Source: an uncultured Elusimicrobia bacterium
GTDB lineage: Bacteria > Elusimicrobiota > Elusimicrobia > UBA1565 > UBA9628
DNA length: 64,000 nucleotides
Assembly (NCBI GenBank): GCA_964537395.1
Contig: CAZIBN010000007.1
Coordinates: forward strand, 2,843-66,842
Direction of reading: 5' to 3'
In this document: positions 1 through 64,000 of the stretch, piece after piece
Layout of the letters: the number at the start of each line of letters is the position of its first letter
How positions within the stretch are numbered: the stretch's first letter is position 1
The notes under the pieces: generated by a model
The model's input: the letters and a program-made list of their open reading frames with translations, nothing else
Databases searched by the model: none
What the model was told of the DNA's origin: nothing
Program-made: the position numbers and the translations under genes

Positions 1-589
1 GTTCGCCGCGCGCCTGCGCCGGCTCTGCGCCCGCGACGGCCGCGGGCCCGGGTCGATCTGGGAGGGCGACCTCATCGATGCGCCCCTGCCGAAGGGGAAA
101 TACGATCTGATCTTCGCGCGCTGGGTGTTCCTGTTCCTGCCCGAGCCCGAGAAGCATCTGCGCAAGCTGGCGCGCGCGCTCAAGCCTGGCGGGCGCATCG
201 CGATCCAGGATTATCACCGTGCCACGATGGCTCTGTATCCGAAGCCGAAGGATTGGGACGCGCTGATGGCCTCCGACCAGCTCTTCTTTAAGACGCAGGG
301 GGGCGACGCGAGCATCGGCGGGCGCCTGCCCGCGCTGTACAAGCGCGCCGGTCTCATCCCGACCGAGGCTCGCCCGAATCTCAAATCCGGCTTCCCCGGC
401 TCCGCCGTCTGGACCTGGGCGTCGTGGTACTTCCTTGGTGTGATGCCGCGTTTAGGGAAGCTCCGGCCCTTCACGCCGGGCGCGGCGCGGCGAACCTCCG
501 CCGCCTGGCGCGCGGCCGCGCGCCGCCCCGAAAGCCTGTTCATCGCGCCCTGCGTCCTCGACTGCGTCGCGCGCAAGCCGCGGAAATGA
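1..589 (+). CDS. class I SAM-dependent methyltransferase, C-terminal part (5' end lies outside the window)
   Basis: Open in frame from the window edge. Sequence DLIFARWVFLFLPEPEKHL...LKPGGRIAIQDYH resembles the MTase motif II/III region. The stop TGA at 587-589 overlaps the next ATG (ATGA). Confidence 0.55.
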   Translation, partial: FAARLRRLCARDGRGPGSIWEGDLIDAPLPKGKYDLIFARWVFLFLPEPEKHLRKLARALKPGGRIAIQDYHRATMALYPKPKDWDALMASDQLFFKTQGGDASIGGRLPALYKRAGLIPTEARPNLKSGFPGSAVWTWASWYFLGVMPRLGKLRPFTPGAARRTSAAWRAAARRPESLFIAPCVLDCVARKPRK

Positions 590-1515
590 TCGAGAGCTGG
601 ATCGCCGTCTCGACGGCGTACCTGAGCTCGCAGAAGGCGAAGGACAGCCTCGCCCTCGATCCGTATTGGCCGAAGTGGGACTCTCCCTGGTGGCACATGA
701 CCTTGCTGTGGGAGCTCGGCCGCGCCGACGCCATCCCGCAGGAGGCGGCGGAGGCGATGCTCGCCGCCATCGAGTCGAAGTATGTCCGTTTTTTCCCGAA
801 CCCGCGCGAGCCCATGCCGCCCGGGAAGGACTATCACCGCGACGGCCTGTGCCACTGCGCCCTCGGCAACATGTATCAGACCTTGGCGGCCTGCGGCCTC
901 GACCTCGACGCGCGCGCGCCGTGGATGAGGGCGTGGTTCCTCCATTATCAGCTGCCCGACGGCGGGCTGAACTGCGATGAGAAGGCGTATGAGAAGGGCG
1001 GCGCGTCCTCGGTTCAGTCCACCTTGCCCGCGCTCGAGGCGGTGCTCGCCGCGGGGCGGCCGTTGACCCCGATCGAGGAGCATTTCGTGGACCGCGGCGC
1101 CGAGTACCTTCTTGAAAGACGGTTGGCCTTCCGGCTGCGGGACGGGCAATTGATGGATCCCGATTTTCTCGAGATCGGATTTCCGCGCTACTACGATTAC
1201 GATATCTTAAGAGGCCTCGCGTTCATCGCCGACTGGGCGCGCCTGCGTAAACGTCGCGTTCAGCGTAGTGCCGTGGGCTGGGTCATCGACTCGTTCGATG
1301 ACCGGTTTCCGGATGGGCGCATCAAAGTCGAAAAGCCGGGCCTCATCTCCGTGGAAAACACTTTGCTGTTCGATAAATCGGGAAACACGGTCCGAGGCCC
1401 GGCGACCTCGTTCCCGCTATTGGATTCCGTCCGAAAGCCGGGTACGATCTCCGAGATTATGACCCGCTCCTGGGCCGAGACGCGCAAGGTTCTGGAATCA
1501 CGCCTTGAGGGGTAG
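586..1515 (+). CDS. hypothetical Trp-rich protein (about 309 aa), family not recognised
   Basis: ORF 424..1515. The ATG at 586 (MIESWIAV...) overlaps the upstream stop by 4 nt, suggesting translational coupling with the MTase. No recognisable motif (DPYWPKWDSPWWHMTLLWELG). Confidence 0.5.
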   Translation: MIESWIAVSTAYLSSQKAKDSLALDPYWPKWDSPWWHMTLLWELGRADAIPQEAAEAMLAAIESKYVRFFPNPREPMPPGKDYHRDGLCHCALGNMYQTLAACGLDLDARAPWMRAWFLHYQLPDGGLNCDEKAYEKGGASSVQSTLPALEAVLAAGRPLTPIEEHFVDRGAEYLLERRLAFRLRDGQLMDPDFLEIGFPRYYDYDILRGLAFIADWARLRKRRVQRSAVGWVIDSFDDRFPDGRIKVEKPGLISVENTLLFDKSGNTVRGPATSFPLLDSVRKPGTISEIMTRSWAETRKVLESRLEG

Positions 1516-1586
1516 GTCCAACGCTCTGAGCAGGGGGTCCGAACGACCCTGGGAGATGACCGGGTCTTTGGGTTATGCTGATGAGG

Positions 1587-3401
1587 ATGCGAAAGGTATT
1601 CGTCGCCGTGATTTGCGGAAGCCTGTTTGTCGGCTCCGCGCCCACTCAAGCGTTCGCCCAGGCGCGCATCGTCCTCCCAGCGAATACTCGATCCGTTGCC
1701 GTTCCAAACTTCGTCCCGTCACTCCCAAGTATCAACGGCTCGTCGCTCCTCTCGAATATCTCCGGTTTGTCGTTAACTCCGTCCATATCGTTAGCTCCGT
1801 CGATTGCGCCGTCGATCAATACCCCATCCGTTGCCGTTTCCGCCGTAGCTACCCTGCAGCCGGCGATCACGCCCGTCCTCTCCATGAGAACGCCGGCCCC
1901 CCACGCAAACCCCCTCCTTCCTCAAGCCCTCCTCTCCCAGGCCGCCGCCCGTCTCACCGCCGCCTCTGCGCCGGACAAGCCGGTCCTGGACGGCAAGAAG
2001 ACGGGGGACGAGGTTTTCTACGGCGAGACCCCGCGTGCTCCCTCGGACGAAGCCCCCGTCCCCGGCAAGCTCTCCCATACGCCGTCGCTTTCCCCGTCCG
2101 CTCCCGCCGCCGTCCCCGCGAAGAAGGAGCCCCTCATCGCCCGCTGGAAATCCTCCATGACTAACGGCTCCGGCCCCCTCGTCATCGCGGCCTTCGCCTG
2201 GAACTTCCTCACGATCGCCGCCTACTCGATCATCGGCCCCGCCCGCGGCGCCCTCCTGATGACGAAATTCGGCCCGGACACCTTGCCCTGGGTCTACCTG
2301 GCCAGCGCCGCGCTGACCGGCGCCGTCGTCTTCGTCTATAGCCGCTTCTCCCATGCTCCGCGCAAGCTGTTGATCGGCGGCTCCCTGGCCATGCTCGCGG
2401 TCACCTTGGTCGCCGGCGCGTTCGCCGTGTCCGCCACGGCGCTGCCGTCCGTCGCGTTCGGCTATTTCCTGTGGACCGACGTGTTCGGCATCATGTCCGC
2501 GACTTTGTTCTGGACCTACGCGAACGACGTGTTCACGCGCGACGAGTCCAAGCGCGTGTTCGGCCTCCTCGCCGCCGGCGCGCCCCTCGGCTCGATCGCG
2601 GGCGCCTTCCTGATGAAGATGGTCGTGGGCTCGATGGGGCCGATCCCGATGCTGATGGTCGCGGCGGGCATTTTCGCGGCGGTGCTCCCGATCTTCTTCT
2701 TCATGGAGAGCCGCTCCAAAGAGCGCGGCGCCAAGCCCGCCCCCGCTTCGACGGCCGCCGCGGCCGTGCCCGAGACGGGGATCCTCAAGACCATCCTGGC
2801 CTCGCCGTTCCTGATCTTCCTGACCGTCGTCGTCGCCCTCGAGCGCCTGGTCCCCGACATCACCAACTATCTGTACAGCGTCGCGGCGTCCGCCGCCTAC
2901 GCGGGCGACCCGAAAGGCATGGCCCAGATGTTCGCCAACGTGAACTTCTACACGAGCATCGCCTCGTTCACCGCGAGCAGCCTTCTCGTCGGGCTGACCT
3001 TGCGCAAGATCGGCACCGGCGGCAGCCTGATGACGGCCGGGCTCGTGAACCTGGCCCTGTTCGCGCTGTACCCCTTCATGCCCACGCTCGGCGTCGCGGC
3101 GCTGTTCTTCGGCCTCGACGGCGTGACGCGCTACACCTGGTTCAAGACCGCGAAGGAGTCCACCTACGCGGCGACCGACCGCGACACGATCTACCGCGTG
3201 AAGGCCTTCATCGAGATGTTCGTCTACCGCTTCGCCCGCGGCCTCGCCGGCCTGCTCCTCCTCGGCGTGGCGTGGCTTCAGGGCGGCCCGACCGGCGCGG
3301 CCTTGCTCGGCATACCGCTCGCGCTGCTGTGGCTGTACGCCTCCTGGCGCATGGGCCGCGAGCACAAGAAGCTCGAAGCCGCGAACGAAGCGAAGAAGTA
3401 G
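1587..3401 (+). CDS. TLC/NTT-family nucleotide transporter (ATP:ADP antiporter family) with a roughly 190-aa N-terminal signal peptide plus Pro/Ser/Ile/Ala-rich extension
   Basis: The C-terminal ~410 aa is polytopic and contains LFWTYANDVFTRDESKRVFGLLAAG, matching the TLC signature of Rickettsia Tlc1 ([24 protein letters not shown]). There are three in-frame ATGs at 1575, 1581 and 1587; a TATGCT hexamer lies 7 nt upstream of 1587. An alternative internal start (M at 2157) would remove the extension. Confidence 0.65.
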   Translation: MRKVFVAVICGSLFVGSAPTQAFAQARIVLPANTRSVAVPNFVPSLPSINGSSLLSNISGLSLTPSISLAPSIAPSINTPSVAVSAVATLQPAITPVLSMRTPAPHANPLLPQALLSQAAARLTAASAPDKPVLDGKKTGDEVFYGETPRAPSDEAPVPGKLSHTPSLSPSAPAAVPAKKEPLIARWKSSMTNGSGPLVIAAFAWNFLTIAAYSIIGPARGALLMTKFGPDTLPWVYLASAALTGAVVFVYSRFSHAPRKLLIGGSLAMLAVTLVAGAFAVSATALPSVAFGYFLWTDVFGIMSATLFWTYANDVFTRDESKRVFGLLAAGAPLGSIAGAFLMKMVVGSMGPIPMLMVAAGIFAAVLPIFFFMESRSKERGAKPAPASTAAAAVPETGILKTILASPFLIFLTVVVALERLVPDITNYLYSVAASAAYAGDPKGMAQMFANVNFYTSIASFTASSLLVGLTLRKIGTGGSLMTAGLVNLALFALYPFMPTLGVAALFFGLDGVTRYTWFKTAKESTYAATDRDTIYRVKAFIEMFVYRFARGLAGLLLLGVAWLQGGPTGAALLGIPLALLWLYASWRMGREHKKLEAANEAKK

Positions 3402-3468
3402 GTGTCAGGCCTACCGGTAGTTACAGTATTGAAGCGGCCAAACTGTAATTACCGGTAGGCCTGACACC
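3401..3468. repeat. large near-perfect palindrome (about 26-bp stem, 16-nt loop) with termini GGTGTCAGGC / GCCTGACACC
   Basis: GGTGTCAGGCCTACCGGTAGTTACAG..CTGTAATTACCGGTAGGCCTGACACC lies directly after the NTT stop. There is no T-tract. It shares outer arms with the element at 15917-16001. Confidence 0.6.
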
Positions 3469-3510
3469 ATGAATGGCTGAAGAAGTGGTATCATATTCGT
3501 ATAAACGAAT

Positions 3511-3846
3511 ATGAATGAGCTTCTGTTCAAGGCCTTCGCCGATCCGACGCGCCTGCGCCTCCTGGGCCTTTTGTCGGGACGAGAGGTGTGCGTCTGCGAT
3601 CTTATGGCCGTCTTGGGCGCGCCGCAGTCCAAGGTCTCGCAGCATCTGGCGTTCCTTCGTTCCGCGGGGCTTGTCGTTTTCCGTCAGGAGGGAAAATGGC
3701 GGCATTACGCGTTGGCCAAGCCCGCGGGCCGCGTGCACGCCCGCCTGGTGGGCTGCCTCGAGGAGTGCTTTTCCGAGATTGGCGACTTGAAGCTCGACCG
3801 TGCGAAGCTCAGGAAGATACTGCGCGCCAAGGAGAAGTGCTCATGA
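3511..3846 (+). CDS. arsR: ArsR/SmtB-family metalloregulator
   Basis: wHTH motif LFKAFADPTRLRLLGLL...EVCVCDL...SQHLAFLRSAGLV. It is first in an arsR-arsC-acr3 arrangement. A TATAAA hexamer lies 5 nt upstream of the ATG. Confidence 0.85.
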   Translation: MNELLFKAFADPTRLRLLGLLSGREVCVCDLMAVLGAPQSKVSQHLAFLRSAGLVVFRQEGKWRHYALAKPAGRVHARLVGCLEECFSEIGDLKLDRAKLRKILRAKEKCS

Positions 3847-4253
3847 ATCGCCTGCCGACCGTCCTTTTTGTGTGCATCGAGAACTCCTGCCGGTCCCAGA
3901 TGGCCGAGGGCTTCGCCCGGCGCCACGGCGCGGGAAAGGTCGCGGCCTGGAGCTCGGGCTCGCGGCCCAGCGGAAAGGTCAACGAGACGGCGATCGCGCT
4001 CATGGAGGAGAAGGGCGTGGACATGTCCTCGCACCGCTCCAAGGGCCTGGCCGAGCTCCCGGCCCAGAAGTGGGACTATGTGATCACCATGGGCTGCGGC
4101 GACGCCTGCCCCTTCGTGCCCTCGCGGGGCAAGGAGGACTGGGCGATCCCCGATCCCAAGCATCTGTCCCCCGATGAGTTCCGCAAGGTCCGCGACCTGG
4201 TCGAGAGCAAGGTCAAGGATCTCATCGCGCGGGCCGTCAAGGCGGGCGCATGA
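3843..4253 (+). CDS. arsC: arsenate reductase, LMW-PTP/thioredoxin-coupled type
   Basis: Carries the CX5R P-loop ([17 protein letters not shown]). The ATG at 3843 overlaps the arsR stop (ATGA). Confidence 0.85.
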
Positions 4254-5281
4254 CCGGCGCCAAGCTGTCGTTTCTGGACCGATACCTCACGGGCTGGATC
4301 TTCGGTGCGATGGCTTTGGGCGTGGGGCTGGGCTATTTCCTTCCGGGGGTGCCGGCTTTCGTCAATCGCTTCCAGATCGGGACGACGAACATCCCGATCG
4401 CGATCGGCCTCATCCTGATGATGTATCCGCCGCTGGCCAAGGTGCGCTATGAGGAGCTCGGCGAGGTGTTCCGGGATAAGAAGGTCCTGACGCTCTCTCT
4501 CGTGCAGAACTGGTTCGTCGGCCCCGTCCTGATGTTCGTCCTGGCCGTGGTTTTTCTGCGCGGCTATCCCGAATACATGGTGGGCCTGATCATGATCGGC
4601 CTGGCGCGCTGCATCGCCATGGTCATCGTCTGGAACGAGCTCGCCGAGGGAGACAGCCAATACGCGGCGGGGCTTGTGGCCTTGAACAGCGTGTTCCAGG
4701 TCCTCTTCTACAGCCTCTACGCCTGGTTCTTCATCACGATATTGCTTCCGATGGTCGGGCAGTCCGGCTCCGTGGTCGACGTCGGCGTCGGAGACATCGC
4801 ACGGAGCGTGTTCATCTATCTGGGCGTTCCTTTCCTGGCCGGGATGGCGACGCGGTGGGCGCTGCTGCGTTCGAAGGGGAAAGAGTGGTACGAGTCCGTC
4901 TTCATCCCGCGCGTCAGCCCGCTGACCTTGCTGTCTCTGCTCTTCACCATCGTGGTCATGTTCAGCCTCAAGGGCAAGCTCATCGTGAGCCTTCCCCTTG
5001 ATGTCCTGCGCATCGCGCTGCCGCTTCTGATCTATTTCGCGGTGATGTTCCTCCTCAGCTTCTGGATGGGGCGCAAGGCGGGGGCGGATTACTCAAGGAC
5101 GGCGACCCTCGCTTTCACCGCCGCCGGCAACAATTTCGAGCTGGCCATCGCTGTGGCCGTGGCCGTGTTCGGCATCGACTCCGGGCAGGCCTTCGCCGCG
5201 GTCATAGGCCCGCTGGTCGAGGTGCCGGCCCTCATCCTGCTGGTGGACGCATCCTTGTTCTTTAAAAAACGTTTCTTCTGA
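4250..5281 (+). CDS. acr3: ACR3-family arsenite efflux permease
   Basis: 10-TM protein, [22 protein letters not shown]..., typical ACR3 length of 343 aa. The ATG overlaps the arsC stop. Confidence 0.85.
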
Positions 5282-5288
5282 GCTCGCT

Positions 5289-6002
5289 TCAGGCGAAGAT
5301 GAGCTTAAAGCCGGCGATGGCGAGGACGACGGCCAGCAGGCGCTTGATCGCGGCATGCGGCAGACGCGTGCTGCCGAGGTAGGAGCCCGCGGCCCCTCCG
5401 GCCAGCGCGGCAAGGGCGAGCGGCCAGGCGACGTTCGGAATGGAGCCGGTCTTGCTGAGATAGCCGGCCAGCCCTGACATGGAATTGACGAGGATGAACG
5501 CGGCGGAGACCGCGGCGATCGTTTTCGTGCCGTCCCATCTCAGGAATATCCCGAGCGGCGTGAGGAAGATTCCGCCACCGGTGCCGGTCAGCCCGGAGAG
5601 CAGGCCGAGCCCCGCCCCGACGCCGAGCGACACGGGCAGCGCCGGAGGCTTCGACGCCGGCTCCGCCGGAGGGTCGAGGAGAAAGCGCGCGGCGGAGGCC
5701 AGCAGGACCAGGCCGACGGCGATCTTGAAGGCCCGGGTAGGGAGGTTGAGCCAGCCGCCGAGGAACGCGCAGGGCACGGAGGCCAGCGCGAGCGGCCAGA
5801 ACAGCTTCCAGGAAAAGTGGCCGGCGCGCCGGAACTGCCACGAGGCGATCGTCGCGACGAGGATGTTGAGCGCCAGCGCCGTCGGCTTGACGATATCGGG
5901 CGCCAGGCCGAACAAGGTCATCACGGCGATATAGCCGGACGCTCCCGCGTGTCCCACGCACGAATAAAGAAAAGCGACGGCAAACACCGCGATGGCCAGC
6001 AA
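5289..6002 (-). CDS. TauE/SafE (DUF81, TSUP) family anion exporter
   Basis: Two-repeat 8-TM protein with glycine-rich loops (GLTGTGGGIFLTPL). Confidence 0.7.
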   Translation of the reverse strand: MLAIAVFAVAFLYSCVGHAGASGYIAVMTLFGLAPDIVKPTALALNILVATIASWQFRRAGHFSWKLFWPLALASVPCAFLGGWLNLPTRAFKIAVGLVLLASAARFLLDPPAEPASKPPALPVSLGVGAGLGLLSGLTGTGGGIFLTPLGIFLRWDGTKTIAAVSAAFILVNSMSGLAGYLSKTGSIPNVAWPLALAALAGGAAGSYLGSTRLPHAAIKRLLAVVLAIAGFKLIFA

Positions 6003-6005
6003 GAT

Positions 6006-6404
6006 CTATAAACGCGCGGACCAGCTGTTCGGGTCGAGCATCTCCCGGACCATCGTCACGAGGGCATCCATGTCCATCGGCTTGCGGAGGAAGCGCACGC
6101 GCGGCTCGGGGGGGATCTGGCTGGCGAAGCGCACGGCCTCCGTGCCGCTGATGAACAGCACCGGGAGCAGATTCGTTTCCTGCCGGGCGCGCAGGTCGGC
6201 GAGCAGCTGGACGCCGGTCTTGCGCGGCATCTGATAGTCGAGGATCGCGAGATCGGGATTCTCCTCGAGCGCGATGCGTTCGGCGGCCAACGGGTCGTGG
6301 CAGACGATGACGTCGTGGCCCTCGCCCGCGAGGCATTCCCGCAGGACTGCGGTCAGGGCCTCTTCATCGTCGACCACGAGTATCTTTGCCATCAGGTAGA
6401 GCAT
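6006..6404 (-). CDS. single-domain response regulator (CheY-like receiver)
   Basis: KILVVDDEEALTAVLRECLAGEGHDV...LAILDYQMPRKTG. An SD-like AAGAGG lies 5 nt upstream of the ATG at 6404. The ORF track extends to 6626, but that extension has no SD. Confidence 0.75.
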   Translation of the reverse strand: MLYLMAKILVVDDEEALTAVLRECLAGEGHDVIVCHDPLAAERIALEENPDLAILDYQMPRKTGVQLLADLRARQETNLLPVLFISGTEAVRFASQIPPEPRVRFLRKPMDMDALVTMVREMLDPNSWSARL

Positions 6405-6486
6405 AAAGACCTCTTGCGGCGCCGTCAAGTGCAGTGTGACCATACCGTGCTTGCGGGCACGCCTGGCGAGGGGTACACTATGAAGC

Positions 6487-8064
6487 GTGAAATTCCCCGT
6501 GCCGAGCGGCGAATCCGGATTCCTCGAATCGATCATCGATACGGTGGACGACCCTGTTTTCGTCAAGAACCGCGACCATCGCTGGGTGCTTTTCAACCAG
6601 GCGTTCGTCGTCCTTCTCGGGCACACGCGCGAGCAGCTCCTGGGAAAGTCGGATTACGATTTCTTCCCGAAGGCCCAGGCCGATGTGTTCCGGAGGCAGG
6701 ACGAGCTCGTCTTCGAGACGGGCCGTGAGAACTCCAATGAGGAGACTTTGACCGACGCGCAGGGGATGACCCATGTGCTGGTCACCAGGAAGAACCTTTG
6801 GACCTCGCCGGGCGGAGAGAAATACCTTGTTGGCGTGATCCGGGACATCACCGCGCTCGTTGGCGCGGCCGATGACGCCAAGCTGAGCAAAGAGCGGCTG
6901 TTCCGCGCGCATAAGCTGGAGACGCTGGGGAATGTGGCCGGCGGCGTGGCGCACGACTTCAATAATCTGCTCACGGCCATACGCGGCAGCGCGGGCCTTC
7001 TGCTCGAGAGCCTTCCGGCCAACCACCCGTCTCGCGTCGAGGCCGAGGAAGTCCTGCGCGCCGCGGAGCATGCCGCGACGCTGACGGCGAGGCTTCTGTC
7101 ATTCAGCCGGCGTCCCGACGGCATGCCGCGGCCCGTGGATCTTGCTGAGATCGTGAAGGGCATGCAAGAGGTGCTCCGGCGGCTGCTGCCCTCCAGCGTG
7201 GCATTGGATCTGGTCCTGCCGGAGAAGCTGGGCTCGGTCCTCGCCGATCCGGGGCTCATCGAGCAGGTGCTGCTTAATCTCGTCGTCAACGCCGGGGAGG
7301 CCCTGCCTAAGGGCGGAAACGTCACGATCGAGCTTGCGGGCGCGCCGAAAGGCGGGGCCGGTGTCGCCGGACCCTGCGTTCGTCTCACCGTGCGCGATGA
7401 CGGGGCCGGGATGACCGAAAAGGTCCGCGCGCGCATCTTCGAGCCGTTCTTCACGACCAAGGAGAGCGGAAGCGGCCTCGGGCTCTCGACGGTCGCTGAG
7501 ACCGTTCGCCGCAACGCGGGGGCCGTCGAGGTCGTCAGCGCGCCGGGCAAAGGCACCTCCTTCCACGTTTACTGGCCGTTGTGCGCGGGCAAGGCCGCGC
7601 CCGTCAAAAAAGCGAGAAGCGGGTCGAAGCCTGGGCAAGGACGCGGGCGGGCTCTCGTCGTCGACGATGACGATGCGGTGCGCCGCTTCCTGGTGCGCTG
7701 CCTGGAGAAGGAGGGCTACGAGGTCCTGTCCGCGAGAGAGCCTGTCGAGGCGCTGCGGATCGGCGATGCCAACGAAGGCCTCTTCGACCTGCTTGTGATC
7801 GACGTCGTGATGCCGCGGATGCGCGGGCCGGAGCTGGCTGCTCGCCTGCGCTTGCGCCAGCGCGAGGCGCGGGTGCTGTTCACCTCGGGCCGGCGTCGCG
7901 AGGATTGCGGCCTTCCCGAAGGCGAGGCGGCCGAATTCCTGGCAAAGCCCTTCTCGGCGAGAGATCTGACCGGGATCGTCAGCGGCGCGCGGCTCGGCGC
8001 AGGCGGTCCATCACGGCGCGCCCGACGCCCCGGTCCGGCACGGTCTCGACGTAAAGCGTCCTGA
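6487..8064 (+). CDS. hybrid sensor histidine kinase (PAS - HisKA - HATPase_c - receiver)
   Basis: H-box LETLGNVAGGVAHDFNNLLTAI, followed by an ATPase G-box (DDGAGMTEKV...GSGLGL) and a C-terminal receiver (ALVVDDDDAVRRF...LLVIDVVMPRMRG). The GTG at 6487 lies 7 nt after a TACACT hexamer. Confidence 0.85.
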   Translation: MKFPVPSGESGFLESIIDTVDDPVFVKNRDHRWVLFNQAFVVLLGHTREQLLGKSDYDFFPKAQADVFRRQDELVFETGRENSNEETLTDAQGMTHVLVTRKNLWTSPGGEKYLVGVIRDITALVGAADDAKLSKERLFRAHKLETLGNVAGGVAHDFNNLLTAIRGSAGLLLESLPANHPSRVEAEEVLRAAEHAATLTARLLSFSRRPDGMPRPVDLAEIVKGMQEVLRRLLPSSVALDLVLPEKLGSVLADPGLIEQVLLNLVVNAGEALPKGGNVTIELAGAPKGGAGVAGPCVRLTVRDDGAGMTEKVRARIFEPFFTTKESGSGLGLSTVAETVRRNAGAVEVVSAPGKGTSFHVYWPLCAGKAAPVKKARSGSKPGQGRGRALVVDDDDAVRRFLVRCLEKEGYEVLSAREPVEALRIGDANEGLFDLLVIDVVMPRMRGPELAARLRLRQREARVLFTSGRRREDCGLPEGEAAEFLAKPFSARDLTGIVSGARLGAGGPSRRARRPGPARSRRKAS

Positions 8065-8953
8065 CGCCCGCGGCTTCGGCGTCGCGCAGCGCCGAGAACA
8101 GCGCGGCCGCGTAGGGTCCCGCTCCGCCGCGTACGCGCACGGCGAACGCGGGACGCCGCCCCGGCCACGGCGCACGGTGCACGAGCCCGGCGCCCGCGCC
8201 GGACAGGCCGGCCAACGCTCCGCGCCGGATGAGCGCCGGCGGAACAAGGATCACACGGCACGATGGCGCGTAATGGCGGTGTTTGGTTCCGGGAGATAAA
8301 GGGGAGGAGCCTCCCGGAATCCGCAGGGGGGCGCCGGCCGCGCGGGAGATCGATTCTGCGGTCAAAGTCCCATGGCGCAGGACGACGGGCCGTTTCCCGC
8401 GCGCGTCCACGATCGCCGACTCGAGGCCTTTGCGGCAGGGCCCGCCGTCGAGTATGAGGGCCACGCGTCCGCGCAGGTCGCGCAGGACATGCGCCGCGGT
8501 CGTCGGGCTCGGACGTCCTGAGAGGTTCGCCGAGGGCGCGGCGATCGGCTCGCCGAGGGCGCGGATCAGGGCGCGCGCCGTGGGATGGCCGGGGCAACGC
8601 ACGGCGACGGTGCTCCCGCCTGCCGTGACGGCGCCGGGGACGCGCGCCGACTTCTCGAGTATCAAGGTGAGCGGGCCCGGCCAGAACGCGTCCATCAGGC
8701 GGCGCGCCAGCGGCGTCACCCGCTTGACGACGTCCGCGAGCATGGCCTCATCGCTGACGTGCACGATCAGGGGGTTGTCCGAGGGGCGTCCCTTCGCCTT
8801 GTAGACGCGGCGCGCGGCGGATGCATCGTAGGCGCGGGCGCCGAGCCCGTAGACGGTCTCCGTCGGGAAGGCGACCAGGCCGCCGCTATTGAGAAGTGCG
8901 ACGGCCGCAGCCAGGCTCTCTTTGCTCGGCCGGAGCACGCGCGTGCGGATCAC
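7979..8953 (-). CDS. tsaC: L-threonylcarbamoyladenylate synthase, Sua5 long form
   Basis: YrdC domain (AFPTETVYGLGA...KGRPSDNPLIVHV) plus a C-terminal Sua5 domain. Its 3' end overlaps the kinase 3' end by 86 nt in convergent orientation. Confidence 0.85.
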   Translation of the reverse strand: MIRTRVLRPSKESLAAAVALLNSGGLVAFPTETVYGLGARAYDASAARRVYKAKGRPSDNPLIVHVSDEAMLADVVKRVTPLARRLMDAFWPGPLTLILEKSARVPGAVTAGGSTVAVRCPGHPTARALIRALGEPIAAPSANLSGRPSPTTAAHVLRDLRGRVALILDGGPCRKGLESAIVDARGKRPVVLRHGTLTAESISRAAGAPLRIPGGSSPLSPGTKHRHYAPSCRVILVPPALIRRGALAGLSGAGAGLVHRAPWPGRRPAFAVRVRGGAGPYAAALFSALRDAEAAGVRTLYVETVPDRGVGRAVMDRLRRAARR

Positions 8954-9615
8954 GGCAGGGTGGCTTTGACGCGCGCCAGCTCGGCGAGGAAGTCGCCTTC
9001 CTTCAGCACGCGCGCGCAGATCCGGGCCCCGAGATCCTGGCCGGCGGCGACGTCGCTGGGGTGATGCACTCCGGCGATGACGCGAAGGTCGCCCGCGTCA
9101 CGGCCATGGGAGGCGAGTATGCCCGCGCGGTCCGGGAACAGGCGGCCCAGGACGCAGGCGTCGAAGACGCCGGCCGCGGCGTGGGTGCTCGGGTAGGACG
9201 TAGCGCCTCCCGGCTTCTCGATGCAGGGCTGCACGCGCGCGTCGGCGCTGTAAGGGCGCGGACGCGCGAACTTCTTTTTGTAGTAGCCGGAGACCTTGGA
9301 GAGGAATTTCGAGGCGGCGTTCACGAACGGCGCGACGGCGTCCGCTTCGGCCTTGGATAGGATGCCTGAGGCTCCGAACAGGGACTGGAAATCGGGTATC
9401 GCCTGCCCGGCGGCGAGCGCGCATTGCTCGGGCTTGCGCTCGGCCTGGAGCTTCAGCAGCTGCTCGTAGTCCCGGTCGGACTCGGGAGTGCCGGCGGCTG
9501 GAGGCGTCGCCATCGGGAAATCGGTCGACGGGATGTCCTGCCACGAGGCGGCGGCAGGCCCGGCGAGAAGGAGGGCTGAAAGGGCAAGGCGGGCGGGGAA
9601 GCACGCACGGTTCAT
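8950..9615 (-). CDS. secreted PAP2-family (class A acid) phosphatase
   Basis: Signal peptide. PAP2 motifs KKKFARPRP, YPSTHAA and GVHHPSDV. The stop overlaps the tsaC start. Confidence 0.8.
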   Translation of the reverse strand: MNRACFPARLALSALLLAGPAAASWQDIPSTDFPMATPPAAGTPESDRDYEQLLKLQAERKPEQCALAAGQAIPDFQSLFGASGILSKAEADAVAPFVNAASKFLSKVSGYYKKKFARPRPYSADARVQPCIEKPGGATSYPSTHAAAGVFDACVLGRLFPDRAGILASHGRDAGDLRVIAGVHHPSDVAAGQDLGARICARVLKEGDFLAELARVKATLP

Positions 9616-9621
9616 GGGTTC

Positions 9622-9705
9622 ATTATACCGCGCCGGCCCCGTCCGTCAAGGGCCCAAAACCGGGGCCCGGGCGGAGTTGACGGCGTGCATACGGGGGGGT
9701 ATACT
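9622..9705. promoter_or_regulatory. back-to-back divergent sigma70-like promoters driving leaderless PAP2 and PPK2 transcripts
   Basis: Plus strand: TTGACG (9677-82), 17-nt spacer, TATACT (9700-05), 6 nt, ATG at 9712. Minus strand: TTGACG (9649-44), 16-nt spacer, TATAAT (9627-22), 6 nt, ATG at 9615. Confidence 0.65.
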
Positions 9706-9711
9706 GCGCTC

Positions 9712-11181
9712 ATGTTCGAGAGCGCGGAAGTCGGCCGTTCGGTGGAGAAGAAGGAGTACGAGAAGCGCGTCGCGGTCCTGCGCACTCGCATTCTCAAGGC
9801 TCAGCAGGCCCTGGCCGTCACAAGCCTGCGGCTTGTCGTCGTCGTGGGCGGCGTCGAGGGCGGAGGCAAGACCGAGGTCGCGCGCCGCTTCCTCGATTGG
9901 ATGGATCCGCGCGGCCTGAGCGTCGAGGCCTACGGAGAGCCTTCCAACGAGGAGGACGAGCGGCCCGAGTACTGGCGCTACTGGCGCACCTTGCCCTCCG
10001 GTGGACGCGGGGCGGTGCTGGTGGGCTCGTGGTACACCCGGCCCATCGTTCGCCGCACCTTCAAGGAGATCGGCTCCGGCGACTTCGATCAGGCGCTCGA
10101 TCGGGCGATGGCCTTCGAGGCCATGCTGGTCCGCGAGCAGACCGTGCTGGTGAAGCTGTGGCTTCACCTGTCCAAGAAGGGCCAGAAGCGCCGCTTCAAG
10201 GAGCTCGAGTCCGACCGCGACACCGCGTGGCGCGTGACCAAGCAGGATTGGGAGTTCTCCAAGAAATACGACCGCTTCCGAGAGGTGTGCGAGAGGGCGC
10301 TGACCAAGACCAGCGTCGCCCACGCGCCGTGGACGGTGATCGAGGCGACCGACCACCGTCATCGCGATCTGGCCGCGGGCGAGGCGGTGCTGGCGGCGCT
10401 CGAGGCCGCGCTCAAGCCGTCCTCGGCGCCGGCCGCCAAGCCCGTGCCGGACCGCGCGAAGCCGCCGAAGATCTCGATCCTCAGCCGTCTCGACCTGACC
10501 CAGCGGCTCGAGGAGGAGGATTCGAAGAAATTCCAAAAACAGCAGACGCGCGTGGCGCTCCTGTCGCGGCGCCTGCGCAAGGAGGGGCGCTCCCTTATCT
10601 GCGCCTTCGAGGGCGTGGACGCCGCGGGCAAGGGCGGCGCCATCCGCCGGCTGCTCTCCGCCATCGATGTCCGTAATGCGCGGGTCATGGCCGTGGCCGC
10701 GCCCACGGACGAGGAGCGCGAGCACCCGTACCTGTGGCGGTTCTGGCGCAACCTTCCGCGCCTGGGTCGTGCCACGATCTACGACCGCAGCTGGTACGGA
10801 CGCGTGCTCGTCGAGCGCGTCGAGGGCTTTTGCCCGGCGGAGGATTGGAAGCGCGCCTACTCCGAGATCGTGGACTTCGAGTCCGAGCTGGCCGAGGCCG
10901 GGACCATCGTCTGCAAGTTCTGGCTGCAGATCTCGCCCGAGGAGCAGCTGAAGCGCTTCAAGGAACGGGTCAAGACCCCGTTCAAGCACTACAAGATCAC
11001 CGAGGACGATTGGCGCAACCGCGGCAAGTGGGACGCCTATCAGGCCGCGGCCGTCGACCTGATCGAGAAGACGAGCACGCCCGACGCGTCCTGGACGCTC
11101 ATCGAGGCCGAGGACAAGCGATGGGCGCGGTTGAAGGTCATGAAGACCGTGGCGGATCGTCTCGAGGAAGAGCTGGGTTGA
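9712..11181 (+). CDS. ppk2: two-domain polyphosphate kinase 2 (polyP:AMP phosphotransferase type)
   Basis: Tandem PPK2 domains with Walker-A-like GVEGGGKT and FEGVDAAGKGG. Conserved EYWRYWRTLP and YLWRFWRNLP follow each. Confidence 0.85.
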   Translation: MFESAEVGRSVEKKEYEKRVAVLRTRILKAQQALAVTSLRLVVVVGGVEGGGKTEVARRFLDWMDPRGLSVEAYGEPSNEEDERPEYWRYWRTLPSGGRGAVLVGSWYTRPIVRRTFKEIGSGDFDQALDRAMAFEAMLVREQTVLVKLWLHLSKKGQKRRFKELESDRDTAWRVTKQDWEFSKKYDRFREVCERALTKTSVAHAPWTVIEATDHRHRDLAAGEAVLAALEAALKPSSAPAAKPVPDRAKPPKISILSRLDLTQRLEEEDSKKFQKQQTRVALLSRRLRKEGRSLICAFEGVDAAGKGGAIRRLLSAIDVRNARVMAVAAPTDEEREHPYLWRFWRNLPRLGRATIYDRSWYGRVLVERVEGFCPAEDWKRAYSEIVDFESELAEAGTIVCKFWLQISPEEQLKRFKERVKTPFKHYKITEDDWRNRGKWDAYQAAAVDLIEKTSTPDASWTLIEAEDKRWARLKVMKTVADRLEEELG

Positions 11182-13172
11182 GGATCGGCATCGGGCTGGG
11201 CACGGGTAAAGATCCCGCCAAGGCCGCGCGCGACGCGGTGCGTCAGGCCAAGAAGGCCGTGCCGCGACCTTCGCTAGCGCTCGTTTTTGCCGGTGTGAAG
11301 TTGGACCAAAAAAAGGTCCACGCGGCGCTGTGCCGCGTCCTCGACCCGGCCATTCTCATCGGTGGTTCCTCCTACGCCGAGATCACGCCTGCGGGCGTGA
11401 GCAAAAATTCCGTGGCGGTGCTCCTGCTCGACTACCCTCAGGCGGGCTTCGCCTTCGCGGGCTCGTGCATCGGCAAGGATCCCGCCGGCGCCGGAGAAAG
11501 GATGGCGGATGCTCTGGGGCCGCCGCCGAAACGCTGCCAGCTGGGGCTGGTGCTCTCCGGCGTCAGCGACGGACGCGACGATCGTCTGCTGCGCAAGCTT
11601 CACGAGCGGTTTCCGGGCATGCCGTTTTTCGGCGGGGTGCCTTCGGGCGACCACGACGCGGGCATGGAGAGCCCGCTGTTCTCGAAGGGCTGGCAGTACG
11701 TCGGGTCGAAGCTCGAAACCGAGGCCGCGAGCCTGACGATGATCGACCTGCCCTCGGACGTCGGCCTTGGCTTCGGCTTCGAGCATGGCTGGAGCCCGGT
11801 CGGGCCGCTGGCGCGTGTGACCAAGGCGGATGGAGCCCGTGTCATGGAGGTCGATGGCATACCCGCGATCGACTATTACCGGCAGTTCTTCGGCGCCGAC
11901 GCCTCGCGCGAGGTGATGCTCCGTTCCATCCAGCGCTTCGGCTTCGCGTTGCATCTTGAGGGGGAGTATGCCGGAAAGACCTTGATGAAGCTTCCCGTGC
12001 GAATGGATTTCAAGAAGGGCTGGATCGAGTACTATCCGCCCGAAGATCTGCAGGGCCGCCGGGTCCAGCTCATCGCGGCCAGCCGTCAGGGGCTTATCGG
12101 GGGCGCGCGTGAGGCCGCGCGGCGCGCGCTCAATGCGCTCAAGGGCCGCAAGCCCTCGCTCGTGCTCGCCGTCTCCTGCTGCACGCGCTCGTCGTGGCTC
12201 AACAGCCGCATCGACCTCGAGATGGACGCGGCGCGCGAGGTCTTCGGTCGGAACACCCCATTCTTCGGCTTCTACTCGGGCGGCGAGCTTCTTCCATTCC
12301 TGAGCAGCTTCGAGGAGGCCTCCGACGCGTCGCTGCCGTTTGGCGGCTCGTTCTATCATACGACCACGGTCGGCTTCATGGCCTTATCGGTCCCGGGCCG
12401 GGCGAAGGTGTCGGTTCCCAAGGATCTGCCTGCCGCCTGCCGCGCCGCCCAGACCCCGGAATACATGCTCGCGCGCAGCGAGACCGCCATCGACGATACC
12501 GAGTCCTTCATGGCCAATCTCAGCCGCAAGAGCGTCGAAGACGCCGCTAAGCTGCGCCTGCAGACCGAGGTCATCCGCCGCTACACGCCTCACAACGTCT
12601 GGAAGGCGGTCGGCGCGCGCGCGGCCAAGGGCGTGTACGAGCTTCCCGACGCCGCCTTCGACGGCGCCTTTCTATTCATGGACGTGAAGGGCTTCACCTC
12701 CTATTCCGAGAAGCACGCGCCGCGACAGGTCGTGGCCGCGCTCAACAAGATACTCGGCCCGGCCGCCGACCTGATCCACGCCAACGGCGGCGACGTGGAC
12801 AAGTTCGTCGGCGACTGTATCTTCGCCGCCTTCCGCAGGCCTGAGAGGGCCGTGGAGGCCGGACGCCGGATCCTCGATCTGGTCTCGCGCTTGGCCGCCG
12901 AAGGCGGCCCGTTCTCCGTGCGCATCGGCATCAACGCCGGCCGCGCCGTGCGCGCCAACGTGGGCTCCGGCGACCGCCGCGAGTACACCTACATCGGCGA
13001 CGCGGTCAACCTGGCCCAGCGCCTGGAGTCGAACGCGACTCCGGGGACCATGCTCGTCTCGGCGTCGGTGTACGTGCGCGTGAAGAAGAAGTGGCCGTGC
13101 CTCACGCGCAAGAAGCTGCTGGTGAAGGGCAAGAAGAAGGCCGTGACGGCCTACGAGCTTGTGGCCCGCTAG
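11178..13172 (+). CDS. FIST-domain sensor fused to a class III adenylate/guanylate cyclase catalytic domain
   Basis: N-terminal FIST_N/FIST_C (SLALVFAGV...SLVLAVSCCTRSSW). C-terminal cyclase motifs FLFMDVKGFTS, KFVGDCIFAAF, VRIGINAGRAV and YTYIGDAVNLAQRLES. A TTG at 11178 overlaps the ppk2 stop (TTGA) and follows an SD-like GAGGAAGAG. Confidence 0.75.
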   Translation: MRIGIGLGTGKDPAKAARDAVRQAKKAVPRPSLALVFAGVKLDQKKVHAALCRVLDPAILIGGSSYAEITPAGVSKNSVAVLLLDYPQAGFAFAGSCIGKDPAGAGERMADALGPPPKRCQLGLVLSGVSDGRDDRLLRKLHERFPGMPFFGGVPSGDHDAGMESPLFSKGWQYVGSKLETEAASLTMIDLPSDVGLGFGFEHGWSPVGPLARVTKADGARVMEVDGIPAIDYYRQFFGADASREVMLRSIQRFGFALHLEGEYAGKTLMKLPVRMDFKKGWIEYYPPEDLQGRRVQLIAASRQGLIGGAREAARRALNALKGRKPSLVLAVSCCTRSSWLNSRIDLEMDAAREVFGRNTPFFGFYSGGELLPFLSSFEEASDASLPFGGSFYHTTTVGFMALSVPGRAKVSVPKDLPAACRAAQTPEYMLARSETAIDDTESFMANLSRKSVEDAAKLRLQTEVIRRYTPHNVWKAVGARAAKGVYELPDAAFDGAFLFMDVKGFTSYSEKHAPRQVVAALNKILGPAADLIHANGGDVDKFVGDCIFAAFRRPERAVEAGRRILDLVSRLAAEGGPFSVRIGINAGRAVRANVGSGDRREYTYIGDAVNLAQRLESNATPGTMLVSASVYVRVKKKWPCLTRKKLLVKGKKKAVTAYELVAR

Positions 13173-14632
13173 GGGATCAGGATGCCGGCGATGTTGGCGG
13201 TCATGAAGGTGGCGATGGCGCCGACCACCATGGCCTTGAGGCCGAGCTTGGCGAGGTCGTGGCGGCGCGTGGGGGCGATGCCGGAGATGCCTCCGATCTG
13301 GATCGCGATCGAGGAGAAGTTCGCGAAGCCCGAGAGCGCGTAGCTCACGATGACGACCGAGCGGTGCGTGAGAGGCTGGCCCGACTTGAGGATGTCGGTT
13401 AGCTGCAGGTACGCGACGAACTCATTGAGAACGGTCTTGACGCCGATGAGCTTGCCCACCGTCCAGCAATCCTGCGTGGGCACGCCCATGAGCCAGGCGA
13501 GCGGCCAGCCGAGGACGGCCAGCAGGTTCTCGAGGCTGATCTGCGGGTAGCCGACCCAGACCCCGGCGGCCTTGAGCATCCCGTTGAGCATCGCGATCAG
13601 GGCGATGAAGGCCAGGAGCATCGCGGCGACGTTGAAGGCGAGCGCCAGGCCTTCGGAAGCGCCGCGCGCGGCCGCGTCGATCACGTTCGCGTCGAGCTTC
13701 TCGCGGCCCATCTTGACGTGCCCGAGCGTCTTGGGGATGCCGGTCTCGGGCATCGCGATCTTCGCGCACACGAGCGCCGCCGGGGCGGACATCACGGACT
13801 GGGCGATCAGATGGCCGGCGATGTCGGGGAAGTACGGGTGAAGCATGCCGACATACGCCGCGAGCACGCCGCCCGCGGTGTTGGCGAAGCCGCCGACCAT
13901 GACGGCCAGGAGCTCGGAGTTGGTCATCTCCGCGACGTAGGGCTTGACCACGAGCGGGGCCTCGGTCTGGCCGACGAATATGTTCGCGGCCGTGGACAAA
14001 GTCTCGGCGCCGGAGGTCTTCATCGTCTTGAACATGACGACCGCGAAGATGTCGACGATCCACTGCATGATCCCGATGTGATAGCCGACGGTCATGAGCG
14101 CGGAGACGAAGATGATGGTGGGCAGGACGTTGAAGGCGAAGTTGATCATCGGCGCCTCGATCTTGCCGGTGATGAAGGAGCCGAACAGGAACTTCGTGCC
14201 CTCGCCCGTGAAGCCGAGAAGCGCCATCGTCCCGTCGTTGAGCTTCGAGAAGAACCACAGGCCGGGCGTGGTCTTGAGGACGATGATGCCGAAGATGAGC
14301 TGAAGCGCCATGCCCCAGGCGACGAGCGTCCAGTTGATCTTCTTGCGATCGGTGGACATCAGCCAGCACAGCCCGACCAGGGCGAACAGGCCGAAGAAGG
14401 AGGTCGAGCGCTGGAGGACTGTGCTGGGCGGCTCCGCCGCCCTGCGAGCTTCCATCTCCGCGCGGATCAGATCGGCCTGGGACGGGGCGTCCGCGGATGC
14501 GGCGGAGGCCGCGGCCTTCTCCTTTGGGACGGCGGCTGAGAAGGCGGCGGTTCCGAGGGCTCCGAAGAGGCCGCATAGAGCGAAAAGGGCCCAAACACGT
14601 CCGAGGCGGCGCACCGAGGGGGGGAGGGTCAT
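13169..14632 (-). CDS. nupC: concentrative nucleoside transporter (NupC/CNT family)
   Basis: CNT core motifs (GFANTAGG, GISGIAP) with a roughly 80-aa N-terminal extension. TACAAT lies 6 nt upstream of the ATG at 14632 (leaderless). Confidence 0.8.
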   Translation of the reverse strand: MTLPPSVRRLGRVWALFALCGLFGALGTAAFSAAVPKEKAAASAASADAPSQADLIRAEMEARRAAEPPSTVLQRSTSFFGLFALVGLCWLMSTDRKKINWTLVAWGMALQLIFGIIVLKTTPGLWFFSKLNDGTMALLGFTGEGTKFLFGSFITGKIEAPMINFAFNVLPTIIFVSALMTVGYHIGIMQWIVDIFAVVMFKTMKTSGAETLSTAANIFVGQTEAPLVVKPYVAEMTNSELLAVMVGGFANTAGGVLAAYVGMLHPYFPDIAGHLIAQSVMSAPAALVCAKIAMPETGIPKTLGHVKMGREKLDANVIDAAARGASEGLALAFNVAAMLLAFIALIAMLNGMLKAAGVWVGYPQISLENLLAVLGWPLAWLMGVPTQDCWTVGKLIGVKTVLNEFVAYLQLTDILKSGQPLTHRSVVIVSYALSGFANFSSIAIQIGGISGIAPTRRHDLAKLGLKAMVVGAIATFMTANIAGILIP

Positions 14633-14680
14633 GGAGGAATTGTAGCATGGGGTCGCGCGAACTTTTCTATGCTCTCCCCC

Positions 14681-15913
14681 ATGAACAAGGATGCCTCCAA
14701 GCGCAACGCGGCCGCCGCCGTCCTCCTCGCGGCCCTCGGCTATTTCGTCGATATCTACGACCTGATCCTGTTCAGCATCGTGCGCGTGGCGAGCCTCAAG
14801 GACATCGGGGTCGCCCCGGAAAAGATGCTCGACACCGGCCTCCTGTTGATCAACATGCAGATGATCGGCATGCTGATCGGCGGGCTGCTGTGGGGCATCC
14901 TCGGCGACAAGAAAGGGCGGCTGTCGGTTCTGTTCGGCTCGATCGCGATGTACTCGATCGCCAACATCGCCAACGGCTTCGTTCACTCGATCCCTGCCTA
15001 CGCTGTCTGGCGCTTCGTCGCCGGGATCGGCCTCGCGGGAGAGCTCGGCGCGGGCATCACGCTCGTCTGCGAGCTGATGCCCAAGGAGACCCGCGGCTAC
15101 GGCACGATGGTCGTGGCCGGCGTCGGCATCGCGGGCGGCGTCGTGGCCGGCCTCGTCGGCGACTGGTTCGGCTGGCGCAACGCCTACTTCATCGGCGGCG
15201 CGATGGGCCTGGCCTTGCTGACCTTGCGCGTCGGCGTCTACGAGTCGGGCATCTTCGACAAGGTGCTCAAGGATTCTTCGGTCAAGCGCGGCGATTTCTT
15301 CATGCTGTTCGCGACCAAGGATCGAGTGCTTCGCTATCTGTCCTGCATCGCGCTCGGCATCCCGGTCTGGTTCGTGATCGGCATACTCGCGACCTTCGCG
15401 CCCGAGTTCGGCAAGGCGCTGGAGATGCCCGTTCTTCCGACCGGCTCCCGCGCGGTGATGTGGCTGTACGCCGGCTGCGCGCTGGGCGATTTCGCGAGCG
15501 GCGGCCTGAGCCAGCTGCTGCGCAGCCGCAAGAAGGCGGCGCTTATCTTTGTAATCGCGACGGCCATGACGTGCGCGGTGTATCTGAATCTTCAGGGCGC
15601 TTCGCTTCGAACGTTCTACTGGACCTGCGGCTTTCTTGGGTTCTTCTCCGGCTACTGGGCGATCTTCGTGACCATCGCCTCAGAGCAGTTCGGCACGAAC
15701 ATCCGTGCGACTGCGACCACGACCGTCCCCAACTTCGTTCGCGGCTCGCTGGTCGTCGTATCGGCCTTGTTCCAGTTCCTTAAGCCGGGTCAGGGCATAC
15801 TCGGCGCCGCCGGCATCGTCGGCACGCTCTGCTTCGCCCTGGCCCTGTTCTCGCTTTTGGGCTTGCGCGAAACCTTCGCCAAAGACCTCGACTACCTAGA
15901 ACCCCACATGTAA
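14681..15913 (+). CDS. MFS transporter
   Basis: 12 TM. MFS motif GILGDKKGR. TATGCT lies 7 nt upstream of the ATG at 14681. An alternative ATG is at 14669. Confidence 0.75.
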   Translation: MNKDASKRNAAAAVLLAALGYFVDIYDLILFSIVRVASLKDIGVAPEKMLDTGLLLINMQMIGMLIGGLLWGILGDKKGRLSVLFGSIAMYSIANIANGFVHSIPAYAVWRFVAGIGLAGELGAGITLVCELMPKETRGYGTMVVAGVGIAGGVVAGLVGDWFGWRNAYFIGGAMGLALLTLRVGVYESGIFDKVLKDSSVKRGDFFMLFATKDRVLRYLSCIALGIPVWFVIGILATFAPEFGKALEMPVLPTGSRAVMWLYAGCALGDFASGGLSQLLRSRKKAALIFVIATAMTCAVYLNLQGASLRTFYWTCGFLGFFSGYWAIFVTIASEQFGTNIRATATTTVPNFVRGSLVVVSALFQFLKPGQGILGAAGIVGTLCFALALFSLLGLRETFAKDLDYLEPHM

Positions 15914-15916
15914 GGC

Positions 15917-16007
15917 GGTGTCAGGCTTTCACATTCGCGCAATTCTCACCGCGCCGCTCCATCCCGCATGAGGAATTGCGCGAATGTGAAAGCCTGACAC
16001 CTTTTTT
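15917..16007 (+). terminator. rho-independent terminator: 29-bp perfect stem (termini GGTGTCAGGC/GCCTGACACC) plus T6
   Basis: GGTGTCAGGCTTTCACATTCGCGCAATTC..GAATTGCGCGAATGTGAAAGCCTGACACC followed by TTTTTT, directly after the MFS stop. It shares outer arms with the element at 3401-3468. Confidence 0.75.
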
Positions 16008-16016
16008 AAGCTGCGC

Positions 16017-19000
16017 CTATTGTGTCTTCAGCCAGCGAGCGAGCTTGAGGTAGACGAGCGCGACGCCGGTGTAGAAGGCGGCGAACATCCAGAAGGTCGC
16101 TGTGCCGAAGCCAGCGAACAAGCCGCCCCACAGCAGGAAGCCCGCGACGAAGCTCAGGTAGGTCAAGGTTCGGATCGCGCCGAGGATGCTGCCCGCGAGC
16201 GCCTTGTCCTCCTTGGGGATGCGGTCCTTCATGATGGTGTCGAGGTGGATGATCGCCATCTGGCTCGTGAAGCCGATCAGGAGCAGGAGCGGGGAGATCG
16301 GGAAGATCGGCCATACGAAGGTGAACAGCACGGTCTGGCTGACGAAGGCCCAGGAGCCGAGCATCGCGGCCGCGGTCCAGATCAGGGACTTGGCCGCGCT
16401 CTTTGCGTATAGCTTGCGGCCCGCGTCATCGCGCTCAGCCTCGGGCAGCAGCGCGGTCTTCTTATCGATGAGGCGGCTAAGGCGGTCCATCGCGAGCGCG
16501 CCGAACAGCGCTCCCACGCCGTAGAGGCCGGTCAGCGATCCCGCGACGGCGGCCGCGTGCTTCGGATCGCCGGCGACGTAGGCGCCGAAGGCCGTGGCGA
16601 TGATGTAGTACATCATGTACAGGAAGCTGGAAAGAAGGATGTATCCTAAAAGGGGCTTGGCGATGCCGGGGTTCTTGAACACGCCACGGAAGCCCGCGCC
16701 CCAGCCCGCTTTCTTCGCCTCGACGGCCGCGGCCGGCGTGGCCTTGGGCAGCTTGAGCAGGAAGGCCAGGCCCGCCGCGATCGCGAAGGCGACGGGCGCG
16801 GGGTAGATCACCGCGCCGAAGCCGAATGCGGCGATGGCGAGGCCCATCGCCGAGGCGACGAACACGGTCCCGTACTCGATGAAGTCACGGAAGGAGCCGA
16901 AGCGGCTCGACGAGGTCGGCTTGTCGTGGAACCAGGCGACCTGGAGCTTGTGCTCGGCGACGCGGCCGATCGAGTGGAAGAAGTAGTCGAGGCTGAACAG
17001 GCCGATGAGTGCTGCGAGCGGCAAGGTGCCGGTCAGCGGGTTGAACAGCAAGGCGATCGTGATCCAGATGCCGGTGCGCACGGTGAGGACGGTGCGGTAG
17101 GTGCGGCTGATGCCGAACTTATCCACCCAGCGGCCGCCGAACAGCGCGCCGGCGGTGTAGGCGAGGTAGCTCACGACGGTCAGGCCCGCGAGCGCCAGGA
17201 AGCCCTGGGTCAGCGGCTGGGTCATTTGGGAAACGGCGAGCGAGGTCGACTCGACGACGGTCGAGACGAGCACGAAGGTCGAGAGGAAGCCGAGCACGAC
17301 CTTAGAGAAGAGCCCAGGTGCAGGCGTCGGCGCGGCTTCCGCCGCAGGCGGAAGCTGCGACGACGGGGACTGCGTCTTCAGTTCCGGTACGAGGTCCTGA
17401 GCAGTCGGCTGCTGATAGTCGCCGCGCGCGCGCACGATCTCGCCGTTGTCGCGCTTGATCTTCAGGACCAGGCGGCGCGAGGCCAGGAGCGCGGAGCGGA
17501 TCGCGTCGCGCCAGGTCTTGCCCTTGCCGATGATCTCCGCCCACTCTTCATAGGCGTTGCCCTTGGCCGCGACGATGCGGTCGCCCGCCTCGACGAACAC
17601 TCGCGCGAGCTCGACGCCGGGAACCTTGCGCGCGGCCTCGAGGCCTTCGACGGACTCGAGCGTGCCGTTGCGGCTGGAGGCGAGGAAGGTGTAATGGATG
17701 ACGCCGTCGGGCGTGTGCCCGGGGTCGACCTTCAGGCCGAGTATGGAGCGCAGTCCTTGTTCCACGAGACTCATGCCGGTCAGGCTCTTCACTGCCTGCC
17801 AGATCGCGACGCCGCCCATGAAGGGATTGATCTCGATGACGCGCGGGCCGTCGGGGGTGGAGAACAGGTCGAGGCGCGCGTTGCCGTCTTTGAGGCCGAG
17901 CGCCTTGAGGGCGCGCTCGGAGGCGGCGATGAGCTCAGCGTGGTCCGCGACGGCCGTCTGTCCGGGGAACACGAGAATGCCGCCGGCGAGCTCGCCCTTC
18001 TGCCCTAGGCCCTTGGTATCGGAGACGATCGCGAAGGCGGCCTTGCCGTCCTGCATGACGACCTCGACGGAGGTCTCCTCGGTGCCCGGGTTCTTCTCGA
18101 GCATGCGCTCCATCATGAGGCCCGGGTGCGTGCTGAAGGTGGTCTGCCTGGCTTCGGGGCGGGCGACGAAGTCGCGCACGGCCGCGTCCATCTTGAGGTA
18201 GGCGGCGGCGGCCTCGTTCTCGGACTTGATGTTTAGGTCGAGGAAGCGGCTGTTCTCGCCGCGGCTGGTCTTGATCATGACCTTGTACTTGCCTTCCTCG
18301 GAGATCTCGTGGTACGCCTGGCGCGCCTCCTTCTCGCTTCCGATCACCGCGTACGCGACGTGCTGGCTCGCGTCCACGTTGAGGCGCTTGCGTGCCTCCG
18401 GCTTGTTGTCGGCCGCGGCGACGACATCGCCGGCGATGCCTTTTGCGCCGAGCTTGTCGGTGATCCTGCCGGTCAGGCTCGCGTACAGGCTCATGAAGCC
18501 GACGACCGCGTGCGCCTTCGCGCCTTCGGGGTGCGCGGCGACGGTCTCCGCGATCTTGCCCATCGTCTTGCCGTCGCGGGTGTTGATGGGCGCGGCGATG
18601 AAATTCGAGTCCGGAATGCTGTCGATGGAATTCTTGCGGTTCGCGGGATCGTCCACGAGCACGAGGTTGAGCCCGAGCTCCTTGGCGACGCGCAGAGCTT
18701 CCTGCATGATGAACGGGCGCGAGCCCTTCGTGCCGACCATGACGACGGTCTTGCCGCGAACCGCCGCTTCCGCCGCGGCCGCGGGAGAGAGCGCGATGAC
18801 GGACGCAGGCTGTGCCGAGGCGGGAGAAGGGCTCGCGGGCTCCGGCAGCGCCGAGGCGGCCGGGAGGATCGGGGCCTGTGCGGCGATCGCGGCCGGAACG
18901 GAGGCGCGTTCGAGAGGAACCGGCGCGCCCGAGGCCTGCAACGAAGGAGCGGACAGCGAGCCGAACGAAGGAGAGAGGAGCGATATGACGGATACGTTCG

Positions 19001-19151
19001 CGGCCGGTGCCGCGACGGCGCCCGCGGCCGAAGAGGCGGACGAGACGGGCGCGATGACGCGGGCGGTCTGCGCCCATGCCGGCCAGGGCGCGAGCACGAC
19101 GACGAACGAAACGACGAGGGACGCAACGGAGCGAAGCGCGCGTGATTTCAT
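16017..19151 (-). CDS. fusion protein: N-terminal signal-like hydrophobic segment + Ala/Ser/Pro linker + ATP-grasp ligase domain + C-terminal 12-TM MFS transporter
   Basis: N-terminus MKSRALRSVASLVVSFVVVLAPWPAWAQTA. ATP-grasp motifs: KYKVMIKTSRGENSRFLDL, EVVMQDGKAAFAIV, RLDLFSTPDGPRVIEINPFMGG. The last ~430 aa are 12 TM, MFS-like. An extended -10-like TGCTAACAT lies 8 nt upstream of the ATG at 19151. Confidence 0.7.
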   Translation of the reverse strand: MKSRALRSVASLVVSFVVVLAPWPAWAQTARVIAPVSSASSAAGAVAAPAANVSVISLLSPSFGSLSAPSLQASGAPVPLERASVPAAIAAQAPILPAASALPEPASPSPASAQPASVIALSPAAAAEAAVRGKTVVMVGTKGSRPFIMQEALRVAKELGLNLVLVDDPANRKNSIDSIPDSNFIAAPINTRDGKTMGKIAETVAAHPEGAKAHAVVGFMSLYASLTGRITDKLGAKGIAGDVVAAADNKPEARKRLNVDASQHVAYAVIGSEKEARQAYHEISEEGKYKVMIKTSRGENSRFLDLNIKSENEAAAAYLKMDAAVRDFVARPEARQTTFSTHPGLMMERMLEKNPGTEETSVEVVMQDGKAAFAIVSDTKGLGQKGELAGGILVFPGQTAVADHAELIAASERALKALGLKDGNARLDLFSTPDGPRVIEINPFMGGVAIWQAVKSLTGMSLVEQGLRSILGLKVDPGHTPDGVIHYTFLASSRNGTLESVEGLEAARKVPGVELARVFVEAGDRIVAAKGNAYEEWAEIIGKGKTWRDAIRSALLASRRLVLKIKRDNGEIVRARGDYQQPTAQDLVPELKTQSPSSQLPPAAEAAPTPAPGLFSKVVLGFLSTFVLVSTVVESTSLAVSQMTQPLTQGFLALAGLTVVSYLAYTAGALFGGRWVDKFGISRTYRTVLTVRTGIWITIALLFNPLTGTLPLAALIGLFSLDYFFHSIGRVAEHKLQVAWFHDKPTSSSRFGSFRDFIEYGTVFVASAMGLAIAAFGFGAVIYPAPVAFAIAAGLAFLLKLPKATPAAAVEAKKAGWGAGFRGVFKNPGIAKPLLGYILLSSFLYMMYYIIATAFGAYVAGDPKHAAAVAGSLTGLYGVGALFGALAMDRLSRLIDKKTALLPEAERDDAGRKLYAKSAAKSLIWTAAAMLGSWAFVSQTVLFTFVWPIFPISPLLLLIGFTSQMAIIHLDTIMKDRIPKEDKALAGSILGAIRTLTYLSFVAGFLLWGGLFAGFGTATFWMFAAFYTGVALVYLKLARWLKTQ

Positions 19152-19285
19152 TGAGTGTGATGTTAGCACGCGGTAACCGCGCACGTTGTCAAAATTGGTC
19201 CCACTCGGGGGAGGCAATCGCACTACCTTTACAGTGGGACCTTCGACTCTCGATGGTGGGTCCAAGGTCCCCGCGCCGGAAGAAA

Positions 19286-20152
19286 ATGATACGATGCGCC
19301 ATGCGAAAAAATGCATTTTTCTGCTTGGTGCTCATCGCCATGTGCATCTCCGCGACGGCGGCCGCGCCGTCGAAAGCTCCCGTCGTTCCCGACGCGCTGA
19401 TCGTCCGAGCCGTCTCCTGGGACTATTCCTGGAAGCCTTCGACGGACAAGGAGTGGGATGCTCGCGTCATCAGCGAGGTCGCCGCCGCCGCCAAGGCCGG
19501 GGCCGACGTCATCGTATTCCCGGAGCAGTTCTCGAACGGGCGCAGCCTCGAGGGCGTACTCTCCAGCGTCAGGGATGCCGCTGGCGCCGAGCGCCTCGTA
19601 GTTCTCGGCAACGCGCCGTATCAGGAGGCGGGCTGGGATCATGTCGTCAGCCGCGCCTATGTTCTCTCCGGCGGCTCCTGGCAGGTGATGGATAAGGTCG
19701 ACCCCACTCCGGCCGAGCGCGCGCAGAAGCCGCCGGTGAAGCCCGGCACGCGCTTCCCTCTGTTCCGCTTCCGCGGCGCGGTGGTCGCGGTACTTCCGGC
19801 GTTCTCGATCGAGAAGCCCGAGATCGCCGCTTCCATGAAGAAGCGCGCGGTCCAGCTCGTGCTCGTCTCCGCGCCCGCCGAGGACGAGGAAGGCTCGGCT
19901 CGCGTCTTGCGCGCCGCCTCCGCCCGCGCGGTCGAGCTCGGCGCCGCGGTCGTGGTCGCGACTCCGTCCTCCGCGGCACCCTCGCTCCATCTGCCCGCGC
20001 AAAAGGGATTCGAACTCAAGCCTCAGGCGCCCAAGGGGCGCGACTTCCGTCTTCCCTGGAAGAAGATCCTCGATCTGCGCGCCCAGCCCGACGGTAAGGG
20101 CGAAGCGCGCCCCTTCCTCGATCCGGCGCCGTACTACCAGATCGAGATTTAG
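19286..20152 (+). CDS. secreted carbon-nitrogen hydrolase (nitrilase/Lnt-like) homologue lacking the catalytic Cys (probable pseudo-enzyme)
   Basis: Signal peptide MIRCAMRKNAFFCLVLIAMCISATAAA. The Glu motif DVIVFPEQF is present and a Lys region (VMDKVDP) is present. At the ICYE position the sequence reads LPAF. SD GGAAG precedes the start. Confidence 0.5.
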   Translation: MIRCAMRKNAFFCLVLIAMCISATAAAPSKAPVVPDALIVRAVSWDYSWKPSTDKEWDARVISEVAAAAKAGADVIVFPEQFSNGRSLEGVLSSVRDAAGAERLVVLGNAPYQEAGWDHVVSRAYVLSGGSWQVMDKVDPTPAERAQKPPVKPGTRFPLFRFRGAVVAVLPAFSIEKPEIAASMKKRAVQLVLVSAPAEDEEGSARVLRAASARAVELGAAVVVATPSSAAPSLHLPAQKGFELKPQAPKGRDFRLPWKKILDLRAQPDGKGEARPFLDPAPYYQIEI

Positions 20153-20231
20153 AAGATCGGGGCCGTCCTGGTCCTATAATAAGGAAGAGCGGCGCAATAC
20201 GCACGCAACACCCCGCAGCTAAACTGCGGGT

Positions 20232-20780
20232 ATGGGAATCCTCTCGCTGCTCTTCGTCGCGTTCCTGTCCGCGCCCGCGTTCGCGGGCGAGCGCATGACG
20301 GTGCGCGATGCCGGCGGCTTCGATCCTTCGGGCCGGACCGTGGAATTCCCGGACCGCTTCGGCTGGCGCGGCTACGAGGCTGAGTTCTCGTTTTCGTTCG
20401 GTGAGGATGGGAAAGTGTCGGGCGCCTCACGGCTCAATATCGTGATCCTGCGTCGCGGCGGGGGGAAATGGAAGTACTCGTGCCGCGCTTCGAGCGACGA
20501 TCTCGCGTCTCGCGTCGTGCCTCTTGGCGGACGGATCTCCGTGATCGCCGAGTGCCGGGTCAAGCCGAAGGCTTTCGCTAAAGCCGTCGATCTCGACGCC
20601 GAGGACGTCGGCGCGCCTGTATTCGTCTTCGAGGCCGTCATCGAGAACGGCCAGGCGCGCGCAGGCGGCCAGCGCGGGCTGCGCTTCCGGCCCGATTCTC
20701 CGGTGGCGTCTTTGGACCTGAGCCCATTCGCGGCGTCTCCCGACGCCGCCGGCCTGGCCGTCCTATTTCGCGCAGACTGA
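20232..20780 (+). CDS. small secreted hypothetical protein (182 aa)
   Basis: Signal peptide MGILSLLFVAFLSAPAFAGE. No recognisable domain. Confidence 0.5.
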   Translation: MGILSLLFVAFLSAPAFAGERMTVRDAGGFDPSGRTVEFPDRFGWRGYEAEFSFSFGEDGKVSGASRLNIVILRRGGGKWKYSCRASSDDLASRVVPLGGRISVIAECRVKPKAFAKAVDLDAEDVGAPVFVFEAVIENGQARAGGQRGLRFRPDSPVASLDLSPFAASPDAAGLAVLFRAD

Positions 20781-20942
20781 AGCTGGTCGGTGGTCCTCTA
20801 ATAGGATGCTAGGACCCCTCAGGCCTAATTAGGCGTAGGCCGTTTGTCTGGGCCCCGCTTACCCATCTGCACCAGTCCCTTTCCCGGAAGTTCCTCTATA
20901 ATTCAGCAACGCCGCAGGTCGTTCTATTTAGAGGAGCCGATA

Positions 20943-23900
20943 ATGATCATCGAGAGAACCGTCGCGAAGAAGTCCCTGGCCGTGACCCTGGCCCTGGCCC
21001 TTTTCGCTTCCGCGCCGATGAGCGCCTGGTCTCAGACCCAGTCCGCAGCGGCCCGCGCGGGAAATAGCGCCGGAATCATCGGCGCCGTTGGCACGATGGG
21101 CACCATGACCCCGAATATGTCGGCGGTAATGGCTCCGGTGACGCTCCCTAGCCTTTCTCTGAACTCTCCGGCCCTCGTAGTCGCCCCCGCGGTGAAGGCG
21201 ATGGCCGCGGCCCCGATCGCTTCGGCGCAGGCGATGCCTGCCGCGGCCATGCCCCTCGCCGTCGAGGCGCACCCGGTGATCGGCCTCATCAACGCTTTGC
21301 AGGCCAAGGGCATCGTTCTGCCCGAGACGATGTCTTCGCGTGAGGACGCAGCTAAACTGATCGTCGCGGCCCAGGCCATGCCCGAGGGCTCGGCCAAGCA
21401 GAACATGATCACGATGGCCGCCGCCATCAACGCCGCGAACAGCTCCGGCTCTTCTGCCGAGCTGGGCAAGATCTGGGACGCCGAGAAGGCTCGCGCCGAA
21501 GCTCCCGAAGCGGCGCCCGTCCAGGCCGGCGGCTGGCGCTCGGTCGTTACGCGCCTGCTCCCCGCTCCGCTCGCGAAGATGGTCGCGAAGAAAGCCTCTG
21601 ACCCTGTTTCGCCGGCGAAGCCGGCAGATCCTGAGGACTACGCGGTGAAGATCGCGGACCTGCACTACGCGCCCTCGGTCGCGCAGCTCCCGGAGAACAC
21701 CTCCGCTATCCCCGTGTCGGACAACCAGGTCGTGGGCCAGGACGCCGCTCTGAAGGCGATCCGGTTCGGCCTGCAGATGCCCGGCCGCCACTACAACCTC
21801 TTCGTCGCCGGCCCGGACGGCTCCGGCCGCGAGACGGCCCTGCGCCACATGCTCCCCGACGTGGCCGCGAAGATGGCGACCCCCGGCGACCGCGTCGCCG
21901 TGACGAATTTCAAGGACAAGGAAAATCCGCTCGTGCTCGAGCTCGCGACGGGCCGCGCCCCGGCGTTCGTGAAGGGCGTGCGCAATTTCGTGGCGACGCT
22001 CAAGTCCTATCTGCCTCAGGTCCTCGGATCGGGCAAGATCGGCGAAGCAAAGAAGCAGATCGTCGCGCAGATCCAGGAAGCCGGTGCTCAGCGCGAGGAG
22101 GCTTTCCAGGCCGAGGTCAAGGCGATCACGCTCGCCGGCGGCCTTTTCACCGTCGAGTTCTTCGCGAAGCCTTCCGGCGAGGGCCGCATGATGGTCGGCC
22201 TCAAGCTCATGCGCAATGGCCAGGCCGTCGATCCCGCCAACATGGACGCGGACATCGCCGCCGGGGCCTACACCCGCGAGCAGATCGAAGCGGCCATGAA
22301 GGAGCGGGACCAGAAATTCCCCGGCGTCATGGAGAAGTTCAAGGCCATGATGGAGCAGAACAACAAGGAGATGGAGGCCGCCCAGGAGCAGATCGGCAAG
22401 ATGGAGACGCAGGCCGTCGCTTCCATCATCAACCAGGCCGGCGCGCCGCTGATGGAGGCGGTCATGCCTGAGGCCAAGGCGACCCCCGAGATGGCCGCGC
22501 TGCAGGCGAAGATCGATGCGTGGTCCGCCGATTTCGAGGCGCGCGTCTCCGCCGTCAACGTCGACGGCTTCGGCATCGCCTTCATCCAGAACGGCAGCAA
22601 GCTCCAGGTCGCCTACACGCACGGCGGCGAGGCTCTGAGCCAGCAGAAGGTCGAAGCGCTCATGAAGGCCGGCCTGACCCCGGCCAAGTTCAAGCAGATC
22701 CAGGAAGCTCTCGGCGCGGCCGTCGAGCCCCTGCTCACCGAGTTCAAGGCGAAGAACCAGGAGTTCGGCGCCGCGCAGCAGGCGCTGGCCAAGAGCCAGC
22801 CCAAGACAACCGCCACGCCGGAGCAGCTCAAGGCCGCCTCCTACGTGAAGGCGCTGATGAACTTCTCGGCGTCCAACTACCAGATCTTCATGGGCAAGAT
22901 CGCCACGCCGGCCGATGAGGACGGCGAGGAAGGGATCAAGGACGCCCCCGGGCAGAAGGCGATGGACGCCCAGGACTTCTTCGAGGCCAGCGTCCTCTCC
23001 AGCAACGGCGGCAAGACGGGCGCCCCGGTGGTCTGGGTCAAGAATCCGTCCCTCGACAAGGTCTTCGGCAAGGCCGACGACAACAAGCGCACGATGATCA
23101 TCCCGGGCGTGGGCCTCGTCAAGGGCGGCGCCCCGGGCGGCCCGACCTTGATCGGCGGCGCGATCCAGCAGGCCGAGGGCGGCTTCCTCGTGCTCGATTT
23201 CATGGACGTGCTGCGCGCTCCGGGCCTGTACCAGGCGTTGATGGCCGCCGTGAAGACCGGCGACGCGTCGATGGTCGAGGGCGGAATCCAGGGCCTGATG
23301 AACGGCAAGGGCGAGGCGTATCACGTCCCGAGCAAGGTCAAGGTCGTGCTGATCGGCTCTCCGAGCCTGCGCATGATGGTGGAGCGCCAGGACCAGGACT
23401 TCGCGATGAACTTTCAGGCGTCCGCCGACTTCCAGTCCACGCTCAAGGTCGGCGAGGAGTCGGTGGCCGGCTACGTGCAGTTCTTCAAGAAGGCCGTGCT
23501 GACGCTCGCCCGAGAGCTCAAGCAGGACGCGACGAACCTGACGCAGGACGCGATGAGCGCCCTCGTCGAGCAGGGCGCGCGCATGGCCGACTCCAATAAG
23601 AAGCTGACCGCGCAGTTTGGCGCGCTGTACAGCGTCGTCCGCGAGGCCACCTATTGGGCGCACGAGGCGGGCCGCAACGAGGTCCGCCGTGAGGACGTGG
23701 ACACCGCGATGCAGACCAAGCAGGATCGCGAGGAGGTCTATCGCCAGCACATGCTTCAGACCTATAAGGACAACGTGTTCGTCGTGGAGACGACCGGCAA
23801 GAAGGTCGGCCAGATCAACGGCCTGGCCGTCATGGGCACCTTCGGCGTGCCGATGCGCATCACCGTGGTGCCTTCCGCCGCGGCGGGCATGGGCGGGATC

Positions 23901-24458
23901 ATCTCGGTGGACCGCAACGCCGGCCCGAACCAGACCGGCTCGTCCTTCAACAAGGCGCTGGGCATCGTCGAGGGCTTCCTCCAGAACCTGTTCGCGCAGA
24001 AGCGGCCGTTTCCGGCGCGCCTCTCGATTTCCTATGAACAGAACTACGGCGGCATCGACGGCGACTCGGCGACCTCGACGGAGATCTACTCGATCCTGTC
24101 GGCGCTCTCGGGTGTTCCGATCGGCCAGAACTTCGCCGTGACCGGCTCGGCCGACCAGTTCGGCAACGTGCAGGCTATCGGCGGCGTGAACCACAAGATC
24201 GAGGGCTTCTACGAGCTCGCGAAGGCTCGCGGCCTGACGGGCGATCAGGGCATCGTGATCCCGCAGGCGAACGTGGCTGACCTCCAGCTCTCGCTCGAGG
24301 TGGTGGAGGCCGTGAAGGCCGGCAAGTTCCACATCTACGCCGTCAGCCACGTCAGCCAGGGCCTCGAGATCCTGACCGGCGTCGCCTACTCGGAGATCCT
24401 CGCCAAGTCGCGCGCGAACCTGGCGCAGATGGGCAAGCCGGAAGCCAAGAAGAACTGA
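20943..24458 (+). CDS. Lon-like protease (COG1067/LonC-like AAA-like module + Lon_C proteolytic domain), 1171 aa, with N-terminal signal peptide and Ala/Met-rich extension
   Basis: GAGGAG SD 6 nt before the ATG. Signal-like MIIERTVAKKSLAVTLALALFASAPMSAWSQ. AAA-like segment NLFVAGPDGSGRETALRHML, a degenerate Walker A with R in place of K. Lon_C Ser-Lys dyad region GGIDGDSATSTEIYSILSAL...GGVNHKIEG. Confidence 0.7.
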   Translation: MIIERTVAKKSLAVTLALALFASAPMSAWSQTQSAAARAGNSAGIIGAVGTMGTMTPNMSAVMAPVTLPSLSLNSPALVVAPAVKAMAAAPIASAQAMPAAAMPLAVEAHPVIGLINALQAKGIVLPETMSSREDAAKLIVAAQAMPEGSAKQNMITMAAAINAANSSGSSAELGKIWDAEKARAEAPEAAPVQAGGWRSVVTRLLPAPLAKMVAKKASDPVSPAKPADPEDYAVKIADLHYAPSVAQLPENTSAIPVSDNQVVGQDAALKAIRFGLQMPGRHYNLFVAGPDGSGRETALRHMLPDVAAKMATPGDRVAVTNFKDKENPLVLELATGRAPAFVKGVRNFVATLKSYLPQVLGSGKIGEAKKQIVAQIQEAGAQREEAFQAEVKAITLAGGLFTVEFFAKPSGEGRMMVGLKLMRNGQAVDPANMDADIAAGAYTREQIEAAMKERDQKFPGVMEKFKAMMEQNNKEMEAAQEQIGKMETQAVASIINQAGAPLMEAVMPEAKATPEMAALQAKIDAWSADFEARVSAVNVDGFGIAFIQNGSKLQVAYTHGGEALSQQKVEALMKAGLTPAKFKQIQEALGAAVEPLLTEFKAKNQEFGAAQQALAKSQPKTTATPEQLKAASYVKALMNFSASNYQIFMGKIATPADEDGEEGIKDAPGQKAMDAQDFFEASVLSSNGGKTGAPVVWVKNPSLDKVFGKADDNKRTMIIPGVGLVKGGAPGGPTLIGGAIQQAEGGFLVLDFMDVLRAPGLYQALMAAVKTGDASMVEGGIQGLMNGKGEAYHVPSKVKVVLIGSPSLRMMVERQDQDFAMNFQASADFQSTLKVGEESVAGYVQFFKKAVLTLARELKQDATNLTQDAMSALVEQGARMADSNKKLTAQFGALYSVVREATYWAHEAGRNEVRREDVDTAMQTKQDREEVYRQHMLQTYKDNVFVVETTGKKVGQINGLAVMGTFGVPMRITVVPSAAAGMGGIISVDRNAGPNQTGSSFNKALGIVEGFLQNLFAQKRPFPARLSISYEQNYGGIDGDSATSTEIYSILSALSGVPIGQNFAVTGSADQFGNVQAIGGVNHKIEGFYELAKARGLTGDQGIVIPQANVADLQLSLEVVEAVKAGKFHIYAVSHVSQGLEILTGVAYSEILAKSRANLAQMGKPEAKKN

Positions 24459-24491
24459 TTCATCTGACTAGCGACGTTTTGAAAGGAGCCT

Positions 24492-24535
24492 CCGTGCGAT
24501 TCGCGTTCGGCGAATCGACGGGGGCTTCTCTTTTT
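24492..24535 (+). terminator. rho-independent terminator after the Lon-like gene
   Basis: Hairpin CCGTGCGATTCGC-GTTC-GGCGAATCGACGG followed by TCTCTTTTT. Confidence 0.6.
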
Positions 24536-24552
24536 ACGGTAAACTGAACCCA

Positions 24553-25416
24553 GTGCACCCTCGCAATCGGCACAGCGGCCGTTACGACTTCGATCTGCTC
24601 GTGAAGAGCTCTCCCGAGCTTGAGGCCGTCGCGTACCTGAATCCTTCCGGGGAGCCCACGATCGACTTCACCGATCCGGAATCGGTGCTGATCCTCAATC
24701 GAGCCCTGCTGAGAACCTATTACGGCGTGAAGGAGTGGGTTCTGCCGCCCGGCTATCTTTGCCCGCCGATCCCTGGCCGAGCCGATTACGTGCATCACGC
24801 GGCGGACCTTCTGGACCTGCGGCGGGGGGACTCCGTTCGGGTGCTCGACGTCGGTGTCGGCGCCAACTGTGTGTATCCGATCATCGGCCGGGCCGAGTAC
24901 GGGTGGCGATTCACGGGCTGCGACACCGATCCTGTCGCCCTGGCCTCCGCGCAGCGCATCGTCGAGTCGAACCCCGGGCTGGCTGGCGGTGTGGATCTGC
25001 GCCTGCAGACGGGCTCCTCATCGATCCTGGAGGGGATCATCAACAGCGGGGAGTCGTTCGACCTCGTGATGTGCAACCCGCCGTTTCACGCGTCGCTCGA
25101 GGACGCGCGTAAGGCCGCCCGCGACAAATGGGAGAAGCTCGGCCGGCAGCCCGAGGCCGAACGTAATTTCGGAGGCGCGGAGAACGAGCTGTGGTCTCCG
25201 GGCGGCGAGGAGGCCTTCGTGCGCCGCCTGATCGAGGAGAGCGCGGACTTCCGGACGCAGGCTCTCTGGTTCACCGTCCTGATCTCGAAGGTCTCGACCT
25301 TGCCCGTCGTCGAGAAGGCCTTGAACAAGGCCGGCGCGCTCCAGCGGCGGCGCATTGACATGGCGCAGGGGCAGAAGAAAAGCCGGATCGCGGCCTGGTC
25401 CTTCCGCGCACCGTAG
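24553..25416 (+). CDS. rlmF: 23S rRNA (adenine1618-N6)-methyltransferase
   Basis: MHPRNRH.GRYDF N-terminus, NPPFH catalytic motif, VLDVGVGANCVYP SAM site. The GTG start lies 7 nt after a TAAACT hexamer. Confidence 0.8.
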   Translation: MHPRNRHSGRYDFDLLVKSSPELEAVAYLNPSGEPTIDFTDPESVLILNRALLRTYYGVKEWVLPPGYLCPPIPGRADYVHHAADLLDLRRGDSVRVLDVGVGANCVYPIIGRAEYGWRFTGCDTDPVALASAQRIVESNPGLAGGVDLRLQTGSSSILEGIINSGESFDLVMCNPPFHASLEDARKAARDKWEKLGRQPEAERNFGGAENELWSPGGEEAFVRRLIEESADFRTQALWFTVLISKVSTLPVVEKALNKAGALQRRRIDMAQGQKKSRIAAWSFRAP

Positions 25417-25441
25417 GGAACTTTTCGACCCCTTCGATCGT

Positions 25442-25897
25442 ATGATTGGTATGAAAGAAATCCTGAATTCTGCCGATCCGGTTCGTGACGCCATCGCGCA
25501 TGGAGAAGCCGCGCCTGCCGCGTTCGCCTCCTGGCCGCTGCCCGAGTTCCTGATGCGCCTGCGCATCCGCTTCAGCCTCAATCGAAAGCAGCTCGCCGCC
25601 AAGGCCGGCGTATCGGCGTCCCTGATCGGGCGCGCCGAGAAGGGCGCCGACGTGCGGCTCAGCACTCTTCGGAAGATATACGCCGCCGTGGGCTGCCGAT
25701 TATTGGTTCTGCCCACGGGGGCGCTTTACGACATGGATTGGACCAACGCGCATCTCGACAACGCGTGGTTCGACGAAGGCCGCGCGCAAGCTCGGTATGG
25801 TCGGGGAGCCGATGATCGAATACGCAATATCAACGTCCCCGGGGAGACCGAAATTCACGGAAACGCTATTTTACTTTCGGCGCCGGAAGTGAAATGA
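25442..25897 (+). CDS. XRE-family helix-turn-helix regulator
   Basis: HTH motif LNRKQLAAKAGVSASLIGRAEKG. Confidence 0.6.
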   Translation: MIGMKEILNSADPVRDAIAHGEAAPAAFASWPLPEFLMRLRIRFSLNRKQLAAKAGVSASLIGRAEKGADVRLSTLRKIYAAVGCRLLVLPTGALYDMDWTNAHLDNAWFDEGRAQARYGRGADDRIRNINVPGETEIHGNAILLSAPEVK

Positions 25898-25906
25898 ACG
25901 GATGCG

Positions 25907-26431
25907 CTAGTAAACGGCTTCCCAGTCGCGGTAGGTCACGCGGAACTCCACGCGCCGGTTCTTGGCGCGGCCCTCGTCGGTCGAGTTGTCCGCGATGGGC
26001 CTCGAGTAGCCCATGCCTTTGAAGCGGATCGTGGGCGGGTCGACTCCCTCCCTGACGAGAAAGCTCTTCACCGCGCGCGCGCGGCGCTCGCTGAGGTCCA
26101 GGTTGTACTCCGACGAGCCCACGCTGTCGGTGTGCGCCAGGCAGATGATCTTCAGGCGCGGATTCTTGATCAGGAGCTGTGCGACGAGGCTCAAGGTCGG
26201 ATCGGACTCGGGCGTGATCGCGTCCCGGTCGAACTCGAATTGGATCTTGGGCAAGGTGCCGGTCTCCACCTTCTTCTGGATGTCGGCCAGCGCTTCGCGC
26301 GCGCGGCGCTCCTCGGCGTCGTTGTCTCGGACGTAGGACTGGCGGTCGTCGTCGTTGATGAGGATGGTGGGGGGGCCCGCTTTGCACGCGCACAGGAGGC
26401 CGAGGACGGCGATGGCGAGGAGTTTATTCAC
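25907..26431 (-). CDS. OmpA-family (Pal-like) envelope protein
   Basis: Signal peptide ending in Cys. OmpA_C motifs LAHTDSVGSSEYNLDLSERRA and NRRVEFRV. The GTG start is chosen because any longer start would cover the tRNA. Confidence 0.7.
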   Translation of the reverse strand: MNKLLAIAVLGLLCACKAGPPTILINDDDRQSYVRDNDAEERRAREALADIQKKVETGTLPKIQFEFDRDAITPESDPTLSLVAQLLIKNPRLKIICLAHTDSVGSSEYNLDLSERRARAVKSFLVREGVDPPTIRFKGMGYSRPIADNSTDEGRAKNRRVEFRVTYRDWEAVY

Positions 26432-26509
26432 GAGGTTAGTGTACCCGCGCGCCGTGCCGCGCGCAAGGACGGAATTGTTAAGAGTGCTATAATCAGATCG
26501 CGGTCTTAC

Positions 26510-26582
26510 CGGGGCGTAGCTCAATTGGCAGAGCGCATGGTTTGGGACCATGAGGTTCCCGGTTCGAGACCGGGCGCCCCGA
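26510..26582 (+). tRNA. tRNA-Pro (anticodon TGG)
   Basis: Cloverleaf folded by hand: acceptor CGGGGCG/CGCCCCG, D-arm GCTC-AATTGGCA-GAGC, anticodon stem CATGG/CCATG with loop TTTGGGA, T-arm CCCGG-TTCGAGA-CCGGG, discriminator A, no encoded CCA. Confidence 0.85.
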
Positions 26583-26633
26583 GACCGCCCCGGTATTGAC
26601 GGCCCGTGCCAATCCGCTATCCTTATTGGGCGC

Positions 26634-27110
26634 ATGAAAACCGTTCTTGCCCTCGCCCTCCTGTTCCTGACCTTCCCGGCCGCGGCCCGCCGCGCAGATC
26701 GGGTCGATGCCGACTTCAAGAAGATCGATCAGCTGATCGAAAGGGGCGAGTACACGAGAGCCCGGGATGCGCTTGACGACGTGCTGGCCGAGCTCAGGCC
26801 GGGGGATCCTCGTCTGGTGCGCTATCACGAGCGCGTCGGGGCCGCCTGGCTGCGCGAGGGAGATATCTCCATGGCGCGATCATCCTTCACGTCTGCGCTC
26901 AAGGTGATCCAGCGTCTGAAGGTCTCCGACGACGCCGCCGCGAGAGCCTACGCCGGCATGGGCCTGTGCCTGAGGCGTGAGGAGAACGACAGCTACGCCC
27001 TCAAGTTCTTCAAGAGGGCGCTTGGCTTCAAGCTCGACGAGGGTACCAGGATGTTCGTGGAGGACCAGATCCGCGAGATCGAAGGCCTTCCGCCCGTTCC
27101 CGCCCGCTAG
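26634..27110 (+). CDS. secreted TPR-like protein
   Basis: Signal peptide MKTVLALALLFLTFPAAA followed by a helical TPR-like repeat region. Confidence 0.5.
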   Translation: MKTVLALALLFLTFPAAARRADRVDADFKKIDQLIERGEYTRARDALDDVLAELRPGDPRLVRYHERVGAAWLREGDISMARSSFTSALKVIQRLKVSDDAAARAYAGMGLCLRREENDSYALKFFKRALGFKLDEGTRMFVEDQIREIEGLPPVPAR

Positions 27111-27158
27111 ATCAGGGGCCTGGTGGCGGCATCCGCCGTGCCCTGTTATACTGCGCCC

Positions 27159-27689
27159 ATGCCCGCCCGCGCGCGCGTCCCGGACGCCTTCTTCCACCTG
27201 GCTCTCTGGCTCGGCATCATCGTCTTCGTCATCATGCTGGGCGTCGGCTTCGCCGCGCAAGCCTCGGATCGGTCCCCTTGGCCGTGGTGGCTCGGTTCCG
27301 TCGCGGCGTTCCTTCCATTCGCCCTTATCGTCTGGCTCCGGAAGACCGGCCGCATCGAGCTGATCGATACGGAGGAGGCCGAGCAGAGGTCGATGGACCG
27401 CTTCGTCGACAGGGCCGTCCGTGTTTTCGTGCTGTTTCCGCGGAGTTGGCGTCTGGCTCTGTGGCTCACGGGGACGATAGCCGTTTCCATTCTTTATCTG
27501 GCGTTGATGTGCCTGGAGTGGAACTCCAACGCGTATGCGGACCGCCTTGTCATCTTCTCCGGCCGGTTCGCTCATCCCGAATATGCCGCACGGCTGCTCA
27601 TCGCCGTCGGGTTCGTCGGTGCGGCCTACGAGACCTTCGCCGTCATCCGCGACGCGAAGGTGCGGGGAACGCCCGGCAAGGAGCCCTGA
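27159..27689 (+). CDS. hypothetical integral membrane protein (4 TM)
   Basis: TGTTATACT lies 6 nt upstream of the ATG (leaderless-type). Hydrophobic segments are present; no recognisable family. Confidence 0.5.
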   Translation: MPARARVPDAFFHLALWLGIIVFVIMLGVGFAAQASDRSPWPWWLGSVAAFLPFALIVWLRKTGRIELIDTEEAEQRSMDRFVDRAVRVFVLFPRSWRLALWLTGTIAVSILYLALMCLEWNSNAYADRLVIFSGRFAHPEYAARLLIAVGFVGAAYETFAVIRDAKVRGTPGKEP

Positions 27690-27694
27690 GGTCG

Positions 27695-28167
27695 TTACTT
27701 CGCTATAGAACCGCTCTCATCCAGCCGCCAGGGGCTATGCGCGAGCTTCAGATCGGCAGGGCAGGACAGGGTCTCCAGCTCCGCGACGGAGTAGAGTGCG
27801 ATGCCGCGTCCTCCGGGCTCCGTGAACAAAGTGACATGGGCCGGCATACGCGGCACCGTGTCGAGGGGGAGGTCCAGCGTTTTTTCCAGGCGCGCACAGT
27901 AGGCTTCCTGCCCCGAAACCTCGACGAGCTCGATGAGGCAGCGCTTCCCGCCCTTCTGAACGAGACGATAAGCCCCGGTCGGCTTGACCGTGAACTCGAG
28001 GCCGCTCGCGGCCGCTACTAGGGCCGCGCCGTCGTGCTTGTCGCGGGAACCGACGATCGTGACGTGAAGCTCGCTCTTGCGGACGAAGCGCTCTCCCCGA
28101 AACTCGATGAGCGCCGGCAGGCGCTCCGCCCCGGGGAGGGGGAGGATGGCCGTGCGCCCCTGCTCAT
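27695..28167 (-). pseudogene. ThpR/LigT-like 2H phosphoesterase (RNA 2',3'-cyclic phosphodiesterase family) with an apparent frameshift at the start
   Basis: The minus-strand frame encodes RTAILPLPGAERL...ELHVTIVG...MPAHVTLFTEPGG. The two H-x-T-x motifs are spaced as in E. coli LigT. There is no in-frame ATG, GTG or TTG near the N-terminus. The only ATG (28167) is +1 out of frame. The ORF track missed this gene. Confidence 0.55.
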
Positions 28168-28188
28168 CGACGATCAGTATGATCGGCT

Positions 28189-29103
28189 TCAGGCGTTCGG
28201 ATTCGACGGCGGGGCGTCGACGCGCGCGGCGATCATCTGCCGGAGCATGTCAGAGCCGGGAGGGACCATGGTGATCTGCGCGCCGCTCTCGAGCACGCGC
28301 TGGACCTCCAGGATCTCGAACATGGCCTGAAGTATGTCGGGCGCCGAGGAGATCTCCTTCAGGGCGTTGCCGACGATCTTGGGGCGCAGGGCCGCGGCCT
28401 CGCCGAAGGCGATGGACGCCTGGCGCTGGGCGGTGCTGGCGATGATGTTGACCTGGTTCTCGCCGTCTTGCTTGATCGACGAGGTCACCTGGCGTAGGCG
28501 GTTCACCACCTTCTCCTCGATCTGCTTGATCATGCGCGGATCGCGCAGGTGGACCTTACGGATGTAGACGGAGCCGAGCTTGTAGCCCCATTCGTGGGAC
28601 TTCGGCGACACTTCCTCTCGCACGACCTGGCTCATCTGGTGTCGCGAGCCGAGCATGGCCGCGAGCTTCATGTTCGACAGCGAGCGCACCGTGGCGTTGC
28701 TGACGTTGGCCGCGAGCGAGCCTCTCGGGTCGGCGTTCTTGAACAGGAAGGCGACCGGATCGGAGACGTACATCTCGTACCAGATGCCGATGCCCATCGG
28801 CGCGCCTTCCTCGGAGTTGACGGGCTCGGAGCGGCGATAGACCTGGTCCATGCGCATGTCGAGCGTGTAGCATGTGCCGATCCAGTTGACGATGAGCGCG
28901 GCGGGCCCTATCTTCAGCCACAGGAAGTGGATTCCGGGCTCGGTGATCGTCTCAAGGACGTTGCCGAACAGCACGAAGACCTTCGAGGTGCCCTCGTGGA
29001 CGATCGTGTAGAACCCGAGCATGCGCAGAAAGCCGAGCAGCACGGGAACAAGGATGAAAAGACCGAAGAACGTCACGCCTGCGGCGAGCGTAAAGGGGTT
29101 CAT
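28189..29103 (-). CDS. SPFH/band-7 (stomatin/HflC-like) membrane protein
   Basis: N-terminal TM followed by an SPFH domain. Confidence 0.75.
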   Translation of the reverse strand: MNPFTLAAGVTFFGLFILVPVLLGFLRMLGFYTIVHEGTSKVFVLFGNVLETITEPGIHFLWLKIGPAALIVNWIGTCYTLDMRMDQVYRRSEPVNSEEGAPMGIGIWYEMYVSDPVAFLFKNADPRGSLAANVSNATVRSLSNMKLAAMLGSRHQMSQVVREEVSPKSHEWGYKLGSVYIRKVHLRDPRMIKQIEEKVVNRLRQVTSSIKQDGENQVNIIASTAQRQASIAFGEAAALRPKIVGNALKEISSAPDILQAMFEILEVQRVLESGAQITMVPPGSDMLRQMIAARVDAPPSNPNA

Positions 29104-29104
29104 G

Positions 29105-30115
29105 TTAACGGCCCTCCCAGTGCTGCCGGTTCTCGAGGACCAGCTGCTTCGTGTTTTTGAAGATGCCGAGGCGGACGTTGCGCAGGTACGCGATCAGCGA
29201 GCCGGAGCCGCCGATGGCCTTGAGGTCGGTGAGCTGCTTGGCGAGCGCCAGCAACGGCTCGACCTCGGCCTGGGCGTTGAGCGTCTCGAGCTCGACGGCG
29301 CGTTTGGACTGCACGATCTTCTGGTCCGCCGACGCCTGCGCCAGGCTGATCTCGGAGGAGACGTGGTTGTGGGCCGTATTGATGGCGGCAAGCGCCGAGT
29401 CGACCTCGGGGGGCGGGTCGATGCCGGTGATCAAGGACGCGTCGAGGATGATGCCGTAGCGGGCGGTCGAGGACTTGCAGTCCTGATCCATATCGTCGTT
29501 AAGGGAGCGCAGGTTCTTGCGGATATCGTTGATCGACACACCGCTGAGCTCGCTCAAGCCCGTGGCCTGGGAGTGTGAGGCGCCCTCGAGCTTCGGCGCC
29601 TCGAACGTCGCGATCTTCTCGCGCAGCACCGAGACGAAATAGCCCATCACATGGACGATCGGGTTCTTGATGCCGAACAGGTAGGCGTACAGGTTGCGCT
29701 CCGAGACGCGGAAGCGGATCTGGCCGGTGAGGCCGGTGTTGAGCTGGTCCATCGTGATCGCCTCGAGGACGGAGCCGCCCTTGTTGGCTCCCGGCGTCTC
29801 GGGGTCCGTCGCGATGTGGATGCTCTCGGTCGCGATCGAGACCTTGTAGACCTTCTCCCAGGGCCACTTGAAGTACGGGCCGCCGGGCGGGATGACGCGA
29901 AGCTGAGGGTAGTTGTAGCGCAGCTGCTCGTCGGCGCTGAGCGTCGCCTTGAGCTCGGGGTCGTCGAGGGTCTTCGTCCCCTCGAGGCGCTGGGCGCGCC
30001 CGAAGCTCGTCTTGACCGCCCGCTCGTTCTGGTCGACCGTGTACAGGCCGGCCACGAGATAGCTGAGCAGGAACCACGCCACGAATCCGAACGCCGCGCC
30101 TAATAGAAAGCCCAT
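29105..30115 (-). CDS. SPFH/band-7 (HflK-like) membrane protein, tandem paralogue
   Basis: N-terminal TM followed by an SPFH domain and a coiled coil. It lies 1 nt upstream of the second SPFH gene. Confidence 0.75.
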   Translation of the reverse strand: MGFLLGAAFGFVAWFLLSYLVAGLYTVDQNERAVKTSFGRAQRLEGTKTLDDPELKATLSADEQLRYNYPQLRVIPPGGPYFKWPWEKVYKVSIATESIHIATDPETPGANKGGSVLEAITMDQLNTGLTGQIRFRVSERNLYAYLFGIKNPIVHVMGYFVSVLREKIATFEAPKLEGASHSQATGLSELSGVSINDIRKNLRSLNDDMDQDCKSSTARYGIILDASLITGIDPPPEVDSALAAINTAHNHVSSEISLAQASADQKIVQSKRAVELETLNAQAEVEPLLALAKQLTDLKAIGGSGSLIAYLRNVRLGIFKNTKQLVLENRQHWEGR

Positions 30116-30242
30116 GGGTCTCCTTGAGCGACGCGCTATTCAATCAAATTGAGGACGCCCGCAAGGCGAGCGCTGTGACCAAAGCCCCCCTTGAGTTTTT
30201 ATGCAATCCGCCCTATCCTCGTATGGATTCAGGAGGCTTTTA

Positions 30243-30785
30243 ATGAAACTCACTTTGCTCATCCTCACCGTTTCGCTGTTTGCCGCGGCCCCGCTTCGCG
30301 CTGAAGACAAAGCCAAGGGCGGGCCTCCCGAAGAGACGCCCTCCGGAACCCAGCCCGCCATTCCGGGCGAGCGCCCCGCGATCCCCGGCGACAAAGCCAA
30401 GGGAGGTTCACCGGAGGAGACGCCTTCCGGCACCCAACCTGCCATCCCCGGTGAGCGTCCGGCGATTCCCGGCGACAAGGAGCACAAGGGCGAGCGGGGT
30501 GAGCGCCGCGGAGATAAGCGTGAGCGCCGCAAAGAGCACAAGGGCGAACGCCGCGAGGAACGCCAAGGCGAACGCCGTGAGGAGCGCCAGGGCGAACGCC
30601 GTGAGGAACGCCAGGGCGAACGCCGCGAGGAACGCCAGGGCGAACGCCGTGAGCGTCGCGATAATGGCGTCAGAGACCATGGCCAGGGCGAGGGGCGCGG
30701 AGGGCGCGGCCAGGGAGCGGAGCGCCGACAGAGCGGTTCGCAGCGACAGGGCGGCGGTCAGCGCCGAGGCGGTCGAGGCCGCTGA
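30243..30785 (+). CDS. secreted repeat protein (2 x 28-aa DKAKGGxPEETPSGTQPAIPGERPAIPG repeats, then 5 x ERREERQG)
   Basis: AGGAGG SD 6 nt before the ATG. Signal peptide MKLTLLILTVSLFAAAPLRA. Tandem DNA repeats of 84 bp and 24 bp. Confidence 0.7.
   Translation: MKLTLLILTVSLFAAAPLRAEDKAKGGPPEETPSGTQPAIPGERPAIPGDKAKGGSPEETPSGTQPAIPGERPAIPGDKEHKGERGERRGDKRERRKEHKGERREERQGERREERQGERREERQGERREERQGERRERRDNGVRDHGQGEGRGGRGQGAERRQSGSQRQGGGQRRGGRGR
30306..30654 (+). repeat. coding tandem repeats (2 x 84 bp, then 5 x 24 bp)
   Basis: 84-bp units at 30306-30389 and 30390-30473. They differ mostly at synonymous positions. 24-bp units GGCGAACGCCG(T/C)GAGGA(A/G)CGCCA(A/G) at 30541-30654. Confidence 0.8.
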
Positions 30786-30812
30786 CTTAAGCCATAGAGA
30801 AGCGTAGGCTCT

Positions 30813-31412
30813 CTATTTGTGGAACGTCAGGCTTTCGAGCGCCACGCCCGCGTCCAGGCCCAGGCCGACGGAGACGTGGGCCAGGCTGATCGCGGTCTTG
30901 TCTGTCATGTCGAGGCTGCTGCGCAGATAGCTGACGGCCGCACCCGCGATGAAGTGGTAGCTGCCCTGGATCGAGGTGAAGCGGTCCATCAGCTGGTCTG
31001 TGTTCCGGGCACCGTAGACGAGGATGGTGACACGGCTGGCGCTTGCGCCCACGTTGAAGCCGATGGACGGGGCGTGCCACGCGAGGGACTGCGCCTGCGC
31101 CGCGGTCTGGCCTTTGGCGAGGAGCTTGCCGGAGCCCTTGCGGTAGCCGATGATGAACGCTCCCTGAGCCTCCTTTCCGACGATGACGCCGGTAGGGCGT
31201 CCGTTCTGGGCGAATACCGACTCGACTACCTTGGCCATGTCCGAGGACATGTCTCCGCCGAGATCCGAGATCGCCTTGAGGACCTCCGCTGAGGTGAATG
31301 TGTCGTCCTTCGCGCTTTGCGTCGCGGCCGTCTCGGCGCAGAAGCCGCGGGAGGGGAGAAGAGCGAGGCCCAGCACCGCGACCGCAGTCAGCACGTTTCG
31401 GACGTTCATCAT
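30813..31412 (-). CDS. secreted hypothetical protein (199 aa)
   Basis: Signal peptide MMNVRNVLTAVAVLGLALLP. Gly-rich beta-type sequence; family not recognised. Confidence 0.5.
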   Translation of the reverse strand: MMNVRNVLTAVAVLGLALLPSRGFCAETAATQSAKDDTFTSAEVLKAISDLGGDMSSDMAKVVESVFAQNGRPTGVIVGKEAQGAFIIGYRKGSGKLLAKGQTAAQAQSLAWHAPSIGFNVGASASRVTILVYGARNTDQLMDRFTSIQGSYHFIAGAAVSYLRSSLDMTDKTAISLAHVSVGLGLDAGVALESLTFHK

Positions 31413-31530
31413 TTTATCTCGCCTCTCGATGTCGATGGGCCGCGTGGAAAGTCTTCGCGCCAGGAACTTCTGTCATTATCGCTTATTTAGGCGCCTGCAC
31501 CGAGCCTCCGCCGAATGGTATTCTCTCTCT

Positions 31531-32670
31531 GTGATGCTGGCCATCTGGCACGGCCTTCTGCTTGGGCTCGTGCTGCTCTCCTGGGCGTATTGGATCATCG
31601 TGGCGATCACGGTGGCGATCTTCTTTGGGCGCAAGGCGCGTCCGGGGAAAGAGGGCTATCGGCCCTCGGTCTCGCTGATCAAGCCCGTGTGCGGCCTGGA
31701 GAAGAACCTCTACGAGAACCTTTCCAGCGCTTGCGCTCAGGACTATCCCGATTATGAGATCGTCTACGCGCTTCAGAATCCCGAGGATCCGGTCCTTCCG
31801 ATCCTCGAGCGCATCCGCGCCGAGAACCCGCAGCGCCGCGTGCGGATCGTGGTCGATCCCGCGGCCGCCGGGCCCAACGGCCGGCTCTGCAACATCCTCA
31901 ACGCCACCCGGCAGGCGACCGGCGAGGTGCTGGTCTATTCCGACAGCGACATGCTCCTGCCTCCGGACTATCTGCATGCGGTCACGGCGCCGCTGGCCGA
32001 CCCTGGGGTCGGCATCCATTGCACCCTCTACCGCGCGCACGGCGCCGTCAACCTCTGGGAGTCTCTCGAACTGCTGTCGCTCAACGCCGAGTTCGTGCCC
32101 TCGATGATCTTCGCGACCATGACCGGCGTGGCCCTGGCCTGCCCGGGCGCCTCTCAGGCCATCCGGCGCGAGACGCTCGATAAGATCGGGGGGCTTGAGC
32201 CGATGGCGGACAGCCTCGTCGAGGATCTTGAGCTCGGACGGCGGATCGTCGCCGCGGGCCTTCGGGTCGTGATCGGGCGTCATGTCGCCGGCACCGGCGT
32301 CGATCTCAGCGGCTGGCGTCCGTGGTGGCGGCATCAGGTCTACTGGGACCAGAATACGCGCGCCGCCTCCCCGGTCGGCTTCTTCTTCACCTGGCTCGTG
32401 CGCGGCGTGCCGCTGGTCGCGCTCTACTGCTCGACCCAGGGTTTGCTCGGGCTTGAGATCATGCTAGCGACCATCGGGGTGCGGCTGAGTTGCGCCGCGT
32501 CCTCCTGCCTTTTCCTTGGCGACCGTGAGGGCCTGCGCACGCTGTGGCTCCTGCCGCTGCGCGACCTCATCGGAGCGGCGACCTGGGCCGCCAGCTTTCT
32601 GCAAAGAGAGGTCCATTGGAAGGGGCGCGTGTTCGTGCTCTCCGGCAGCCGGCTCGTGGAAGCCGCGTGA
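31531..32670 (+). CDS. GT2-family glycosyltransferase (HpnI/FlmF2-like; lipid-linked hexosamine synthase candidate)
   Basis: N-terminal TM, then SLIKPVCGLEKNLYENL...DYEIVYALQNPEDP...YSDSDM (DXD region) and C-terminal TMs. The GTG start lies 6 nt after a TGGTATTCT extended -10. Confidence 0.65.
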   Translation: MMLAIWHGLLLGLVLLSWAYWIIVAITVAIFFGRKARPGKEGYRPSVSLIKPVCGLEKNLYENLSSACAQDYPDYEIVYALQNPEDPVLPILERIRAENPQRRVRIVVDPAAAGPNGRLCNILNATRQATGEVLVYSDSDMLLPPDYLHAVTAPLADPGVGIHCTLYRAHGAVNLWESLELLSLNAEFVPSMIFATMTGVALACPGASQAIRRETLDKIGGLEPMADSLVEDLELGRRIVAAGLRVVIGRHVAGTGVDLSGWRPWWRHQVYWDQNTRAASPVGFFFTWLVRGVPLVALYCSTQGLLGLEIMLATIGVRLSCAASSCLFLGDREGLRTLWLLPLRDLIGAATWAASFLQREVHWKGRVFVLSGSRLVEAA

Positions 32671-33512
32671 AGCAGGTCGTCGTCACGGCGGACGACTTCG
32701 GCCTCAGCCCCGAGGTCAACGAGGCGGTGATGCGCGGCCATGAGTTCGGGATCCTGAGCTGTGCGAGCCTCATGGTCGCCGCGCCGCAGGCGCACGCGGC
32801 CGCCGCCCTCGCGCGAGCGCGGCCCGGGCTCAAGGTTGGCCTTCACCTGACCCTCGCCGAGGGGAGGCCGATCCTCCCGGCGAACGAGGTGCCCGATCTC
32901 GTGGACGGCTCGGGACGCTTTCGCCCCGGGCTCGTCGGGCATGGGGCGCGCATCTTCCTATCGCCGCGCGCGCGCCGCCAGGCCGTCGCCGAGTGCCGGG
33001 CCCAGGTCGCGGCATTCCAGGCTCTGGGACTCGAGCTCGACCACCTTAACGGCCACAACCACTTTCATATCCACCCCACCATCCTGGGCGCCGTGCTTCA
33101 GATCGCCGCGAGCACGCGTATTCCTGCCGTGCGCGTGCCTTCCCAGCCGCTATCGACGATACCGCCGTCGGCGGTCTTGATGGCCGCCGTGATGGCGCCC
33201 TGGGTCGCCAGCACGCGTTCCCGGTTGAGGCGAGCGGGGATCGCCACGAACGACTGCCTCTTCGGTCTGTTCGAGACCGGCGCGATGGTCGAAAGCGCCT
33301 GGCTGCGGCTGATACCGCTCCTGCCCGACGGGCTCACCGAGATCTACTGCCACCCCGCGACGGCGACGGTCGGCCTGCTGCGGGAGACGATGCCCGATTA
33401 CCGGCACGCCGAGGAGCTCGCGGCGCTGACGAGCCCGCGCGTGCGCGAAGCCCTTGAGCGCTCGGGCGCGAGGCTGACCTCTTTCTCGCAGGCCTTCGCT
33501 CCCGCCGCATGA
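32667..33512 (+). CDS. YdjC-family carbohydrate deacetylase (HpnK/NaxD-like)
   Basis: N-terminus VKQVVVTADDFGLSPEVNEAV and HLNGHNHFHIHP match the YdjC/ChbG family. The GTG overlaps the GT2 stop (GTGA). Confidence 0.7.
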   Translation: MKQVVVTADDFGLSPEVNEAVMRGHEFGILSCASLMVAAPQAHAAAALARARPGLKVGLHLTLAEGRPILPANEVPDLVDGSGRFRPGLVGHGARIFLSPRARRQAVAECRAQVAAFQALGLELDHLNGHNHFHIHPTILGAVLQIAASTRIPAVRVPSQPLSTIPPSAVLMAAVMAPWVASTRSRLRRAGIATNDCLFGLFETGAMVESAWLRLIPLLPDGLTEIYCHPATATVGLLRETMPDYRHAEELAALTSPRVREALERSGARLTSFSQAFAPAA

Positions 33513-33892
33513 TCGCGACGACCCTCGTCCTCGTCTTGTCGGTCCTCTTCTCCGCGTACGGCAACGTGCTCACGCGTCGCGGCATGACCGAGCTTGGCCC
33601 TCTCGAGGACTTCCGTCCGCGACATCTTCTGCGCTACGGCTGGGCGGCTGTACGCAACCGGCACGTGCTGGCCGGGGTGGCCATCAACTTCGGGCAGTTC
33701 CTGGCCTGGCTCGTCGTGCTGTCCTGGGCGGAGCTGAGCTGGGCGCTGCCGATGAACGCGATCGAGTACATCTTCGTCGCGGCGCTGGCGTATAAGATGC
33801 TGGGCGAGCGTTTGGAGCCGCGCCGGCTCGCCGGGATCGGGATCATCGCCGTCGGCGTGTTCCTCACGATGTTCTCGTGGAAGGGGCCCTGA
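33509..33892 (+). CDS. 4-TM EamA/SMR-like small membrane protein (ArnE/ArnF-like flippase subunit candidate)
   Basis: 127 aa. The ATG overlaps the upstream stop (ATGA). Confidence 0.6.
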   Translation: MIATTLVLVLSVLFSAYGNVLTRRGMTELGPLEDFRPRHLLRYGWAAVRNRHVLAGVAINFGQFLAWLVVLSWAELSWALPMNAIEYIFVAALAYKMLGERLEPRRLAGIGIIAVGVFLTMFSWKGP

Positions 33893-34311
33893 TGCGGCGC
33901 GCGCTCGGCGTCGTCTTTCTCGCCACGATCTGCGGGTGCGCGGGCCATCTTTGCCTACGGGAAGGCATGATCGGCGTGGGGGCCCTGTCCGGCTCGTCCC
34001 CGGCCGCGCTGATCGCCTTTTTCGGGGCGGCGGCGTCCAGCCCCTGGATATGGCTCGGGATCGCGTTTGAGATCGCCTACTCGCTTCTTTGGCTCGCGGT
34101 CCTGTCCTGGTCCGAGATATCCTGGGCAGTGCCGATGAACGCGCTCGAGTATGTCCTGGCGGCCGCGGCGGCCTACGCCTTGCTTGGCGAGCCCATCGGG
34201 CCTCTACGCCTGGCGGGGATCGCTTTGATCTGCGTCGGCGTGGCGATGCTCAGCGGTTCGTGGGTTCAGGCCGGAACGGCGACCGACGCGTCCTTGACCC
34301 ACCGGATATAG
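33892..34311 (+). CDS. second 4-TM EamA/SMR-like protein (ArnE/ArnF-like partner)
   Basis: The ATG overlaps the upstream stop (TGATG). It is a paralogue of the 33509 gene. Its last 23 codons lie in direct-repeat copy A. Confidence 0.6.
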   Translation: MRRALGVVFLATICGCAGHLCLREGMIGVGALSGSSPAALIAFFGAAASSPWIWLGIAFEIAYSLLWLAVLSWSEISWAVPMNALEYVLAAAAAYALLGEPIGPLRLAGIALICVGVAMLSGSWVQAGTATDASLTHRI

Positions 34312-34323
34312 CTTTCGGAGCCC
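34243..34323. repeat. direct repeat copy A (81 bp)
   Basis: Matches 35092-35172 at 79 of 81 positions. Covers the last 23 codons of the second EamA-like gene plus 12 nt. Confidence 0.8.
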
Positions 34324-34375
34324 TCATGGTCACTGGTGTAAGGCGGGGCGGGCTGTTATACTCTAGGGACCTGAT

Positions 34376-34594
34376 ATGGGGAAAATCGCCCGAGTCGTTA
34401 AGATCGTTCCGCTTGAGCGCGATGAGGATGAAGCCTCTCTTGAGTACCGCGCGGGCTGTCTTGCGTTGTCTCCAGACGAACGGGTCGCTGAAATGCGCAG
34501 GTTGAGCCGGCGCATCATCTCGCTCAATCCTCGAAATCCGCGCTCTCCTCATATTGAACGGAGCATGGTGCGGGTAGTCCATGACGCCGTCTAA
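34376..34594 (+). CDS. small hypothetical protein (72 aa), possible antitoxin-like partner of the downstream nucleotidyltransferase
   Basis: TGTTATACT lies 13 nt upstream. Overlaps the next gene by 14 nt. No recognisable motif. Confidence 0.4.
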   Translation: MGKIARVVKIVPLERDEDEASLEYRAGCLALSPDERVAEMRRLSRRIISLNPRNPRSPHIERSMVRVVHDAV

Positions 34595-35045
34595 CGACGA
34601 GCCGTTGGACGATTACGAGGAGCTCATCTCGTGCCTCAACGTGCATGGCGTCGAGTATGTGATCATCGGGGCCTATGCCGTCGGCTTCCACGGCTATATC
34701 CGGGCCACCAGCGACATGGACATAGCTGTTGATCCTGCGCCGCCGAATGCCGTTAAGCTCGCGGCGGCCCTCAAGGATTTCGCCGGGGTCGAGATCGATC
34801 CGGCGGACATCAAAGAGAAAACGCTTCTCGAGCTTGGTCGGGATCCGAACAGCGTGGATATCATCACGACCATGAAAGGTTTGGCGTGGGAACGCGCATG
34901 GACGCTGCGGGTCGCCGGCCATGTCGGCAAGGCGCCCGCGTCGTTCCTCTCCAGGGAATGCCTCATCGAGAACAAGCTCGCGACCGGCCGTGAGCGCGAT
35001 TACCTCGACTTGAAGGGGATCGGCGCCGAGTTCAAAAAGCCCTGA
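34581..35045 (+). CDS. minimal nucleotidyltransferase-fold protein (pol-beta superfamily, MNT/AbiEii-like)
   Basis: NTase signature GAYAVGFHGYIRATSDMDIAV (hG[GS]x9-13 DhD). Confidence 0.55.
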   Translation: MTPSNDEPLDDYEELISCLNVHGVEYVIIGAYAVGFHGYIRATSDMDIAVDPAPPNAVKLAAALKDFAGVEIDPADIKEKTLLELGRDPNSVDIITTMKGLAWERAWTLRVAGHVGKAPASFLSRECLIENKLATGRERDYLDLKGIGAEFKKP

Positions 35046-35091
35046 TCAGTCGAGCCCGCCCCTGTTGCCATGAAGGGGCTTCTGCGGCGTC

Positions 35092-35172
35092 GCGATGCTC
35101 AGCGGCTCGTGGGTTCAGGCCGGAACGGCGACCGACGCGTCCTTGACCCACCGGATATAGCTCTCGGAGCCC
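35092..35172. repeat. direct repeat copy B (81 bp)
   Basis: Covers the last 19 codons of the epimerase gene (minus strand) plus 23 nt downstream. Confidence 0.8.
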
Positions 35173-36032
35173 GCGTCGAAGCCGACCGTCGGCTCCCAGC
35201 CGAGGAGCTTCTTGGCCTTCACGCCGCTGACGAGCTTGGCGTCGAGGTCGCCGCTGCGGGCCTCGATGTAGCGGATCTCGGCGTCGGGGAAGGACGCCTT
35301 GACCTTATCGGCGACCTGGCGGACCGAGACCTTCTCGATGCCTTCGAGGTTGATGATCTGGTTGGCGGCCTCGGGCTTGAGGGCGGCGACGTTGCCCAGG
35401 GCGAGGTCTTCCACGTAGACGAAGCGGCGCCACGCGCTGCCGTCGCCCTGGATCACGATGGGCTGCTTCTTGATCGCGCGCGCGACGAAGGTGGCGAGCA
35501 CGGTTCCCATGCGGGCGCGGGGCCCGTAGGGGATGCCGTAGCGCAGGATGGTCGTCTCGATGCCGTAGAGCTTCTGGTAGGCGACGCAGGCCATCTCGGC
35601 GGCGACCTTCGAGGCCGTGTAGACGTGGCCGACCTTGTTGATGGAGAGAGGGGTCTCCTCGTCGACTTCGGGCGCGTCGGTCATGCCGTACACCCAGGTC
35701 GTGCTGGCGAGGATGACGCGCTTGATGCCGGTGCGGCGCGCGGCCTCGAGCACGTGGGTCACCGCCATCACATTGGTGTTCATGCTCTCGACGGGGATGT
35801 GGTAGACGTCGTTGACGTTGGCGACGGCGGCGAGGATGTACACCGCGTCATAGCCGCCGGCCAGGGAGACGGTGGTGCGGCCCTGATCGGAGATGTCGGT
35901 GACGATGTGGCGGACGTCGCGCCGGTGGGGGGTCATGATGTCGAACACGGTGACCTCATGCCCCGCGTCGATGAGCTTGTCGACGACGTGCGAACCGATG
36001 AAACCTGAACCGCCGATGACTCCTACGCGCAT
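35115..36032 (-). CDS. NAD-dependent epimerase/dehydratase (SDR; UDP-sugar 4-epimerase or ArnA-C/UXS-like decarboxylase)
   Basis: Rossmann motif VIGGSGFIGSHVV and catalytic YTASK. Confidence 0.75.
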   Translation of the reverse strand: MRVGVIGGSGFIGSHVVDKLIDAGHEVTVFDIMTPHRRDVRHIVTDISDQGRTTVSLAGGYDAVYILAAVANVNDVYHIPVESMNTNVMAVTHVLEAARRTGIKRVILASTTWVYGMTDAPEVDEETPLSINKVGHVYTASKVAAEMACVAYQKLYGIETTILRYGIPYGPRARMGTVLATFVARAIKKQPIVIQGDGSAWRRFVYVEDLALGNVAALKPEAANQIINLEGIEKVSVRQVADKVKASFPDAEIRYIEARSGDLDAKLVSGVKAKKLLGWEPTVGFDAGSESYIRWVKDASVAVPA

Positions 36033-37162
36033 GATGCTGTCCTCTCCGCCTCAAGCGCTTGGCCCAGGGCTCCCACAACTTGATCGACCTCGGTGGTCGT
36101 CATTCCGGCGTAAACAGGCAGGCAGACGTGCCGCCCGCAGGCTTCGTCCGCACCCGGCAAAGCCTCGGTCGCGTACTTCGCGAACACGGGCTGGCGGTGG
36201 CAGGGCACCTCGTAGACTTCCCCGCTGAGGCTGACGCTGAACTTTTCCTTCATGGTCTTCTTGAAGCGCGCCCGGTCGATGCCCGGCTCGAGGCGCACGA
36301 TGTACTTGTAGAAGTTGGAGAGCGACCCGGCGGCCGGCAGCACCGGCGTGAGCCCCTTGAGCCCGACCAGCGCCTTAGTGTAGTGGTCGGCGGCGCGGCG
36401 GCGGTCGGCGAGGAACTCGGGCAGGCGCTTGAGCTGGGAGATGCCCACCGCGGCGTGAAGCTCGGAGAGGCGCCAGTTGTAGCCGAGGCGGACGTGGAAG
36501 TTGGTCGTGAAGCCTTCCTTGCCCTGGTCGCGGTACTGGAGCGCTTCCTTGTAGATGCGCTCGTCGTCGGTCACGATCATCCCGCCTTCGCCCGAGGTCA
36601 TGACCTTGGTCGGGTAGAAGGAGAACGACGCGGCGATGCCGAAGGTGCCCGCGGATTTCCCGCCGAGGGTGCTGCCGTGCGCGTGCGCGGCGTCCTCGAG
36701 GAAGAAAAGGCCCTTCTCCTTGCAGAAGGCCGCGATGGCGGGCGTTTCCGGGCTCACGATGCCGCCGATATGGACGATGACCACGCCGGCCGTCTTGGGC
36801 GTGAGCGCGCGGCGCACGGTCTCAAGGCTCAGCGCGAACGTCGAGGGATCCACATCGGCGAAGCGGACCGTTCCGCCGGCATGCAGCACCGCGGCCGGGG
36901 TCGCGAAAAAGGTGTTCGAGGGGACGATGACTTCCTTGCCTTCGACGCCGAGCACGCGCAGGGGGATCTCGAGGGCCGAGGTGCCGCTGTTGACCGCGAT
37001 CGCGTACTTCGAGCCGGTCAGAGCCGCAAACCCCTGCTCGAACTGCTTGGTCAGAGGCCCGAGCGTCAAAGCTCCCGTGCGCAGGGATTCGTCGATGAGC
37101 GCCAGGATCTCTTTGCGGTCGGCTTCGGGGATCACGATCTTCGCGGCGGGAATGTTGGGCAT
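36023..37162 (-). CDS. DegT/DnrJ/EryC1-family PLP-dependent sugar aminotransferase (ArnB-like)
   Basis: AVNSGTSALE...SFSFYPTKVMTSGEGGMIVT (PLP lysine region). SD GGAGAG precedes the start. The 3' end overlaps the epimerase start by 10 nt. Confidence 0.8.
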   Translation of the reverse strand: MPNIPAAKIVIPEADRKEILALIDESLRTGALTLGPLTKQFEQGFAALTGSKYAIAVNSGTSALEIPLRVLGVEGKEVIVPSNTFFATPAAVLHAGGTVRFADVDPSTFALSLETVRRALTPKTAGVVIVHIGGIVSPETPAIAAFCKEKGLFFLEDAAHAHGSTLGGKSAGTFGIAASFSFYPTKVMTSGEGGMIVTDDERIYKEALQYRDQGKEGFTTNFHVRLGYNWRLSELHAAVGISQLKRLPEFLADRRRAADHYTKALVGLKGLTPVLPAAGSLSNFYKYIVRLEPGIDRARFKKTMKEKFSVSLSGEVYEVPCHRQPVFAKYATEALPGADEACGRHVCLPVYAGMTTTEVDQVVGALGQALEAERTASCA

Positions 37163-37299
37163 CTGCTCTCCAGTGCGCCGAATACGGCGCAGGTCATATA
37201 GGCGGCCTTGCAACGCTATATTTTAGCACACCAAACGCCGCCTTTTGGGCCTCCGCTCGTCGAGCCCCTATATTTTCTTCAGGAACTCAGGCTTCAGCT

Positions 37300-37863
37300 T
37301 CATATCGGTGTGAGCTCGCAGGCGACGGCGAGGCCCCCGGGTGTCTTTGGGATCGTGACGAGCCCGCCTGCGACGGCCGTGTAGCCCGGCAAAAGCTCGA
37401 CGGCGCCCTCGAGCGTGCCCAGGCGCAGCGTCGCGGTGCCTTCCGGAGCGTGCACGATGACTAACGGCGCCTGGAGCTTGAGCGCGTGCCCGCGCGTAAT
37501 CCTCATGCGTCCGAGCCAGCGGCCTCGGCGCAGCATGAGGTTGATGTCTCGCACACCCGGGCCGAGCGGCTCGCCGCTCACGTGTTCTTCGCCGGGAAAG
37601 GGCAGCGCGTCGCCTTCGCAAGGGACGCTTTGACGGGCGCCGGCGCGCTCGAGGGTTAGGCCCGGCCCCGACAGGCAGGCGATGAGGCGGTCGATCCCGG
37701 GGAATGCCGAGAACGGCGCTCTCTCCGGCACATCGGCGATCGAGAGCCGCCAGGTCCACTCTCCGCCGGGCGCCGCGGCATCGGTCGCGAGCTCGAGCGT
37801 GGCGCCGAGGCCGTTCTTCCAGGGAGTCCGGCGCGAGGAGGCGGGTGTGATGAGACGTATCAA
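37300..37863 (-). CDS. hutD: HutD/Ves-family protein
   Basis: N-terminus ...TPWKNGLGATLELA matches the HutD signature W.NG.G.T.E. TTG start. Confidence 0.5.
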   Translation of the reverse strand: MIRLITPASSRRTPWKNGLGATLELATDAAAPGGEWTWRLSIADVPERAPFSAFPGIDRLIACLSGPGLTLERAGARQSVPCEGDALPFPGEEHVSGEPLGPGVRDINLMLRRGRWLGRMRITRGHALKLQAPLVIVHAPEGTATLRLGTLEGAVELLPGYTAVAGGLVTIPKTPGGLAVACELTPI

Positions 37864-37887
37864 GGCGTCGTCGCCGTCATGATCGCC

Positions 37888-38276
37888 TTACGCACGGCGT
37901 TTGGGGAGAGGCTTGCGCGTGGAGAAGCCCTCGTCCACGGGGTGGTAATAGGAAACGCGCTTCTCGCCGAGCTTCCAGCATAGGTACGCGTCGCGGCCCT
38001 CGATGCGGGAGGGGAAGTCCACCAGGGCCGGGCTCACGCCCTTTGGCAGGGCTCCGAGCTCGACGATCTTCTGCATCTGCTCGTTGATGCCTTGGGCGAG
38101 GAACTGGAGCTGGGACCGCTCGATGGCCTCGCCGGCATGATCCTCGTCGCCGGTCATCTGCCGTTTGCGCAGGCTCGCGGCCTTTACCTCGGCCTTCGCC
38201 GCGAGGTCGGCGACGGCCGCGAAGATCGTCTCGATTGCGGGGATGAGGGCGTCGGCCTCCTCAGCCGTGAAGTACT

Positions 38277-38280
<4 letters not shown>
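37888..38280 (-). CDS. DUF2203-like small protein
   Basis: N-terminus MKYFTAEEADALIP is typical of DUF2203. Family assignment is tentative. Confidence 0.4.
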
Positions 38281-39760
<1,480 letters not shown>

Positions 39761-39764
<4 letters not shown>

Positions 39765-40159
39765 GGGGCCTTAATGGTATCCAAATTGCGGCCCGGCATG
39801 TGCTTTCCCGCCGAGCGCGCGTGCGCGCGCGCCTTTCGGCGGCGCAGGCGCTCCATCTCCTGGAGCCGCTCGGAGGTCTCGGGAGAGATCTTCATCTCGA
39901 TCTGATCCACGAGCTCGCGCAGGGCGAGGAAGCGGTTGAGGCTGCGCTTGCGCTCTCGCTGGCAGGCCACGCGGATGTCGAGGGGAGGATAGCTCAATTG
40001 GACGCGGTTGGAGGTCTTGTTGACCTTCTGGCCGCCTTTGCCGCCCCCGCGCGAGAAGGACTCCTCGACGAGAGCGAGGCTGATCTTCAGCCGGACGATG
40101 CGAGCTTTGAGGTCCTCGAGCTTGGACGCAGCGACGCCGAAGTCCTCGTTGAGCTGCAC
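39761..40159 (-). CDS. arfB: ArfB/ICT1-like peptidyl-tRNA hydrolase (ribosome rescue factor)
   Basis: GGQ motif SRGGGKGGQKVNKTSNRVQL and a basic C-terminal tail. Confidence 0.7.
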
Positions 40160-40906
40160 CTAGTCCGAGATCAAAGTCGCGCGCAGGAACTCGCGGTTGA
40201 GCCGCGCGATATTGCTGATCTTGATCTCTTTGGGGCAGGCGGCCTCGCACTCGTACTCGTTCGTGCAGTGGCCGAAGCCTTCCGCGTCCATGGCCTCGCG
40301 CATGGCGAGCACGCGCTTCTCGCGCTCGGGTTGGCCTTGGGGCAGGAGCGCGTACTGGCTGACCTTGGCCGCGACGAAGAGCATCGCCGAGGCGTTCGGG
40401 CAGGCGGCCACGCAGGCGCCGCAGCCGATGCAGGAGGCGGCGTCCATGGCCTTCTCGGCCTTGTCGTGCGGGATCAGGATGTTGTTGCCGTCCACGGCGT
40501 TGCCGGTGTTGATGGACACGAAGCCGCCGGCGGCCTGGATGCGGTCGAAGGAGGAGCGGTCCACGACCAGATCCTTGACGAGGGGAAAGGCCTTGGAGCG
40601 GAAAGGCTCCACGGTGACGACCGCGCCGTCTTTATAACGGCGCATGTGGAGCTGGCAGGTCGTGGCCCCCTTGTCCGGCCCGTGGGCCTGTCCGTCGATG
40701 ACGAGGTCGCACATGCCGCAGATGCCCTCGCGGCAGTCGCTGTCGAAGGCGAGCGGATCCTCGCCCTTGGCGATGAGCTGCTCGTTGAGGGTGTCGAGCA
40801 TCTCAAGAAAGGACATTTCCGGCACCACGCCGGAAACAGTGTATTCCACGAGGCCGCCGGGGGCGGCCGGGCCCTTCTGACGCCAGACCTTCAGAGTGAT
40901 GTTCAT
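40160..40906 (-). CDS. sdhB: succinate dehydrogenase/fumarate reductase iron-sulfur subunit
   Basis: 2Fe-2S (CREGICGMC), 4Fe-4S ([12 protein letters not shown]) and 3Fe-4S ([12 protein letters not shown]) cysteine clusters. Confidence 0.9.
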
Positions 40907-40907
40907 G

Positions 40908-42821
40908 TTAGGCGTAGTTCCTCTGCGCGATGTGAACGTTCTCGAACGTCAGGGGCTCGGTGTGGCGCTCGGCCGGCTTGCCCTCGCCCTTATACTCCCA
41001 CGCGGCGACATGTTGGAATTTTTCGTCGTCGCGCTTGGCCTCGCCGTCGGGCGTCTGGTGCTCTTCCCGGAAGTGCCCGCCGCACGACTCTTCGCGCACG
41101 AGGGCGTCTTTGGCCAGGAGCTCGCCGAACTCGAGGAAGTCGGCCACGCGGCCGGCGCGCTCGAGGGTCTGATTGAAGTCCTCGCCGATGCCGGTCACGG
41201 ACACGTTCTTCCAGAATTCTGCCCGGACCTCGGGGATCTGCGAGAGGGCCGATTGCAGGCCCTTTGCGTTGCGGCCCATGCCGACGTTGTCCCACATGAT
41301 GTGGCCGAGGTCGCGATGGAACGCCGCGGGCGTCTTCTTGCCCTTGGCTCCGAGCAGGGCCTTGGTGCGGTTATTGACGTCGCCTTCGGCTTCGGCGAAG
41401 GCCTTGTGGTCGGTCGTCACCTTGGGGAGCTTGTTGCCTGTCAGGTAGCCGCCGATGGTGTAGGGCAGGACGAAGTAGCCGTCGGCCAAGCCCTGCATCA
41501 ACGCTGACGCGCCTAGCCGATTTGCTCCATGATCGGAGAAGTTCGCCTCGCCCAGGCAGAACAGGCCCGGGATGGTGGTCATCAGGTTGTAGTCCACCCA
41601 GAGGCCGCCCATGGTGTAATGCACCGCGGGGTAGATGCGCATCGGCTGCTCGTACGGGTTCTCGTCGGTGATGTGGTGGTACATGTCGAAGAGGTTGCCG
41701 TACTTCTCCTTGACGCTGTCGAGGCCTATGCGCTTGATCGCGTCGGCGAAGTCGAGGTACACCGACAGGCCGGTGGCGCCCACGCCGCGGCCTTCGTCGG
41801 TCATCTGCTTGGCCGCGCGCGAGGCGATGTCGCGGGGGACGAGGTTGCCGAAGGCGGGATACTTGCGCTCTAAGTAATAATCACGCTCCGCTTCGGGAAT
41901 GTCCTGCGGCTTGCGGTTGTCTCCCTTCTTCAGAGGCACCCAGACCCGGCCGTCGTTGCGCAGGGACTCGGACATCAAGGTCAGCTTGGACTGGTGCTCG
42001 CCGCTGACGGGCACGCAGGTCGGGTGGATCTGCGTGAAGCACGGGTTGGCGAAGGCCGCGCCGCGCTTGTACGCCCGCCACGTCGCCGTGACGTTGCAGG
42101 AGTTGGCGTTCGTCGAAAGGTAGAACACGTTGCCGTAGCCGCCGGTGCAGAGGAGGACCGCGTCGCCCCAATGGCGTTCGAGCTTGCCGGTGACGAGGTC
42201 GCGCACGATGATGCCGCGCGCGACGCCGTCGATCACGACGAGGTCGAGCATCTCGCGCCGGGTGTGCAGCTTGACCGTTCCGGCGCCGACCTGGCGCATC
42301 AGCGCGGAATAGGCGCCGAGAAGGAGCTGTTGGCCGGTTTGGCCGCGCGCGTAGAAGGTGCGGCTGACCTGCGCGCCGCCGAACGAGCGGTTGGAGAGCG
42401 TGCCGCCGTACTCGCGCGCGAAGGGCACGCCTTGGCCCACGCACTGGTCGATGATGGCGTTGGAGACCTGGGCGAGGCGGTAGACGTTGGCCTCGCGGGC
42501 GCGGAAGTCGCCGCCCTTCACCGTGTCGTAGAACAGGCGCCAGATCGAGTCGCCGTCATTGGTGTAGTTTTTCGCGGCATTGATCCCGCCCTGGGCGGCG
42601 ATGGAGTGCGCGCGGCGCGCGGAATCCTGCACGCAGAAGGACTCGACCTGATAGCCGAGCTCGGCGCAGGAGGCCGCGGCGGCGGAGCCGGCGAGGCCGG
42701 TGCCGACGACGAGGACCTTGAACTTGCGCTTGTTGGCTGGGTTGACCAGCTTCAGCTCGAAGCGGGCCTTGTCCCACGATTTTTCGATCGGGCCCGTCGG
42801 AACCTTGGATTCGAGCTTCAC
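40908..42821 (-). CDS. sdhA: succinate dehydrogenase/fumarate reductase flavoprotein subunit
   Basis: FAD-binding [14 protein letters not shown], 637 aa, typical FrdA/SdhA motifs. Confidence 0.9.
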
Positions 42822-43558
42822 TTGGAGCCTCCTTCAGTCGGCGTGCAGCAGGCCATGACCGGCTTATGGAAAAAGCCGAAGTATACGGGCAGGGACGCGA
42901 AGCCGACGAAGATGAGGAAGGCGAAGGCGAGCCCGGCCTTTTTGAGGAGCGGCGTGTATCGCGGGTGGCTGATGCCGAATGTCTGGATCGCGCTTTGCAC
43001 GCCGTGCGACAGATGAAGCCCCACGCCGCCGACGGCGAGGACGTAGAAGATCGAATAGAACGGGTTGGCGAACCAGCCGAGCACATGCGCGAACAGGCTT
43101 TCTTCCTGGCCCTCGATCTGCCCCTTCAGGCCGCCGATGTCGTACTTGAAGGTCGCGACATGGATGATGACGAAGACGAGGATCAAGGTCCCGGTCACCG
43201 CCATCGTGCGCGAGCCGGGCGTGCGCGCGCCCTTGCCGGTATAGACCTGGTAGCCCTCGGGGCGGGCGGCGCGGTTGGCGAGCGTCGCTCGGATGGAGAG
43301 GAAGATATGGACGAGGAAGAGCGCCACGAGCCCGCCCTCGGCGAGCGGCAGCAGCGGGTTGTGCTCGAGCGCCTCGGCGTACTGGTTGAAGGTCGTGCCG
43401 CCGACGAACATGAGCAGGTTCCCCGCCAGGTGGGCGACGAGGAAGCCGCACAGCAGGACTCCGGCGGCGGCGACCATGATCTTCTTCCCGATCGAAGACT
43501 CGAGGAACGCGAGGATGCGGCAGGAACATTTAGAGGCGCAGGTGGCTTTGGCTTCCAT
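42818..43558 (-). CDS. sdhC: succinate dehydrogenase cytochrome b subunit (three-subunit QFR type)
   Basis: Polytopic protein directly upstream of sdhA. An extended -10 TGATAGAAT lies 6 nt before the ATG (leaderless). Confidence 0.75.
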
Positions 43559-43689
43559 GGCCCGATTCTATCACGGCATTGATAGGCGGATGTTGATCTA
43601 GGTCAAATATTACGTGGAGCGCGGCCGCCTGTAATTTCTGTTGTTCCTGCGAGTGGATATGCCGTCACGAAAAACGCTATCGTGCCGCC

Positions 43690-45414
43690 ATGATCACCAC
43701 CCTTCTTCTCGCCGCATCCCTCGCGTCGGCCGCCGAAACGGTCAGGAACCCGGACATGTTCACCAACCTCGAGATCGGCGAGGTCGGCGGCCTCGACCCG
43801 GCCTATCCGTACGACGCGTCGAGCCAGTCGGTGATCCAGAACGTGTATGAGACTTTGATCGCGTTCAAAGGCGCGTCCCTGTCGGAGTACGAACCGAGGA
43901 TCGCGGAGAAGGTGCCTTCGCTTAAGAACAAGCTCATATCGGCCGATGGACTTACCTACCGGTTCCCGATCCGCAAGGGCGTCAAATTTCACGACGGGAC
44001 CGAGGTCACGCCTGAGGACGTGCGGTACTCGTTGCTTCGGTTCATGATCACGGATCGCGCGGGGGGGCCCTCAGGACTCCTGTTGGAGCCGATGGCGGGC
44101 GTCCCCTCGACCCGGAATTCCTCGGGGACGGTTACGCTTGATTATAACACCCTCGAAAAGGCGATAAAAATTAACGGCAACGAAGTGGTGATCTCGTTAC
44201 CACGGCCCTTCGGGCCCTTCCTTGGTATTCTCGCGCGGTGGTCTTACGTCGTCCCGAAGGCGTGGGCCGTGCAGCATGGCGACTGGGATGGAACGGCGGA
44301 AACCTGGAAGAATTATAACGATCCGCCCAAAGATAAATCGTTTTTTTATGAACATATGAATGGCGCCGGCCCTTTTAAGCTCGCGCGCTGGGACAAAACG
44401 GCCCGCTACGTGCTGTTGGCCAGGCATGAATCTTATTTTCGCGGCCCGGCGAAGTTCAAGCAGGTTCTCATTAAGGCCGTGCCTGAATTAAATACCCGCA
44501 AGCTGATGCTGCAGGCCGGCGACGCGGACATCATCGAGACGCCGCGTCCTTACGCCTCCCAATTGATCGGCATCCCCGGCGTGATCCTGCTCGACGGCCT
44601 GCCGCGCCTTCAGACGGATCCCGCGCTGTTCTTCACGGTCAAGATCAACCCGGTCGCCAACCCCGATATCGGCTCGGGCAAGCTCGACGGCGAGGGCATA
44701 ACGCCGGACTTTTTTGCCGACGCGGACGTGCGTCGCGGCTTTTCGTATGCGTTCGACTACGAGGCGATCCTGCGCGACACTTTCAAAGGAACGGCGAAGC
44801 GTGCGCTTGGCCCGATCCCGCCGACCGTCGCCGGCTACGACGCCAATCAGCCGCGCTACGTCTACGATCTCAAGAAAGCCGAGGCTCATCTGCGCAAGGC
44901 GTGGGGCGGGCAGGTCTGGGACAAGGGCTTCCGCTTCACCTTGACCTACAACACCGGCTCCGAGAACCGCGAGGCGGCGGCGCAGATCCTGAAGAAGAAC
45001 GTCGAGAAGCTCAATCCCAAGTTCCGCGTGGATCTGCGCGGCGTGGATTGGGCGAACTTCCTGGATAAGACCCAGCGGCATCTCATGCCGCTGTTCGCGC
45101 GCGGCTGGCTCGCGGATTATCCCGATGCGCACAACTTCATCTACGCCTTCTATCACTCCCAGGGCCGCTACCCGTCGGCGCAAGGCTACGCGAACCCGGA
45201 GCTGGACGGGCTGATCGAAAAGGCGGCCGGCGAGCCGTCGCCCGCCAAGCGCGCGGCGATGTACAGGAAGATCCTCGCCAAGGGCTTCGACGACGCGCCC
45301 GCGATCTTCACCGTGCATCCTGCCGGCGTCTACGGCGTCCGGACGTGGGTGAAGGGGCTGATCGATAATCCCGTCAACCTCGGCATCTACTACTACCCCA
45401 TCGAGAAACGGTGA
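43690..45414 (+). CDS. ABC transporter substrate-binding protein, family 5 (peptide/nickel, DppA/OppA-like); orphan
   Basis: Signal peptide. SBP_bac_5-like sequence. No permease or ATPase genes are adjacent. Confidence 0.75.
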   Translation: MITTLLLAASLASAAETVRNPDMFTNLEIGEVGGLDPAYPYDASSQSVIQNVYETLIAFKGASLSEYEPRIAEKVPSLKNKLISADGLTYRFPIRKGVKFHDGTEVTPEDVRYSLLRFMITDRAGGPSGLLLEPMAGVPSTRNSSGTVTLDYNTLEKAIKINGNEVVISLPRPFGPFLGILARWSYVVPKAWAVQHGDWDGTAETWKNYNDPPKDKSFFYEHMNGAGPFKLARWDKTARYVLLARHESYFRGPAKFKQVLIKAVPELNTRKLMLQAGDADIIETPRPYASQLIGIPGVILLDGLPRLQTDPALFFTVKINPVANPDIGSGKLDGEGITPDFFADADVRRGFSYAFDYEAILRDTFKGTAKRALGPIPPTVAGYDANQPRYVYDLKKAEAHLRKAWGGQVWDKGFRFTLTYNTGSENREAAAQILKKNVEKLNPKFRVDLRGVDWANFLDKTQRHLMPLFARGWLADYPDAHNFIYAFYHSQGRYPSAQGYANPELDGLIEKAAGEPSPAKRAAMYRKILAKGFDDAPAIFTVHPAGVYGVRTWVKGLIDNPVNLGIYYYPIEKR

Positions 45415-46055
45415 GCGTCAAGACCGAGCGCGTTCCGCGCCTGATCAAGGGCCTGCGCAAGCTCTATCCGGACGCGCATTGCGAGCTCGATTACACGACA
45501 CCGCACGAGCTGCTGTTCGCGGTGATCCTATCGGCGCAATGCACCGACGTGCGGGTCAACGCGACGACGAGGGCTTTGTTCAAGCGCTATAAGACCTTGG
45601 ACGACTACGCGAAGGCGGACCCCTTGGAACTCGAGGCGATCATCCATTCATGCGGCTTCTACCGCATGAAGGCGAAGTCGATCATCGAAAGTGCTACGGC
45701 CGTGCGCGACCTTCATGGCGGGAAGGTCCCGGACACGATGGAGGCGCTGCTCGCCTTGCGCGGCGTCGCGCGCAAGACCGCCAACGTGGTCCTGGGCGAG
45801 ATCTACGGTAAGCCCGAGGGCGTGGTCGTCGATACGCACATGAAGCGCCTGGCCTATCGCTTCGGCCTCACCGACGAGGAGGACCCGGTCAAGGTCGAGA
45901 GCGACCTGGCGGACATCGTCCCGCGCAAGGACTGGGTGTTCTGGTCCCACGCGGTGATCTGGCACGGACGGCGCGTGTGTAAGGCCCAGTCCCCGCAATG
46001 CGGGTCCTGCTTATTACGCCCCGACTGTCCCCAGCGCGGCATGGATTCCGACTGA
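45411..46055 (+). CDS. nth: endonuclease III
   Basis: HhH-GPD motifs and C-terminal 4Fe-4S CX6CX2CX5C (CKAQSPQCGSCLLRPDC). The GTG overlaps the upstream stop (GTGA). Confidence 0.9.
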   Translation: MSVKTERVPRLIKGLRKLYPDAHCELDYTTPHELLFAVILSAQCTDVRVNATTRALFKRYKTLDDYAKADPLELEAIIHSCGFYRMKAKSIIESATAVRDLHGGKVPDTMEALLALRGVARKTANVVLGEIYGKPEGVVVDTHMKRLAYRFGLTDEEDPVKVESDLADIVPRKDWVFWSHAVIWHGRRVCKAQSPQCGSCLLRPDCPQRGMDSD

Positions 46056-46056
46056 G

Positions 46057-46965
46057 ATGAGGCTCTTCCTATTGGGCCTGATCCCGCTCGCGATCGCCGC
46101 CGCCGCGGCTCCGGCGCCGGAATTCCGCATCGATCCGGCGCTCGTCGACTCTCTGTCCGTAGCGCCTCCCGGCCTGATGCGGGCCGAGCCTTACCTCGTT
46201 CACTTCCGCAAGGGCGAGCTGAATCTCTACTACGTCTCCGCGAACCACGAAAGCCGCGAGGGCGGCAAGACCTTCGAGGTCATCCGCAAGGCCTTCAAAG
46301 CATTCCCGGTCCGCCGCGTGATCGTCGAGGGGCGCCTGAACCACGAGGGCGATGTGTCCGAGGAGAGCGCCCGCCAGATCATCCGCGAAGCCAAAGGCGG
46401 CCGCTACAAATGGGGCGAGGGCGCTTACGCGATCGCGCTCGCCTACAAGAGGGGAATCTCCGTGATCGGCGGCGAGCCGCGCGAGCAGGATGTGTTTTTG
46501 GAGATGCGCCGCGCGGGCTTCGGCCCCGAGGACATGCTCGGTCTCGGCTTCGTCAACATGATCCCGTCTTATCGCGACCAGGGACGATTGGCGGCGGAGG
46601 GGCTTAATGTCCTGTTCGCCGAAACGATGGATTGGAAGCGAAAGGAGTTCGGCGTTCCTCCGAACCTGGCCTTCGACTATGCGGCGTTCGGCCGTTGGTA
46701 TGAGCGCAAGGCCGGCGCGGCCTTCGACCCGGCGAAGATCGACTATAACGTCCTGCGCCCTGATCCGAATGGAACCTTTCTTCAGCGCATGTCCGATGCG
46801 ACCGCCAACATGCGCAACGGCTTCCTCGCCGGCGTGATCGCCGGAGAGGTCCGCGAGTACGGGCACGTGCTCGTGGTCTACGGCAATGGCCACCACGCCG
46901 CCCAGCGCCGCGCCCTCGTCGCGGCGTTCGGCCAGCCGGTCTACGAAGGGCCGCTCGCCGACTGA
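46057..46965 (+). CDS. secreted TraB/GumN/Tiki-superfamily protein
   Basis: Signal peptide. Motifs LYYVSANHESRE and HVLVVYGNGHH resemble the GTxH...GxxH signatures of TraB/Tiki. Confidence 0.45.
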   Translation: MRLFLLGLIPLAIAAAAAPAPEFRIDPALVDSLSVAPPGLMRAEPYLVHFRKGELNLYYVSANHESREGGKTFEVIRKAFKAFPVRRVIVEGRLNHEGDVSEESARQIIREAKGGRYKWGEGAYAIALAYKRGISVIGGEPREQDVFLEMRRAGFGPEDMLGLGFVNMIPSYRDQGRLAAEGLNVLFAETMDWKRKEFGVPPNLAFDYAAFGRWYERKAGAAFDPAKIDYNVLRPDPNGTFLQRMSDATANMRNGFLAGVIAGEVREYGHVLVVYGNGHHAAQRRALVAAFGQPVYEGPLAD

Positions 46966-46981
46966 TCGAGCGCGCCGTCAA

Positions 46982-47025
46982 AGTTATCCCCAACACTTTC
47001 AACGTTGGAAACGCTGGGGATAACT
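46982..47025. repeat. 44-bp nested palindrome AGTTATCCCCA..CAACGTTG..TGGGGATAACT
   Basis: Lies between convergent genes. A second copy, about 40 of 44 identical, is at 52854-52897. Confidence 0.7.
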
Positions 47026-47851
47026 ATTCGGTAGCTTTGGGAAGCGACACCAGGAAGGTCTTGATCGCCGCGCCGTAGGCGGGACCTGTGTCGAGGAAGC
47101 CCTCGTTGTGCGAGCCCTTGAGGTCGACGAGGCGCTTCTTGGCGGCGCCGGAGGCGCCCAGGTTGCGCAGGGCCATCTCGTAGGGGATGATCTCGTCGTC
47201 GGGGCTGTGCAGGAAAAGCGTCGGGATCGTCACGCGGGGAAGGCGCGTGATATTGTCGAAGCGCAGGCTGGCGAGCCGGACCGGGAACCAGGGCAGGACG
47301 AGGCGGCTCATGTCCATGAGCGAGGTGAAGCCGCTGTCCACGATGAGCCCGGCGGCGGCGACGCGCGTCGCGAGCTCGATGGCCGGGCCGTTGCCGAGGG
47401 ACTCGCCGTACAGCACGAGGCGCGAGGCGGGCACGAGCTTGACCGCGTTGAGCCACGCCCAGCCGGCGAGCGCGTCGCGGTACAGGCCCTGCTCGTCGGG
47501 GCTTCCGCCGCTTTCGCCGTAGCCGCGCCAGTCGAGCCAGAGCTGGGAGGCGCCCGCGTCGTGGAAGAGTCGCATCTTGTCGGTGCGGTGGGAGAGGTTG
47601 CCGCCGTTGCCGTGCAGGCAGAGCATGACGGGGGCGTCCTCGGCCGGGCCGGGGATCCACCAGGCCTTCAGGATGACGCCGTCGGACGCCTTGAGGCTCA
47701 GCGTCTCGTAGGCGAGGCCGACGGTGCCCGGATGAGCGGACATCTCGCGCGAGGGTGCGAACACCATGGCCCTTTCGAAGAAGCGCAGTCCGAGCCAGAG
47801 GAGCGCCGCGGCGACGACGAGCGCGGCGAGGAGGTTCAGCTTCACTTCCAC
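47024..47851 (-). CDS. alpha/beta hydrolase (S33/S9-like)
   Basis: HGNGGN oxyanion motif and nucleophile elbow GESLG. Confidence 0.75.
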   Translation of the reverse strand: MEVKLNLLAALVVAAALLWLGLRFFERAMVFAPSREMSAHPGTVGLAYETLSLKASDGVILKAWWIPGPAEDAPVMLCLHGNGGNLSHRTDKMRLFHDAGASQLWLDWRGYGESGGSPDEQGLYRDALAGWAWLNAVKLVPASRLVLYGESLGNGPAIELATRVAAAGLIVDSGFTSLMDMSRLVLPWFPVRLASLRFDNITRLPRVTIPTLFLHSPDDEIIPYEMALRNLGASGAAKKRLVDLKGSHNEGFLDTGPAYGAAIKTFLVSLPKATE

Positions 47852-48318
47852 TTGATCGTGCAGCCGATCGCGTGCGTCTCGGGCACGCGCACGGGGCGGG
47901 CCGCGACGAGATCGTCGAGCGCGGCGCGCAGATTTGAAACGGCGCCGGCGTAGGCGAGCTTGAGATCGCGATCGAACACGAAGAGCTGGGGCGTATGCGT
48001 CGCGCCGTAGGCCTTGGCGGCCTGCTGGCTCCGGTCGTGGAGGTAGGCGAAGGGGAACCTCTTGTCCGCCGCGCGGAGGACCATGTTCTCGAAGGAGTCC
48101 TCGGGATAGGCGTCGGAGTTGTTGGAGTTGATCGCGGCCATACCAACGCCCATCGGCCGGTATTTATGGAAGATCGCGATGAGCTCGTCCTCGGCCTTCA
48201 TCACGTAGGGGCAGTGGTTGCAGGAGAAGACGATGATCGTCGCCTTGGCGCCCTTGAGGGACTCGAGCGTGTGCGTTTGGCCGTCCACGCCCTTGAGGCT
48301 GAACGCTGGCGCCTTCAT
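47842..48318 (-). CDS. thioredoxin-fold redoxin (AhpC/TSA / thiol-disulfide oxidoreductase-like)
   Basis: FSCNHCPYV active site. The ATG overlaps the upstream GAF gene stop (ATGA). Confidence 0.7.
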   Translation of the reverse strand: MKAPAFSLKGVDGQTHTLESLKGAKATIIVFSCNHCPYVMKAEDELIAIFHKYRPMGVGMAAINSNNSDAYPEDSFENMVLRAADKRFPFAYLHDRSQQAAKAYGATHTPQLFVFDRDLKLAYAGAVSNLRAALDDLVAARPVRVPETHAIGCTIKWK

Positions 48319-49199
48319 GCCTTCTTTTGGAAAGCGGTGATATCCTGGAAGGTGATGCCCGCGCCGACCACCTGGCCGTGCGGATCCTGGATGAGCAAGG
48401 TCGAGTAGCCGAGCACGCGGCTCTGGCCCTTGTGCTTCCAATTCAGATCCCGGCGCTTGACCGTCTCCTTCTTGACCAAAGTGTCCATGAGGATCTCAGC
48501 CATGTCGGGGATCATGATCAAGGTGGCGTCCACGGGCTGGTTCAGCGGAAGATCGGCGTGCAGGCCGAGGATCTTCTTCGCGGCCGGGTTGCACAGCATC
48601 ACACGGCCGTGAATGTCCACCGCGACGAAGCCGCCGCCGAGGTTCTCGAGGATGCTGGCGTTGTGGGCGGTGACCTTGTCGACGGTTGATTCGAGGCGCA
48701 GCGCCCGCAAGGCGGTCGCGCAGGCCGAGCAGGCGGCCTGAACGAACGCGAGGTCGGCTTCGGTGAAGGCTCCGCCTCGTTTGTTGATCAGCTCGAGGAC
48801 GCCGCCCAGCTCTCCGCGCTCGAGCAGGGGCACGGCCAGGACATTGCTCGTTTTGTAGCCCGTCTCCTCGTCGAACTGCTTCAGAAAGCGCGGGTCGTCA
48901 TAGGCGTCGGACGTCAGCACCGGCTCGCGGTACTTCGCGACCCAGCCGCAAAGCCCCTTCCCCGACTCGATGGCGCGCGATTCGAAGCGGTGGCCGGCGG
49001 AGCCGAGCGTGGCGCGGGCGATGAGCTGCTGGGGCTTGGGCAGGAAGACGAAATAGGTCGCGGCCTCGCAGCCGAGCGCCGCGGCGAGCTTGTCGAGGAC
49101 GCGCGCCCAGACCTGGTCCTCCTCGGACTCCGTTACGGAGGACAGGAACTGGAGCAGATCGACGAGGGCGGGCTGGGCTCCGGCGCCCGGCGTGATCAA
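48315..49199 (-). CDS. GAF-PAS sensor protein without an output domain
   Basis: N-terminal GAF domain and C-terminal PAS domain. Confidence 0.65.
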   Translation of the reverse strand: MITPGAGAQPALVDLLQFLSSVTESEEDQVWARVLDKLAAALGCEAATYFVFLPKPQQLIARATLGSAGHRFESRAIESGKGLCGWVAKYREPVLTSDAYDDPRFLKQFDEETGYKTSNVLAVPLLERGELGGVLELINKRGGAFTEADLAFVQAACSACATALRALRLESTVDKVTAHNASILENLGGGFVAVDIHGRVMLCNPAAKKILGLHADLPLNQPVDATLIMIPDMAEILMDTLVKKETVKRRDLNWKHKGQSRVLGYSTLLIQDPHGQVVGAGITFQDITAFQKKA

Positions 49200-51022
49200 G
49201 GCTTCCTCCGGGCGGTGCGCAGGAACTTCTCGAGGCCTTCTGAAAGAGCTCGTGCGAGTTCTTCCCTGAACGACGCATCGTTGAGCAGGGCTTCCTGGTC
49301 GGGGAACATCATGTAGGCGTTCTCCACGAGGATCGCGGGCATCGCGCTTTGGCGGGAGACGAGCAGGTTGCCCCAGCGCAGGCCTTCGTCGCCGAGCCTG
49401 ATCCGCCCGCGATAGGCCTCGTGCACGGCGCGGCCGAGCTCGAGGCTTTGCGGATGGTAGTAGAAGATGGTGAAGCCGCGGGGCTTGCCGAACGGATTCT
49501 CGCCATCGGGCAGCGCGTTGTTGTGCAGGCTCACGAAGATATCCGCGCCGCGCTCCACGGCCTGCTTCGGCCGGTCCGCGAGCGGGACCTCATGCAGAGG
49601 GTCGTTGCGGGTCATCAGGACGGTCGCGCCGCCGCGCTCGAGGCGGGCCTTCGCGGCGAGCGCGATCGCGTAGTTGGCGTCCATCTCGCGCGTGCCGAGC
49701 GGCCCCGTCGCGCCCGTCGCCGACGGCATGTGGCCGGGGTCGAGCATGATCCTGATGCCAGACAGCGGCTTGTACTCCGAGATCCTCGGGGTGCGGCGAA
49801 GCTCGAGGCGCAGCGACCCTCCGTCGTAGCTCGGCCACCAGCCCCACAATACTTCGTTCGGCTTGAGCAGGATGGTCACGGCCACGACATCGGTGGCTTC
49901 CTGGCGCCAGCGGACCTCCTGGACGAAATCGGGCGCGTCGTTGACCATCCAGTTCGTGTGCCCGGTCGCGTTGTACAGGCGCACGGTCATCGCGTCGAGC
50001 CCGGCCGAGGGCTCGATGTCGAAGGCGACCTTCTCCGAGACCCCGATCTTGACGATCGCGCCGAGGTCGGTCTTCGCGATGCCGATCGTTCCGGTCACCG
50101 CGTGAGGTGCGGAGGCGGAGGTCGAGACCTCGACGTCCTTCGCCTCGATCCATCCGGAGAGTGAGTCGGACAGGCGCACGCGCAGCGTGCTATTCTCGCG
50201 GCCGGTCACCGGCAGGCGCGTGCCCGGCAGCGGGAACATCAGGAAGCCGTTCGAGGGCCCGGTCTTCACGCTCGTGAAGCCCGCCGTGCTCATTTTGATC
50301 GTCGCGACTGAGTAGGGCTTTGCGGATGCGGACACCAGAGCCGTTCCCTTGGCCTTCATCGAGGACCAGCCCTGGCCGAGCTCGTATTCGACCTGGCTCG
50401 GCTCGAAGTCCGCCCCGGGGGCGAGGAGCTTCGTTCCTTCATACGTGCCGAGCACGGCGTTGACGACGCGCATGGGCTGCCAGTCGTCCTTGCCGACGCG
50501 GAAGCGCGCGGCCTTGCCCGGGGTGCCTTTCATGCGAACCGTGAGCAGGTCTCCGCCGCGCAACTCCAGGTCAGACTTTGGTGAAAGCGAGGCCGGATCG
50601 ATGGCGAGCTTGCCGGGCAGCGGTTGAGCCGGGACGGGCACGAGGATGCGGCGCTCGGCGATCGCCGTGAAGGACGTCGATAGGACCAGCTCGGCGCGGA
50701 ACGTGAAGGTGCCTGCCGAGATCGGCAGCCAGGCGAGAAAGCCGCCGTTGGGGTGAACGGCTATGGTCGTCCCGTTGATCGTGAAGGGCGCGGTCGCCGG
50801 GGAGACGGAGCCGAGGATGAACTCGCTCTCGGCCGCGAGCGGCATGTTCTCCGGGGGCCAGATGAAGACTATCGGCTCGGTCGAGCGGACCGGATAGAGA
50901 GGCGGCGCGGCGGCGGCCCGGGGCTCTTCGGGCGAGGCCTCGGTCTTGAGCGTATGCTTGGGACGGGCGGCGGCGGGAAGCGCCAGGCCCAGCAATAATA
51001 CGGCTGTGAGCGCTCGATTCAT
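49196..51022 (-). CDS. N-acetylmuramoyl-L-alanine amidase (Amidase_3, AmiC-like) with large N-terminal beta domains
   Basis: Signal peptide. C-terminal Amidase_3 motifs (IMLDPGHM, VSLHNNA, ILVENAYM). Confidence 0.8.
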   Translation of the reverse strand: MNRALTAVLLLGLALPAAARPKHTLKTEASPEEPRAAAAPPLYPVRSTEPIVFIWPPENMPLAAESEFILGSVSPATAPFTINGTTIAVHPNGGFLAWLPISAGTFTFRAELVLSTSFTAIAERRILVPVPAQPLPGKLAIDPASLSPKSDLELRGGDLLTVRMKGTPGKAARFRVGKDDWQPMRVVNAVLGTYEGTKLLAPGADFEPSQVEYELGQGWSSMKAKGTALVSASAKPYSVATIKMSTAGFTSVKTGPSNGFLMFPLPGTRLPVTGRENSTLRVRLSDSLSGWIEAKDVEVSTSASAPHAVTGTIGIAKTDLGAIVKIGVSEKVAFDIEPSAGLDAMTVRLYNATGHTNWMVNDAPDFVQEVRWRQEATDVVAVTILLKPNEVLWGWWPSYDGGSLRLELRRTPRISEYKPLSGIRIMLDPGHMPSATGATGPLGTREMDANYAIALAAKARLERGGATVLMTRNDPLHEVPLADRPKQAVERGADIFVSLHNNALPDGENPFGKPRGFTIFYYHPQSLELGRAVHEAYRGRIRLGDEGLRWGNLLVSRQSAMPAILVENAYMMFPDQEALLNDASFREELARALSEGLEKFLRTARRKP

Positions 51023-51052
51023 GGCCGGAATTCTACCAACTTTCCCTTAAGT

Positions 51053-52774
51053 CTAGTCCTGCGTGTTGGGGGGCTGGCTCGCCCAGAACGGGCGGCCGCC
51101 GAGTGCTACGCGCAGGGTCTTGCGCATCGACGGACGGCCGATCAAGGGCCAGCCGACCAGGCGCGGGTTCTGCATCAGGTGGTCGGTGCCCGCGATGACA
51201 TGGACGGTGGCGCCCGACGCGTCGGCGTCAGACGCGGCCTTGGCGACGGCGCGGTCGAGGTCGCCGTTGCGCACGATCAGGGCGGCCTTCCACAGCTCTT
51301 GATAGCCCCGCCAGGCGATGAGCGCGGCGCGCGCGAGCTCACGGTAATAGCGCCAGCCGCGCAGCTCTCCGTGGGCGAGATGATTGAGCGCGAGCTTGTC
51401 CATGTGGTGCTGAAGCAGGGGGTGCTTGGAGGCGTCGTAGTTGTCGGAGACATCCCAGCCGCGCAGCTCGATCTCGCCGCTCGCGATATTCTTCTCCGTC
51501 AGCGCGTCGGGATCGAGCCCGCGGTCGGCGAGATACTTGATCGCCGGCCAGCCGCGCAGGCTCCAGCCGGTGTAGCCCTCGACGAGGACGATCATCGGCT
51601 TGCCGGGGCGGGCGTCCGCCACCAGGCGCTTCATGTTGGCGGTGATGAGGTCGCCGTCGGTGTGGCGCTCACCGTAGAAATAGACGCGCGCATCCTCTCG
51701 CTTGGCCGCGCCGGGGATCTCGAAGCCCTTCACGTAGGGGCTTTTCTTGTCCGCGAGGACGCGCCGGATGAGGGCGTCGAGCGGCGGGATGCCGTGGCCC
51801 GGGGACTTCTCGATGGGCTGCCAGCCGAAGATGCTGCCGGGAACGGCGACCGAGGCGTAGCCGTCGGGATCCTCAGGATGCTGATTCGCCTTCGGCGAAT
51901 CAATGACGACTTGTGGCGCCTGCGGCGCCGGGGTCAGGTTCAGCTTCGGCGTCTCGGCCGTCTCGACGGAGGCCTCGACCTGCGAGGCGAAGAGCTTGGC
52001 GTCGGCGACGATCGCCTCGAGCGTGCCCTTCGACGCGGCGATCGCCATCTCCTGATCGAAGACCTGCCACACCGCGAGCGCGCGGCGGATGCTGTCGGCG
52101 AGAGGCTTGTCGGCGGGGATGAGGGCGCGGGCCACGCGCACGACCTGCGCCGTGATCTCTCGCGCGGCGGCGTCGGCGGCGGGCGTCGGGGCGGCGGGTG
52201 CGGTGGCGCGGGCTTCCTCGAGGATCGACAGGAAGTCGGCGCCGCTCATGCGCCCCGCCTTGAGGCTCTTCGAATCGGCGAGATCGTCGGCGCGCGCGGC
52301 GAGCGCCTGCGAGGCGCCGGCAGCGTAGGTCAGCTCGGCGGGGGAGGCGGCTTCGTCTGAAGCGGACGGCGCGGACAGAACGGCGCCGGTAAGAAGGGCC
52401 TCGATGTCGCGGCCCGCCGTCAGCGCGGCGGCGCCGGAGGCCGGGTTGTCGCCGAGCGATGCGACGGCCTTGGAGATCCCCGCGTTCAGCGCCGCGATCT
52501 GCGCCGGCACGGGGGCGAAGGCGGCGGGCTGGATCGCCTGCAAGGCGGAGGGGACGATGAGCGGCGCCGGAACCGCAAGCGCGGCGGCAGGCGTCAAGGA
52601 AATTGAGAGCGAGGGGGAGAGGCTCGGGGATGCGAGCAGGCTCGGCGCGGGCGCGGCGGCGAACGGAGCCGCAAGCCCGATCGTCGGCACGGACACGGTG
52701 ACGGGTGCCACGCGGGTCTGCGCCCAGGCGGGCGCGGCCAGCAGAAGCGCGGCTAAGAGCGAGGGGATCCTCAT
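51053..52774 (-). CDS. secreted TraB/GumN/Tiki-superfamily paralogue with roughly 300-aa Ala/Pro/Ser-rich N-terminal extension
   Basis: Signal peptide MRIPSLLAALLLAAPAWA. C-terminal VYFYGERHTDGD and ATVHVIAGTDHL parallel the motifs of the 46057 gene. Confidence 0.5.
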   Translation of the reverse strand: MRIPSLLAALLLAAPAWAQTRVAPVTVSVPTIGLAAPFAAAPAPSLLASPSLSPSLSISLTPAAALAVPAPLIVPSALQAIQPAAFAPVPAQIAALNAGISKAVASLGDNPASGAAALTAGRDIEALLTGAVLSAPSASDEAASPAELTYAAGASQALAARADDLADSKSLKAGRMSGADFLSILEEARATAPAAPTPAADAAAREITAQVVRVARALIPADKPLADSIRRALAVWQVFDQEMAIAASKGTLEAIVADAKLFASQVEASVETAETPKLNLTPAPQAPQVVIDSPKANQHPEDPDGYASVAVPGSIFGWQPIEKSPGHGIPPLDALIRRVLADKKSPYVKGFEIPGAAKREDARVYFYGERHTDGDLITANMKRLVADARPGKPMIVLVEGYTGWSLRGWPAIKYLADRGLDPDALTEKNIASGEIELRGWDVSDNYDASKHPLLQHHMDKLALNHLAHGELRGWRYYRELARAALIAWRGYQELWKAALIVRNGDLDRAVAKAASDADASGATVHVIAGTDHLMQNPRLVGWPLIGRPSMRKTLRVALGGRPFWASQPPNTQD

Positions 52775-52853
52775 CTGATCACCATTATAAGGGAACGGCG
52801 CTATTTGCCCTGGGCCGAAGGTCCCGGCGCTCCTAACGGAAAGGACCTAGACG

Positions 52854-52897
52854 AATTATCCCCATCACTTCCAACGTTGGAAACGCTGGGGATAACT
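52854..52897. repeat. second copy of the 44-bp nested palindrome
   Basis: AATTATCCCCATCACTTCCAACGTTGGAAACGCTGGGGATAACT, immediately 3' of the murC stop. Confidence 0.7.
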
Positions 52898-54256
52898 TTA
52901 TTTTGCTTTTAGCGCGGTCAGGATGGCGAGGGCGAAGTCGGAGAGCGAGGGGTCACGCGCGCCCATCACAATCACGAGGTCTCCTTCCTTCGCTTCGGCC
53001 GCGATCAAGGCCGTGATGGCGGCGCGATCGGGGATGTGAAAGGCGTTGAGGCCCTTGGCTCGCAGGGGTGCGACGACGTCGTTCGAGGAGATGTCCTTGC
53101 TGGCGGTGCCGCCGACATAATAGATGTCGGGAAGCCAGAGATGGTCGCCGGGGCGCAGGCCCTCGGCGAAGGCCGCGATGAGCTCGTTCTTGAGATGGCG
53201 CGTGGGCGCGAAGCCGTGAGGCTGATAGACCGCGAGGATGCGGCGCGCGCGCAGGCGAGCCGCGGTCAAAGTCGCGGCGATCTTGGCGGGATTGTGGGCG
53301 AAGTCGTCGACGACCTCCACTCCTCTCACCGAGCCGAGGCTTTGGAAACGGCGGGCCACGCCTTGGAAGGAGGCCAGCGCCCGGCTGCAGTCGGCGAGCG
53401 ATACGCCCTCGTTGACGCAGGCGGCGATGGCGGCGAGGGCGTTCTCGGCGTTGTGGCGGCCTGGGACGGGAAGCGTGAATGCGACCTCCTTCACGCGAAA
53501 CTGCGAGCCTGCTGCGGTCAGCGTAAGATCCTCGGCGTGTATAGAGCCGGACGACAAGCCGAACGATACGTCGGCGCGGATGTCGGCCAGCGCGGGATCG
53601 TCGGAGTTCACGAGGCCCGTCACGACGTTGGCCCGGAATTTGAGGAAAATCTCGCGCAGGGCGGAGACCTCGAGATGATCCTTGGTCAGGTTGAGGAACA
53701 CGCCCACGGCCGGCTTGTAGTTGACGAGCGACCCGTCGCTCTCATCGGCTTCGACGACGAGGATGTCCGATTTTCCGCGGAAGGCGTTGCCGGTGAGGCC
53801 TTTCTTCTGGAGCGCGATGAGGGCCCCGCCCGTGATGGCCGAGGGCCCGCGTCCGGCGGCCTCGAGGATCTCGAAGATCATGGCCACGACCGTGGACTTG
53901 CCGCTCGTGCCGGTGACCGCGACGGTGCGCATGTCCGATACGTGGCGGGCCAGGAATTCGGAGCGATGCATCAGGGGTACGCCCAAGGCCTTGGCCGCGG
54001 CGATCTCCGGGTTGCTGTCCTCGATGGCTGTGGAGAGCACGACAAGGCTCGTCTCGCGCGTGATGGCGCTGCCGTTCTGGGGGAAGAGGCGCACGCCGAG
54101 TGCTTCGAGCTTGTTGCGCAGGCCCGCGCCGCGGCCGAGGTCGAAATCCCGGTCGGAGCCCGTGGCGGGACCTCCGTCCATGGCGTGGATCTGGGCCAGC
54201 GCGCTCATGCCCGCTCCGCCGATGCCCACGAAGTGGATCAGGGGCTTCGTCGTCAT
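52898..54256 (-). CDS. murC: UDP-N-acetylmuramate--L-alanine ligase
   Basis: HFVGIGGAGMSALA N-terminus and Mur ligase motifs (GTSGKST). Confidence 0.9.
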   Translation of the reverse strand: MTTKPLIHFVGIGGAGMSALAQIHAMDGGPATGSDRDFDLGRGAGLRNKLEALGVRLFPQNGSAITRETSLVVLSTAIEDSNPEIAAAKALGVPLMHRSEFLARHVSDMRTVAVTGTSGKSTVVAMIFEILEAAGRGPSAITGGALIALQKKGLTGNAFRGKSDILVVEADESDGSLVNYKPAVGVFLNLTKDHLEVSALREIFLKFRANVVTGLVNSDDPALADIRADVSFGLSSGSIHAEDLTLTAAGSQFRVKEVAFTLPVPGRHNAENALAAIAACVNEGVSLADCSRALASFQGVARRFQSLGSVRGVEVVDDFAHNPAKIAATLTAARLRARRILAVYQPHGFAPTRHLKNELIAAFAEGLRPGDHLWLPDIYYVGGTASKDISSNDVVAPLRAKGLNAFHIPDRAAITALIAAEAKEGDLVIVMGARDPSLSDFALAILTALKAK

Positions 54257-56218
54257 CTAAAAATACGAGCCGAAGAATACGCGGCGCCGCCGCGGCTTGG
54301 CGAAGGACACATCGGAGACGGCGTCGCCGGACTCGATCGTGGTCAGCGGCTGGCCGAAGCGCTCGAGGAAGGTGGTGCGCAGCACGCGGCCCGAGGATTT
54401 GCGGCTTTCGATGAGCCCGTCGCCGCCGGTGAAGATCATGACGTGCGTGATGCGCTCGCTCGTCTCGTCGTCGGTCAGGAAGATCAGGTCCCCGGCCTGG
54501 AGCTCGGCGCTGCGCGCCGCGCGGCTATGGAGCTTCTGCTCGTGCGAGTCGCGCGGCACGTCGCGGCCGTGGATGCGGTAGGCCAGGCTCACGAGGCCCG
54601 AGCAGTCCACCCCGATCTTCGGATCGGCCTGCACGCCCGAGCGGCCGCCCCAGTAGTAGCTCGTGCCGAGGAAGAGCTCGGCGGTGCGGATGATCTCGGC
54701 GCGGGAGGCGGCGGTGGGCTCGGCGGGCGCCTGGTAAAGCGAAGCGGAGGGGATCTCGGCCAGCGAGCCGTCGAGCAGCCGCACTGTTGTGTTCGAGCCG
54801 CTCTCGCTGACGCGTTCGAGGCGCGTGCCGACGGACAGGGTCAGCATCCTATCGCCGCGCTGGAGAAGGGCCTGGCGCACGCGCACGATCGGGCCGGCCT
54901 TGGGCGGGGGCGTGGACACCAAGGTGTCGGCCTTGATCCAGCCCGGGTAGCCCTGCCACTCGCCGCCGTGAAGGAAGCTTTCCTGTTCTTCAGCGCGCAC
55001 GCGGACCCACTCGCCCTTGGCCTCGAGCGCGGTCACGACCTCGCCGTACAGGATCTGGGAGAGGTGCGCCTCGTCGTCGAGCCTGACGCCGGTGCGGCGC
55101 ACCGGCTTCGTCCACAGATCGGCGACGGGCGCGCCGACGGTGAACGTCCGGGGGAAGGTGGGGCCGAGGAGATAGGCGAGGCCGCGCTTGTGCGCGCGCC
55201 AGACCTTGTGGAACGCGGCGCGCGGATAGACGCGGCGCACCTGGTCCTTGCCTTTGCCGGCGGGATCGTAGGCGATGACGTCGCCCTCGGCCGTGAAGCC
55301 GCCGATCACCATGATGTGGCCGCGCGTCTTCTTGATCGGGGCGTTGGGCAGCTCGCCTTCCGCGAAGGTCACGCTGACGATCACCGGGCGGCCCGCCGCG
55401 ATCTCGGACTCGGCGTCGGCCAGGGACTCGAGCCGCGCGACGCGGCCTTCGAGACCGAGCGAGCCGGCGTAGGCGACGTTCGCGGGCCAGTTGCCGAATA
55501 AAAGGGAGCCGCGGTCTTGCGCGGCGAGCGCGACCTCTTCGAGATCCTTTTTGTGCCCCCAGAATTCGAGGACCATCGCCAGCGAGGTCGGCGAGCAGAT
55601 GTCGTGCTTGTACTTCTCCTGCGCGTCGCCCTGCGAGCGGGGCGAGAGCCCGAGGTCGCGGACCCAGGGGCCGGCCGAGAACGCGGGCGGCGCGTCCGGG
55701 GCCACGGCGTCGGACACCGCGACCGCGACGGAGCGCAGGCGCACGGCCTTCTTGCCGGCCTTGAACTTGAGACGATAACGGAACGCGGAGGCCTTTTTGT
55801 TGAGCTTGAGCGTGTCCACGTCGACGACCCCGGCGGCGTCGACGATCTTGACGGGCGACGTCCAGCCTTTATCGTTGAGCGCCCCGAGCGAGAACCATTC
55901 GGTCCAGCCTTCTTCGAGGCGGACCTTCACGCTGAGCTCCACCTCTCCGCCGGCGGGCACCTCCGCTGTGAAAGAGCCCACGAGGTCGTCGAACGCGAAC
56001 GGGGCCTCGAGATCGCGCGACTCGAGCGTCGCCGTCGCGCCCTTCGTGCGGAACAGGCCTTCGGCTAAAGGCAGGCGCTCGAGGCCCGCGGCGCGGGACC
56101 CGGCGGCGTCAAGCGGCGTGCGGTGAAGGACGTTGTGGTTCATGGCTTGCGCGAAGGACGCTGACAGCATAAAGAAAAAGCCGAGCGACCACAGCGGCCG
56201 CCCGGCTTTTTCATTCAA
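54257..56218 (-). CDS. secreted multidomain peptidoglycan hydrolase (peptidase C39-like domain + SH3-like + C-terminal NlpC/P60)
   Basis: Signal peptide. C39_2-like catalytic Cys (HDICSPTSLAMVLEFWG). NlpC/P60 Cys (GVDCSGLVSLAYRIHG) and His (ITHVMIFTG). Confidence 0.65.
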   Translation of the reverse strand: MNEKAGRPLWSLGFFFMLSASFAQAMNHNVLHRTPLDAAGSRAAGLERLPLAEGLFRTKGATATLESRDLEAPFAFDDLVGSFTAEVPAGGEVELSVKVRLEEGWTEWFSLGALNDKGWTSPVKIVDAAGVVDVDTLKLNKKASAFRYRLKFKAGKKAVRLRSVAVAVSDAVAPDAPPAFSAGPWVRDLGLSPRSQGDAQEKYKHDICSPTSLAMVLEFWGHKKDLEEVALAAQDRGSLLFGNWPANVAYAGSLGLEGRVARLESLADAESEIAAGRPVIVSVTFAEGELPNAPIKKTRGHIMVIGGFTAEGDVIAYDPAGKGKDQVRRVYPRAAFHKVWRAHKRGLAYLLGPTFPRTFTVGAPVADLWTKPVRRTGVRLDDEAHLSQILYGEVVTALEAKGEWVRVRAEEQESFLHGGEWQGYPGWIKADTLVSTPPPKAGPIVRVRQALLQRGDRMLTLSVGTRLERVSESGSNTTVRLLDGSLAEIPSASLYQAPAEPTAASRAEIIRTAELFLGTSYYWGGRSGVQADPKIGVDCSGLVSLAYRIHGRDVPRDSHEQKLHSRAARSAELQAGDLIFLTDDETSERITHVMIFTGGDGLIESRKSSGRVLRTTFLERFGQPLTTIESGDAVSDVSFAKPRRRRVFFGSYF

Positions 56219-56226
56219 AACCGACC

Positions 56227-56541
56227 TTACTTGACGAGCTTGTTCGTCGGCTTGTGGGGAGGATCGTTGGGGGCGCGCGGCGTCACCTTGGGGTTGTCCT
56301 TGAAGGTGGGGGTGAGATCGGCGTTGATCTTCGCCCAGGCGGGATCCTCATCGGCCGAGCCCTTGATCGCGCCGATCGGGCACTCGGGGAGGCAGACGCC
56401 GCAGTCGATGCAGACCTCGGGGTTGATGATCATGAACGCTTCGCCCTTGTACGGGCCGGGGTGGATGCATTCGACGGGGCAGACATCGACGCACGCGGCG
56501 TAAACTTCGCCCAGACAGCCTTCGACGATAATGTGAGTCAT
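56227..56541 (-). CDS. 2x[4Fe-4S] ferredoxin
   Basis: CVDVCPVEC and CIDCGVCLPECP. Confidence 0.85.
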   Translation of the reverse strand: MTHIIVEGCLGEVYAACVDVCPVECIHPGPYKGEAFMIINPEVCIDCGVCLPECPIGAIKGSADEDPAWAKINADLTPTFKDNPKVTPRAPNDPPHKPTNKLVK

Positions 56542-56601
56542 GGTGGTTCTCCCTTTGCGCCGCGTGGCGCGCTACTTAAAAACGCGTTATACTTATCCAG
56601 C

Positions 56602-58047
56602 GTGGTCCATCGTACATCTTCATCCATTTATTGTCAAATTTTCGTCGGCCTTCTCCTTCTGGCCGCGGCGGCGCCCGTGCGCGCCGAGGAAGTCGTCGGC
56701 TCCACCGTGACGATCAGCCCGGCCCTCACGCGCGTGCTCGAGCGGCTGGCCAAGGTGAGGCTGTTCGGCACCGCTTCCCTTAATTGGCGCAACGTCGGCC
56801 CGCGCGAGCCCGGCTTCGAGACTCAGATCCAGAACCAGGTCTACCTCGCCGACATGTATCTCGGCGCCGAGGGTCCCGTGACCGCGGACGTGCCGGTGAG
56901 GCTCGAGTGGAACCTTCCGACCGCGGGCCGCGGCGCGCCGCGCCTGAGCCAGGCCTACGCGGAGTACAACGGCGTACGCCGCATCAAATTCCAGCTCGGC
57001 AAGTTCATGGTCCCGTTCGGGCGCTACAACGAGCTGTACCGCCCCGACCAGTATCTCGCGGTGACGCGCCCGCTGCTCTACGCCTCGCCGGACAGCCTCG
57101 ATCTCGTCGTGCGCCCGAACTCGCCGCGCCCGCCGGTCAGCTACGGCTACAGCGACATCGGCATCCGCTGGAGCTGGTATCCGGTGCGCGTGCACCCGCT
57201 GGTGCCGAGCGAGGCCACGCTCTTCGTCGTCAACGGCATCGGCGAGCAGAAGAACCGCCTTCGCACGTTCCCTAATCCGTCGAACCTCGGCATTCCTGGC
57301 CCCAGCACGAACGGCGTCGTGCCGGACTTCGGCCATGAGAACAACAACCTCGCCGACAACAACAACGCCAAGTCCCTCGGCGGCCGCATCGTGTTCGCCC
57401 TCGGCGACCTGCGCCTGCCCTGGCCCGTCTCCGAGCAAGCGGCCGACCTGAACGGCACTCACCTGGGGCTGTCCGGCATGGGCGGCAACTACGACCTCGA
57501 GGGCGCTCTCAACTACGACATGTGGAGCGCGGACTGGTCCTTCGAATACAAGGGCGTGAACCTGTCCGGCGAGGTGATGTACAGCAAGAACCATTTTCTG
57601 GTGGCGAGGATGGCGCCAGGCGCCACGGAGTCCGCGCCGGTGCTTGTGGCCACGGGCACTCATACACGCAAGCTCGAGCACCTGTACGGCTATTTCATCC
57701 AGGCCTCGTTCCCTCTCATGCGCAAGCCGCCGTACGGCAAGCGTCTGACCGGCGTGCTCGTCTACAACGAGATGTACCGGCGCGGTCCGCTGCTCGACTT
57801 CCTGCTCAACTTCAACGACGGGACCACGACCTTCGACTCCATGACCGCCTACCGTTCCGGGACGCCGTACGTCACCACCCGGATCCGGAAATATACCGGG
57901 GGCCTCCATTGGCAGATGGCCGAGCATTTCGCCTCGAAATTCGAGTACTCCTACTGGGTCATGGGTAAATCCACGATCCGCAGCGTCAACTCCCTCGGCC
58001 TCAACGACATCTACCAGGGCGCCTTTTCTCTGGTCATGGGCTTCTAG
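56602..58047 (+). CDS. outer-membrane beta-barrel protein (porin-like)
   Basis: The GTG lies 8 nt after a TTATACT hexamer. Signal peptide VHRTSSSIYCQIFVGLLLLAAAAPVRA. Alternating amphipathic strands. The C-terminus ends in F (SLVMGF). Confidence 0.6.
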   Translation: MVHRTSSSIYCQIFVGLLLLAAAAPVRAEEVVGSTVTISPALTRVLERLAKVRLFGTASLNWRNVGPREPGFETQIQNQVYLADMYLGAEGPVTADVPVRLEWNLPTAGRGAPRLSQAYAEYNGVRRIKFQLGKFMVPFGRYNELYRPDQYLAVTRPLLYASPDSLDLVVRPNSPRPPVSYGYSDIGIRWSWYPVRVHPLVPSEATLFVVNGIGEQKNRLRTFPNPSNLGIPGPSTNGVVPDFGHENNNLADNNNAKSLGGRIVFALGDLRLPWPVSEQAADLNGTHLGLSGMGGNYDLEGALNYDMWSADWSFEYKGVNLSGEVMYSKNHFLVARMAPGATESAPVLVATGTHTRKLEHLYGYFIQASFPLMRKPPYGKRLTGVLVYNEMYRRGPLLDFLLNFNDGTTTFDSMTAYRSGTPYVTTRIRKYTGGLHWQMAEHFASKFEYSYWVMGKSTIRSVNSLGLNDIYQGAFSLVMGF

Positions 58048-58052
58048 CTGCT

Positions 58053-59015
58053 ATGAGGATTTCCTCAGCGGCAGCTGCGCCGGGCCCCTCCGGGCCCGGC
58101 GTGCTCATATGCACCTGGCTACTCATCTCCGCCCCCTGTGCCGCGGCCCCGCTGGAAACGCCTGGAACGAACTTCACGGTGTCGGTCGTCGAAACGAGCA
58201 CCGCTCCCGGCCGGACCGACTACCTGCTCAAGTTTCCTTCGGCCAGCAAGAGCCCCTGGCCTGCGAACGATACGGTGTGGGCGCACCTGACCGTGCCGGA
58301 TTCGGCGAAGGGCAAGGCGGGTGCGGCGGTGCTGGTCTTGCCCGTGATGGCCGCCCCGAACATCTGGATCGAGACCCAGTTCCTGGACCGTTTCGTGAAA
58401 GACGGGCTCATCACGATGTGGATCGAGATGCCCACGCAGTTCCGCCGACGGCCGCATGCGTCGATGCCCAGCGGGCAGGTGTTTCTCGCGCGCACGACCG
58501 GCCAGCTTTCGCGCAACTTCAGCCAGTCGGTCTCGGACGCGCGCCGGGCGCTCGGAGTCCTGTCCGCCCGCCCCGAGGTGGACGCCAAGCGCGTGGCGCT
58601 GTTCGGGATCAGCCTCGGCGCCATCGTGGGCGCGGTGACCTGGTCCGTGGACCCGCGACCGGCCGCCGGGGTGTTCGTGATGGGCGGGGCCGACTTTCCG
58701 GGCATCGCGCTGAACGGCTCGTTGAGCGGGCCGTTCGCCAGAAAAATGGGCCTTAAGCCCGAGGAGCTGAGGACGGCCTGGGTCGGCCTTGATCCGCTCG
58801 ACTACCAGGCCGCCAATGCGGGTAAGAAGGCTCTTCTGATCAACGTCAACTCTGACACGGTCATCCCCCGGGCCAATGCCCTGCGCCTTAAGGAGGCCTT
58901 CCCGGACTCCCGGCAGGTTTGGCTGCCCCTGGGCCACTATACGGCCATCCTGCACCTGATCTGGCTGCCCCGTTGGGTGTCCCGGCGCCTCCAGGAGGCT
59001 CTATCAAAGCGGTAA
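58053..59015 (+). CDS. secreted alpha/beta hydrolase (dienelactone hydrolase-like)
   Basis: Nucleophile elbow GISLG. Signal peptide. Confidence 0.6.
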   Translation: MRISSAAAAPGPSGPGVLICTWLLISAPCAAAPLETPGTNFTVSVVETSTAPGRTDYLLKFPSASKSPWPANDTVWAHLTVPDSAKGKAGAAVLVLPVMAAPNIWIETQFLDRFVKDGLITMWIEMPTQFRRRPHASMPSGQVFLARTTGQLSRNFSQSVSDARRALGVLSARPEVDAKRVALFGISLGAIVGAVTWSVDPRPAAGVFVMGGADFPGIALNGSLSGPFARKMGLKPEELRTAWVGLDPLDYQAANAGKKALLINVNSDTVIPRANALRLKEAFPDSRQVWLPLGHYTAILHLIWLPRWVSRRLQEALSKR

Positions 59016-59042
59016 AAATTCGATTAAAAGGGGGGGTAAGCC

Positions 59043-59071
59043 TTGACAGCCCATCTTGGTGGGCTTACACT
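59043..59071 (+). promoter_or_regulatory. consensus-like sigma70 promoter for the tandem lipoprotein genes
   Basis: TTGACA (59043-48), 17-nt spacer, TACACT (59066-71). A 5' UTR of about 40 nt carries GGGAGA. Confidence 0.55.
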
Positions 59072-59108
59072 GTCTCTAGACGCAAGCAAGCGCTTTGGGA
59101 GAATTGAC

Positions 59109-59285
59109 ATGAAAAGCTTATCGTTGATCGTCTTAACCGTGGTTTCCTTCGGAGCGCTTGCGTTATCCGGTTGCAGCGGCTGTAGCGGCGAGGAGACGGC
59201 CAAGGCCAAGGCTCCGCCGCCCGTGACCTGCGGCCGGGGAACCGTCGCCCAGGGCAACCAGTGCGTCGGACAGGTCCATAACTAG
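59109..59285 (+). CDS. small Cys-motif lipoprotein (58 aa)
   Basis: Lipobox LSGC. Mature peptide C-SGCSGEETA...C...GNQCVG. Confidence 0.6.
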   Translation: MKSLSLIVLTVVSFGALALSGCSGCSGEETAKAKAPPPVTCGRGTVAQGNQCVGQVHN

Positions 59286-59297
59286 GTTTGGAGGCTT

Positions 59298-59546
59298 ATG
59301 AATAAATTACTGCTTAGACTGTCCACCGTGATTCTGAGCCTCGGTATGCTGGGCGCGGCCGCTTGCAGTGGTTGTTCGGGCGAAACGGCTGAGGACGCGT
59401 CCAAGAGCCCGGCTCTGCAGCAGCAGTCCATGAACTGCGGCGCTTACACGCACCGCGAGGGCAACCAGTGCGTCGGGAACACCTCGACGAGGAGCACTCG
59501 CACCACGGGGTCGCCGACCACGCTGGGCACCAACGGCAACAACTGA
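59298..59546 (+). CDS. small Cys-motif lipoprotein paralogue (82 aa)
   Basis: Lipobox AAAC. Same CSGCSGE...C...GNQCVG framework. SD GGAGG. Confidence 0.6.
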   Translation: MNKLLLRLSTVILSLGMLGAAACSGCSGETAEDASKSPALQQQSMNCGAYTHREGNQCVGNTSTRSTRTTGSPTTLGTNGNN

Positions 59547-59568
59547 TCGCGCCGGCCGTATAAAAGAG

Positions 59569-59601
59569 ATCCGTCCCGCTCGCGGGACGGATTTTCTTTT
59601 T
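59569..59601. terminator. bidirectional rho-independent terminator
   Basis: ATCCGTCCCG-CTCG-CGGGACGGAT followed by TTTCTTTTT. Sits between convergent genes. Confidence 0.75.
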
Positions 59602-59618
59602 ACCGGCGGAAATGAAAG

Positions 59619-60545
59619 CTAGCGGCCGCCCAGGGGAGTGAAGCCGTTGTTGGGCGCCGCGTCCTTGGCCTTGTCGAGGGCATTCCGATCGAGGGGCACC
59701 GGGCCTTGCTTGCTCTGCATGGCTTTTTTCATGTCGTCGGAATTCATGATGTCGGCCATGACCTTGTTTTGATCTGGCGCCTTGGTGTCGCTGCCGTCGA
59801 GCATGCCGGTCAGGCTCGCGGGCAGGCCCACGGCTTTGACGATGGTCGTCACGAGATCCTTCGTGACCTTGTCGTTCTGGAAGATGCCGCCGGCCGCGGC
59901 CGTCAGGCCCGGAGGCGCCTCTCTGACCCCCGTGACGATAGCGTCGCGAACGCCCGGATCGGTCGCGTATTTTTTGACCAGCTTGCCGAAATCGTTCGAC
60001 TTGGCTATGCCATACGCGAACTTAAGAGGATCCTTATCTTTCCAATATTGATCGCGCACGGCGCGCAGCTCGGGAGAGGCGGCCCAGTCCTTGCCGTATT
60101 GGGTGATGGACGGATGTTTTTTCTCCATACGCTTGACGAACGCGTAGACAAGCTTCTCATATTTGAGCGCGGCGTCTTTAAAGCTCAGCGCAGCCGCATC
60201 CTTGGGATTGGTGGGATTCGCAGTGGAGCCGGGGGACCCCGAGGCCTTCGGAGTCGAGGCGCCGGGGCCGACGACCTGCATGCCCGCATCGCCCTTGACC
60301 ATGCCCAGGCTCGTCTGCTGCGCCGGCGCCTGAGCGGAAGGAGCGGAAGCCGGGAACGAGGGCGGGGCCGCGGATTTTGCCGGGTCCGGCGCGGTGCTCA
60401 TGTCGAAGCCGGAGGTGTCGAGGCCGGCGTTGCGGTTGGAGAGCAGGTGCCACCCCACGACGCCGACCGCCGAGCCGCCGACCGCGATCAGAACAAAAAT
60501 CAGGCCAGCGCGGCTCGTCTGGTGCTTGGGCTCTTCGCTCATCAC
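59619..60545 (-). CDS. membrane-anchored hypothetical protein with low-complexity linker
   Basis: N-terminal TM (LIFVLIAVGGSAVGVVGW), Ala/Pro/Ser-rich linker, unknown C-terminal domain. Confidence 0.5.
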   Translation of the reverse strand: MMSEEPKHQTSRAGLIFVLIAVGGSAVGVVGWHLLSNRNAGLDTSGFDMSTAPDPAKSAAPPSFPASAPSAQAPAQQTSLGMVKGDAGMQVVGPGASTPKASGSPGSTANPTNPKDAAALSFKDAALKYEKLVYAFVKRMEKKHPSITQYGKDWAASPELRAVRDQYWKDKDPLKFAYGIAKSNDFGKLVKKYATDPGVRDAIVTGVREAPPGLTAAAGGIFQNDKVTKDLVTTIVKAVGLPASLTGMLDGSDTKAPDQNKVMADIMNSDDMKKAMQSKQGPVPLDRNALDKAKDAAPNNGFTPLGGR

Positions 60546-60617
60546 CTCATTATGGCCCGGCGCCGCCTCCCTGTCAAGGCAAGGGGAGCTCTCCGATACT
60601 CAATTCCGTAATGGGCA

Positions 60618-61988
60618 ATGGCTATAATTCGAAGGATGACGAGAAGGGCTTTGTCGCTCCTCCTCGCCCTCGCGCTGGCCGCTCCGAACGCCGGGGCGGT
60701 CGCTTTTAACGATGTTTTGCCGGGCGCCAGGGCGATGGGCATGGGCACCGCGTATTCGGCGATCGCCGACGACGCGTTCGGCCTGTTTTATAACCCCGCC
60801 GGCACGGCGAACACGCCCTACGTCCAGGGCGCGGGCACGGTCGGCCGGATGCTGTCGCCGAGGGGGCCATTATCCTTCGTCTCGGCCGTCTACCTGAGGC
60901 CGTATGAATCGATCAATACGGCGACCGTGGGAGCCGCCTATCATCTCGAGCGCCAGCGCAACGGCGGCGACATCGATTCCCTGATGTTCAACTACGCTCA
61001 GGAGTACAAGGTCCGCGACCTTCCGTTGTCAAAGCCGCTCAAGATCGGGGCCAACGTCAAGATCGTCAACTCCGACACGGGCGACGGGACTAATGACAAG
61101 TTCGGGCTCGGCTTTGACGTGGGCGTGATCGCCCGCTCGAACATGGGCCTGTCGGCCGGCATCGTCCTCAGCGACCTGGTCACCGCGCTGGCGTACCCGC
61201 GCCCCGCCATCACGCTCGCGACGGCGTACAGCTGGGACCGGCGCTTCACGCTCGCCGGCGACTTCCGCATTCGCGGCGGCCTGGCGGAGTTTTATCCCGG
61301 CATCGAGGCGTCGTTTCATCAGGGGCTTCTCCGCTTGCGGGCGGGCAAGGGGCTGACCCTGGACGGCGTGAACACTTTCGCCTTCGGCCTCGGCCTGAAC
61401 TTCTCGCCGATGATCCTCGACATCGCGATGTCCCTGCCGACCGGGGGCCTCAATCGCTCGGGCGGCGGATATCAGGGCACCTTCAGCTACCGGTTCGGCG
61501 CGCCGTCCTTCACCGGACAATTCATCGGCGAGGCGGCGGCGCGGGCGGAGAGCGTGCGCACGGATCTTTCGAACCTCGAGCAGAAGCAGAAGACGATGTC
61601 CCAGCAGGCCGGCACGGCCGAGAGCAATAAAACGACTGCCGAATCCCAGCTTCGTGTCTTGGAAAAGCGCGTGGCCGAGGCTCAGGACGAGTACCGCGTC
61701 CTGCTCAAGCGCAACGATGAGCTCGATTACCGCGCCGCCGAGAAGGCCGCCGGCCTTGTGGGCAAGCCGAAGCCCGTCGAGATCAAGGTCAAGCGGGCGA
61801 AGCCGGCGCCGCCCGCGTGGCCCAAGCGCCATATCGTGGCGGCCGGAGACACCTTGCGCACGATGGCCAAGGAGTATTACGGCGATCCCAACCAGTGGGA
61901 GAAGATCTACGACGCGAACCGGGAAAAGGTCGAGCGCGGCCTGCCCTCCGAGGGCGCCTCCCTCGTGATCCCCGCGCCGAACCCCTGA
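60618..61988 (+). CDS. secreted beta-barrel-like protein with coiled coil and C-terminal LysM domain
   Basis: Signal peptide. N-terminal GARAMGMGTAYSAIADDAFGLFYNPAG (PorV/FadL-like outer-membrane motif). C-terminal LysM HIVAAGDTLRTMAKEYYGDPNQWEKIY. Confidence 0.55.
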   Translation: MAIIRRMTRRALSLLLALALAAPNAGAVAFNDVLPGARAMGMGTAYSAIADDAFGLFYNPAGTANTPYVQGAGTVGRMLSPRGPLSFVSAVYLRPYESINTATVGAAYHLERQRNGGDIDSLMFNYAQEYKVRDLPLSKPLKIGANVKIVNSDTGDGTNDKFGLGFDVGVIARSNMGLSAGIVLSDLVTALAYPRPAITLATAYSWDRRFTLAGDFRIRGGLAEFYPGIEASFHQGLLRLRAGKGLTLDGVNTFAFGLGLNFSPMILDIAMSLPTGGLNRSGGGYQGTFSYRFGAPSFTGQFIGEAAARAESVRTDLSNLEQKQKTMSQQAGTAESNKTTAESQLRVLEKRVAEAQDEYRVLLKRNDELDYRAAEKAAGLVGKPKPVEIKVKRAKPAPPAWPKRHIVAAGDTLRTMAKEYYGDPNQWEKIYDANREKVERGLPSEGASLVIPAPNP

Positions 61989-61989
61989 T

Positions 61990-63141
61990 ATGGCCGCCAT
62001 CGGATTGCTGGCGAAGGAGGCCTCGGACCGGGAGCTTCTCGGGCTGATGCTCGGCGAGCTCGGCCACAGCGCCGAGGGCGCGGGCCGTCTTGAAGAGGCG
62101 ATCGAGTTCGCTCGCGAGCGCAAGACCCGCGCGTTCCTGCTCGTGGACGGCGGAGGCGCCGACGCCGAGAGCCTGACGCGCGAACTGATCCGTGCGTTCC
62201 CGCTCCTGCCTGTCGTGGTCGCGATGAAGGTGCGCGACGCCAGCCGCGCGGTCGCGCTGATGCGCGTGGGCGCGGTCGAGGTCGTGGCGCCGCCGTGGAC
62301 GCCGGAGGATCTTAAGGCCTCGGTCTCCAAGGGCCTGCGCTTCCAGGGCACGGTGATGACGGCCGCGAGCGCGGCTCCTCTGAGCCGCTCGCCGATCTGG
62401 TACGCGCTGGCCGTGTCGCTGTTCCTGGCCGCGGGCCTCGGCGTCGCCTCTCTCAAGCGCGTCGACCTCAACCGCGCGGCCGTCGCCGCGCGCACCGACC
62501 GCTGGGAGCTGCCGGTGCGCCATCCTGCGGGCCTGGCGTTCGACGGGAAATCGCTGTGGCTCGTCGAGTGGTTCACCCAGTCTTTCTATTCGTTATCTCC
62601 CAATGACACGTCCGTACAGATCGTGCGCCATTTGACCGCCGAGACGCCGGTGGCCGCGGCGTTCACCACCGAGGCGATGTGGACGGTCTCGGCTGACGGC
62701 ACCGTCATCCGCCGCATGCGCGACGACAAGATGACGCCGTTGATGCGGTACCCCAAGGCCGCGCCCAACTCGGCGGGCCTCGCCTTCGACGGGCTCTACC
62801 TGTGGACGCTGGACGCGCGCGCGAAGGTCCTGCGCAAGCACCTCGTGGACCGAGAGCTCAGCGTGATCGCGACGTATAAATGGCGCGGCCTCAAGCCGGC
62901 CGGCCTTCTTTATGACGGGCGATCGCTCTGGTCTCTCGATGCCGTGAACCGGCGGCTCCTGAGGCACGGCCTCGATCACCCGGAGGATTTCGTCGATTCC
63001 ATCCCGCTGTCCGAATACGCCGAGGGCGCCTATAAGCTGGTGGGCGCGGCCTGGGACGGCTCCCGCTTCTGGACCGTGGGCGAGGCGGTCGACGGCAAAG
63101 GGCCGGCTCGGCTGGTCCGGCATAAAGAGGAGGCGCGATGA
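61990..63141 (+). CDS. receiver-like domain - TM - beta-propeller repeat protein
   Basis: N-terminal REC-like fold. One TM (IWYALAVSLFLAAGLGV). At least four P(A/S)GLxxDGxxLW repeats (Vgb/YVTN-like blades). Confidence 0.5.
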   Translation: MAAIGLLAKEASDRELLGLMLGELGHSAEGAGRLEEAIEFARERKTRAFLLVDGGGADAESLTRELIRAFPLLPVVVAMKVRDASRAVALMRVGAVEVVAPPWTPEDLKASVSKGLRFQGTVMTAASAAPLSRSPIWYALAVSLFLAAGLGVASLKRVDLNRAAVAARTDRWELPVRHPAGLAFDGKSLWLVEWFTQSFYSLSPNDTSVQIVRHLTAETPVAAAFTTEAMWTVSADGTVIRRMRDDKMTPLMRYPKAAPNSAGLAFDGLYLWTLDARAKVLRKHLVDRELSVIATYKWRGLKPAGLLYDGRSLWSLDAVNRRLLRHGLDHPEDFVDSIPLSEYAEGAYKLVGAAWDGSRFWTVGEAVDGKGPARLVRHKEEAR

Positions 63142-63449
63142 AGCAGGCGCCGTTCCTCGTCCCCGCCCTCCTGCGCTTCCCGGGCTCCTCCGCGCGCCAG
63201 GACTCGTGGGGCCGCCTGCTTGAGATCACCGGGGGAGGATGCGAGCTGTCCACCGCGGCCCGCCTGACGAAAGGCGAGACTGTTCTGGTTCAGTTCGAGC
63301 TTGGAGGCGATCGACTGCTCCTCCGCGCGCGCGTGCATCACGCCTACGACGACGATGACGGGGGCCGCGTGGCCGAGCTGCGCTGGAGCGACATGGTGGA
63401 GCGCCGCCGCCTGGCGCGCGCCCTGCTGGACGTGCTTTCCCGCGCCTGA
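63138..63449 (+). CDS. PilZ-like small protein (tentative)
   Basis: LLEITGGGCEL resembles the PilZ D.S.GG motif. The ATG overlaps the upstream stop (ATGA). Confidence 0.3.
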   Translation: MKQAPFLVPALLRFPGSSARQDSWGRLLEITGGGCELSTAARLTKGETVLVQFELGGDRLLLRARVHHAYDDDDGGRVAELRWSDMVERRRLARALLDVLSRA

Positions 63450-63470
63450 GGGCGCAGTCCGGCGGCAGGG

Positions 63471-64000
63471 TCAGAGGTAGGGAGTGAAGATTCGCTCGAG
63501 CTTCTGAAGCGAACGGCTCATCAGCGCCGCCGTCGGCAAAAGGAAGCAGTCCAGGCTGACGATCGCGTTCAGGTTCGCGTCCTTCATGGGCAGGGAGCGC
63601 AGGCGTTCCACGAAATCGCGGTTGACCTGGCCGATGTCTCCCTCGATCTTCTCGAGGCCGCTCAAGTCCCAGTCCGCCGAAAGGCCCTTCCGGGCGCGGA
63701 AGAACTGGGCGAACAGGTACATCGAGATCGTGCGGTAGCGCGTCTCCTCGACCTCCGCGAACGGCAGGTGGGTCAAGGTCATCGGCCGGAGCTTGTCCAG
63801 GATCGGGCAGCCGCTGCTGGCCATGATCAGGCCGAACAGGCCGCTGACCGCCTTCTGCAGGCTGAGTCGCTTGTGGTATTCCCGCGCCGGCGTGGTCACC
63901 CAGACCTCGACGTCCTCGTAGGAAAGGCGGTTGAGAAAACGGTCGATCGCCGGCGCCAGGTTCACGGCCACGGGGCAGCGCGGCGAGGCTTCCGCCTTCA
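63471..64000 (-). CDS. hypothetical protein, N-terminus probably truncated by the window edge
   Basis: The ORF is open in frame up to position 64000. No recognisable motif. Confidence 0.4.
   Translation of the reverse strand, partial: KAEASPRCPVAVNLAPAIDRFLNRLSYEDVEVWVTTPAREYHKRLSLQKAVSGLFGLIMASSGCPILDKLRPMTLTHLPFAEVEETRYRTISMYLFAQFFRARKGLSADWDLSGLEKIEGDIGQVNRDFVERLRSLPMKDANLNAIVSLDCFLLPTAALMSRSLQKLERIFTPYL

Follow-up and report, generated by a model that had tools for sequence, protein, structure and literature searches.

Does a Lon-type ring protease with an AAA-like module work outside the cytoplasm? The question is raised by a gene in a 64,000-nucleotide stretch of DNA from an uncultured Elusimicrobia bacterium (GCA_964537395.1 CAZIBN010000007.1:2843-66842), called here the window. 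Machines with the AAA+ fold need ATP and are for that reason considered devices of the cytoplasm or matrix, and envelope proteolysis in diderms is credited to families that are unrelated to them and independent of ATP (HtrA, Tsp, and others). A first-pass annotation described the gene product (hereafter the window protein) as an ATP-independent Lon-like protease, possibly exported, and all evidence computed here from the sequence agrees with that description. We propose that it is a Sec-exported member of the LonC subfamily, acting as an ATP-independent LonC-type ring protease/chaperone in the periplasm; we assign this reading a probability of about 0.7.

Gene and reading frame

Coordinates of the features are given in Table 1. 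The strong Shine-Dalgarno sequence and ATG start noted earlier were confirmed, and M1 was invariant in a family alignment of 24 sequences. The N-terminal region forms an uninterrupted reading frame in more than 50 homologs. In comparison with the related loci L001, L003, and L005, its differences fall in excess on third codon positions and many of them are synonymous, also within the signal peptide. Based on this continuity and bias, the possibility that the region is untranslated was ruled out. An antisense ORF of 1140 aa (20928..24350) was rejected as a high-GC shadow ORF; all domain matches are on the plus strand. In addition to the Pfam domains listed, a sub-threshold match to LonC_helical was observed at residues 320-348.

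Table 1. Features of the gene, its product, and the upstream gene (window coordinates; AF2, AlphaFold2 model).
Feature	Residues	Position	Strand	Evidence
Upstream 182-aa secreted protein, two invariant Cys		20232..20780	+	Homologs near LonC-like genes in some loci
Shine-Dalgarno AGAGGAG, 6-nt spacer to ATG 20943		20930..20936	+	Direct reading
Complete CDS (stop codon included), putatively exported LonC-type protease, 1171 aa	1-1171	20943..24458	+	ORF list; Pfam domains; same start in >50 full-length homologs
Predicted Sec-type signal peptide	1-30	20943..21032	+	Family counts; rule-based check
Disordered, near-uncharged Ala/Pro/Ser/Thr/Gly-rich linker	31-108	21033..21266	+	AF2 pLDDT <50; composition kept family-wide
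Small conserved three-helix domain	~109-166	21267..21440	+	Alignment block; AF2 moderately confident
Second disordered linker	167-229	21441..21629	+	Low AF2 pLDDT
AAA-like alpha/beta subdomain, first part	230-338	21630..21956	+	phmmer vs 4fwd; AF2 pLDDT 80-94
P-loop-like GPDGSGRET	290-298	21810..21836	+	Arg296 at Walker A Lys position, Glu297 at Ser/Thr position
HHE unit 1	339-512	21957..22478	+	AF2: long helices around beta-hairpin pair at 402-424
HHE unit 2, beta-hairpin pair 543-560	513-655	22479..22907	+	Tandem duplicate of unit 1
AAA-like alpha/beta subdomain, second part	656-860	22908..23522	+	Pfam AAA_32 (693-831), E 1.9e-17
Walker-B-like strand GGFLVLDF	746-753	23178..23201	+	Asp752 then Phe; catalytic Glu replaced
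AAA lid subdomain	866-929	23538..23729	+	Pfam LonB_AAA-LID (866-929), E 2.3e-17
S16 Lon proteolytic domain	~950-1150	23790..24392	+	Pfam Lon_C (1038-1142); alignments to LonB/LonC protease-domain structures
Catalytic Ser1042 in DGDSAT		24066..24068	+	Invariant in 59 sequences; aligns with MtaLonC S582
Catalytic Lys1085 in NHKIEG		24195..24197	+	Invariant in 59 sequences
LonC-specific insertion 1, AKARGLTG	1093-1100	24219..24242	+	Consensus CX3GLXG (PMC3391209)
LonC-specific insertion 2, VVEAV	1120-1124	24300..24314	+	Consensus phi-X2-A-phi (PMC3391209); seen in alignment

Assignment to the LonC subfamily

The closest known system is LonC (MEROPS S16; MtaLonC of Meiothermus taiwanensis and TTC1975 of Thermus thermophilus; PDB 4fwd, 4fw9, 7euy, 8k8v, 8k91). 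MtaLonC is the closest solved relative by sequence (phmmer against the PDB, E 1.5e-66), with a match that spans both sides of the insertion in the AAA-like module, and also by fold (E 9e-43, TMt 0.72). Foldseek matched the AF2 model to the full-length MtaLonC cryo-EM structures 8k91/8k8v (E ~1e-42, TMt 0.72-0.73, ~950 alignment columns), followed by LonB and then LonA. The domain order is shared with LonC: a P-loop-bearing AAA-like module split by a LonC-type helical-hairpin extension (HHE), a lid, and an S16 protease domain. Also in common is a non-canonical Walker B, and the sensor and Arg-finger positions are probably non-canonical as well. The Ser-Lys dyad, which the first-pass annotation had considered intact, is present and invariant, and its spacing of 43 residues equals that of MtaLonC S582/K625. 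Both LonC-specific insertions of the protease domain were identified; the first position of insertion 1 is Cys in most family members and Ala in the window protein. Based on sequence and the structural model, the protein is a LonC-subfamily Lon-like protease, and the earlier reading of a LonC-like AAA module followed by Lon_C is borne out by Pfam and by the best sequence and fold matches.

Archaeal LonB (Thermococcus onnurineus TonLonB, PDB 3k1j; TIGR00764) is the second-best relative by structure and sequence. It has the same AAA_32/LonB_AAA-LID/Lon_C Pfam architecture, and its AAA module is interrupted by an insertion at the corresponding point; however, its Walker motifs are functional, and transmembrane helices inside the insertion anchor a cytoplasmic body, whereas the window protein has no internal transmembrane segment and its motifs are dead. 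Membership of LonB was rejected on the TIGR00764 score (119.7 bits against a cut-off of 516.6), the lack of any hydrophobic segment past residue 40, and the degenerate Walker motifs. LonA was rejected as well (TIGR00763, 34.2 bits against a cut-off of 608; no Pfam match to LON_substr_bdg).

The absence of an N-terminal domain and a soluble cytoplasmic location are descriptive features of studied LonC proteins (PMC13069640), not phylogenetic criteria. The window protein departs from both, with a 229-residue extension that includes a cleavable-type signal peptide. Its distinctive traits are this conserved signal peptide, the mature N-terminal extension of ~200 aa, and a duplicated helical-hairpin insertion. 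In a neighbor-joining tree of the shared core, the proteins with the extension (long forms) formed one clade nested with LonC. By this tree the long forms are monophyletic, with a single origin; in contrast to LonC as a whole, their named members all come from Elusimicrobiota.

AAA-like module and ATP independence

Residues from 230 on align with MtaLonC residue 28 onward (phmmer against 4fwd). The degenerate Walker A motif of the first-pass annotation was upheld: no Walker A lysine was found upon realignment, since G290, G295, and R296 do not vary among the long forms of the family alignment. Among distant long-form representatives with a locatable motif, Arg was found in 19/20 and Lys in 1/20. 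The Lys-to-Arg exchange is not peculiar to this protein, however. Arg prevails at this position in ordinary cytoplasmic LonC (61 representatives with Arg, 36 with Lys); MtaLonC itself has Lys. A degenerate P-loop is thus unremarkable, because GxxxxGR is the majority form in ordinary LonC and the ATP independence of LonC was established in 2012 (Liao et al., 2012; PMC3391209). The invariance of the Gly/Gly/Arg positions shows that the site is under selection, and it may still bind some ligand.

The Asp position of the Walker-B-like strand (GYLILDA in the equivalent MtaLonC segment; PMC3391209) is variable in the family alignment (D/N/R/S), and Glu stands next to it in no member; Walker A and Walker B positions are non-canonical clade-wide. 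Judged by these motifs, the AAA-like module is dead, of the LonC type without canonical ATPase motifs. It has been shown biochemically that MtaLonC has no ATPase activity (PMC3391209); TTC1975 likewise has none, and the MtaLonC P-loop binds phosphate only (PMC3391209, PMC13069640). On the basis of its motifs and by analogy with both enzymes, the window protein is predicted to be ATP-independent.

Duplication of the helical-hairpin extension

HHE unit 1 and the one insertion present in ordinary LonC are homologs (hhalign probability 96%). Profiles of unit 1 and unit 2 also matched one another (probability 99.4%, E 3.4e-21, 120 columns), and ordinary LonC fills the columns of unit 2 with only ~34 residues. 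According to these comparisons, the LonC helical-hairpin "basket" insertion is tandemly duplicated in the window protein, while ordinary LonC has one unit. The resulting HHE is ~316 aa long, against ~130-170 aa in LonC. The duplication had not been part of the first-pass annotation.

A doubled basket could indicate that the protein serves mainly as an exported chaperone or holdase with little proteolysis, comparable to the MtaLonC heptamer. It has been shown that MtaLonC has chaperone activity via its HHE and that the heptamer is the chaperone form (PMC13069640). We regard this alternative as rather unlikely: throughout the clade there is no variation in the Ser-Lys dyad, in the Asp before it, or in the substrate-loop region, which argues that proteolysis has been retained, and protease and chaperone activities are not mutually exclusive.

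Signal peptide and N-terminal extension

The signal-like segment proposed earlier was found at residues 1-30 (MIIERTVAKKSLAVTLALALFASAPMSAWS, with Gln following the cleavage point) and is conserved in relatives. It was judged by rules: a basic n-region, an h-region of 7-15 residues, small residues at -3/-1, and neither lipobox nor twin-Arg motif. In the window protein the n-region contains R5, K9, and K10, the h-region is LAVTLALALFA, and Pro25 lies at -6 from the predicted SPase I site between S30 and Q31 (A28-W-S30-Q31). Neither a lipobox Cys nor a twin-Arg motif is present in this segment, which therefore has the tripartite form of a Sec/SPase I signal by the rule-based check.

Inspection of relatives covered the best 150 representatives of 4392 matches. 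A basic n-region, a hydrophobic core of 11-14 residues, Pro at -6, and A-x-[SAG] followed by Q were observed in all 49 close long forms and in ~33/37 diverged long-form representatives; no comparable N-terminal segment was detected in any of the ~110 ordinary LonC representatives in this set. In 50 long forms the cleavage site has Ala at -3 (46/50), Ser, Ala, or Gly at -1 (50/50), Gln at +1 (43/50), and Pro at -6 (45/50). The sequence of the signal peptide diverges among long forms while its properties and the cleavage-site rule persist. Based on the rule-based features and their conservation, the protein is probably exported via Sec and cut by SPase I after Ser30. Such a conserved secretion signal sets its sequence apart from every characterized Lon, and the protein therefore probably acts as a cage-forming protease in the ATP-free periplasm. 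The organism is judged to be diderm from a nearby gene for a Pal-like OmpA_C lipoprotein. The neighborhoods of the gene and its relatives repeatedly contain other extracytoplasmic proteases (PDZ-S41, S8, and trypsin-like), which we count in support of export.

The segment might instead remain uncleaved and tether the protease to the inner membrane on its periplasmic side, with the linker as a long leash. Such a tether would fit with the linker, 80 uncharged and disordered residues that start right behind the hydrophobic segment, and YlbL/DdcP of Bacillus subtilis, an extracytoplasmic Lon_C protease, is anchored by an N-terminal transmembrane segment (PMC6051672). However, a core of just ~11-14 residues with a conserved Pro behind it does not have the length of a stable transmembrane helix, as judged from the sequence, and a pure anchor has no need of a near-invariant small-x-small site; we consider anchoring unlikely. 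YlbL/DdcP is nevertheless a precedent for an S16 Lon domain outside the cytoplasm without ATP (PMC6051672). It has ~340 aa, with a PDZ domain and the membrane anchor but without AAA-like module or HHE, whereas the LonC ring architecture is complete in the window protein.

A cytoplasmic location, with the N-terminus as an inner-membrane anchor and the body inside (as in LonB or FtsH) or as a non-functional or mis-annotated extension, is quite improbable. Every Lon-family AAA-protease fusion characterized so far works in a compartment with ATP (PMC3391209, PMC13069640), and the GxxGxGR loop is conserved. Against this, the charge bias (+2/+3 ahead of the hydrophobic core, ~+1 after it) predicts an N-in/C-out orientation, the cleavage-site rule, start codon, and Shine-Dalgarno sequence are conserved, and purifying selection acts on the N-terminal region, which is translated. 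Long forms are also depleted in Cys (0-2 per protein, 0 in the window protein) compared with ordinary cytoplasmic LonC (2-8).

The mature part of the extension had been described as an Ala/Met-rich region of ~240 aa. An Ala-rich region does exist, at residues 31-229 (Ala 25%, Pro 9%, Met 6%), but the Met enrichment is not conserved (0-9% of the N-terminal region across the family). The region is better described as Ala/Pro/Ser-rich and uncharged, and it is not one low-complexity block: a small domain separates two linkers. This domain has AF2 helices at 111-121, 133-144, and 150-166 (pLDDT 61-73) and the block AVEAHPVIGLINxLQAxGVxLPET...ADAAKL...LPEGSA conserved in family alignments; no Pfam match was found for it.

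Gene neighborhood

In the window and at related loci, the neighbors are transporters, methyltransferases, an OmpA/Pal-like gene, and proteases, and no conserved operon partner was identified. A homolog of the upstream 182-aa secreted protein is encoded immediately upstream of the LonC-like protease in L006 (47% identity) and in L008. In L088 the two genes are adjacent and divergent, in L089 they are one gene apart, and no homolog was found in L001, L003, L005, or L007. This loosely linked protein is a possible partner.

A BrxL/BREX-type defense protease or other Lon-like phage-defense effector is scarcely credible: the BrxL resemblance noted earlier comes down to the general pairing of a Lon_C-like domain with a P-loop NTPase-like domain, the best homolog is MtaLonC, no PADLOC model (BrxL included) matched the protein at E<=1, PglZ/PglX/BrxC-type or other defense genes are absent from the window and eight related loci (the first-pass annotation had also reported no BREX partners), the neighbors there are housekeeping or envelope genes, and the gene is in conserved chromosomal synteny across the phylum rather than on a mobile island.

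Proposed mechanism and significance

Returning to the periplasmic LonC-type ring protease, we infer the oligomeric state, the substrates, and the roles of the N-terminal domain and second HHE unit as follows. The mature protein of ~1140 aa would assemble in the periplasm into LonC-type rings, hexameric or heptameric, with a dead AAA-like ring atop the Ser1042/Lys1085 proteolytic chamber. The AF2 model shows a single subunit; that subunits with two HHE units can form such rings is an assumption taken over from MtaLonC. The doubled basket would capture unfolded or misfolded envelope proteins and pass them passively to the chamber. Since the periplasm has no ATP, the enzyme is proposed to work without it, like cytoplasmic LonC. 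The invariant GxxGxGR loop would have a structural role or bind an anion (phosphate), as in MtaLonC, and would not be an ATPase site. The uncharged Ala/Pro linker and three-helix domain would most likely tether the complex or recruit partners or substrates. Possible co-workers are the co-located 182-aa secreted protein and the neighboring S41/S8 proteases.

The ancestral LonC may already have been ATP-independent in the cytoplasm, and this loss could have pre-adapted the protein for export in Elusimicrobiota; the signal peptide, the N-terminal domain for tethering or recruitment, and a substrate basket of two tiers would be gains made in this phylum. We lean, with some reserve, toward regarding it as the first Lon-family ring protease with a (catalytically dead) AAA-fold module at work in the periplasm, and as a phylum-specific, DegP-like envelope protease-chaperone. 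DegP/HtrA, an ATP-independent, cage-forming periplasmic serine protease-chaperone, is a functional analog of the proposed role only; its fold (trypsin-like S1 plus PDZ) is unrelated, with no homology to the window protein.

The practical significance is modest: it was already known that LonC works without ATP and that its P-loop is degenerate, and YlbL/DdcP is an earlier case of an exported S16 domain. If the proposal is true, a Lon chamber can, once ATP dependence is lost, be put to use together with its AAA-like ring outside the cytoplasm, and the long forms would offer a natural test of what a dead AAA ring and a helical-hairpin basket contribute without nucleotide. The protein would then be a candidate protease for quality control of the envelope in a phylum that is little studied and for the most part uncultivated.

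LonC signatures, P-loop and helical-hairpin extension

By sequence, fold and the published signatures, the 1171-aa protein belongs to the LonC subfamily of Lon-like proteases. Pfam domains were AAA_32 (residues 693-831), LonB_AAA-LID (866-929) and Lon_C (1038-1142), with a sub-threshold LonC_helical match at 320-348; the NCBIfam Lon equivalogs (LonB, sporulation LonB/LonC, LonA) all scored far under their cut-offs. The top PDB sequence match (E 1.5e-66) was the Lon-like protease MtaLonC of Meiothermus taiwanensis (4fwd and related entries), with residues 262-394 aligned to chain positions 28-152 and residues 683-1149 to 253-689. An AlphaFold2 (AF2) model built from 59 family sequences reached a mean pLDDT of 76, with values of 80-95 across most of residues 230-1165. 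Foldseek placed the full-length MtaLonC cryo-EM structures 8k91/8k8v first among PDB entries (E about 1e-42, target TM-score 0.72-0.73), followed by MtaLonC crystal structures, TonLonB and LonA. LonC has been defined by two protease-domain insertions, CX3GLX(G/E) and phi-X2-A-phi (Liao et al., PMC3391209). They were found as AKARGLTG (residues 1093-1100; most relatives have Cys at the first position) and VVEAV (1120-1124). Ser1042 and Lys1085 occur in every one of 59 sequences, and their spacing of 43 residues equals that of S582/K625 in MtaLonC.

The P-loop reads GPDGSGRET (residues 290-298). As the first-pass annotation had reported, the Walker A Lys is absent; realignment revealed none. In the Walker-B-like strand (FLVLD752-F) the Asp position is D, N, R or S across the family, and the catalytic Glu is present in no member. 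In all long-form relatives (those with a signal peptide and N-terminal extension) G290, G295 and R296 do not vary, which suggests that the loop has been retained to bind an anion or for structural reasons. A degenerate Walker A unique to this protein was rejected: in ordinary LonC (about 800 aa; P0102-P0214), Arg follows GxxxxG in 61 of the 97 scorable representatives and Lys in the other 36, and GxxxxGR was also seen in the homologous proteins P0059, P0062 and P0066. The studied enzymes, MtaLonC and TTC1975 of Thermus thermophilus, represent the minority Lys state of ordinary LonC. Both lack ATPase activity (PMC3391209), and in cryo-EM structures a phosphate ion is the sole ligand of the MtaLonC P-loop (PMC13069640). 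What the first-pass annotation stressed, a degenerate Walker A and independence of ATP, is ordinary for LonC.

The helical-hairpin extension (HHE) forms a substrate-binding, chaperone-active "basket" in MtaLonC (PMC13069640). Ordinary LonC has a single HHE unit of about 172 residues, whereas the protein studied here has two homologous units within residues 339-655 (hhalign probability 99.4%, E 3.4e-21, 120 aligned columns), each with long helices around a beta-hairpin pair in the AF2 model. The surplus of ~366 residues over ordinary LonC is thus accounted for by the N-terminal extension (about 229) and one HHE unit (about 140). A different insertion, of roughly 43 residues, lies within the alpha5 LonC-specific insertion of the 1208-aa homologue P0052, a variant inside or close to the long-form clade. 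A mainly chaperone role, to which the basket could be suited, would be compatible with proteolysis; the invariant Ser-Lys dyad argues that proteolysis is retained.

Translation start, signal peptide and N-terminal extension

The + strand frame is open from 20844 to 24458. The proposed ATG and length are correct, given the spacing of the Shine-Dalgarno sequence, the invariant first Met and the MI[IV]E[KR] opening of nearly all homologues in a 24-sequence family alignment. Residues 1-229 were compared by codon with three homologous loci (protein identity 79%, 45% and 48%). A third-position excess and frequent synonymous changes were observed, as expected of translated sequence; within the signal peptide, different codons were used for 8 of 18 identical residues in locus L003 and 9 of 15 in L005. 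The N-terminal region is therefore translated. All domain matches in the region lie on the + strand, and the long antisense frame is a shadow ORF of the kind common in GC-rich genes. No sigma-70 promoter was found upstream in the promoter scan.

The signal-like segment of the first-pass annotation has the tripartite layout of a predicted signal peptide (residues 1-30), with a basic n-region (R5, K9, K10), a hydrophobic core of 11-14 residues (LAVTLALALFA), and a c-region with Pro at -6 and predicted cleavage at A28-W-S30|Q31. Neither a lipobox Cys nor a twin-arginine motif is present. Across 50 long forms the site has Ala at -3 in 46, Ser, Ala or Gly at -1 in all, Gln at +1 in 43 and Pro at -6 in 45. 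The protease might instead stay tethered by an uncleaved signal anchor and face the periplasm, although the conservation at -3/-1 favours cleavage. That conservation, together with the charge bias and the shortness of the hydrophobic core, speaks against a membrane-anchored form in the cytoplasm.

Residues 31-108 are disordered, rich in Ala/Pro/Ser/Thr/Gly and almost uncharged family-wide. The first-pass annotation described the N-terminal region as Ala/Met-rich, but Met in this linker (9% here) ranges from 0 to 9% across the family and is not a family feature; a conserved Met-rich region for Cu(I) binding or oxidant scavenging was rejected on this basis. Residues 109-166 (approximately) form a conserved three-helix domain (AVEAHPVIGLINxLQAxGVxLPET..ADAAKL..LPEGSA, pLDDT 61-73), after which residues 167-229 are again disordered. 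No Pfam family matches this domain, with only a chance PheRS_DBD1 hit at E<=10. Its 18-sequence profile recovered only two short fragments from a 5.8-billion-sequence set, a search that also missed the parent family itself.

Distribution and phylogeny

A phmmer search of 1.84 billion representatives returned 4392 relatives at E<=1e-3, and the best 150 were inspected for signal peptides. Among these, 37 proteins of at least 980 aa are long forms. They score above about 470 bits, with ordinary LonC next at about 385 bits. An N-terminal hydrophobic segment passed a simple threshold in about 33 of the 37, and two of the rest are signal-like by eye; these sequences are far diverged from that of the window and keep the same n/h/c layout. 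No such segment was found in any of about 110 ordinary LonC representatives (~800 aa) among the same 150. Long forms have 0-2 Cys versus 2-8 in ordinary LonC. One 1502-aa LonC-like protein, P0103, a variant inside or close to the long-form clade, has a long TM-like N-terminal segment.

A neighbour-joining tree built on 477 columns of the shared core groups the 37 long forms in one clade, whose sole further member, P0101 (747 aa, no N-terminal extension), is probably truncated. Every long form with a source name comes from Elusimicrobiota MAGs, mostly from groundwater. Ordinary LonC is spread over many bacterial and archaeal phyla; among the matches listed in a contig scan were one long form and at least 79 ordinary LonC loci from many phyla.

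Genomic neighbourhood

No gene adjoins the LonC-like gene in all loci (window and related loci). Several neighbours recur, namely a SpoU-type methylase, an L-amino-acid-ligase/MFS fusion, an MFS transporter and a convergent Pal-like OmpA_C lipoprotein (also convergent in L003, L005 and L007), which looks like phylum-level synteny, not an operon. The LAL_C2-MFS gene is an unusual enzyme-transporter fusion (L-amino-acid-ligase-type domain plus MFS transporter). The true start of the carbon-nitrogen hydrolase homologue is likely an internal Met, after which comes a signal-peptide-like stretch (MRKNAFFCLVLIAMCISATAAAP); near the LonC-like gene of P0025 there is also a CN_hydrolase. Other extracytoplasmic proteases, of several families, occupy the same slot in related loci, which suggests an envelope-protease-rich locus in Elusimicrobiota.

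The ~182-aa protein is predicted to be secreted (signal peptide, two invariant Cys). Its family has so far been seen only in Elusimicrobiota, and no homologue was found in four other loci examined. AF2 gives a confident, beta-rich model (pLDDT 86). An ecotin-like inhibitor is unsupported, with no Foldseek match in PDB at E<=0.001 and no Pfam match.

A defence protease was rejected: the BrxL-type resemblance proposed earlier found no PADLOC match, and, in line with the reported absence of BREX partners, no BREX or other defence genes occur in the window or eight related loci.

Features of the window and of related loci (L handles)
Feature	Locus	Position	Strand	Remarks
LonC-like gene	window	20943-24458	+	1171 aa
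Shine-Dalgarno AGAGGAG	window	20930-20936	+	6-nt spacer to ATG 20943
Antisense ORF	window	20928-24350	-	1140 aa; covers almost the whole protease gene; no domain matches
Terminator-like hairpin	window	20822-20841		after upstream gene; only element in promoter/terminator scan
FIST N/C sensor and class III adenylate/guanylate cyclase domains	window	10734-13172	+	812 aa
LAL_C2-MFS fusion	window	16017-19316	-	~1030-1100 aa; conserved, near LonC-like gene
LAL_C2-MFS fusion	L001	2590-5673
LAL_C2-MFS fusion	L003	1795-4908
LAL_C2-MFS fusion	L088	7040-10186
LAL_C2-MFS fusion	L090	735-3860
Carbon-nitrogen hydrolase homologue	window	19076-20152	+
~182-aa protein	window	20232-20780	+	directly upstream of LonC-like gene
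~182-aa protein	L006	5281-5838		directly upstream
~182-aa protein	L008	3273-3821		directly upstream
~182-aa protein	L088	5001-5543		divergent, adjacent
~182-aa protein	L089	3431-3985		one gene away
~182-aa protein	L090	5001-5549		adjoins S8 protease, not LonC-like gene
PDZ-S41 (Tsp-like) protease	L089	4097-6319		inserted just upstream of LonC-like gene
S8 subtilisin-like protease	L003	10290-12392		same syntenic slot
S8 subtilisin-like protease	L090	5689-8229		same syntenic slot
Trypsin-like protease	L005	4620-5519		same syntenic slot
Pal-like OmpA_C gene	window	25907-26719	-	270-aa ORF over-extended; real ~175 aa, start near VNKLLAIAVLGLLCAC
tRNA gene	window	26510-26582	+	Rfam 66 bits; opposite strand, within spurious 5' part of Pal-like ORF

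Proposed function

Most likely the protein would be exported via Sec and cleaved after Ser30. The mature protein would assemble into LonC-type rings in the periplasm, which may break down unfolded envelope proteins, and perhaps also hold them, with no need for ATP. Substrate capture would fall to the doubled HHE basket, and the N-terminal linker and three-helix domain could act in tethering or recruitment. Homology, motif states, the HHE duplication, the conserved signal-peptide features and the monophyly are direct results of the analysis, from which localisation, cleavage, oligomeric state, independence of ATP in this protein and its substrates are inferred. Since ATP dependence was lost ancestrally in LonC, export would have become feasible. 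LonC has been described as N-domain-less and cytoplasmic, and the long form departs from that description. YlbL/DdcP of B. subtilis is a precedent for an extracytoplasmic S16 domain; however, it consists of TM, Lon_C and PDZ segments with no AAA module (PMC6051672). In a literature search, no report of a LonC or AAA-containing Lon with a signal peptide or a periplasmic location turned up, which is not proof of absence. Of interest is that a complete Lon ring architecture carries a conserved export signal, alongside a duplicated basket and a new N-terminal domain.

Follow-up and report, generated by a model that had tools for sequence, protein, structure and literature searches.

A putative hopanoid amino-sugar head-group module without HpnJ in an uncultured Elusimicrobiota bacterium

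Which lipid is modified by a gene cluster that combines a membrane glycosyltransferase (GT), a YdjC-family deacetylase, a pair of small EamA proteins, an SDR and a DegT-family protein? Such a cluster occurs in the 64-kb stretch of DNA analyzed here (the window), which comes from an uncultured high-GC Elusimicrobiota bacterium. A preliminary description read it as a single Ara4N-like cluster that builds an undecaprenyl-phosphate-linked amino sugar for lipid A or other envelope modification, and named HpnI/HpnK as an analogue. Pfam searches found all five of the gene types described at 31531–37162, and the ends of this interval coincide with gene boundaries.

Two convergent units separated by an insertion

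The plus strand carries four translationally coupled genes: the GT (GT21/GT2; 31531–32670, 379 aa), YdjC (32667–33512, 281 aa), EamA-1 (33509–33892, 127 aa) and EamA-2 (33892–34311, 139 aa from the ATG at 33892, or 144 aa from a GTG at 33877). The sequence reads as a GTGA overlap that places the GTG start of YdjC on the GT stop, followed by an ATGA overlap between YdjC and EamA-1 and a TGATG overlap between EamA-1 and EamA-2; both EamA proteins are 4-TM. Convergent on this unit, on the minus strand, are the SDR (35115–36032, 305 aa) and DegT/DnrJ/EryC1 (36023–37162, 379 aa) genes, joined by a 10-nt overlap. Thus the genes of the proposed single cluster are all there, but SDR-DegT is on the opposite strand, and the two units are parted by an insertion of 761 bp that contains a 154-aa ORF (34581–35045, plus strand).

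A repeat search showed that an 88-nt direct repeat brackets the insertion, its two copies being 97% identical with a spacing of 849 nt. Copy 1 (34236–34323) comprises the 3′ end of EamA-2 and a duplicated 3′ end of the SDR, and copy 2 (35085–35172) the 3′ end of the SDR and a duplicated 3′ end of EamA-2. The 154-aa ORF has no Pfam match and a weak NCBIfam match to MntA (18 bits), and blastn and tblastn found it in none of the relative loci; in two of these (L002, L007), EamA-2 and SDR overlap tail to tail where the insertion sits in the window. The ORF is outside the module.

Enzyme types encoded by the module

The GT has an N-terminal TM helix and C-terminal TM helices, matches Pfam Glyco_transf_21 (120.5 bits), and scores 309.1 bits against the NCBIfam HpnI model (TIGR03472; cut-off 310). 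It has no match to the NCBIfam ArnC model at E≤0.01 and no GtrB or DPM1-type match, and among PDB structures it is closest to ceramide glucosyltransferase (1.9e-19), the label that JGI also gives its homologues. Since it lacks an ArnC match and its best structure is ceramide glucosyltransferase, we classify the GT by sequence as HpnI-like, not as an ArnC-like or FlmF2-type polyprenyl-phosphate GT. The undecaprenyl-phosphate linkage of the preliminary description is thereby contradicted, as GT21 enzymes of the HpnI/ceramide glucosyltransferase type glycosylate lipid hydroxyls. Its identity to canonical HpnI is only ∼28%, and the divergent subclade in which it falls scores 298–324 bits against the HpnI model versus ∼417 bits for a canonical one. 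Two orthologues pass the model (L022, 323.3 bits; L026, 324 bits), and the latter, an HpnI within an shc operon, is 47% identical to the window GT.

The YdjC protein, which has neither a TM helix nor a signal peptide, scores 240.5 bits against Pfam YdjC and passes the NCBIfam HpnK model (TIGR03473; 333.9 bits, cut-off 232.6). It is 45–46% identical to HpnK in alphaproteobacterial hpnI-hpnJ-hpnK loci (L014, L015, L018), and on these matches we identify it as HpnK. The difference in identity to canonical proteins, ∼28% for the GT versus ∼46% for HpnK, fits a changed substrate of the GT and not a switch to another pathway.

For the small EamA pair, EamA-1 exceeds the Pfam EamA cut-off of 28.2 bits (33.4 bits), whereas EamA-2 does not (26.7 bits). 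Matches to ArnE and ArnF are weak (E∼1e-6) and far under the NCBIfam cut-offs: EamA-1 scores 29.3 bits for ArnE and 27.7 bits for ArnF, and EamA-2 29.3 bits for ArnE. Alignment identifies EamA-2 as a paralogue of EamA-1 (∼42% identity), with invariant residues common to both. The position of EamA-1 directly after HpnK is conserved in most related loci, and the family profile gives faint matches to SLC35B1, LicB and EmrE. The pair is probably an ArnE/F-like candidate flippase for a cationic glycolipid, a role suggested by fold-level similarity and gene linkage.

The SDR (Pfam Epimerase, 165.2 bits) is an extended, UXS/epimerase-like protein; the PDB structure that it matches best is that of human UDP-glucuronate decarboxylase (1.4e-40). 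In the alignment its catalytic Glu is replaced by Trp (STSEVYG to STTWVYG), so the Glu/Asp on which known 4-keto-forming decarboxylases and dehydratases depend is missing. Both YxxxK and the xxRxFxYVxD Arg are kept, and orthologues conserve the motif. DegT (Pfam DegT, 354.7 bits) scores 239.9 bits for PseC, 203 for LegC and 176.8 for ArnB in NCBIfam, all under cut-off; in the PDB, perosamine synthase is the top match (4e-59), and ArnB matches at 1e-42. Every NCBIfam equivalog score of these two proteins is under cut-off, those of the SDR for ArnA and of DegT for ArnB by far. From its sequence, DegT is assigned as a C4-aminotransferase-like PLP sugar aminotransferase, clade-specific with the SDR, and the pair probably adds a second amino group. 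As the preliminary description had noted, NCBIfam and Pfam profile searches find no ArnA formyltransferase domain in the cluster.

The module in related loci

The module recurs in Elusimicrobiota, Acidobacteriota and Deltaproteobacteria, and on many soil or groundwater contigs. The grouping of its genes is far beyond chance: more than 20 independent loci, representing at least three phyla, show them in synteny, and in L024, L026, L034, L043 and L053 they are co-directional. DegT, with or without SDR, is contiguous and co-directional with GT-YdjC-EamA in ten loci (L010, L011, L013, L024, L026, L034, L037, L042, L043, L053); in three others (L021, L028, L029) it is found upstream within a single strand run. 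The SDR is syntenic with the module in L002, L007, L008, L012, L021–L024, L026, L034, L043 and L053, while L004, L019 and L020 have no DegT or SDR nearby and L022 is without YdjC. Counting only loci with adequate flanks, GTs at least 55% identical to the window GT (9 loci) are accompanied by YdjC in 8, the EamA pair in 7, DegT in 6 and SDR in 7; for GTs of 40–55% identity the counts are YdjC 11/13, EamA 10/13, DegT 9/13 and SDR 6/13. In contrast, neither EamA nor DegT occurs in any of the 10 canonical-HpnI-like loci.

The lipid partner is suggested by a closer look at individual relatives. In L026, a Vicinamibacteria MAG, one strand carries SHC-HpnH-HpnA-HpnG-like-HpnI-HpnK-EamA-DegT-SDR, with scores above cut-off for SHC (654 versus 431 bits), HpnH (348.5 versus 225) and HpnA (480.8 versus 367.65) but not for the HpnG-like protein (116.5 versus 187.1); its module proteins are 36–55% identical to those of the window. 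In L062, SHC, HpnG and HpnA lie beside a GT 49% identical to the window GT. L024, a Deltaproteobacteria MAG, has GT-YdjC-EamA-EamA-DegT-SDR-HpnA (HpnA 432.7 bits, cut-off 367.65). The order DegT-SDR-GT-YdjC-HpnJ, followed by a di-iron-like ORF and an HpnN-like gene, is found in L021, L027 and L029, whose GTs are 62–64% identical to that of the window (L021 HpnJ, 730 bits; cut-off 577.6). The window DegT is 52–58% identical to the DegT proteins inside the L026, L024, L010 and L034 operons.

The window itself contains no homologue of shc, hpnH, hpnG, hpnJ, hpnN or the di-iron gene (tblastn, E≤1), and NCBIfam and Pfam searches of all its large ORFs reveal neither a hopanoid core gene nor a GT-C transferase; no Elusimicrobia locus has a hopanoid gene within 10 kb. 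Nearby hopanoid core genes had been named in the preliminary description as evidence against its reading: they are absent from the window but accompany the orthologous module in L026 and L062, and the linkages in L021 (hpnJ and hpnN-like) and L024 (hpnA) likewise point toward hopanoids. SHC and HpnCDE have been reported in Elusimicrobia (PMC7306690), and HpnI TIGRFAM matches are confined to genomes with SHC and HpnH (bioRxiv 10.1101/2025.07.29.667474).

Six Elusimicrobia loci have a di-iron-like protein flanking the module, and it also occurs in two hpnIJK loci of alphaproteobacteria (L015, L018).

Proposed pathway and competing explanations

We consider it probable, from sequence comparison, that the cluster is a hopanoid (bacteriohopanetetrol, BHT) amino-sugar head-group module without HpnJ whose product is flipped across the inner membrane; hopanoids are bacterial membrane lipids that resemble sterols. 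By analogy with known HpnI and HpnK, the GT would use a nucleotide sugar to place an N-acetyl-hexosamine on the terminal BHT hydroxyl at the cytoplasmic face, and HpnK would strip the 2-N-acetyl group to leave a free amine. In Burkholderia cenocepacia, HpnI-HpnK-HpnJ lead to bacteriohopanetetrol glucosamine and the cyclitol ether (Schmerk et al. 2015, as summarized in PMC12583986). Without HpnJ the sugar would not be contracted to the cyclitol ether, and a BHT-glucosamine-type glycoside is the predicted end product, by analogy with an alphaproteobacterium that has hpnI and hpnK but no hpnJ and makes 100% BHT-glucosamine (PMC12583986). With lower confidence, DegT and SDR may bring in the second amino group, most likely by converting UDP-GlcNAc through a UDP-4-keto to a UDP-4-amino derivative as donor for the divergent HpnI clade, and less likely by acting on the already lipid-linked sugar. 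Also with lower confidence, EamA-1 and EamA-2 might pair as a heterodimer resembling ArnE/F and flip the cationic glycoside into the periplasmic leaflet, from which it would be delivered to the outer membrane. Several observations weigh against this scheme: the window has no hopanoid core gene, the GT falls just short of the HpnI cut-off and diverges from HpnI proteins studied by experiment, SDR and DegT score under every equivalog cut-off and the SDR has lost its acidic residue, and in some relatives DegT and SDR, or in one YdjC, are missing from the neighborhood.

This scheme would share its logic with the Arn (PmrHFIJKLM), NaxD and Lgm systems, yet the lipid would be a hopanoid and the glycolipid itself final, so that a GT-C step is unneeded. 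Arn, which places Ara4N on lipid A, likewise combines SDR oxidation and DegT-family transamination of a nucleotide sugar, lipid loading by a membrane GT2-superfamily enzyme, removal of an N-acyl protecting group and a small 4-TM DMT candidate flippase pair. Thus the Arn-like logic (lipid-linked N-acetyl-aminosugar, deacetylation, flipping, SDR plus DegT) is reasonable, but membership in Arn fails: the equivalog models are missed by wide margins, the deacetylase is of the YdjC type and not the NodB-type ArnD, ArnT is missing, and the SDR is without the catalytic Glu of UXS and ArnA. YdjC deacetylases also serve in Francisella (NaxD) and Bordetella (LgmC), whose FlmF2/NaxD/FlmK and LgmABCD systems put hexosamine on lipid A. 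There too the lipid-linked N-acetyl-hexosamine is deacetylated before translocation, but the polyprenyl-phosphate GT is ArnC-like and a GT-C transferase takes part; neither was found in the window.

A lipid A route, in which the GT loads undecaprenyl phosphate, a NaxD-like YdjC deacetylates, EamA flips and an ArnT/FlmK-type GT-C encoded elsewhere transfers the sugar to lipid A or another envelope polymer, is very unlikely. It draws on the YdjC role just described, the weak ArnE/ArnF matches, the ArnB structural match of DegT, and the best solved SDR homologue being UXS, to whose class the C-terminal domain of ArnA belongs; in addition, L010 encodes two ∼808-aa membrane proteins 1 kb downstream, one with a sub-threshold YfhO (GT-C) match. 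Against it stand the GT21/HpnI type of the GT, the SDR substitution, the lack of a formyl- or acetyl-transferase for an Ara4N-type protected intermediate, and the embedding of orthologous modules in shc/hpnH, hpnJ or hpnA operons. The terminal GT-C enzyme, placed outside the window by the preliminary description, is indeed absent from the window, but is equally absent from the Pfam-annotated relatives L019–L026. The Ara4N reading is only partly supported, fitting in logic but not in gene membership; the cluster most likely acts on hopanoids and not on lipid A.

We regard as rather unlikely the alternative that the acceptor is a different hydroxylated lipid, such as diacylglycerol or ceramide, and that the EamA pair flips the resulting cationic glucosaminyl glycolipid. 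The GT21 family includes bacterial diacylglycerol glycosyltransferases, and like ceramide glucosyltransferase these enzymes share the Glyco_transf_21 domain and glycosylate a membrane-lipid hydroxyl directly; the ceramide glucosyltransferase match and JGI label, the sub-threshold HpnI score, the low identity to canonical HpnI and the missing hopanoid genes here and around the Elusimicrobia loci fit this alternative. However, HpnK scores well above its cut-off, the same GT clade occurs with shc, hpnH, hpnA or hpnJ, the di-iron gene, elsewhere a feature of hpn loci, is present in the Elusimicrobia loci, and SHC is reported in Elusimicrobia; HpnK linkage and the relatives' hopanoid genes point to BHT rather than ceramide or diacylglycerol. 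It is very improbable that an hpnI-hpnK-eamA-eamA operon merely neighbors an unrelated SDR-DegT unit supplying a nucleotide amino-sugar for a surface polysaccharide. The opposite strand of SDR-DegT in the window and most Elusimicrobia loci, and the four-gene unit of L004, L019 and L020, would suit such independence; the co-directional and same-strand loci, and a linkage that holds in at least three phyla but in 0/10 canonical HpnI loci, argue against it.

The hopanoid head-group reading retains from the HpnI-HpnK-HpnJ pathway the succession of an HpnI-like GT21 and HpnK, and the location of orthologous modules within shc/hpnH/hpnA operons; it differs in its divergent GT, in lacking HpnJ, in the absence of hopanoid core genes from the surrounding window, and in its extra conserved partners, namely DegT, the UXS-like SDR and one or two EamA proteins. 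Our literature search found no description of an HpnI/HpnK pathway extended by an aminotransferase, an SDR and a small transporter pair. DegT, the SDR and the EamA pair would represent an extension to the known HpnI/HpnK pathway.

Gene content and family membership of the module

Two gene units lie between positions 31531 and 37162 of the window: four genes on the + strand and a convergent pair on the − strand. Gene calls are clear from high-GC3 frames, at a G+C content of 64–71% per 2-kb window (mostly about 65%). The + strand unit opens with a 379-aa membrane glycosyltransferase (GT, 31531-32670), followed by a 281-aa YdjC protein (32667-33512), whose GTG start at 32667 overlaps the GT stop as GTGA, then EamA-1 (33509-33892, 127 aa) and its paralogue EamA-2 (33892-34311, ~139 aa, with the ATG at 33892 in a TGATG overlap); start/stop overlaps thus couple all four genes. 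Converging on this unit are a 305-aa extended short-chain dehydrogenase/reductase (SDR, 35115-36032) and a 379-aa DegT aminotransferase (36023-37162), which overlap by 10 nt. Pfam recovers every domain that the preliminary description named in this interval, and it finds no formyltransferase in the cluster, as had been stated. That description is confirmed, with two corrections: SDR and DegT are on the opposite strand, and one inserted gene separates the units. A promoter and terminator scan gave no signal exceeding shuffled expectation.

The inserted gene is a 154-aa ORF (34581-35045) with weak similarity to MntA-type nucleotidyltransferases and no Pfam match, carried on a 761-bp insertion; on either side of it stands one copy of an 88-nt direct repeat of 97% identity (34236-34323 and 35085-35172). 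In two close relatives (loci L002 and L007) the insertion is absent, and EamA-2 and SDR overlap tail to tail; because the repeat duplicates this ancestral overlap, neither flanking gene has lost its 3′ end. Among the loci compared, the insertion is unique to the window, and its target duplication is unusually long for an insertion without a recognisable transposase. Directly upstream of the GT, and divergent from it, are genes for two SPFH/Band-7 (flotillin-like) proteins and an EipA envelope-integrity protein (28189-31412, − strand), an adjacency not kept in relatives. Elsewhere in the window, only a C-terminal Lon-protease-like region is recognised in a 1204-aa protein (20844-24458, + strand), and a Ser/Thr kinase gene followed by a 132-aa, fragment-sized release-factor/ArfB-like ORF (38277-40159, − strand) lies just upstream of a B. 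subtilis-type sdhCAB operon.

The GT scores 309.1 bits on the HpnI model (NCBIfam TIGR03472), which describes the glucosamine glycosyltransferase of bacteriohopanetetrol (BHT) and has a curated equivalog cut-off of 310. Related GTs of the same clade score 323.3 (L022), 324.0 (L026), 306.3 (L021), 304.5 (L010) and 298.0 bits (L024), and the canonical HpnI of the alphaproteobacterial locus L015 scores 417.1 bits. The window GT is part of a divergent subclade whose scores fall on both sides of the HpnI cut-off. The adjoining YdjC protein reaches 333.9 bits on the HpnK model (NCBIfam TIGR03473, cut-off 232.6) and so belongs to the HpnK family; identity to canonical counterparts is ~28% for the GT clade (HpnI) and ~46% for the YdjC protein (HpnK). 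As proposed, the deacetylase is of the YdjC type and not a NodB-type deformylase like ArnD; neither NodB-type ArnD nor the N-terminal formyltransferase of ArnA is found in any cluster protein by NCBIfam or Pfam.

The EamA proteins have matches at the superfamily level only (29.3 bits for ArnE and 27.7 for ArnF, against cut-offs of 92 and 99) and faintly match SLC35B1, LicB and EmrE. DegT is nearest to C4 aminotransferases (perosamine synthase, 4e-59; ArnB, 1e-42) and also matches PseC, LegC and DesI models, staying below every NCBIfam equivalog cut-off. Among solved structures, human UDP-glucuronate decarboxylase is nearest to the SDR (1.4e-40). The catalytic STSEVYG has become STTWVYG, a change of Glu to Trp, in the window SDR and in all of its orthologues; with Trp as the acid/base residue, a role as a classical 4,6-dehydratase or a UXS/ArnA-type decarboxylase is unlikely. 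The Tyr-x3-Lys pair is retained, as is the Arg of the xxRxFxYVxD motif, so the protein has an extended-SDR fold and still carries this nucleotide-sugar motif.

Conservation and linkage to hopanoid genes

The closest loci in the genome collection searched come from groundwater Elusimicrobiota metagenome-assembled genomes (MAGs); amino-acid identities are 57–85% for HpnK and, for the SDR, reach 96%. Carriers of the module include the MAGs GCA_016196755.1 and GCA_041694815.1 and the assemblies with contigs JAHFCE010000029.1, JACQJQ010000166.1 and JACRDU010000072.1. The order GT-YdjC-EamA-EamA is joined by a convergent SDR-DegT pair in L002, L007 and L008 and by a convergent SDR alone in L012 and L023, while a Deltaproteobacteria MAG (L024) carries GT-YdjC-EamA-EamA-DegT-SDR-HpnA on one strand, the last gene scoring 432.7 bits (cut-off 367.65). 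A single EamA gene followed by DegT, with the SDR present or absent, characterises L010, L011, L013, L026, L034, L037, L042, L043 and L053. The order DegT-SDR-GT-YdjC-HpnJ is found in L021 and L029; L028 stops at the GT and L027 begins at it.

We counted gene co-occurrence in loci with adequate flanks only, binned by GT identity to the window GT. At ≥55% identity (9 loci), YdjC is present in 8, EamA in 7 (all pairs), DegT in 6, SDR in 7 and HpnJ in 2. The corresponding counts at 40–55% (13 loci) are 11, 10, 9, 6 and 1, and at 30–40% (15 loci) they are 2, 6 (all pairs), 1, 0 and 5. Among 10 loci with a canonical-HpnI-like GT, YdjC occurs in 2, SDR in 1 and HpnJ in 3, with EamA and DegT in none. 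By these counts, DegT and SDR are specific partners of the clade to which the window GT belongs. The association of the small EamA proteins is broader and extends across HpnI-like GTs. We rejected the EamA pair as a substitute for HpnJ, since both occur together in L048, L054, L057, L059, L067, L079 and L085.

Small EamA pairs are also found in soil-metagenome loci, namely L057, L059, L067, L079 and L085 (at about 7.6–12 kb in each) and L064, L078 and L091. The pair there either sits between HpnJ and a more distantly related HpnI-like GT (32–35% identity) or immediately precedes the GT. It is therefore a companion of HpnI-type genes in general, one that has gone unremarked. Other arrangements depart from the module: L022 (8966-10907) has GT-EamA-EamA with no intervening YdjC, and YdjC orthologues in L003 (8505-9356, 83% identity) and L009 (57%) have no GT or EamA neighbour, the former being flanked by an M28 peptidase gene. 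A substitute oxidoreductase was sought in L010-type loci lacking the SDR, without success; the search turned up a methyltransferase and YfhO-like membrane proteins and nothing else. Two ~808-aa membrane proteins (L010, 13570-18416) lie 1 kb downstream of the GT-YdjC-EamA-DegT module there; one has a sub-threshold YfhO (GT-C-like) match, the sole GT-C-type hint in any locus.

Hopanoid core genes are absent from the 64-kb window in NCBIfam and Pfam searches of essentially all large ORFs, and tblastn of the window (E≤1) with SHC, HpnH, HpnG, HpnJ, HpnN and the di-iron protein of related loci found none. This includes the B12-binding radical SAM protein HpnJ, for which the L021 sequence was the query; HpnJ is found in the related loci L021, L027, L029, L048 and L054. 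The preliminary description had held that hopanoid genes nearby would point away from its own reading: they are missing from the window and present beside the orthologous module in L026 and L062. In L026, a Vicinamibacteria MAG, one strand carries SHC-HpnH-HpnA-HpnG-like-HpnI-HpnK-EamA-DegT-SDR, with scores (and cut-offs) of 654.4 (431) for SHC, 348.5 (225) for HpnH, 480.8 (367.65) for HpnA, 324 (310) for HpnI and 392.9 (232.6) for HpnK; the HpnG-like protein is below its cut-off (116.5, 187). In L062, a 49%-identical GT adjoins SHC, HpnG and HpnA, and in L021 the module is coupled with HpnJ (730 bits, cut-off 577.6), an HpnN-like transporter and an HpnL-like protein.

An uncharacterised soluble protein of ~280–300 aa has a pair of EExxH motifs (di-iron-carboxylate-like) and matches nothing in Pfam or NCBIfam. 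It adjoins the module in six Elusimicrobia loci and is absent from the window. It also lies, at 46–47% identity, inside the alphaproteobacterial hpnI-hpnJ-hpnK loci L015 (12491-13315) and L018 (18075-18890); apart from these two loci, it is seen in L022 (12957-13823, − strand), L021 (14661-15566), L004, L006, L007, L019, L020, L027, L029, L046 and L101. We regard it as a candidate for an unnamed hopanoid-modifying oxygenase or desaturase. The variant cluster of L021 (3124-18283), also seen in L027 and L029, reads radical SAM-ATP sulfurylase/APS kinase-HpnL-like-DegT-SDR-HpnI-HpnK-HpnJ-sulfotransferase-di-iron protein-HpnN-like, a gene set suggestive of a composite hopanoid that is sulfated.

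Comparison with known systems

The order of operations in the module resembles that of the Arn, NaxD and Lgm pathways, and to this extent the earlier Arn-like reading holds; in family membership, however, the module departs from the Arn pathway at every point tested (ArnC-type GT, ArnE/F, ArnA, ArnB, ArnD and ArnT). The window SDR and DegT score 39.2 bits on ArnA and 176.8 on ArnB, against NCBIfam cut-offs of 777 and 631, and the T-S-E/Y/K/R catalytic set of ArnA is incomplete in the SDR, where Glu is replaced by Trp. A terminal GT-C transferase (ArnT, FlmK or LgmB) was found neither among the window ORFs scanned by NCBIfam or Pfam nor in the precomputed Pfam calls of L019–L026. For the GT, no ArnC-type model is among the NCBIfam matches at E≤0.01, and a search of solved structures gave no ArnC, GtrB or DPM-synthase match at E≤1e-3; its nearest solved structure is ceramide glucosyltransferase (1.9e-19). 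This pattern identifies the GT as a GT21-type enzyme, a class that glycosylates lipid hydroxyls. We consider the model first proposed, an undecaprenyl-phosphate-linked amino sugar destined for lipid A or other envelope modification, very unlikely. Automated labels such as "ceramide glucosyltransferase" or Arn-like are misleading for these genes.

A non-hopanoid lipid as acceptor for the GT in Elusimicrobia is a less likely possibility. A motif scan for SHC (DxDDTA and QW repeats) found none in the first 24 loci, and SHC was seen only in L026 and L062; SHC and HpnCDE are present in Elusimicrobia according to a phylum-level report (PMC7306690), and HpnI-model matches are restricted to genomes with SHC and HpnH (bioRxiv 10.1101/2025.07.29.667474). 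That the convergent SDR-DegT pair is independent of the GT-YdjC-EamA unit is very unlikely, given co-directional operons that join it to the module in several phyla. The family memberships, the operon coupling and the conserved linkage are shown. The module is real and conserved, and in our reinterpretation it probably serves to build an amino-sugar head group on hopanoids and to translocate the product. Three conserved partners, DegT, SDR and EamA, set it apart from the HpnIJK system as described; we found no description in the literature of any of these associated with hpnI or hpnK.

Proposed pathway and its meaning

Successive products of the known system are BHT-GlcNAc (HpnI), BHT-GlcN (HpnK) and the BHT cyclitol ether (HpnJ), and a strain without hpnJ accumulates BHT-glucosamine as its sole product (PMC12583986). 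By this scheme, the window GT probably attaches an N-acetyl-hexosamine to the side chain of BHT on the cytoplasmic side of the membrane, HpnK probably strips the acetyl group from the BHT-linked sugar, and with HpnJ absent the product would remain a glucosamine-type glycoside. The GT is a membrane protein; the other enzymes of the module have neither signal peptides nor TM helices, and their site of action must therefore be cytoplasmic.

DegT and SDR may add a second amino function. We favor a nucleotide-sugar route, in which C4 oxidation of UDP-GlcNAc and a subsequent transamination would yield the donor for the divergent HpnI. Three observations speak for it: the nucleotide-sugar Arg motif is intact in the SDR, DegT is similar to aminotransferases of NDP-4-keto sugars, and it is the GT that has diverged from its canonical counterpart, not HpnK. 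Modification by DegT and SDR once the sugar is lipid-attached is a possible alternative. The paralogous 4-TM EamA pair may flip the cationic glycolipid; the analogy here is with ArnE/F, whose step in the Arn pathway follows deformylation. Tentatively, and with more doubt than confidence, we propose that the product is an undescribed composite hopanoid, a BHT glycoside with two amino groups (for example on a 2,4-diamino-2,4-dideoxy- or -2,4,6-trideoxy-hexose), and that the EamA pair is the first dedicated polar-hopanoid flippase. The core chemistry of HpnI and HpnK is already known; the steps of DegT/SDR and EamA are the novel ones, and these we infer.

Hopanoids are among the major membrane lipids of bacteria and are in wide use as geochemical biomarkers, and genetics accounts only partly for the diversity of their polar head groups. 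No hpn gene function named in the literature we found covers the crossing of the inner membrane by polar hopanoids before HpnN-type export, and the EamA pair is a concrete, testable candidate for this flipping step. The extension of HpnI-HpnK by DegT, SDR and EamA predicts an undescribed nitrogen-rich bacteriohopanepolyol that can be searched for in environmental LC-MS data; the calculated [M+H]+ is 708.5409 for BHT-GlcN, 707.5569 for a 4-amino-4-deoxy product and 691.5620 for a 4-amino-4,6-dideoxy product. It also brings uncultured Elusimicrobiota and Vicinamibacteria into the range of potential composite-hopanoid producers. If the proposal is true, there would be an Arn-like "cationic hopanoid" branch, widespread in uncultured Elusimicrobiota, Vicinamibacteria and Deltaproteobacteria of soil and groundwater.

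Follow-up and report, generated by a model that had tools for sequence, protein, structure and literature searches.

Prophages such as phage 21 and e14 in icd integrate at the 3' end of a gene and bring an element-borne replacement of that end with them. Little is understood of how toxin–antitoxin (TA) cassettes that have neither a transposase nor an integrase come to spread among chromosomes. Restriction-modification (RM) units offer a described precedent, being inserted with target duplications of 46–423 bp and without mobility genes, and with duplications that sometimes overlap the 3' ends of genes (PMC2853133; PMC3874152). This "insertion with long target duplication" of RM units (Nobusato et al. 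2000, Gene 259:99; Furuta, Abe and Kobayashi 2010, NAR 38:2428) has been reported for "other DNAs" too (PMC3457768), and a cycle in which repeat-flanked units invade, amplify, and are released has been proposed (Furuta et al. 2010).

The window analyzed here, 64,000 nt of contig CAZIBN010000007.1 (GCA_964537395.1) from an uncultured Elusimicrobia bacterium (UBA1565 / UBA9628), contains a two-gene cassette lodged between direct copies of the ends of two host genes. We put the probability at roughly 70% that this is a horizontally acquired, addiction-type cassette that was inserted with a long target duplication into a gene overlap. Its features, in window coordinates, are:

33877–34311, plus strand: EamA-like half-transporter gene (ArnE/ArnF-like, 144 aa), the left host gene, an ORF whose final 76 nt lie inside the left repeat
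34236–34325, unstranded: left target copy, giving the EamA-like gene its working 3' end (stop TAG 34309–34311)
34326–35084, plus strand: foreign insert, the entire cassette, 759 bp, missing from both relatives (L008 and L009) with exact breakpoints
34331–34375, plus strand: conserved block CACTGGTG..GGGCTGTTATACTC ahead of the ORFs, candidate promoter, extended -10 TGT TATACT
34376–34594, plus strand: 72-aa ORF, putative antitoxin, with 13 homologs and under purifying selection
34581–35045, plus strand: 154-aa minimal nucleotidyltransferase (NTase; MenT1 / TM1012 / DUF6036-like), putative toxin, from homologs, fold, and catalytic residues
35046–35084, plus strand: 3' spacer of the insert, with a short hairpin (GCCCCT-N10-AGGGGC)
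35085–35174, unstranded: right target copy, giving the epimerase gene its working 3' end (stop complement TCA 35115–35117)
35115–36032, minus strand: NAD-dependent sugar epimerase/dehydratase gene (305 aa; Pfam Epimerase E=2e-48), the right host gene

A repeat finder reported an ungapped direct repeat of 88 nt (34236–34323 and 35085–35172, 97% identity; blastn E = 1e-35), the only kilobase-spaced pair of this kind in the window. Synteny breakpoints against two relatives (window 34325 and 35085, corresponding to L008 4859 and 4948) stretch the duplicated target to 90–91 nt, with 5 mismatches over 92 aligned positions between the copies; in a gapped alignment the right copy possibly extends a further ~15–25 nt leftward, with small deletions. 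A sequence-only reading of this locus had described 81-bp repeats around a 770-bp insert, an arrangement that stands with its sizes slightly revised, to 90 nt and 759 bp. It had also placed both stop codons in each repeat, and this is what we find: beside the working stop of one host gene, each copy carries a relic of the other, with the epimerase stop complement TCA at 34266–34268 in the left copy and the EamA-like TAG at 35158–35160 in the right. The epimerase relic is still in frame, reading ...EGSESYIRWVKDASVAVPA up to the stop. Since the working stops lie in opposite copies of the doubled 90-nt target, both flanking frames were kept intact, as had been proposed.

A comparison with related genomes, likewise suggested by the sequence-only reading, recovered the insert-free allele in two Elusimicrobia groundwater MAGs, nzgw213 (L008) and nzgw214 (L009); every comparator in this study is a MAG or a metagenome contig. 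Across ~5.6 kb of synteny, the sole difference is the insert together with the second target copy, and the break falls precisely on the repeat edges. At the empty site, the ends of the EamA-like and epimerase genes fall at 4873 and 4918, respectively, a tail-to-tail overlap of exactly 46 nt in both relatives, where about 46 nt had been predicted. The EamA-like orthologs of both end in the identical ATATAG, and the epimerase orthologs share 96% (nzgw213) and 89% (nzgw214) amino acid identity with the window protein. The EamA-like protein matches NCBIfam ArnE (E=7.6e-7) and reaches Pfam EamA at a sub-threshold score (E=7.5e-6; 26.7 bits vs a cutoff of 28.2). The two host genes, encoding an ArnF-like flippase subunit and a sugar epimerase, form part of an Arn-like cluster of cell-envelope glycolipid genes. 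An exact-sequence look-up of the window epimerase and NTase returned no record.

The insert is compositionally foreign, with a GC content of 57–60% against 66–70% in the flanks (~8–10 points lower), and its gene content is limited to two ORFs, with no integrase, transposase, or phage genes. No integrase occurs within the 5.6-kb synteny block, no tRNA was found, and an Rfam search of the region gave no match. Set against the criteria that Furuta et al. (2010) used for RM units, the locus has direct repeats longer than 30 bp that are not tRNA sequence, an empty site in a relative, an insert shorter than 20 kb, and no mobility genes; its cargo, an NTase and a 72-aa protein, is not an RM unit.

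Homology among cassette copies begins exactly at the upstream block (blastn start at 34331–34333), and when five independent contexts are aligned (those of the window, L109, L110, L007, and L001), conservation begins at CACTGG. From this conservation and its extended -10, we infer that the block may act as the cassette's promoter; a scan of the region for consensus sigma-70 promoters gave no match, and a terminator scan was negative. In the 3' spacer, by blastn, no homology to other cassette copies continues past the stop codon. The spacer contains AGCCCGCCCC (35053–35062), the inverted complement of GGGGCGGGCT at 34346–34355, a 10-nt inverted repeat that is internal to the insert and not conserved in L005 or L007. 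Two further kinds of element were considered and rejected. An integron gene cassette does not fit repeats that are host gene ends, with no GTTRRRY or RYYYAAC motif and no array, and a DNA transposon or MITE does not fit a 90-nt duplication (vs <30 bp) and a lone inverted repeat that is internal and unconserved.

The two ORFs are as the sequence-only reading described them, a conserved and mobile pair overlapping by 14 nt. The NTase has 59 homologs, with at least 528 relatives in metagenomes, and a dN/dS of 0.09–0.18 signifies strong purifying selection. Its AlphaFold model is confident (pLDDT 91.6), and a Foldseek search with it placed TM1012 at the top (E=4e-5), with MenT1 at E=8e-5 (8an5_B, 8.4e-5; TMq 0.67). 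When the family profile was compared with PDB sequences, MenT1 was the sole near-significant match (E=0.034, full-length). Residues T43, D45, D47, K132, and D143 align to MenT1 T39, D41, D43, K137, and D152, catalytic residues as defined in PMC10435456 and PMC11375011, and each of the five shows complete or at least 90% conservation across 49 family sequences; the Thr at the position of the MenT1 phospho-acceptor, T39, is invariant. Judging by homology, the NTase would most likely act as a toxin, extending the 3' ends of tRNAs with added nucleotides.

Family-level assignment is less direct. The window NTase fails the DUF6036 model (PF19502; 13.4 bits, E=0.067, cutoff 23.6), which homologs at 40–44% identity pass (L051, 40.0 bits; L107, 37.7 bits), and one homolog, L089, passes DUF2204 (PF09970). 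It has no match to PF08843 (AbiEii/DUF1814), which 9 of 49 family members match at best with E=0.0064. Judged by these profile scores, it appears to belong to DUF6036 at the superfamily level only, as a divergent subfamily. PADLOC and PHROGs returned no match for either ORF, and the NCBIfam and Pfam matches were sub-threshold and confined to the NTase. The proposal that the pair is TA- or AbiE/MNT-like and related to DUF6036 therefore holds at the superfamily level, through the homologs that pass, and does not extend to threshold membership or to a HEPN partner, which the cassette lacks. An MNT-HEPN (MntA/HepT) type VII TA system was accordingly rejected: beyond the absent HEPN partner, the 72-aa protein has no HepT match, and the NTase scores below threshold against NCBIfam MntA (E=0.0018; 18.1 bits vs a cutoff of 60).

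The 72-aa protein has 13 homologs, each of 72 aa and 64–93% identical to it, and its gene is under strong purifying selection (dN/dS 0.05–0.11). No match was found in Pfam, NCBIfam, PADLOC, PHROGs, or PDB, and no PDB chain, not even MenA1 of 8an5, was matched by the family profile; the structural model (pLDDT 62.8) was too poor for a fold search. Among 1.84 billion proteins, the small partner of this NTase subfamily forms only 11 clusters at 50% identity. The 72-aa protein is 53–67% identical to residues ~120–190 of the 190-aa ORFs found upstream in L029–L035, whose N-termini have weak MarR/HTH_5 matches. These alignments identify it as the C-terminal domain of a ~190-aa winged-HTH (wHTH) partner in related cassettes. 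As fusion to a wHTH domain is the usual design of autoregulating antitoxins, we count the sister cassettes in favor of the antitoxin reading.

The same insertion history could have carried a cassette that is not a TA system. The NTase might be an antibiotic modifier resembling LnuA or ANT(2'')-Ia, both of which the Foldseek search recovered (LnuA E=6e-4; TM 0.58–0.60 for the two) and which find an echo in weak Aminoglyc_resit matches in 29 of 49 family members, or it might be an MntA-like antitoxin or regulator, as the sub-threshold MntA score and the empty PADLOC result would allow; the 72-aa protein would then be a regulator or chaperone. We regard this as rather unlikely. The best whole-protein matches in sequence and structure are MenT1 and TM1012, the phospho-acceptor position is occupied without exception by Thr, and the MntA-like version lacks its HEPN partner. 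An obligatory, overlapping small upstream partner that is wHTH-fused in sister cassettes is typical of TA operons, and the pair, like other TA cassettes, acts as one compact, mobile element.

That behavior is apparent from its distribution. The pair recurs with the identical 14-nt overlap in unrelated genomic contexts, and nzgw214, whose site at the window's locus is empty, has a 76%-identical copy of the cassette elsewhere, flanked by surA-like and mfd genes, which shows that the pair is mobile. Phage records held no homolog, and plasmids only 10, all distant and annotated as DUF6036 family. A tRNA-linked mode of integration in L001–L005 was set aside, no tRNAs having been found there.

Repeat-bracketed cassettes are not confined to the window. 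In a survey of 600 kb of fetched metagenome loci, 9 of 23 kilobase-spaced direct-repeat pairs bracket this NTase family, and repeat lengths across the surveyed pairs run from 86 to 341 nt. Six further TA cassettes are bracketed by repeats of 86–283 nt, with duplicated host-gene ends verified in five: MenT-like cassettes in L051 (256 nt, yhbY-like), L105 (94 nt, E2 acyltransferase), and L107 (95 nt, TauE), and MntA/HepT cassettes in L107 and L012. The sixth, a ParE cassette in L028 with repeats of 283 nt, is counted by geometry alone. The repeats consist of different host sequence at every locus. Flanking repeats at four other loci were rejected as target duplications, being hairpin or REP-like intergenic repeats (L074 and L089), shared cassette 5' regions (L090), or a pair of ABC paralogs (L078), and L064, with repeats around a 166-aa and 61-aa pair, was left out of the count.

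Repeats of such lengths would also suit homologous recombination, and the cassette might thus have arrived by Campbell-type integration of a circle bearing the cassette and one 90-nt copy, through a RecA-dependent single crossover or a recombinase supplied in trans (CIME-like). Such a circle would derive from a closely related strain, released there via the same repeats, which would then be attL/attR-like and not formed de novo. In L105, the repeat copies are only 77% identical, 12 of the 23 differences fall at third codon positions (counted by hand), and the E2-like frame of the relic copy is still open. The low identity and third-position bias suggest that, in L105 at least, one copy diverged within a working gene of another lineage; it would then have come in with the cassette and not been duplicated in situ. 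Of the 5 differences between the window copies, 3 are silent in the reading frame of the gene concerned, and the left copy retains the ancestral base at position 34324; the cycle proposed by Furuta et al. for repeat-flanked RM units points the same way. Even so, we consider this origin distinctly unlikely for the window. It merely shifts the first duplication elsewhere, a dedicated site-specific recombinase is at odds with repeats that differ at every locus, and no integrase lies in the synteny block. Moreover, the two window copies have in common three derived bases found in neither relative, so the donor would have to be of nearly the same lineage.

Those shared derived bases, together with the smaller number of differences between the copies (5 sites) than between the copies and the relatives (9–13), indicate that the duplication arose in the window's own lineage. 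It could in principle have preceded the insertion, with a 90-nt tandem duplication uncoupling the two genes and the cassette entering the new junction later. Tandem duplication with recombination has been proposed for similar structures in rRNA operons (PMC3457768), and uncoupling of overlapping genes could be selectively tolerated, yet a duplication-only allele (repeat–repeat without insert) appears in none of the relatives compared, and the conserved block of the cassette lies just 5 nt beyond the left repeat. The same geometry, furthermore, occurs at non-overlapping genes (L051, L105, L107, and L012), where uncoupling would bring no benefit, and we hold this order of events to be very improbable. 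Least probable of all is an ancestral cassette lost precisely by repeat recombination in the nzgw213 and nzgw214 lineages, which would recreate their overlap exactly but needs two independent losses or a different tree and sits poorly with the low GC of the insert, the closeness and shared derived bases of its two flanking copies, and a cassette at another locus of nzgw214 that shows the pair to move.

[quoted passage not shown] Insertion would have copied ~90 nt of the target, leaving each flanking gene with a complete 3' end. No integrase, transposase, or attC site would take part. The duplication may have been made by host repair or replication, either through template switching or through fill-in and end-joining at a staggered break, and retention would be selected both by the addictive property of the cassette and by the need for both host genes to stay intact. 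The 72-aa protein, translationally coupled to the NTase, would neutralize it, possibly by sequestration and/or by inducing autophosphorylation of the conserved Thr43. Taken as a whole, the sequence-only reading is supported.

An insertion mode already known for RM units thus seems to apply to TA cassettes too. More tentatively, and as a possibility that we would not yet favor, it could be a general route by which naked two-gene addiction cassettes (MenT-like, MntA/HepT, and ParE) spread without mobility genes, with a host pathway making the duplication and the resulting 85–340-nt repeats allowing excision of a circle and re-entry into related genomes by homologous recombination. Most of the toxins concerned do not cleave DNA; host repair or replication, and not cleavage encoded by the cargo, would then be the source of the duplication, and the view of such cleavage as the driver is weakened. 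Were this general route real, it would amount to a recombination-parasitic life cycle, of which the window would be an unusually clean example, its target being an overlap of two genes where no insertion but a duplicating one would be viable. The locus provides a fully resolved before/after pair—a 46-nt overlap when empty and a 90-nt duplication when filled—and connects a cassette of TA-like type with a mechanism for which RM units have been the documented case; the six further repeat-bracketed TA cassettes make the idea testable at scale via empty and filled sites in pangenomes. The cassette itself, in which a new small protein accompanies a compact MenT1-like NTase, would be a tractable minimal system for the study of NTase toxins.

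Among known TA systems, the cassette resembles MenAT1 (Rv0078B-Rv0078A) of Mycobacterium tuberculosis in placing a small ORF upstream of a minimal NTase with a similar fold (TM 0.67), and differs from it in sequence (~22% identity), in NTase length (154 aa vs about 190), and in a partner with no similarity to MenA1. MenT1, a tRNA nucleotidyltransferase toxin paired with a small antitoxin, is reported to lack toxicity in E. coli (PMC10435456). The partners in L029–L035, encoded upstream of the NTase and combining an N-terminal winged HTH with a C-terminal domain, resemble AbiEi in layout. Unlike AbiEi/AbiEii, the window's partner has no HTH domain, and its NTase, about half the size of AbiEii, fails PF08843. 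Relative to the DUF6036 and DUF2204 (TM1012) families, homologs pass and the window protein remains below threshold.

As an insertion, the locus shares with icd-type prophages and islands the direct repeats of a host gene's 3' end that keep the gene intact. Those elements, in contrast, use a tyrosine integrase and a fixed att site, whereas the window insert carries no recombinase and the repeats vary by locus. The resemblance to RM-unit insertions is broader: a compact selfish or addiction unit without a mobility gene, direct repeats running to tens or hundreds of bp, a single repeat copy at the empty site of a relative, overlap in some cases with gene 3' ends, and deviant GC in the insert. 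The window differs in its host, an uncultured Elusimicrobia lineage, and in its cargo, a TA-like pair in place of RM genes, so that the DNA-cleavage explanation favored for RM units is not obviously applicable. It differs, finally, in its target, an overlap of two genes at which one duplication rescues two reading frames.

An ungapped direct repeat of 88 nt, 97% identical between its copies (window 34236-34323 and 35085-35172 by repeat finder; E = 1e-35 by blastn), forms the sole long direct-repeat pair at kilobase-scale spacing in the whole 64-kb window. The ORF table gives the following at this site.

Features at the insertion site (window coordinates)
33877-34311, + strand, EamA-like ORF (flippase-subunit gene), stop inside the left repeat copy
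34376-34594, 72-aa ORF, between the EamA-like and epimerase ORFs
34581-35045, 154-aa ORF (nucleotidyltransferase, NTase), between the EamA-like and epimerase ORFs
35115-36032, - strand, epimerase ORF, stop inside the right repeat copy

The 72-aa and 154-aa ORFs overlap by 14 nt, and each repeat copy also retains the stop of the other host gene (TCA at 34266-34268 in the left copy, TAG at 35158-35160 in the right). GC content is 57-60% in the insert versus 66-70% in the flanks. The sequence-only reading was right that repeats bracket an insert, though its sizes of 81 bp and 770 bp were slightly off: breakpoints against relatives give a duplicated target of 90-91 nt and an insert of 759 nt. Two tandem EamA-like half-transporter genes (33509-34311; 127 and 144 aa, 71% nucleotide identity over 153 nt) belong to a cluster that also contains genes for a GT21 glycosyltransferase, for a YdjC-type deacetylase, for an epimerase, and for a DegT aminotransferase, which is the layout of an Arn-like (lipid-linked aminosugar) pathway. 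Elsewhere in the window, a 42-nt palindromic sequence (TTATCCCCA...TGGGGATAA) occurs at 46984-47025 and 52856-52897 (95% identical, 5872 nt apart), both copies apparently at gene ends as judged from ORF coordinates alone, and looks like a REP-like element or bidirectional terminator; at 30306-30677, a pair of 84-nt tandem units (81% identical) precedes six tandem units of 24 nt, probably a repetitive coding region.

Scanning species-representative genomes with the epimerase protein recovered two close relatives without the insert, both Elusimicrobia groundwater MAGs—nzgw213 (epimerase 96% identical at the amino acid level) and nzgw214 (89%). At both loci the ends of the EamA-like and epimerase genes fall at 4873 and 4918, respectively, leaving a 46-nt tail-to-tail overlap with no DNA between the genes and bearing out the ancestral convergent overlap of about 46 nt that had been proposed from the window itself. 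Aligned to the window by blastn, each relative yields two collinear blocks that end at 34325, restart at 35085, and overlap by 90-91 nt in the relatives; thus, all that sets the window apart over the ~5.6 kb compared is the 759-bp insert together with one extra copy of the 90-nt target. The window's two copies differ from each other at 5 positions and from the relatives at 9-13, and 3 derived bases that neither relative has are common to the two copies; this places the duplication in the window's lineage, later than its split from both relatives. None of the 5 differences falls within the 46-nt core still used for coding in each copy, and the left-copy relic of the epimerase tail is still readable (...EGSESYIRWVKDASVAVPA, then the stop).

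The insertion history of the cassette is well supported. In the reading that we favor, a foreign MenT1-like toxin-antitoxin (TA) cassette entered the two-gene overlap with duplication of its 90-nt target. Only a duplicating insertion could keep the flippase-subunit and epimerase genes both intact; retention or loss would thereafter be governed by the cassette's addictive property and by the repeats. Set beside these data, one rival history is a Campbell-type re-integration from a near-identical strain, and another has the duplication first and the insertion afterwards. A third, in which the cassette is ancestral and was precisely lost in the relatives, faces a duplication that postdates the split.

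The cassette behaves as a mobile gene pair. Homologs number 59 for the 154-aa protein (49-93% identity) and 13 for the 72-aa protein, every one of the latter exactly 72 aa; the two ORFs occur together on the same contigs with the 14-nt overlap kept, in genomic contexts unrelated to one another. Relative to L007, a copy with 90% identity, the dN/dS ratio is 0.05 (small ORF) and 0.09 (NTase), and comparisons with more distant copies give 0.11-0.18; both ORFs are real genes. Between a surA-like gene and mfd, the relative nzgw214, empty at the epimerase locus, carries a 76%-identical cassette copy. In five independent contexts, homology starts abruptly at CACTGG (window 34331, 45 nt upstream of the start codon) and stops at the NTase stop codon, and the conserved upstream block includes TGT-TATACT, read as a putative extended -10 promoter and not called as a promoter by a consensus scan. 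A perfect 10-nt inverted repeat lies near the insert ends (34346-34355 GGGGCGGGCT; 35053-35062 AGCCCGCCCC); locus L001 has, in similar places, a G-rich/C-rich pair of 7 nt, and L005 has none. At L001 (1263-7053) and also L003, ~200-nt direct repeats (95% identical) surround a 5.6-kb segment with a 72-aa plus 156-aa cassette, a 497-aa ORF, an ORF weakly matching a Y2 (IS91-type) transposase, and no tRNA, possibly a larger integrated element.

The window NTase falls below the cutoffs for DUF6036 (13.4 bits against 23.6) and MntA (18 against 60), with no match in PADLOC or PHROGs. Its AlphaFold model, built on a 49-sequence alignment, is confident (pLDDT 91.6, pTM 0.87), and Foldseek against the PDB ranked TM1012 first (E = 4e-5), followed by the MenT1 toxin of Mycobacterium tuberculosis, both by itself and complexed as MenAT1 (E = 8e-5, TMq 0.67), and then by LnuA and ANT(2'')-Ia. 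Searched against PDB sequences, the family profile gave MenT1 as its sole near-significant match (E = 0.034, nearly full length), aligning window T43/D45/D47/K132/D143, each invariant across the family or conserved in at least 90% of it, with MenT1 T39/D41/D43/K137/D152, the phospho-acceptor and catalytic residues (PMC10435456, PMC11375011). Distant homologs at 40-44% identity (L051, L107) exceed the DUF6036 threshold, and another (L089) exceeds that of DUF2204, the family of TM1012. A metagenome scan returned at least 528 relatives; distant homologs occur on ten plasmids, and none was found in the phage records searched. Its homology makes the protein most likely a toxin, with tRNA as the predicted target; the rival reading is an NTase with a non-toxin role.

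The 72-aa partner matched nothing in Pfam, NCBIfam, PADLOC, PHROGs, or the PDB, where MenA1 was among the chains covered. Its predicted structure, a strand, two helices, and a strand, is of low confidence (pLDDT 62.8). The sister cassettes L029-L035, whose NTase is 57-72% identical, have an upstream gene for ~190 aa that likewise overlaps by 14 nt. Over its final 70 residues this longer protein shares 53-67% identity with the 72-aa protein, and its N-terminus gives weak MarR/ArsR-type HTH matches; the window's partner is therefore the stand-alone C-terminal domain of a DNA-binding partner. Such a design is expected for an antitoxin minus its autoregulatory domain, and the 72-aa protein would neutralize the NTase. 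An exhaustive profile search of 1.84 billion proteins recovered no more than 11 clusters at 50% identity, with short members (58-85 aa) as well as long ones (136-191 aa). In distant relatives, ORFs of ~65-70 aa precede the NTase and share, in a comparison by eye, a related motif (E-Y-W/R...P-x-E-R-L/V).

For recurrence, we compared NTase upstream and downstream flanks at 79 fetched loci and then all 600 kb against itself, taking direct-repeat pairs of at least 60 nt and at least 75% identity, 400-1600 nt apart. This returned 23 pairs, 9 of which bracket this NTase family (54 loci with enough flank); most of the remainder bracket other TA cassettes that chanced to be in the flanks.

Repeat-bracketed cassettes at other loci
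L051, NTase cassette, 256-nt target duplication from the stop codon into a yhbY-like gene
L105, 1306-1399 and 2093-2186, NTase cassette, last 94 nt of a 2-oxoacid dehydrogenase E2 (acyltransferase) gene
L107, 3556-4949, MenT-like pair, 95 nt of a TauE-family gene 3' end
L107, 1429-2680, MntA/HepT cassette, hydantoinase gene 3' end duplicated (144 nt)
L012 (ANME-1 archaeal MAG), 498-1468, MntA/HepT cassette, 86-nt repeat
L028, 2967-4175, ParE-type toxin plus 80-aa partner, 283-nt direct repeats (85% identical)

For the NTase cassettes at L051, L105, and L107 (the TauE-family site) the repeats are clearly target duplications, each pairing an intact gene with a relic across the cassette. Three candidates were rejected: the repeats at L074 and L089 are hairpin or REP-like intergenic repeats, and those at L090 are shared 5' regions of adjacent cassettes. 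The NTase cassettes at L074 (200-4330) and L089 (3182-4096) lie amid arrays of ~90-125-nt hairpin-forming intergenic repeats (e.g., CCGCAGGTTGAAAACCTGCGG) in which no integron core sites were found. L107 is a single 5-kb metagenome contig with two separate TA cassettes, each bracketed by host-gene 3'-end duplications. The L012 repeat spans the purine-rich 5' UTR of a DegT aminotransferase gene together with its first 8 codons, and the MNT ORF there opens with the duplicated DegT start, MKIPAAKI. This small, opportunistic sample suggests that long-target-duplication insertion is common for addiction cassettes in general. The L105 copies are only 77% identical, with 12 of 23 differences at third codon positions (partly a hand count), and the relic is still readable as an open E2-like tail (LDHRVSDGAEAAQFMQ...); this identity and bias hint that one copy evolved in a functional gene in another lineage and arrived with the cassette, which would mean spread by circle and homologous recombination, not de novo duplication.

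No tRNA or attC site accompanies the window insert, nor does any integrase, transposase, or conserved terminal inverted repeat. Insertion with long target duplication was described for restriction-modification (RM) units in Helicobacter and then many bacteria (PMC2853133; reviewed in PMC3874152), and extended to 'other DNAs' (PMC3457768). There, repeats of 46 to over 400 bp align to one empty-site copy and at times overlap gene 3' ends, mobility genes are absent, and the authors suspect cargo-encoded DNA breakage as the cause (PMC2853133); for the window, the enzymology of the duplication is something that we infer. Our literature search found no description of classical TA cassettes inserted in this way, and the locus offers a testable lead on how such cassettes move. 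Both the insertion phenomenon and the NTase superfamily are already known, and what is new is their combination—cargo of TA type at a two-gene overlap, in an Elusimicrobia host and with an unannotated partner family. Compared with RM-unit insertions, the window has every structural characteristic of the class and differs in carrying something other than an RM unit. As a case it is clean and instructive, not a new kind of system.
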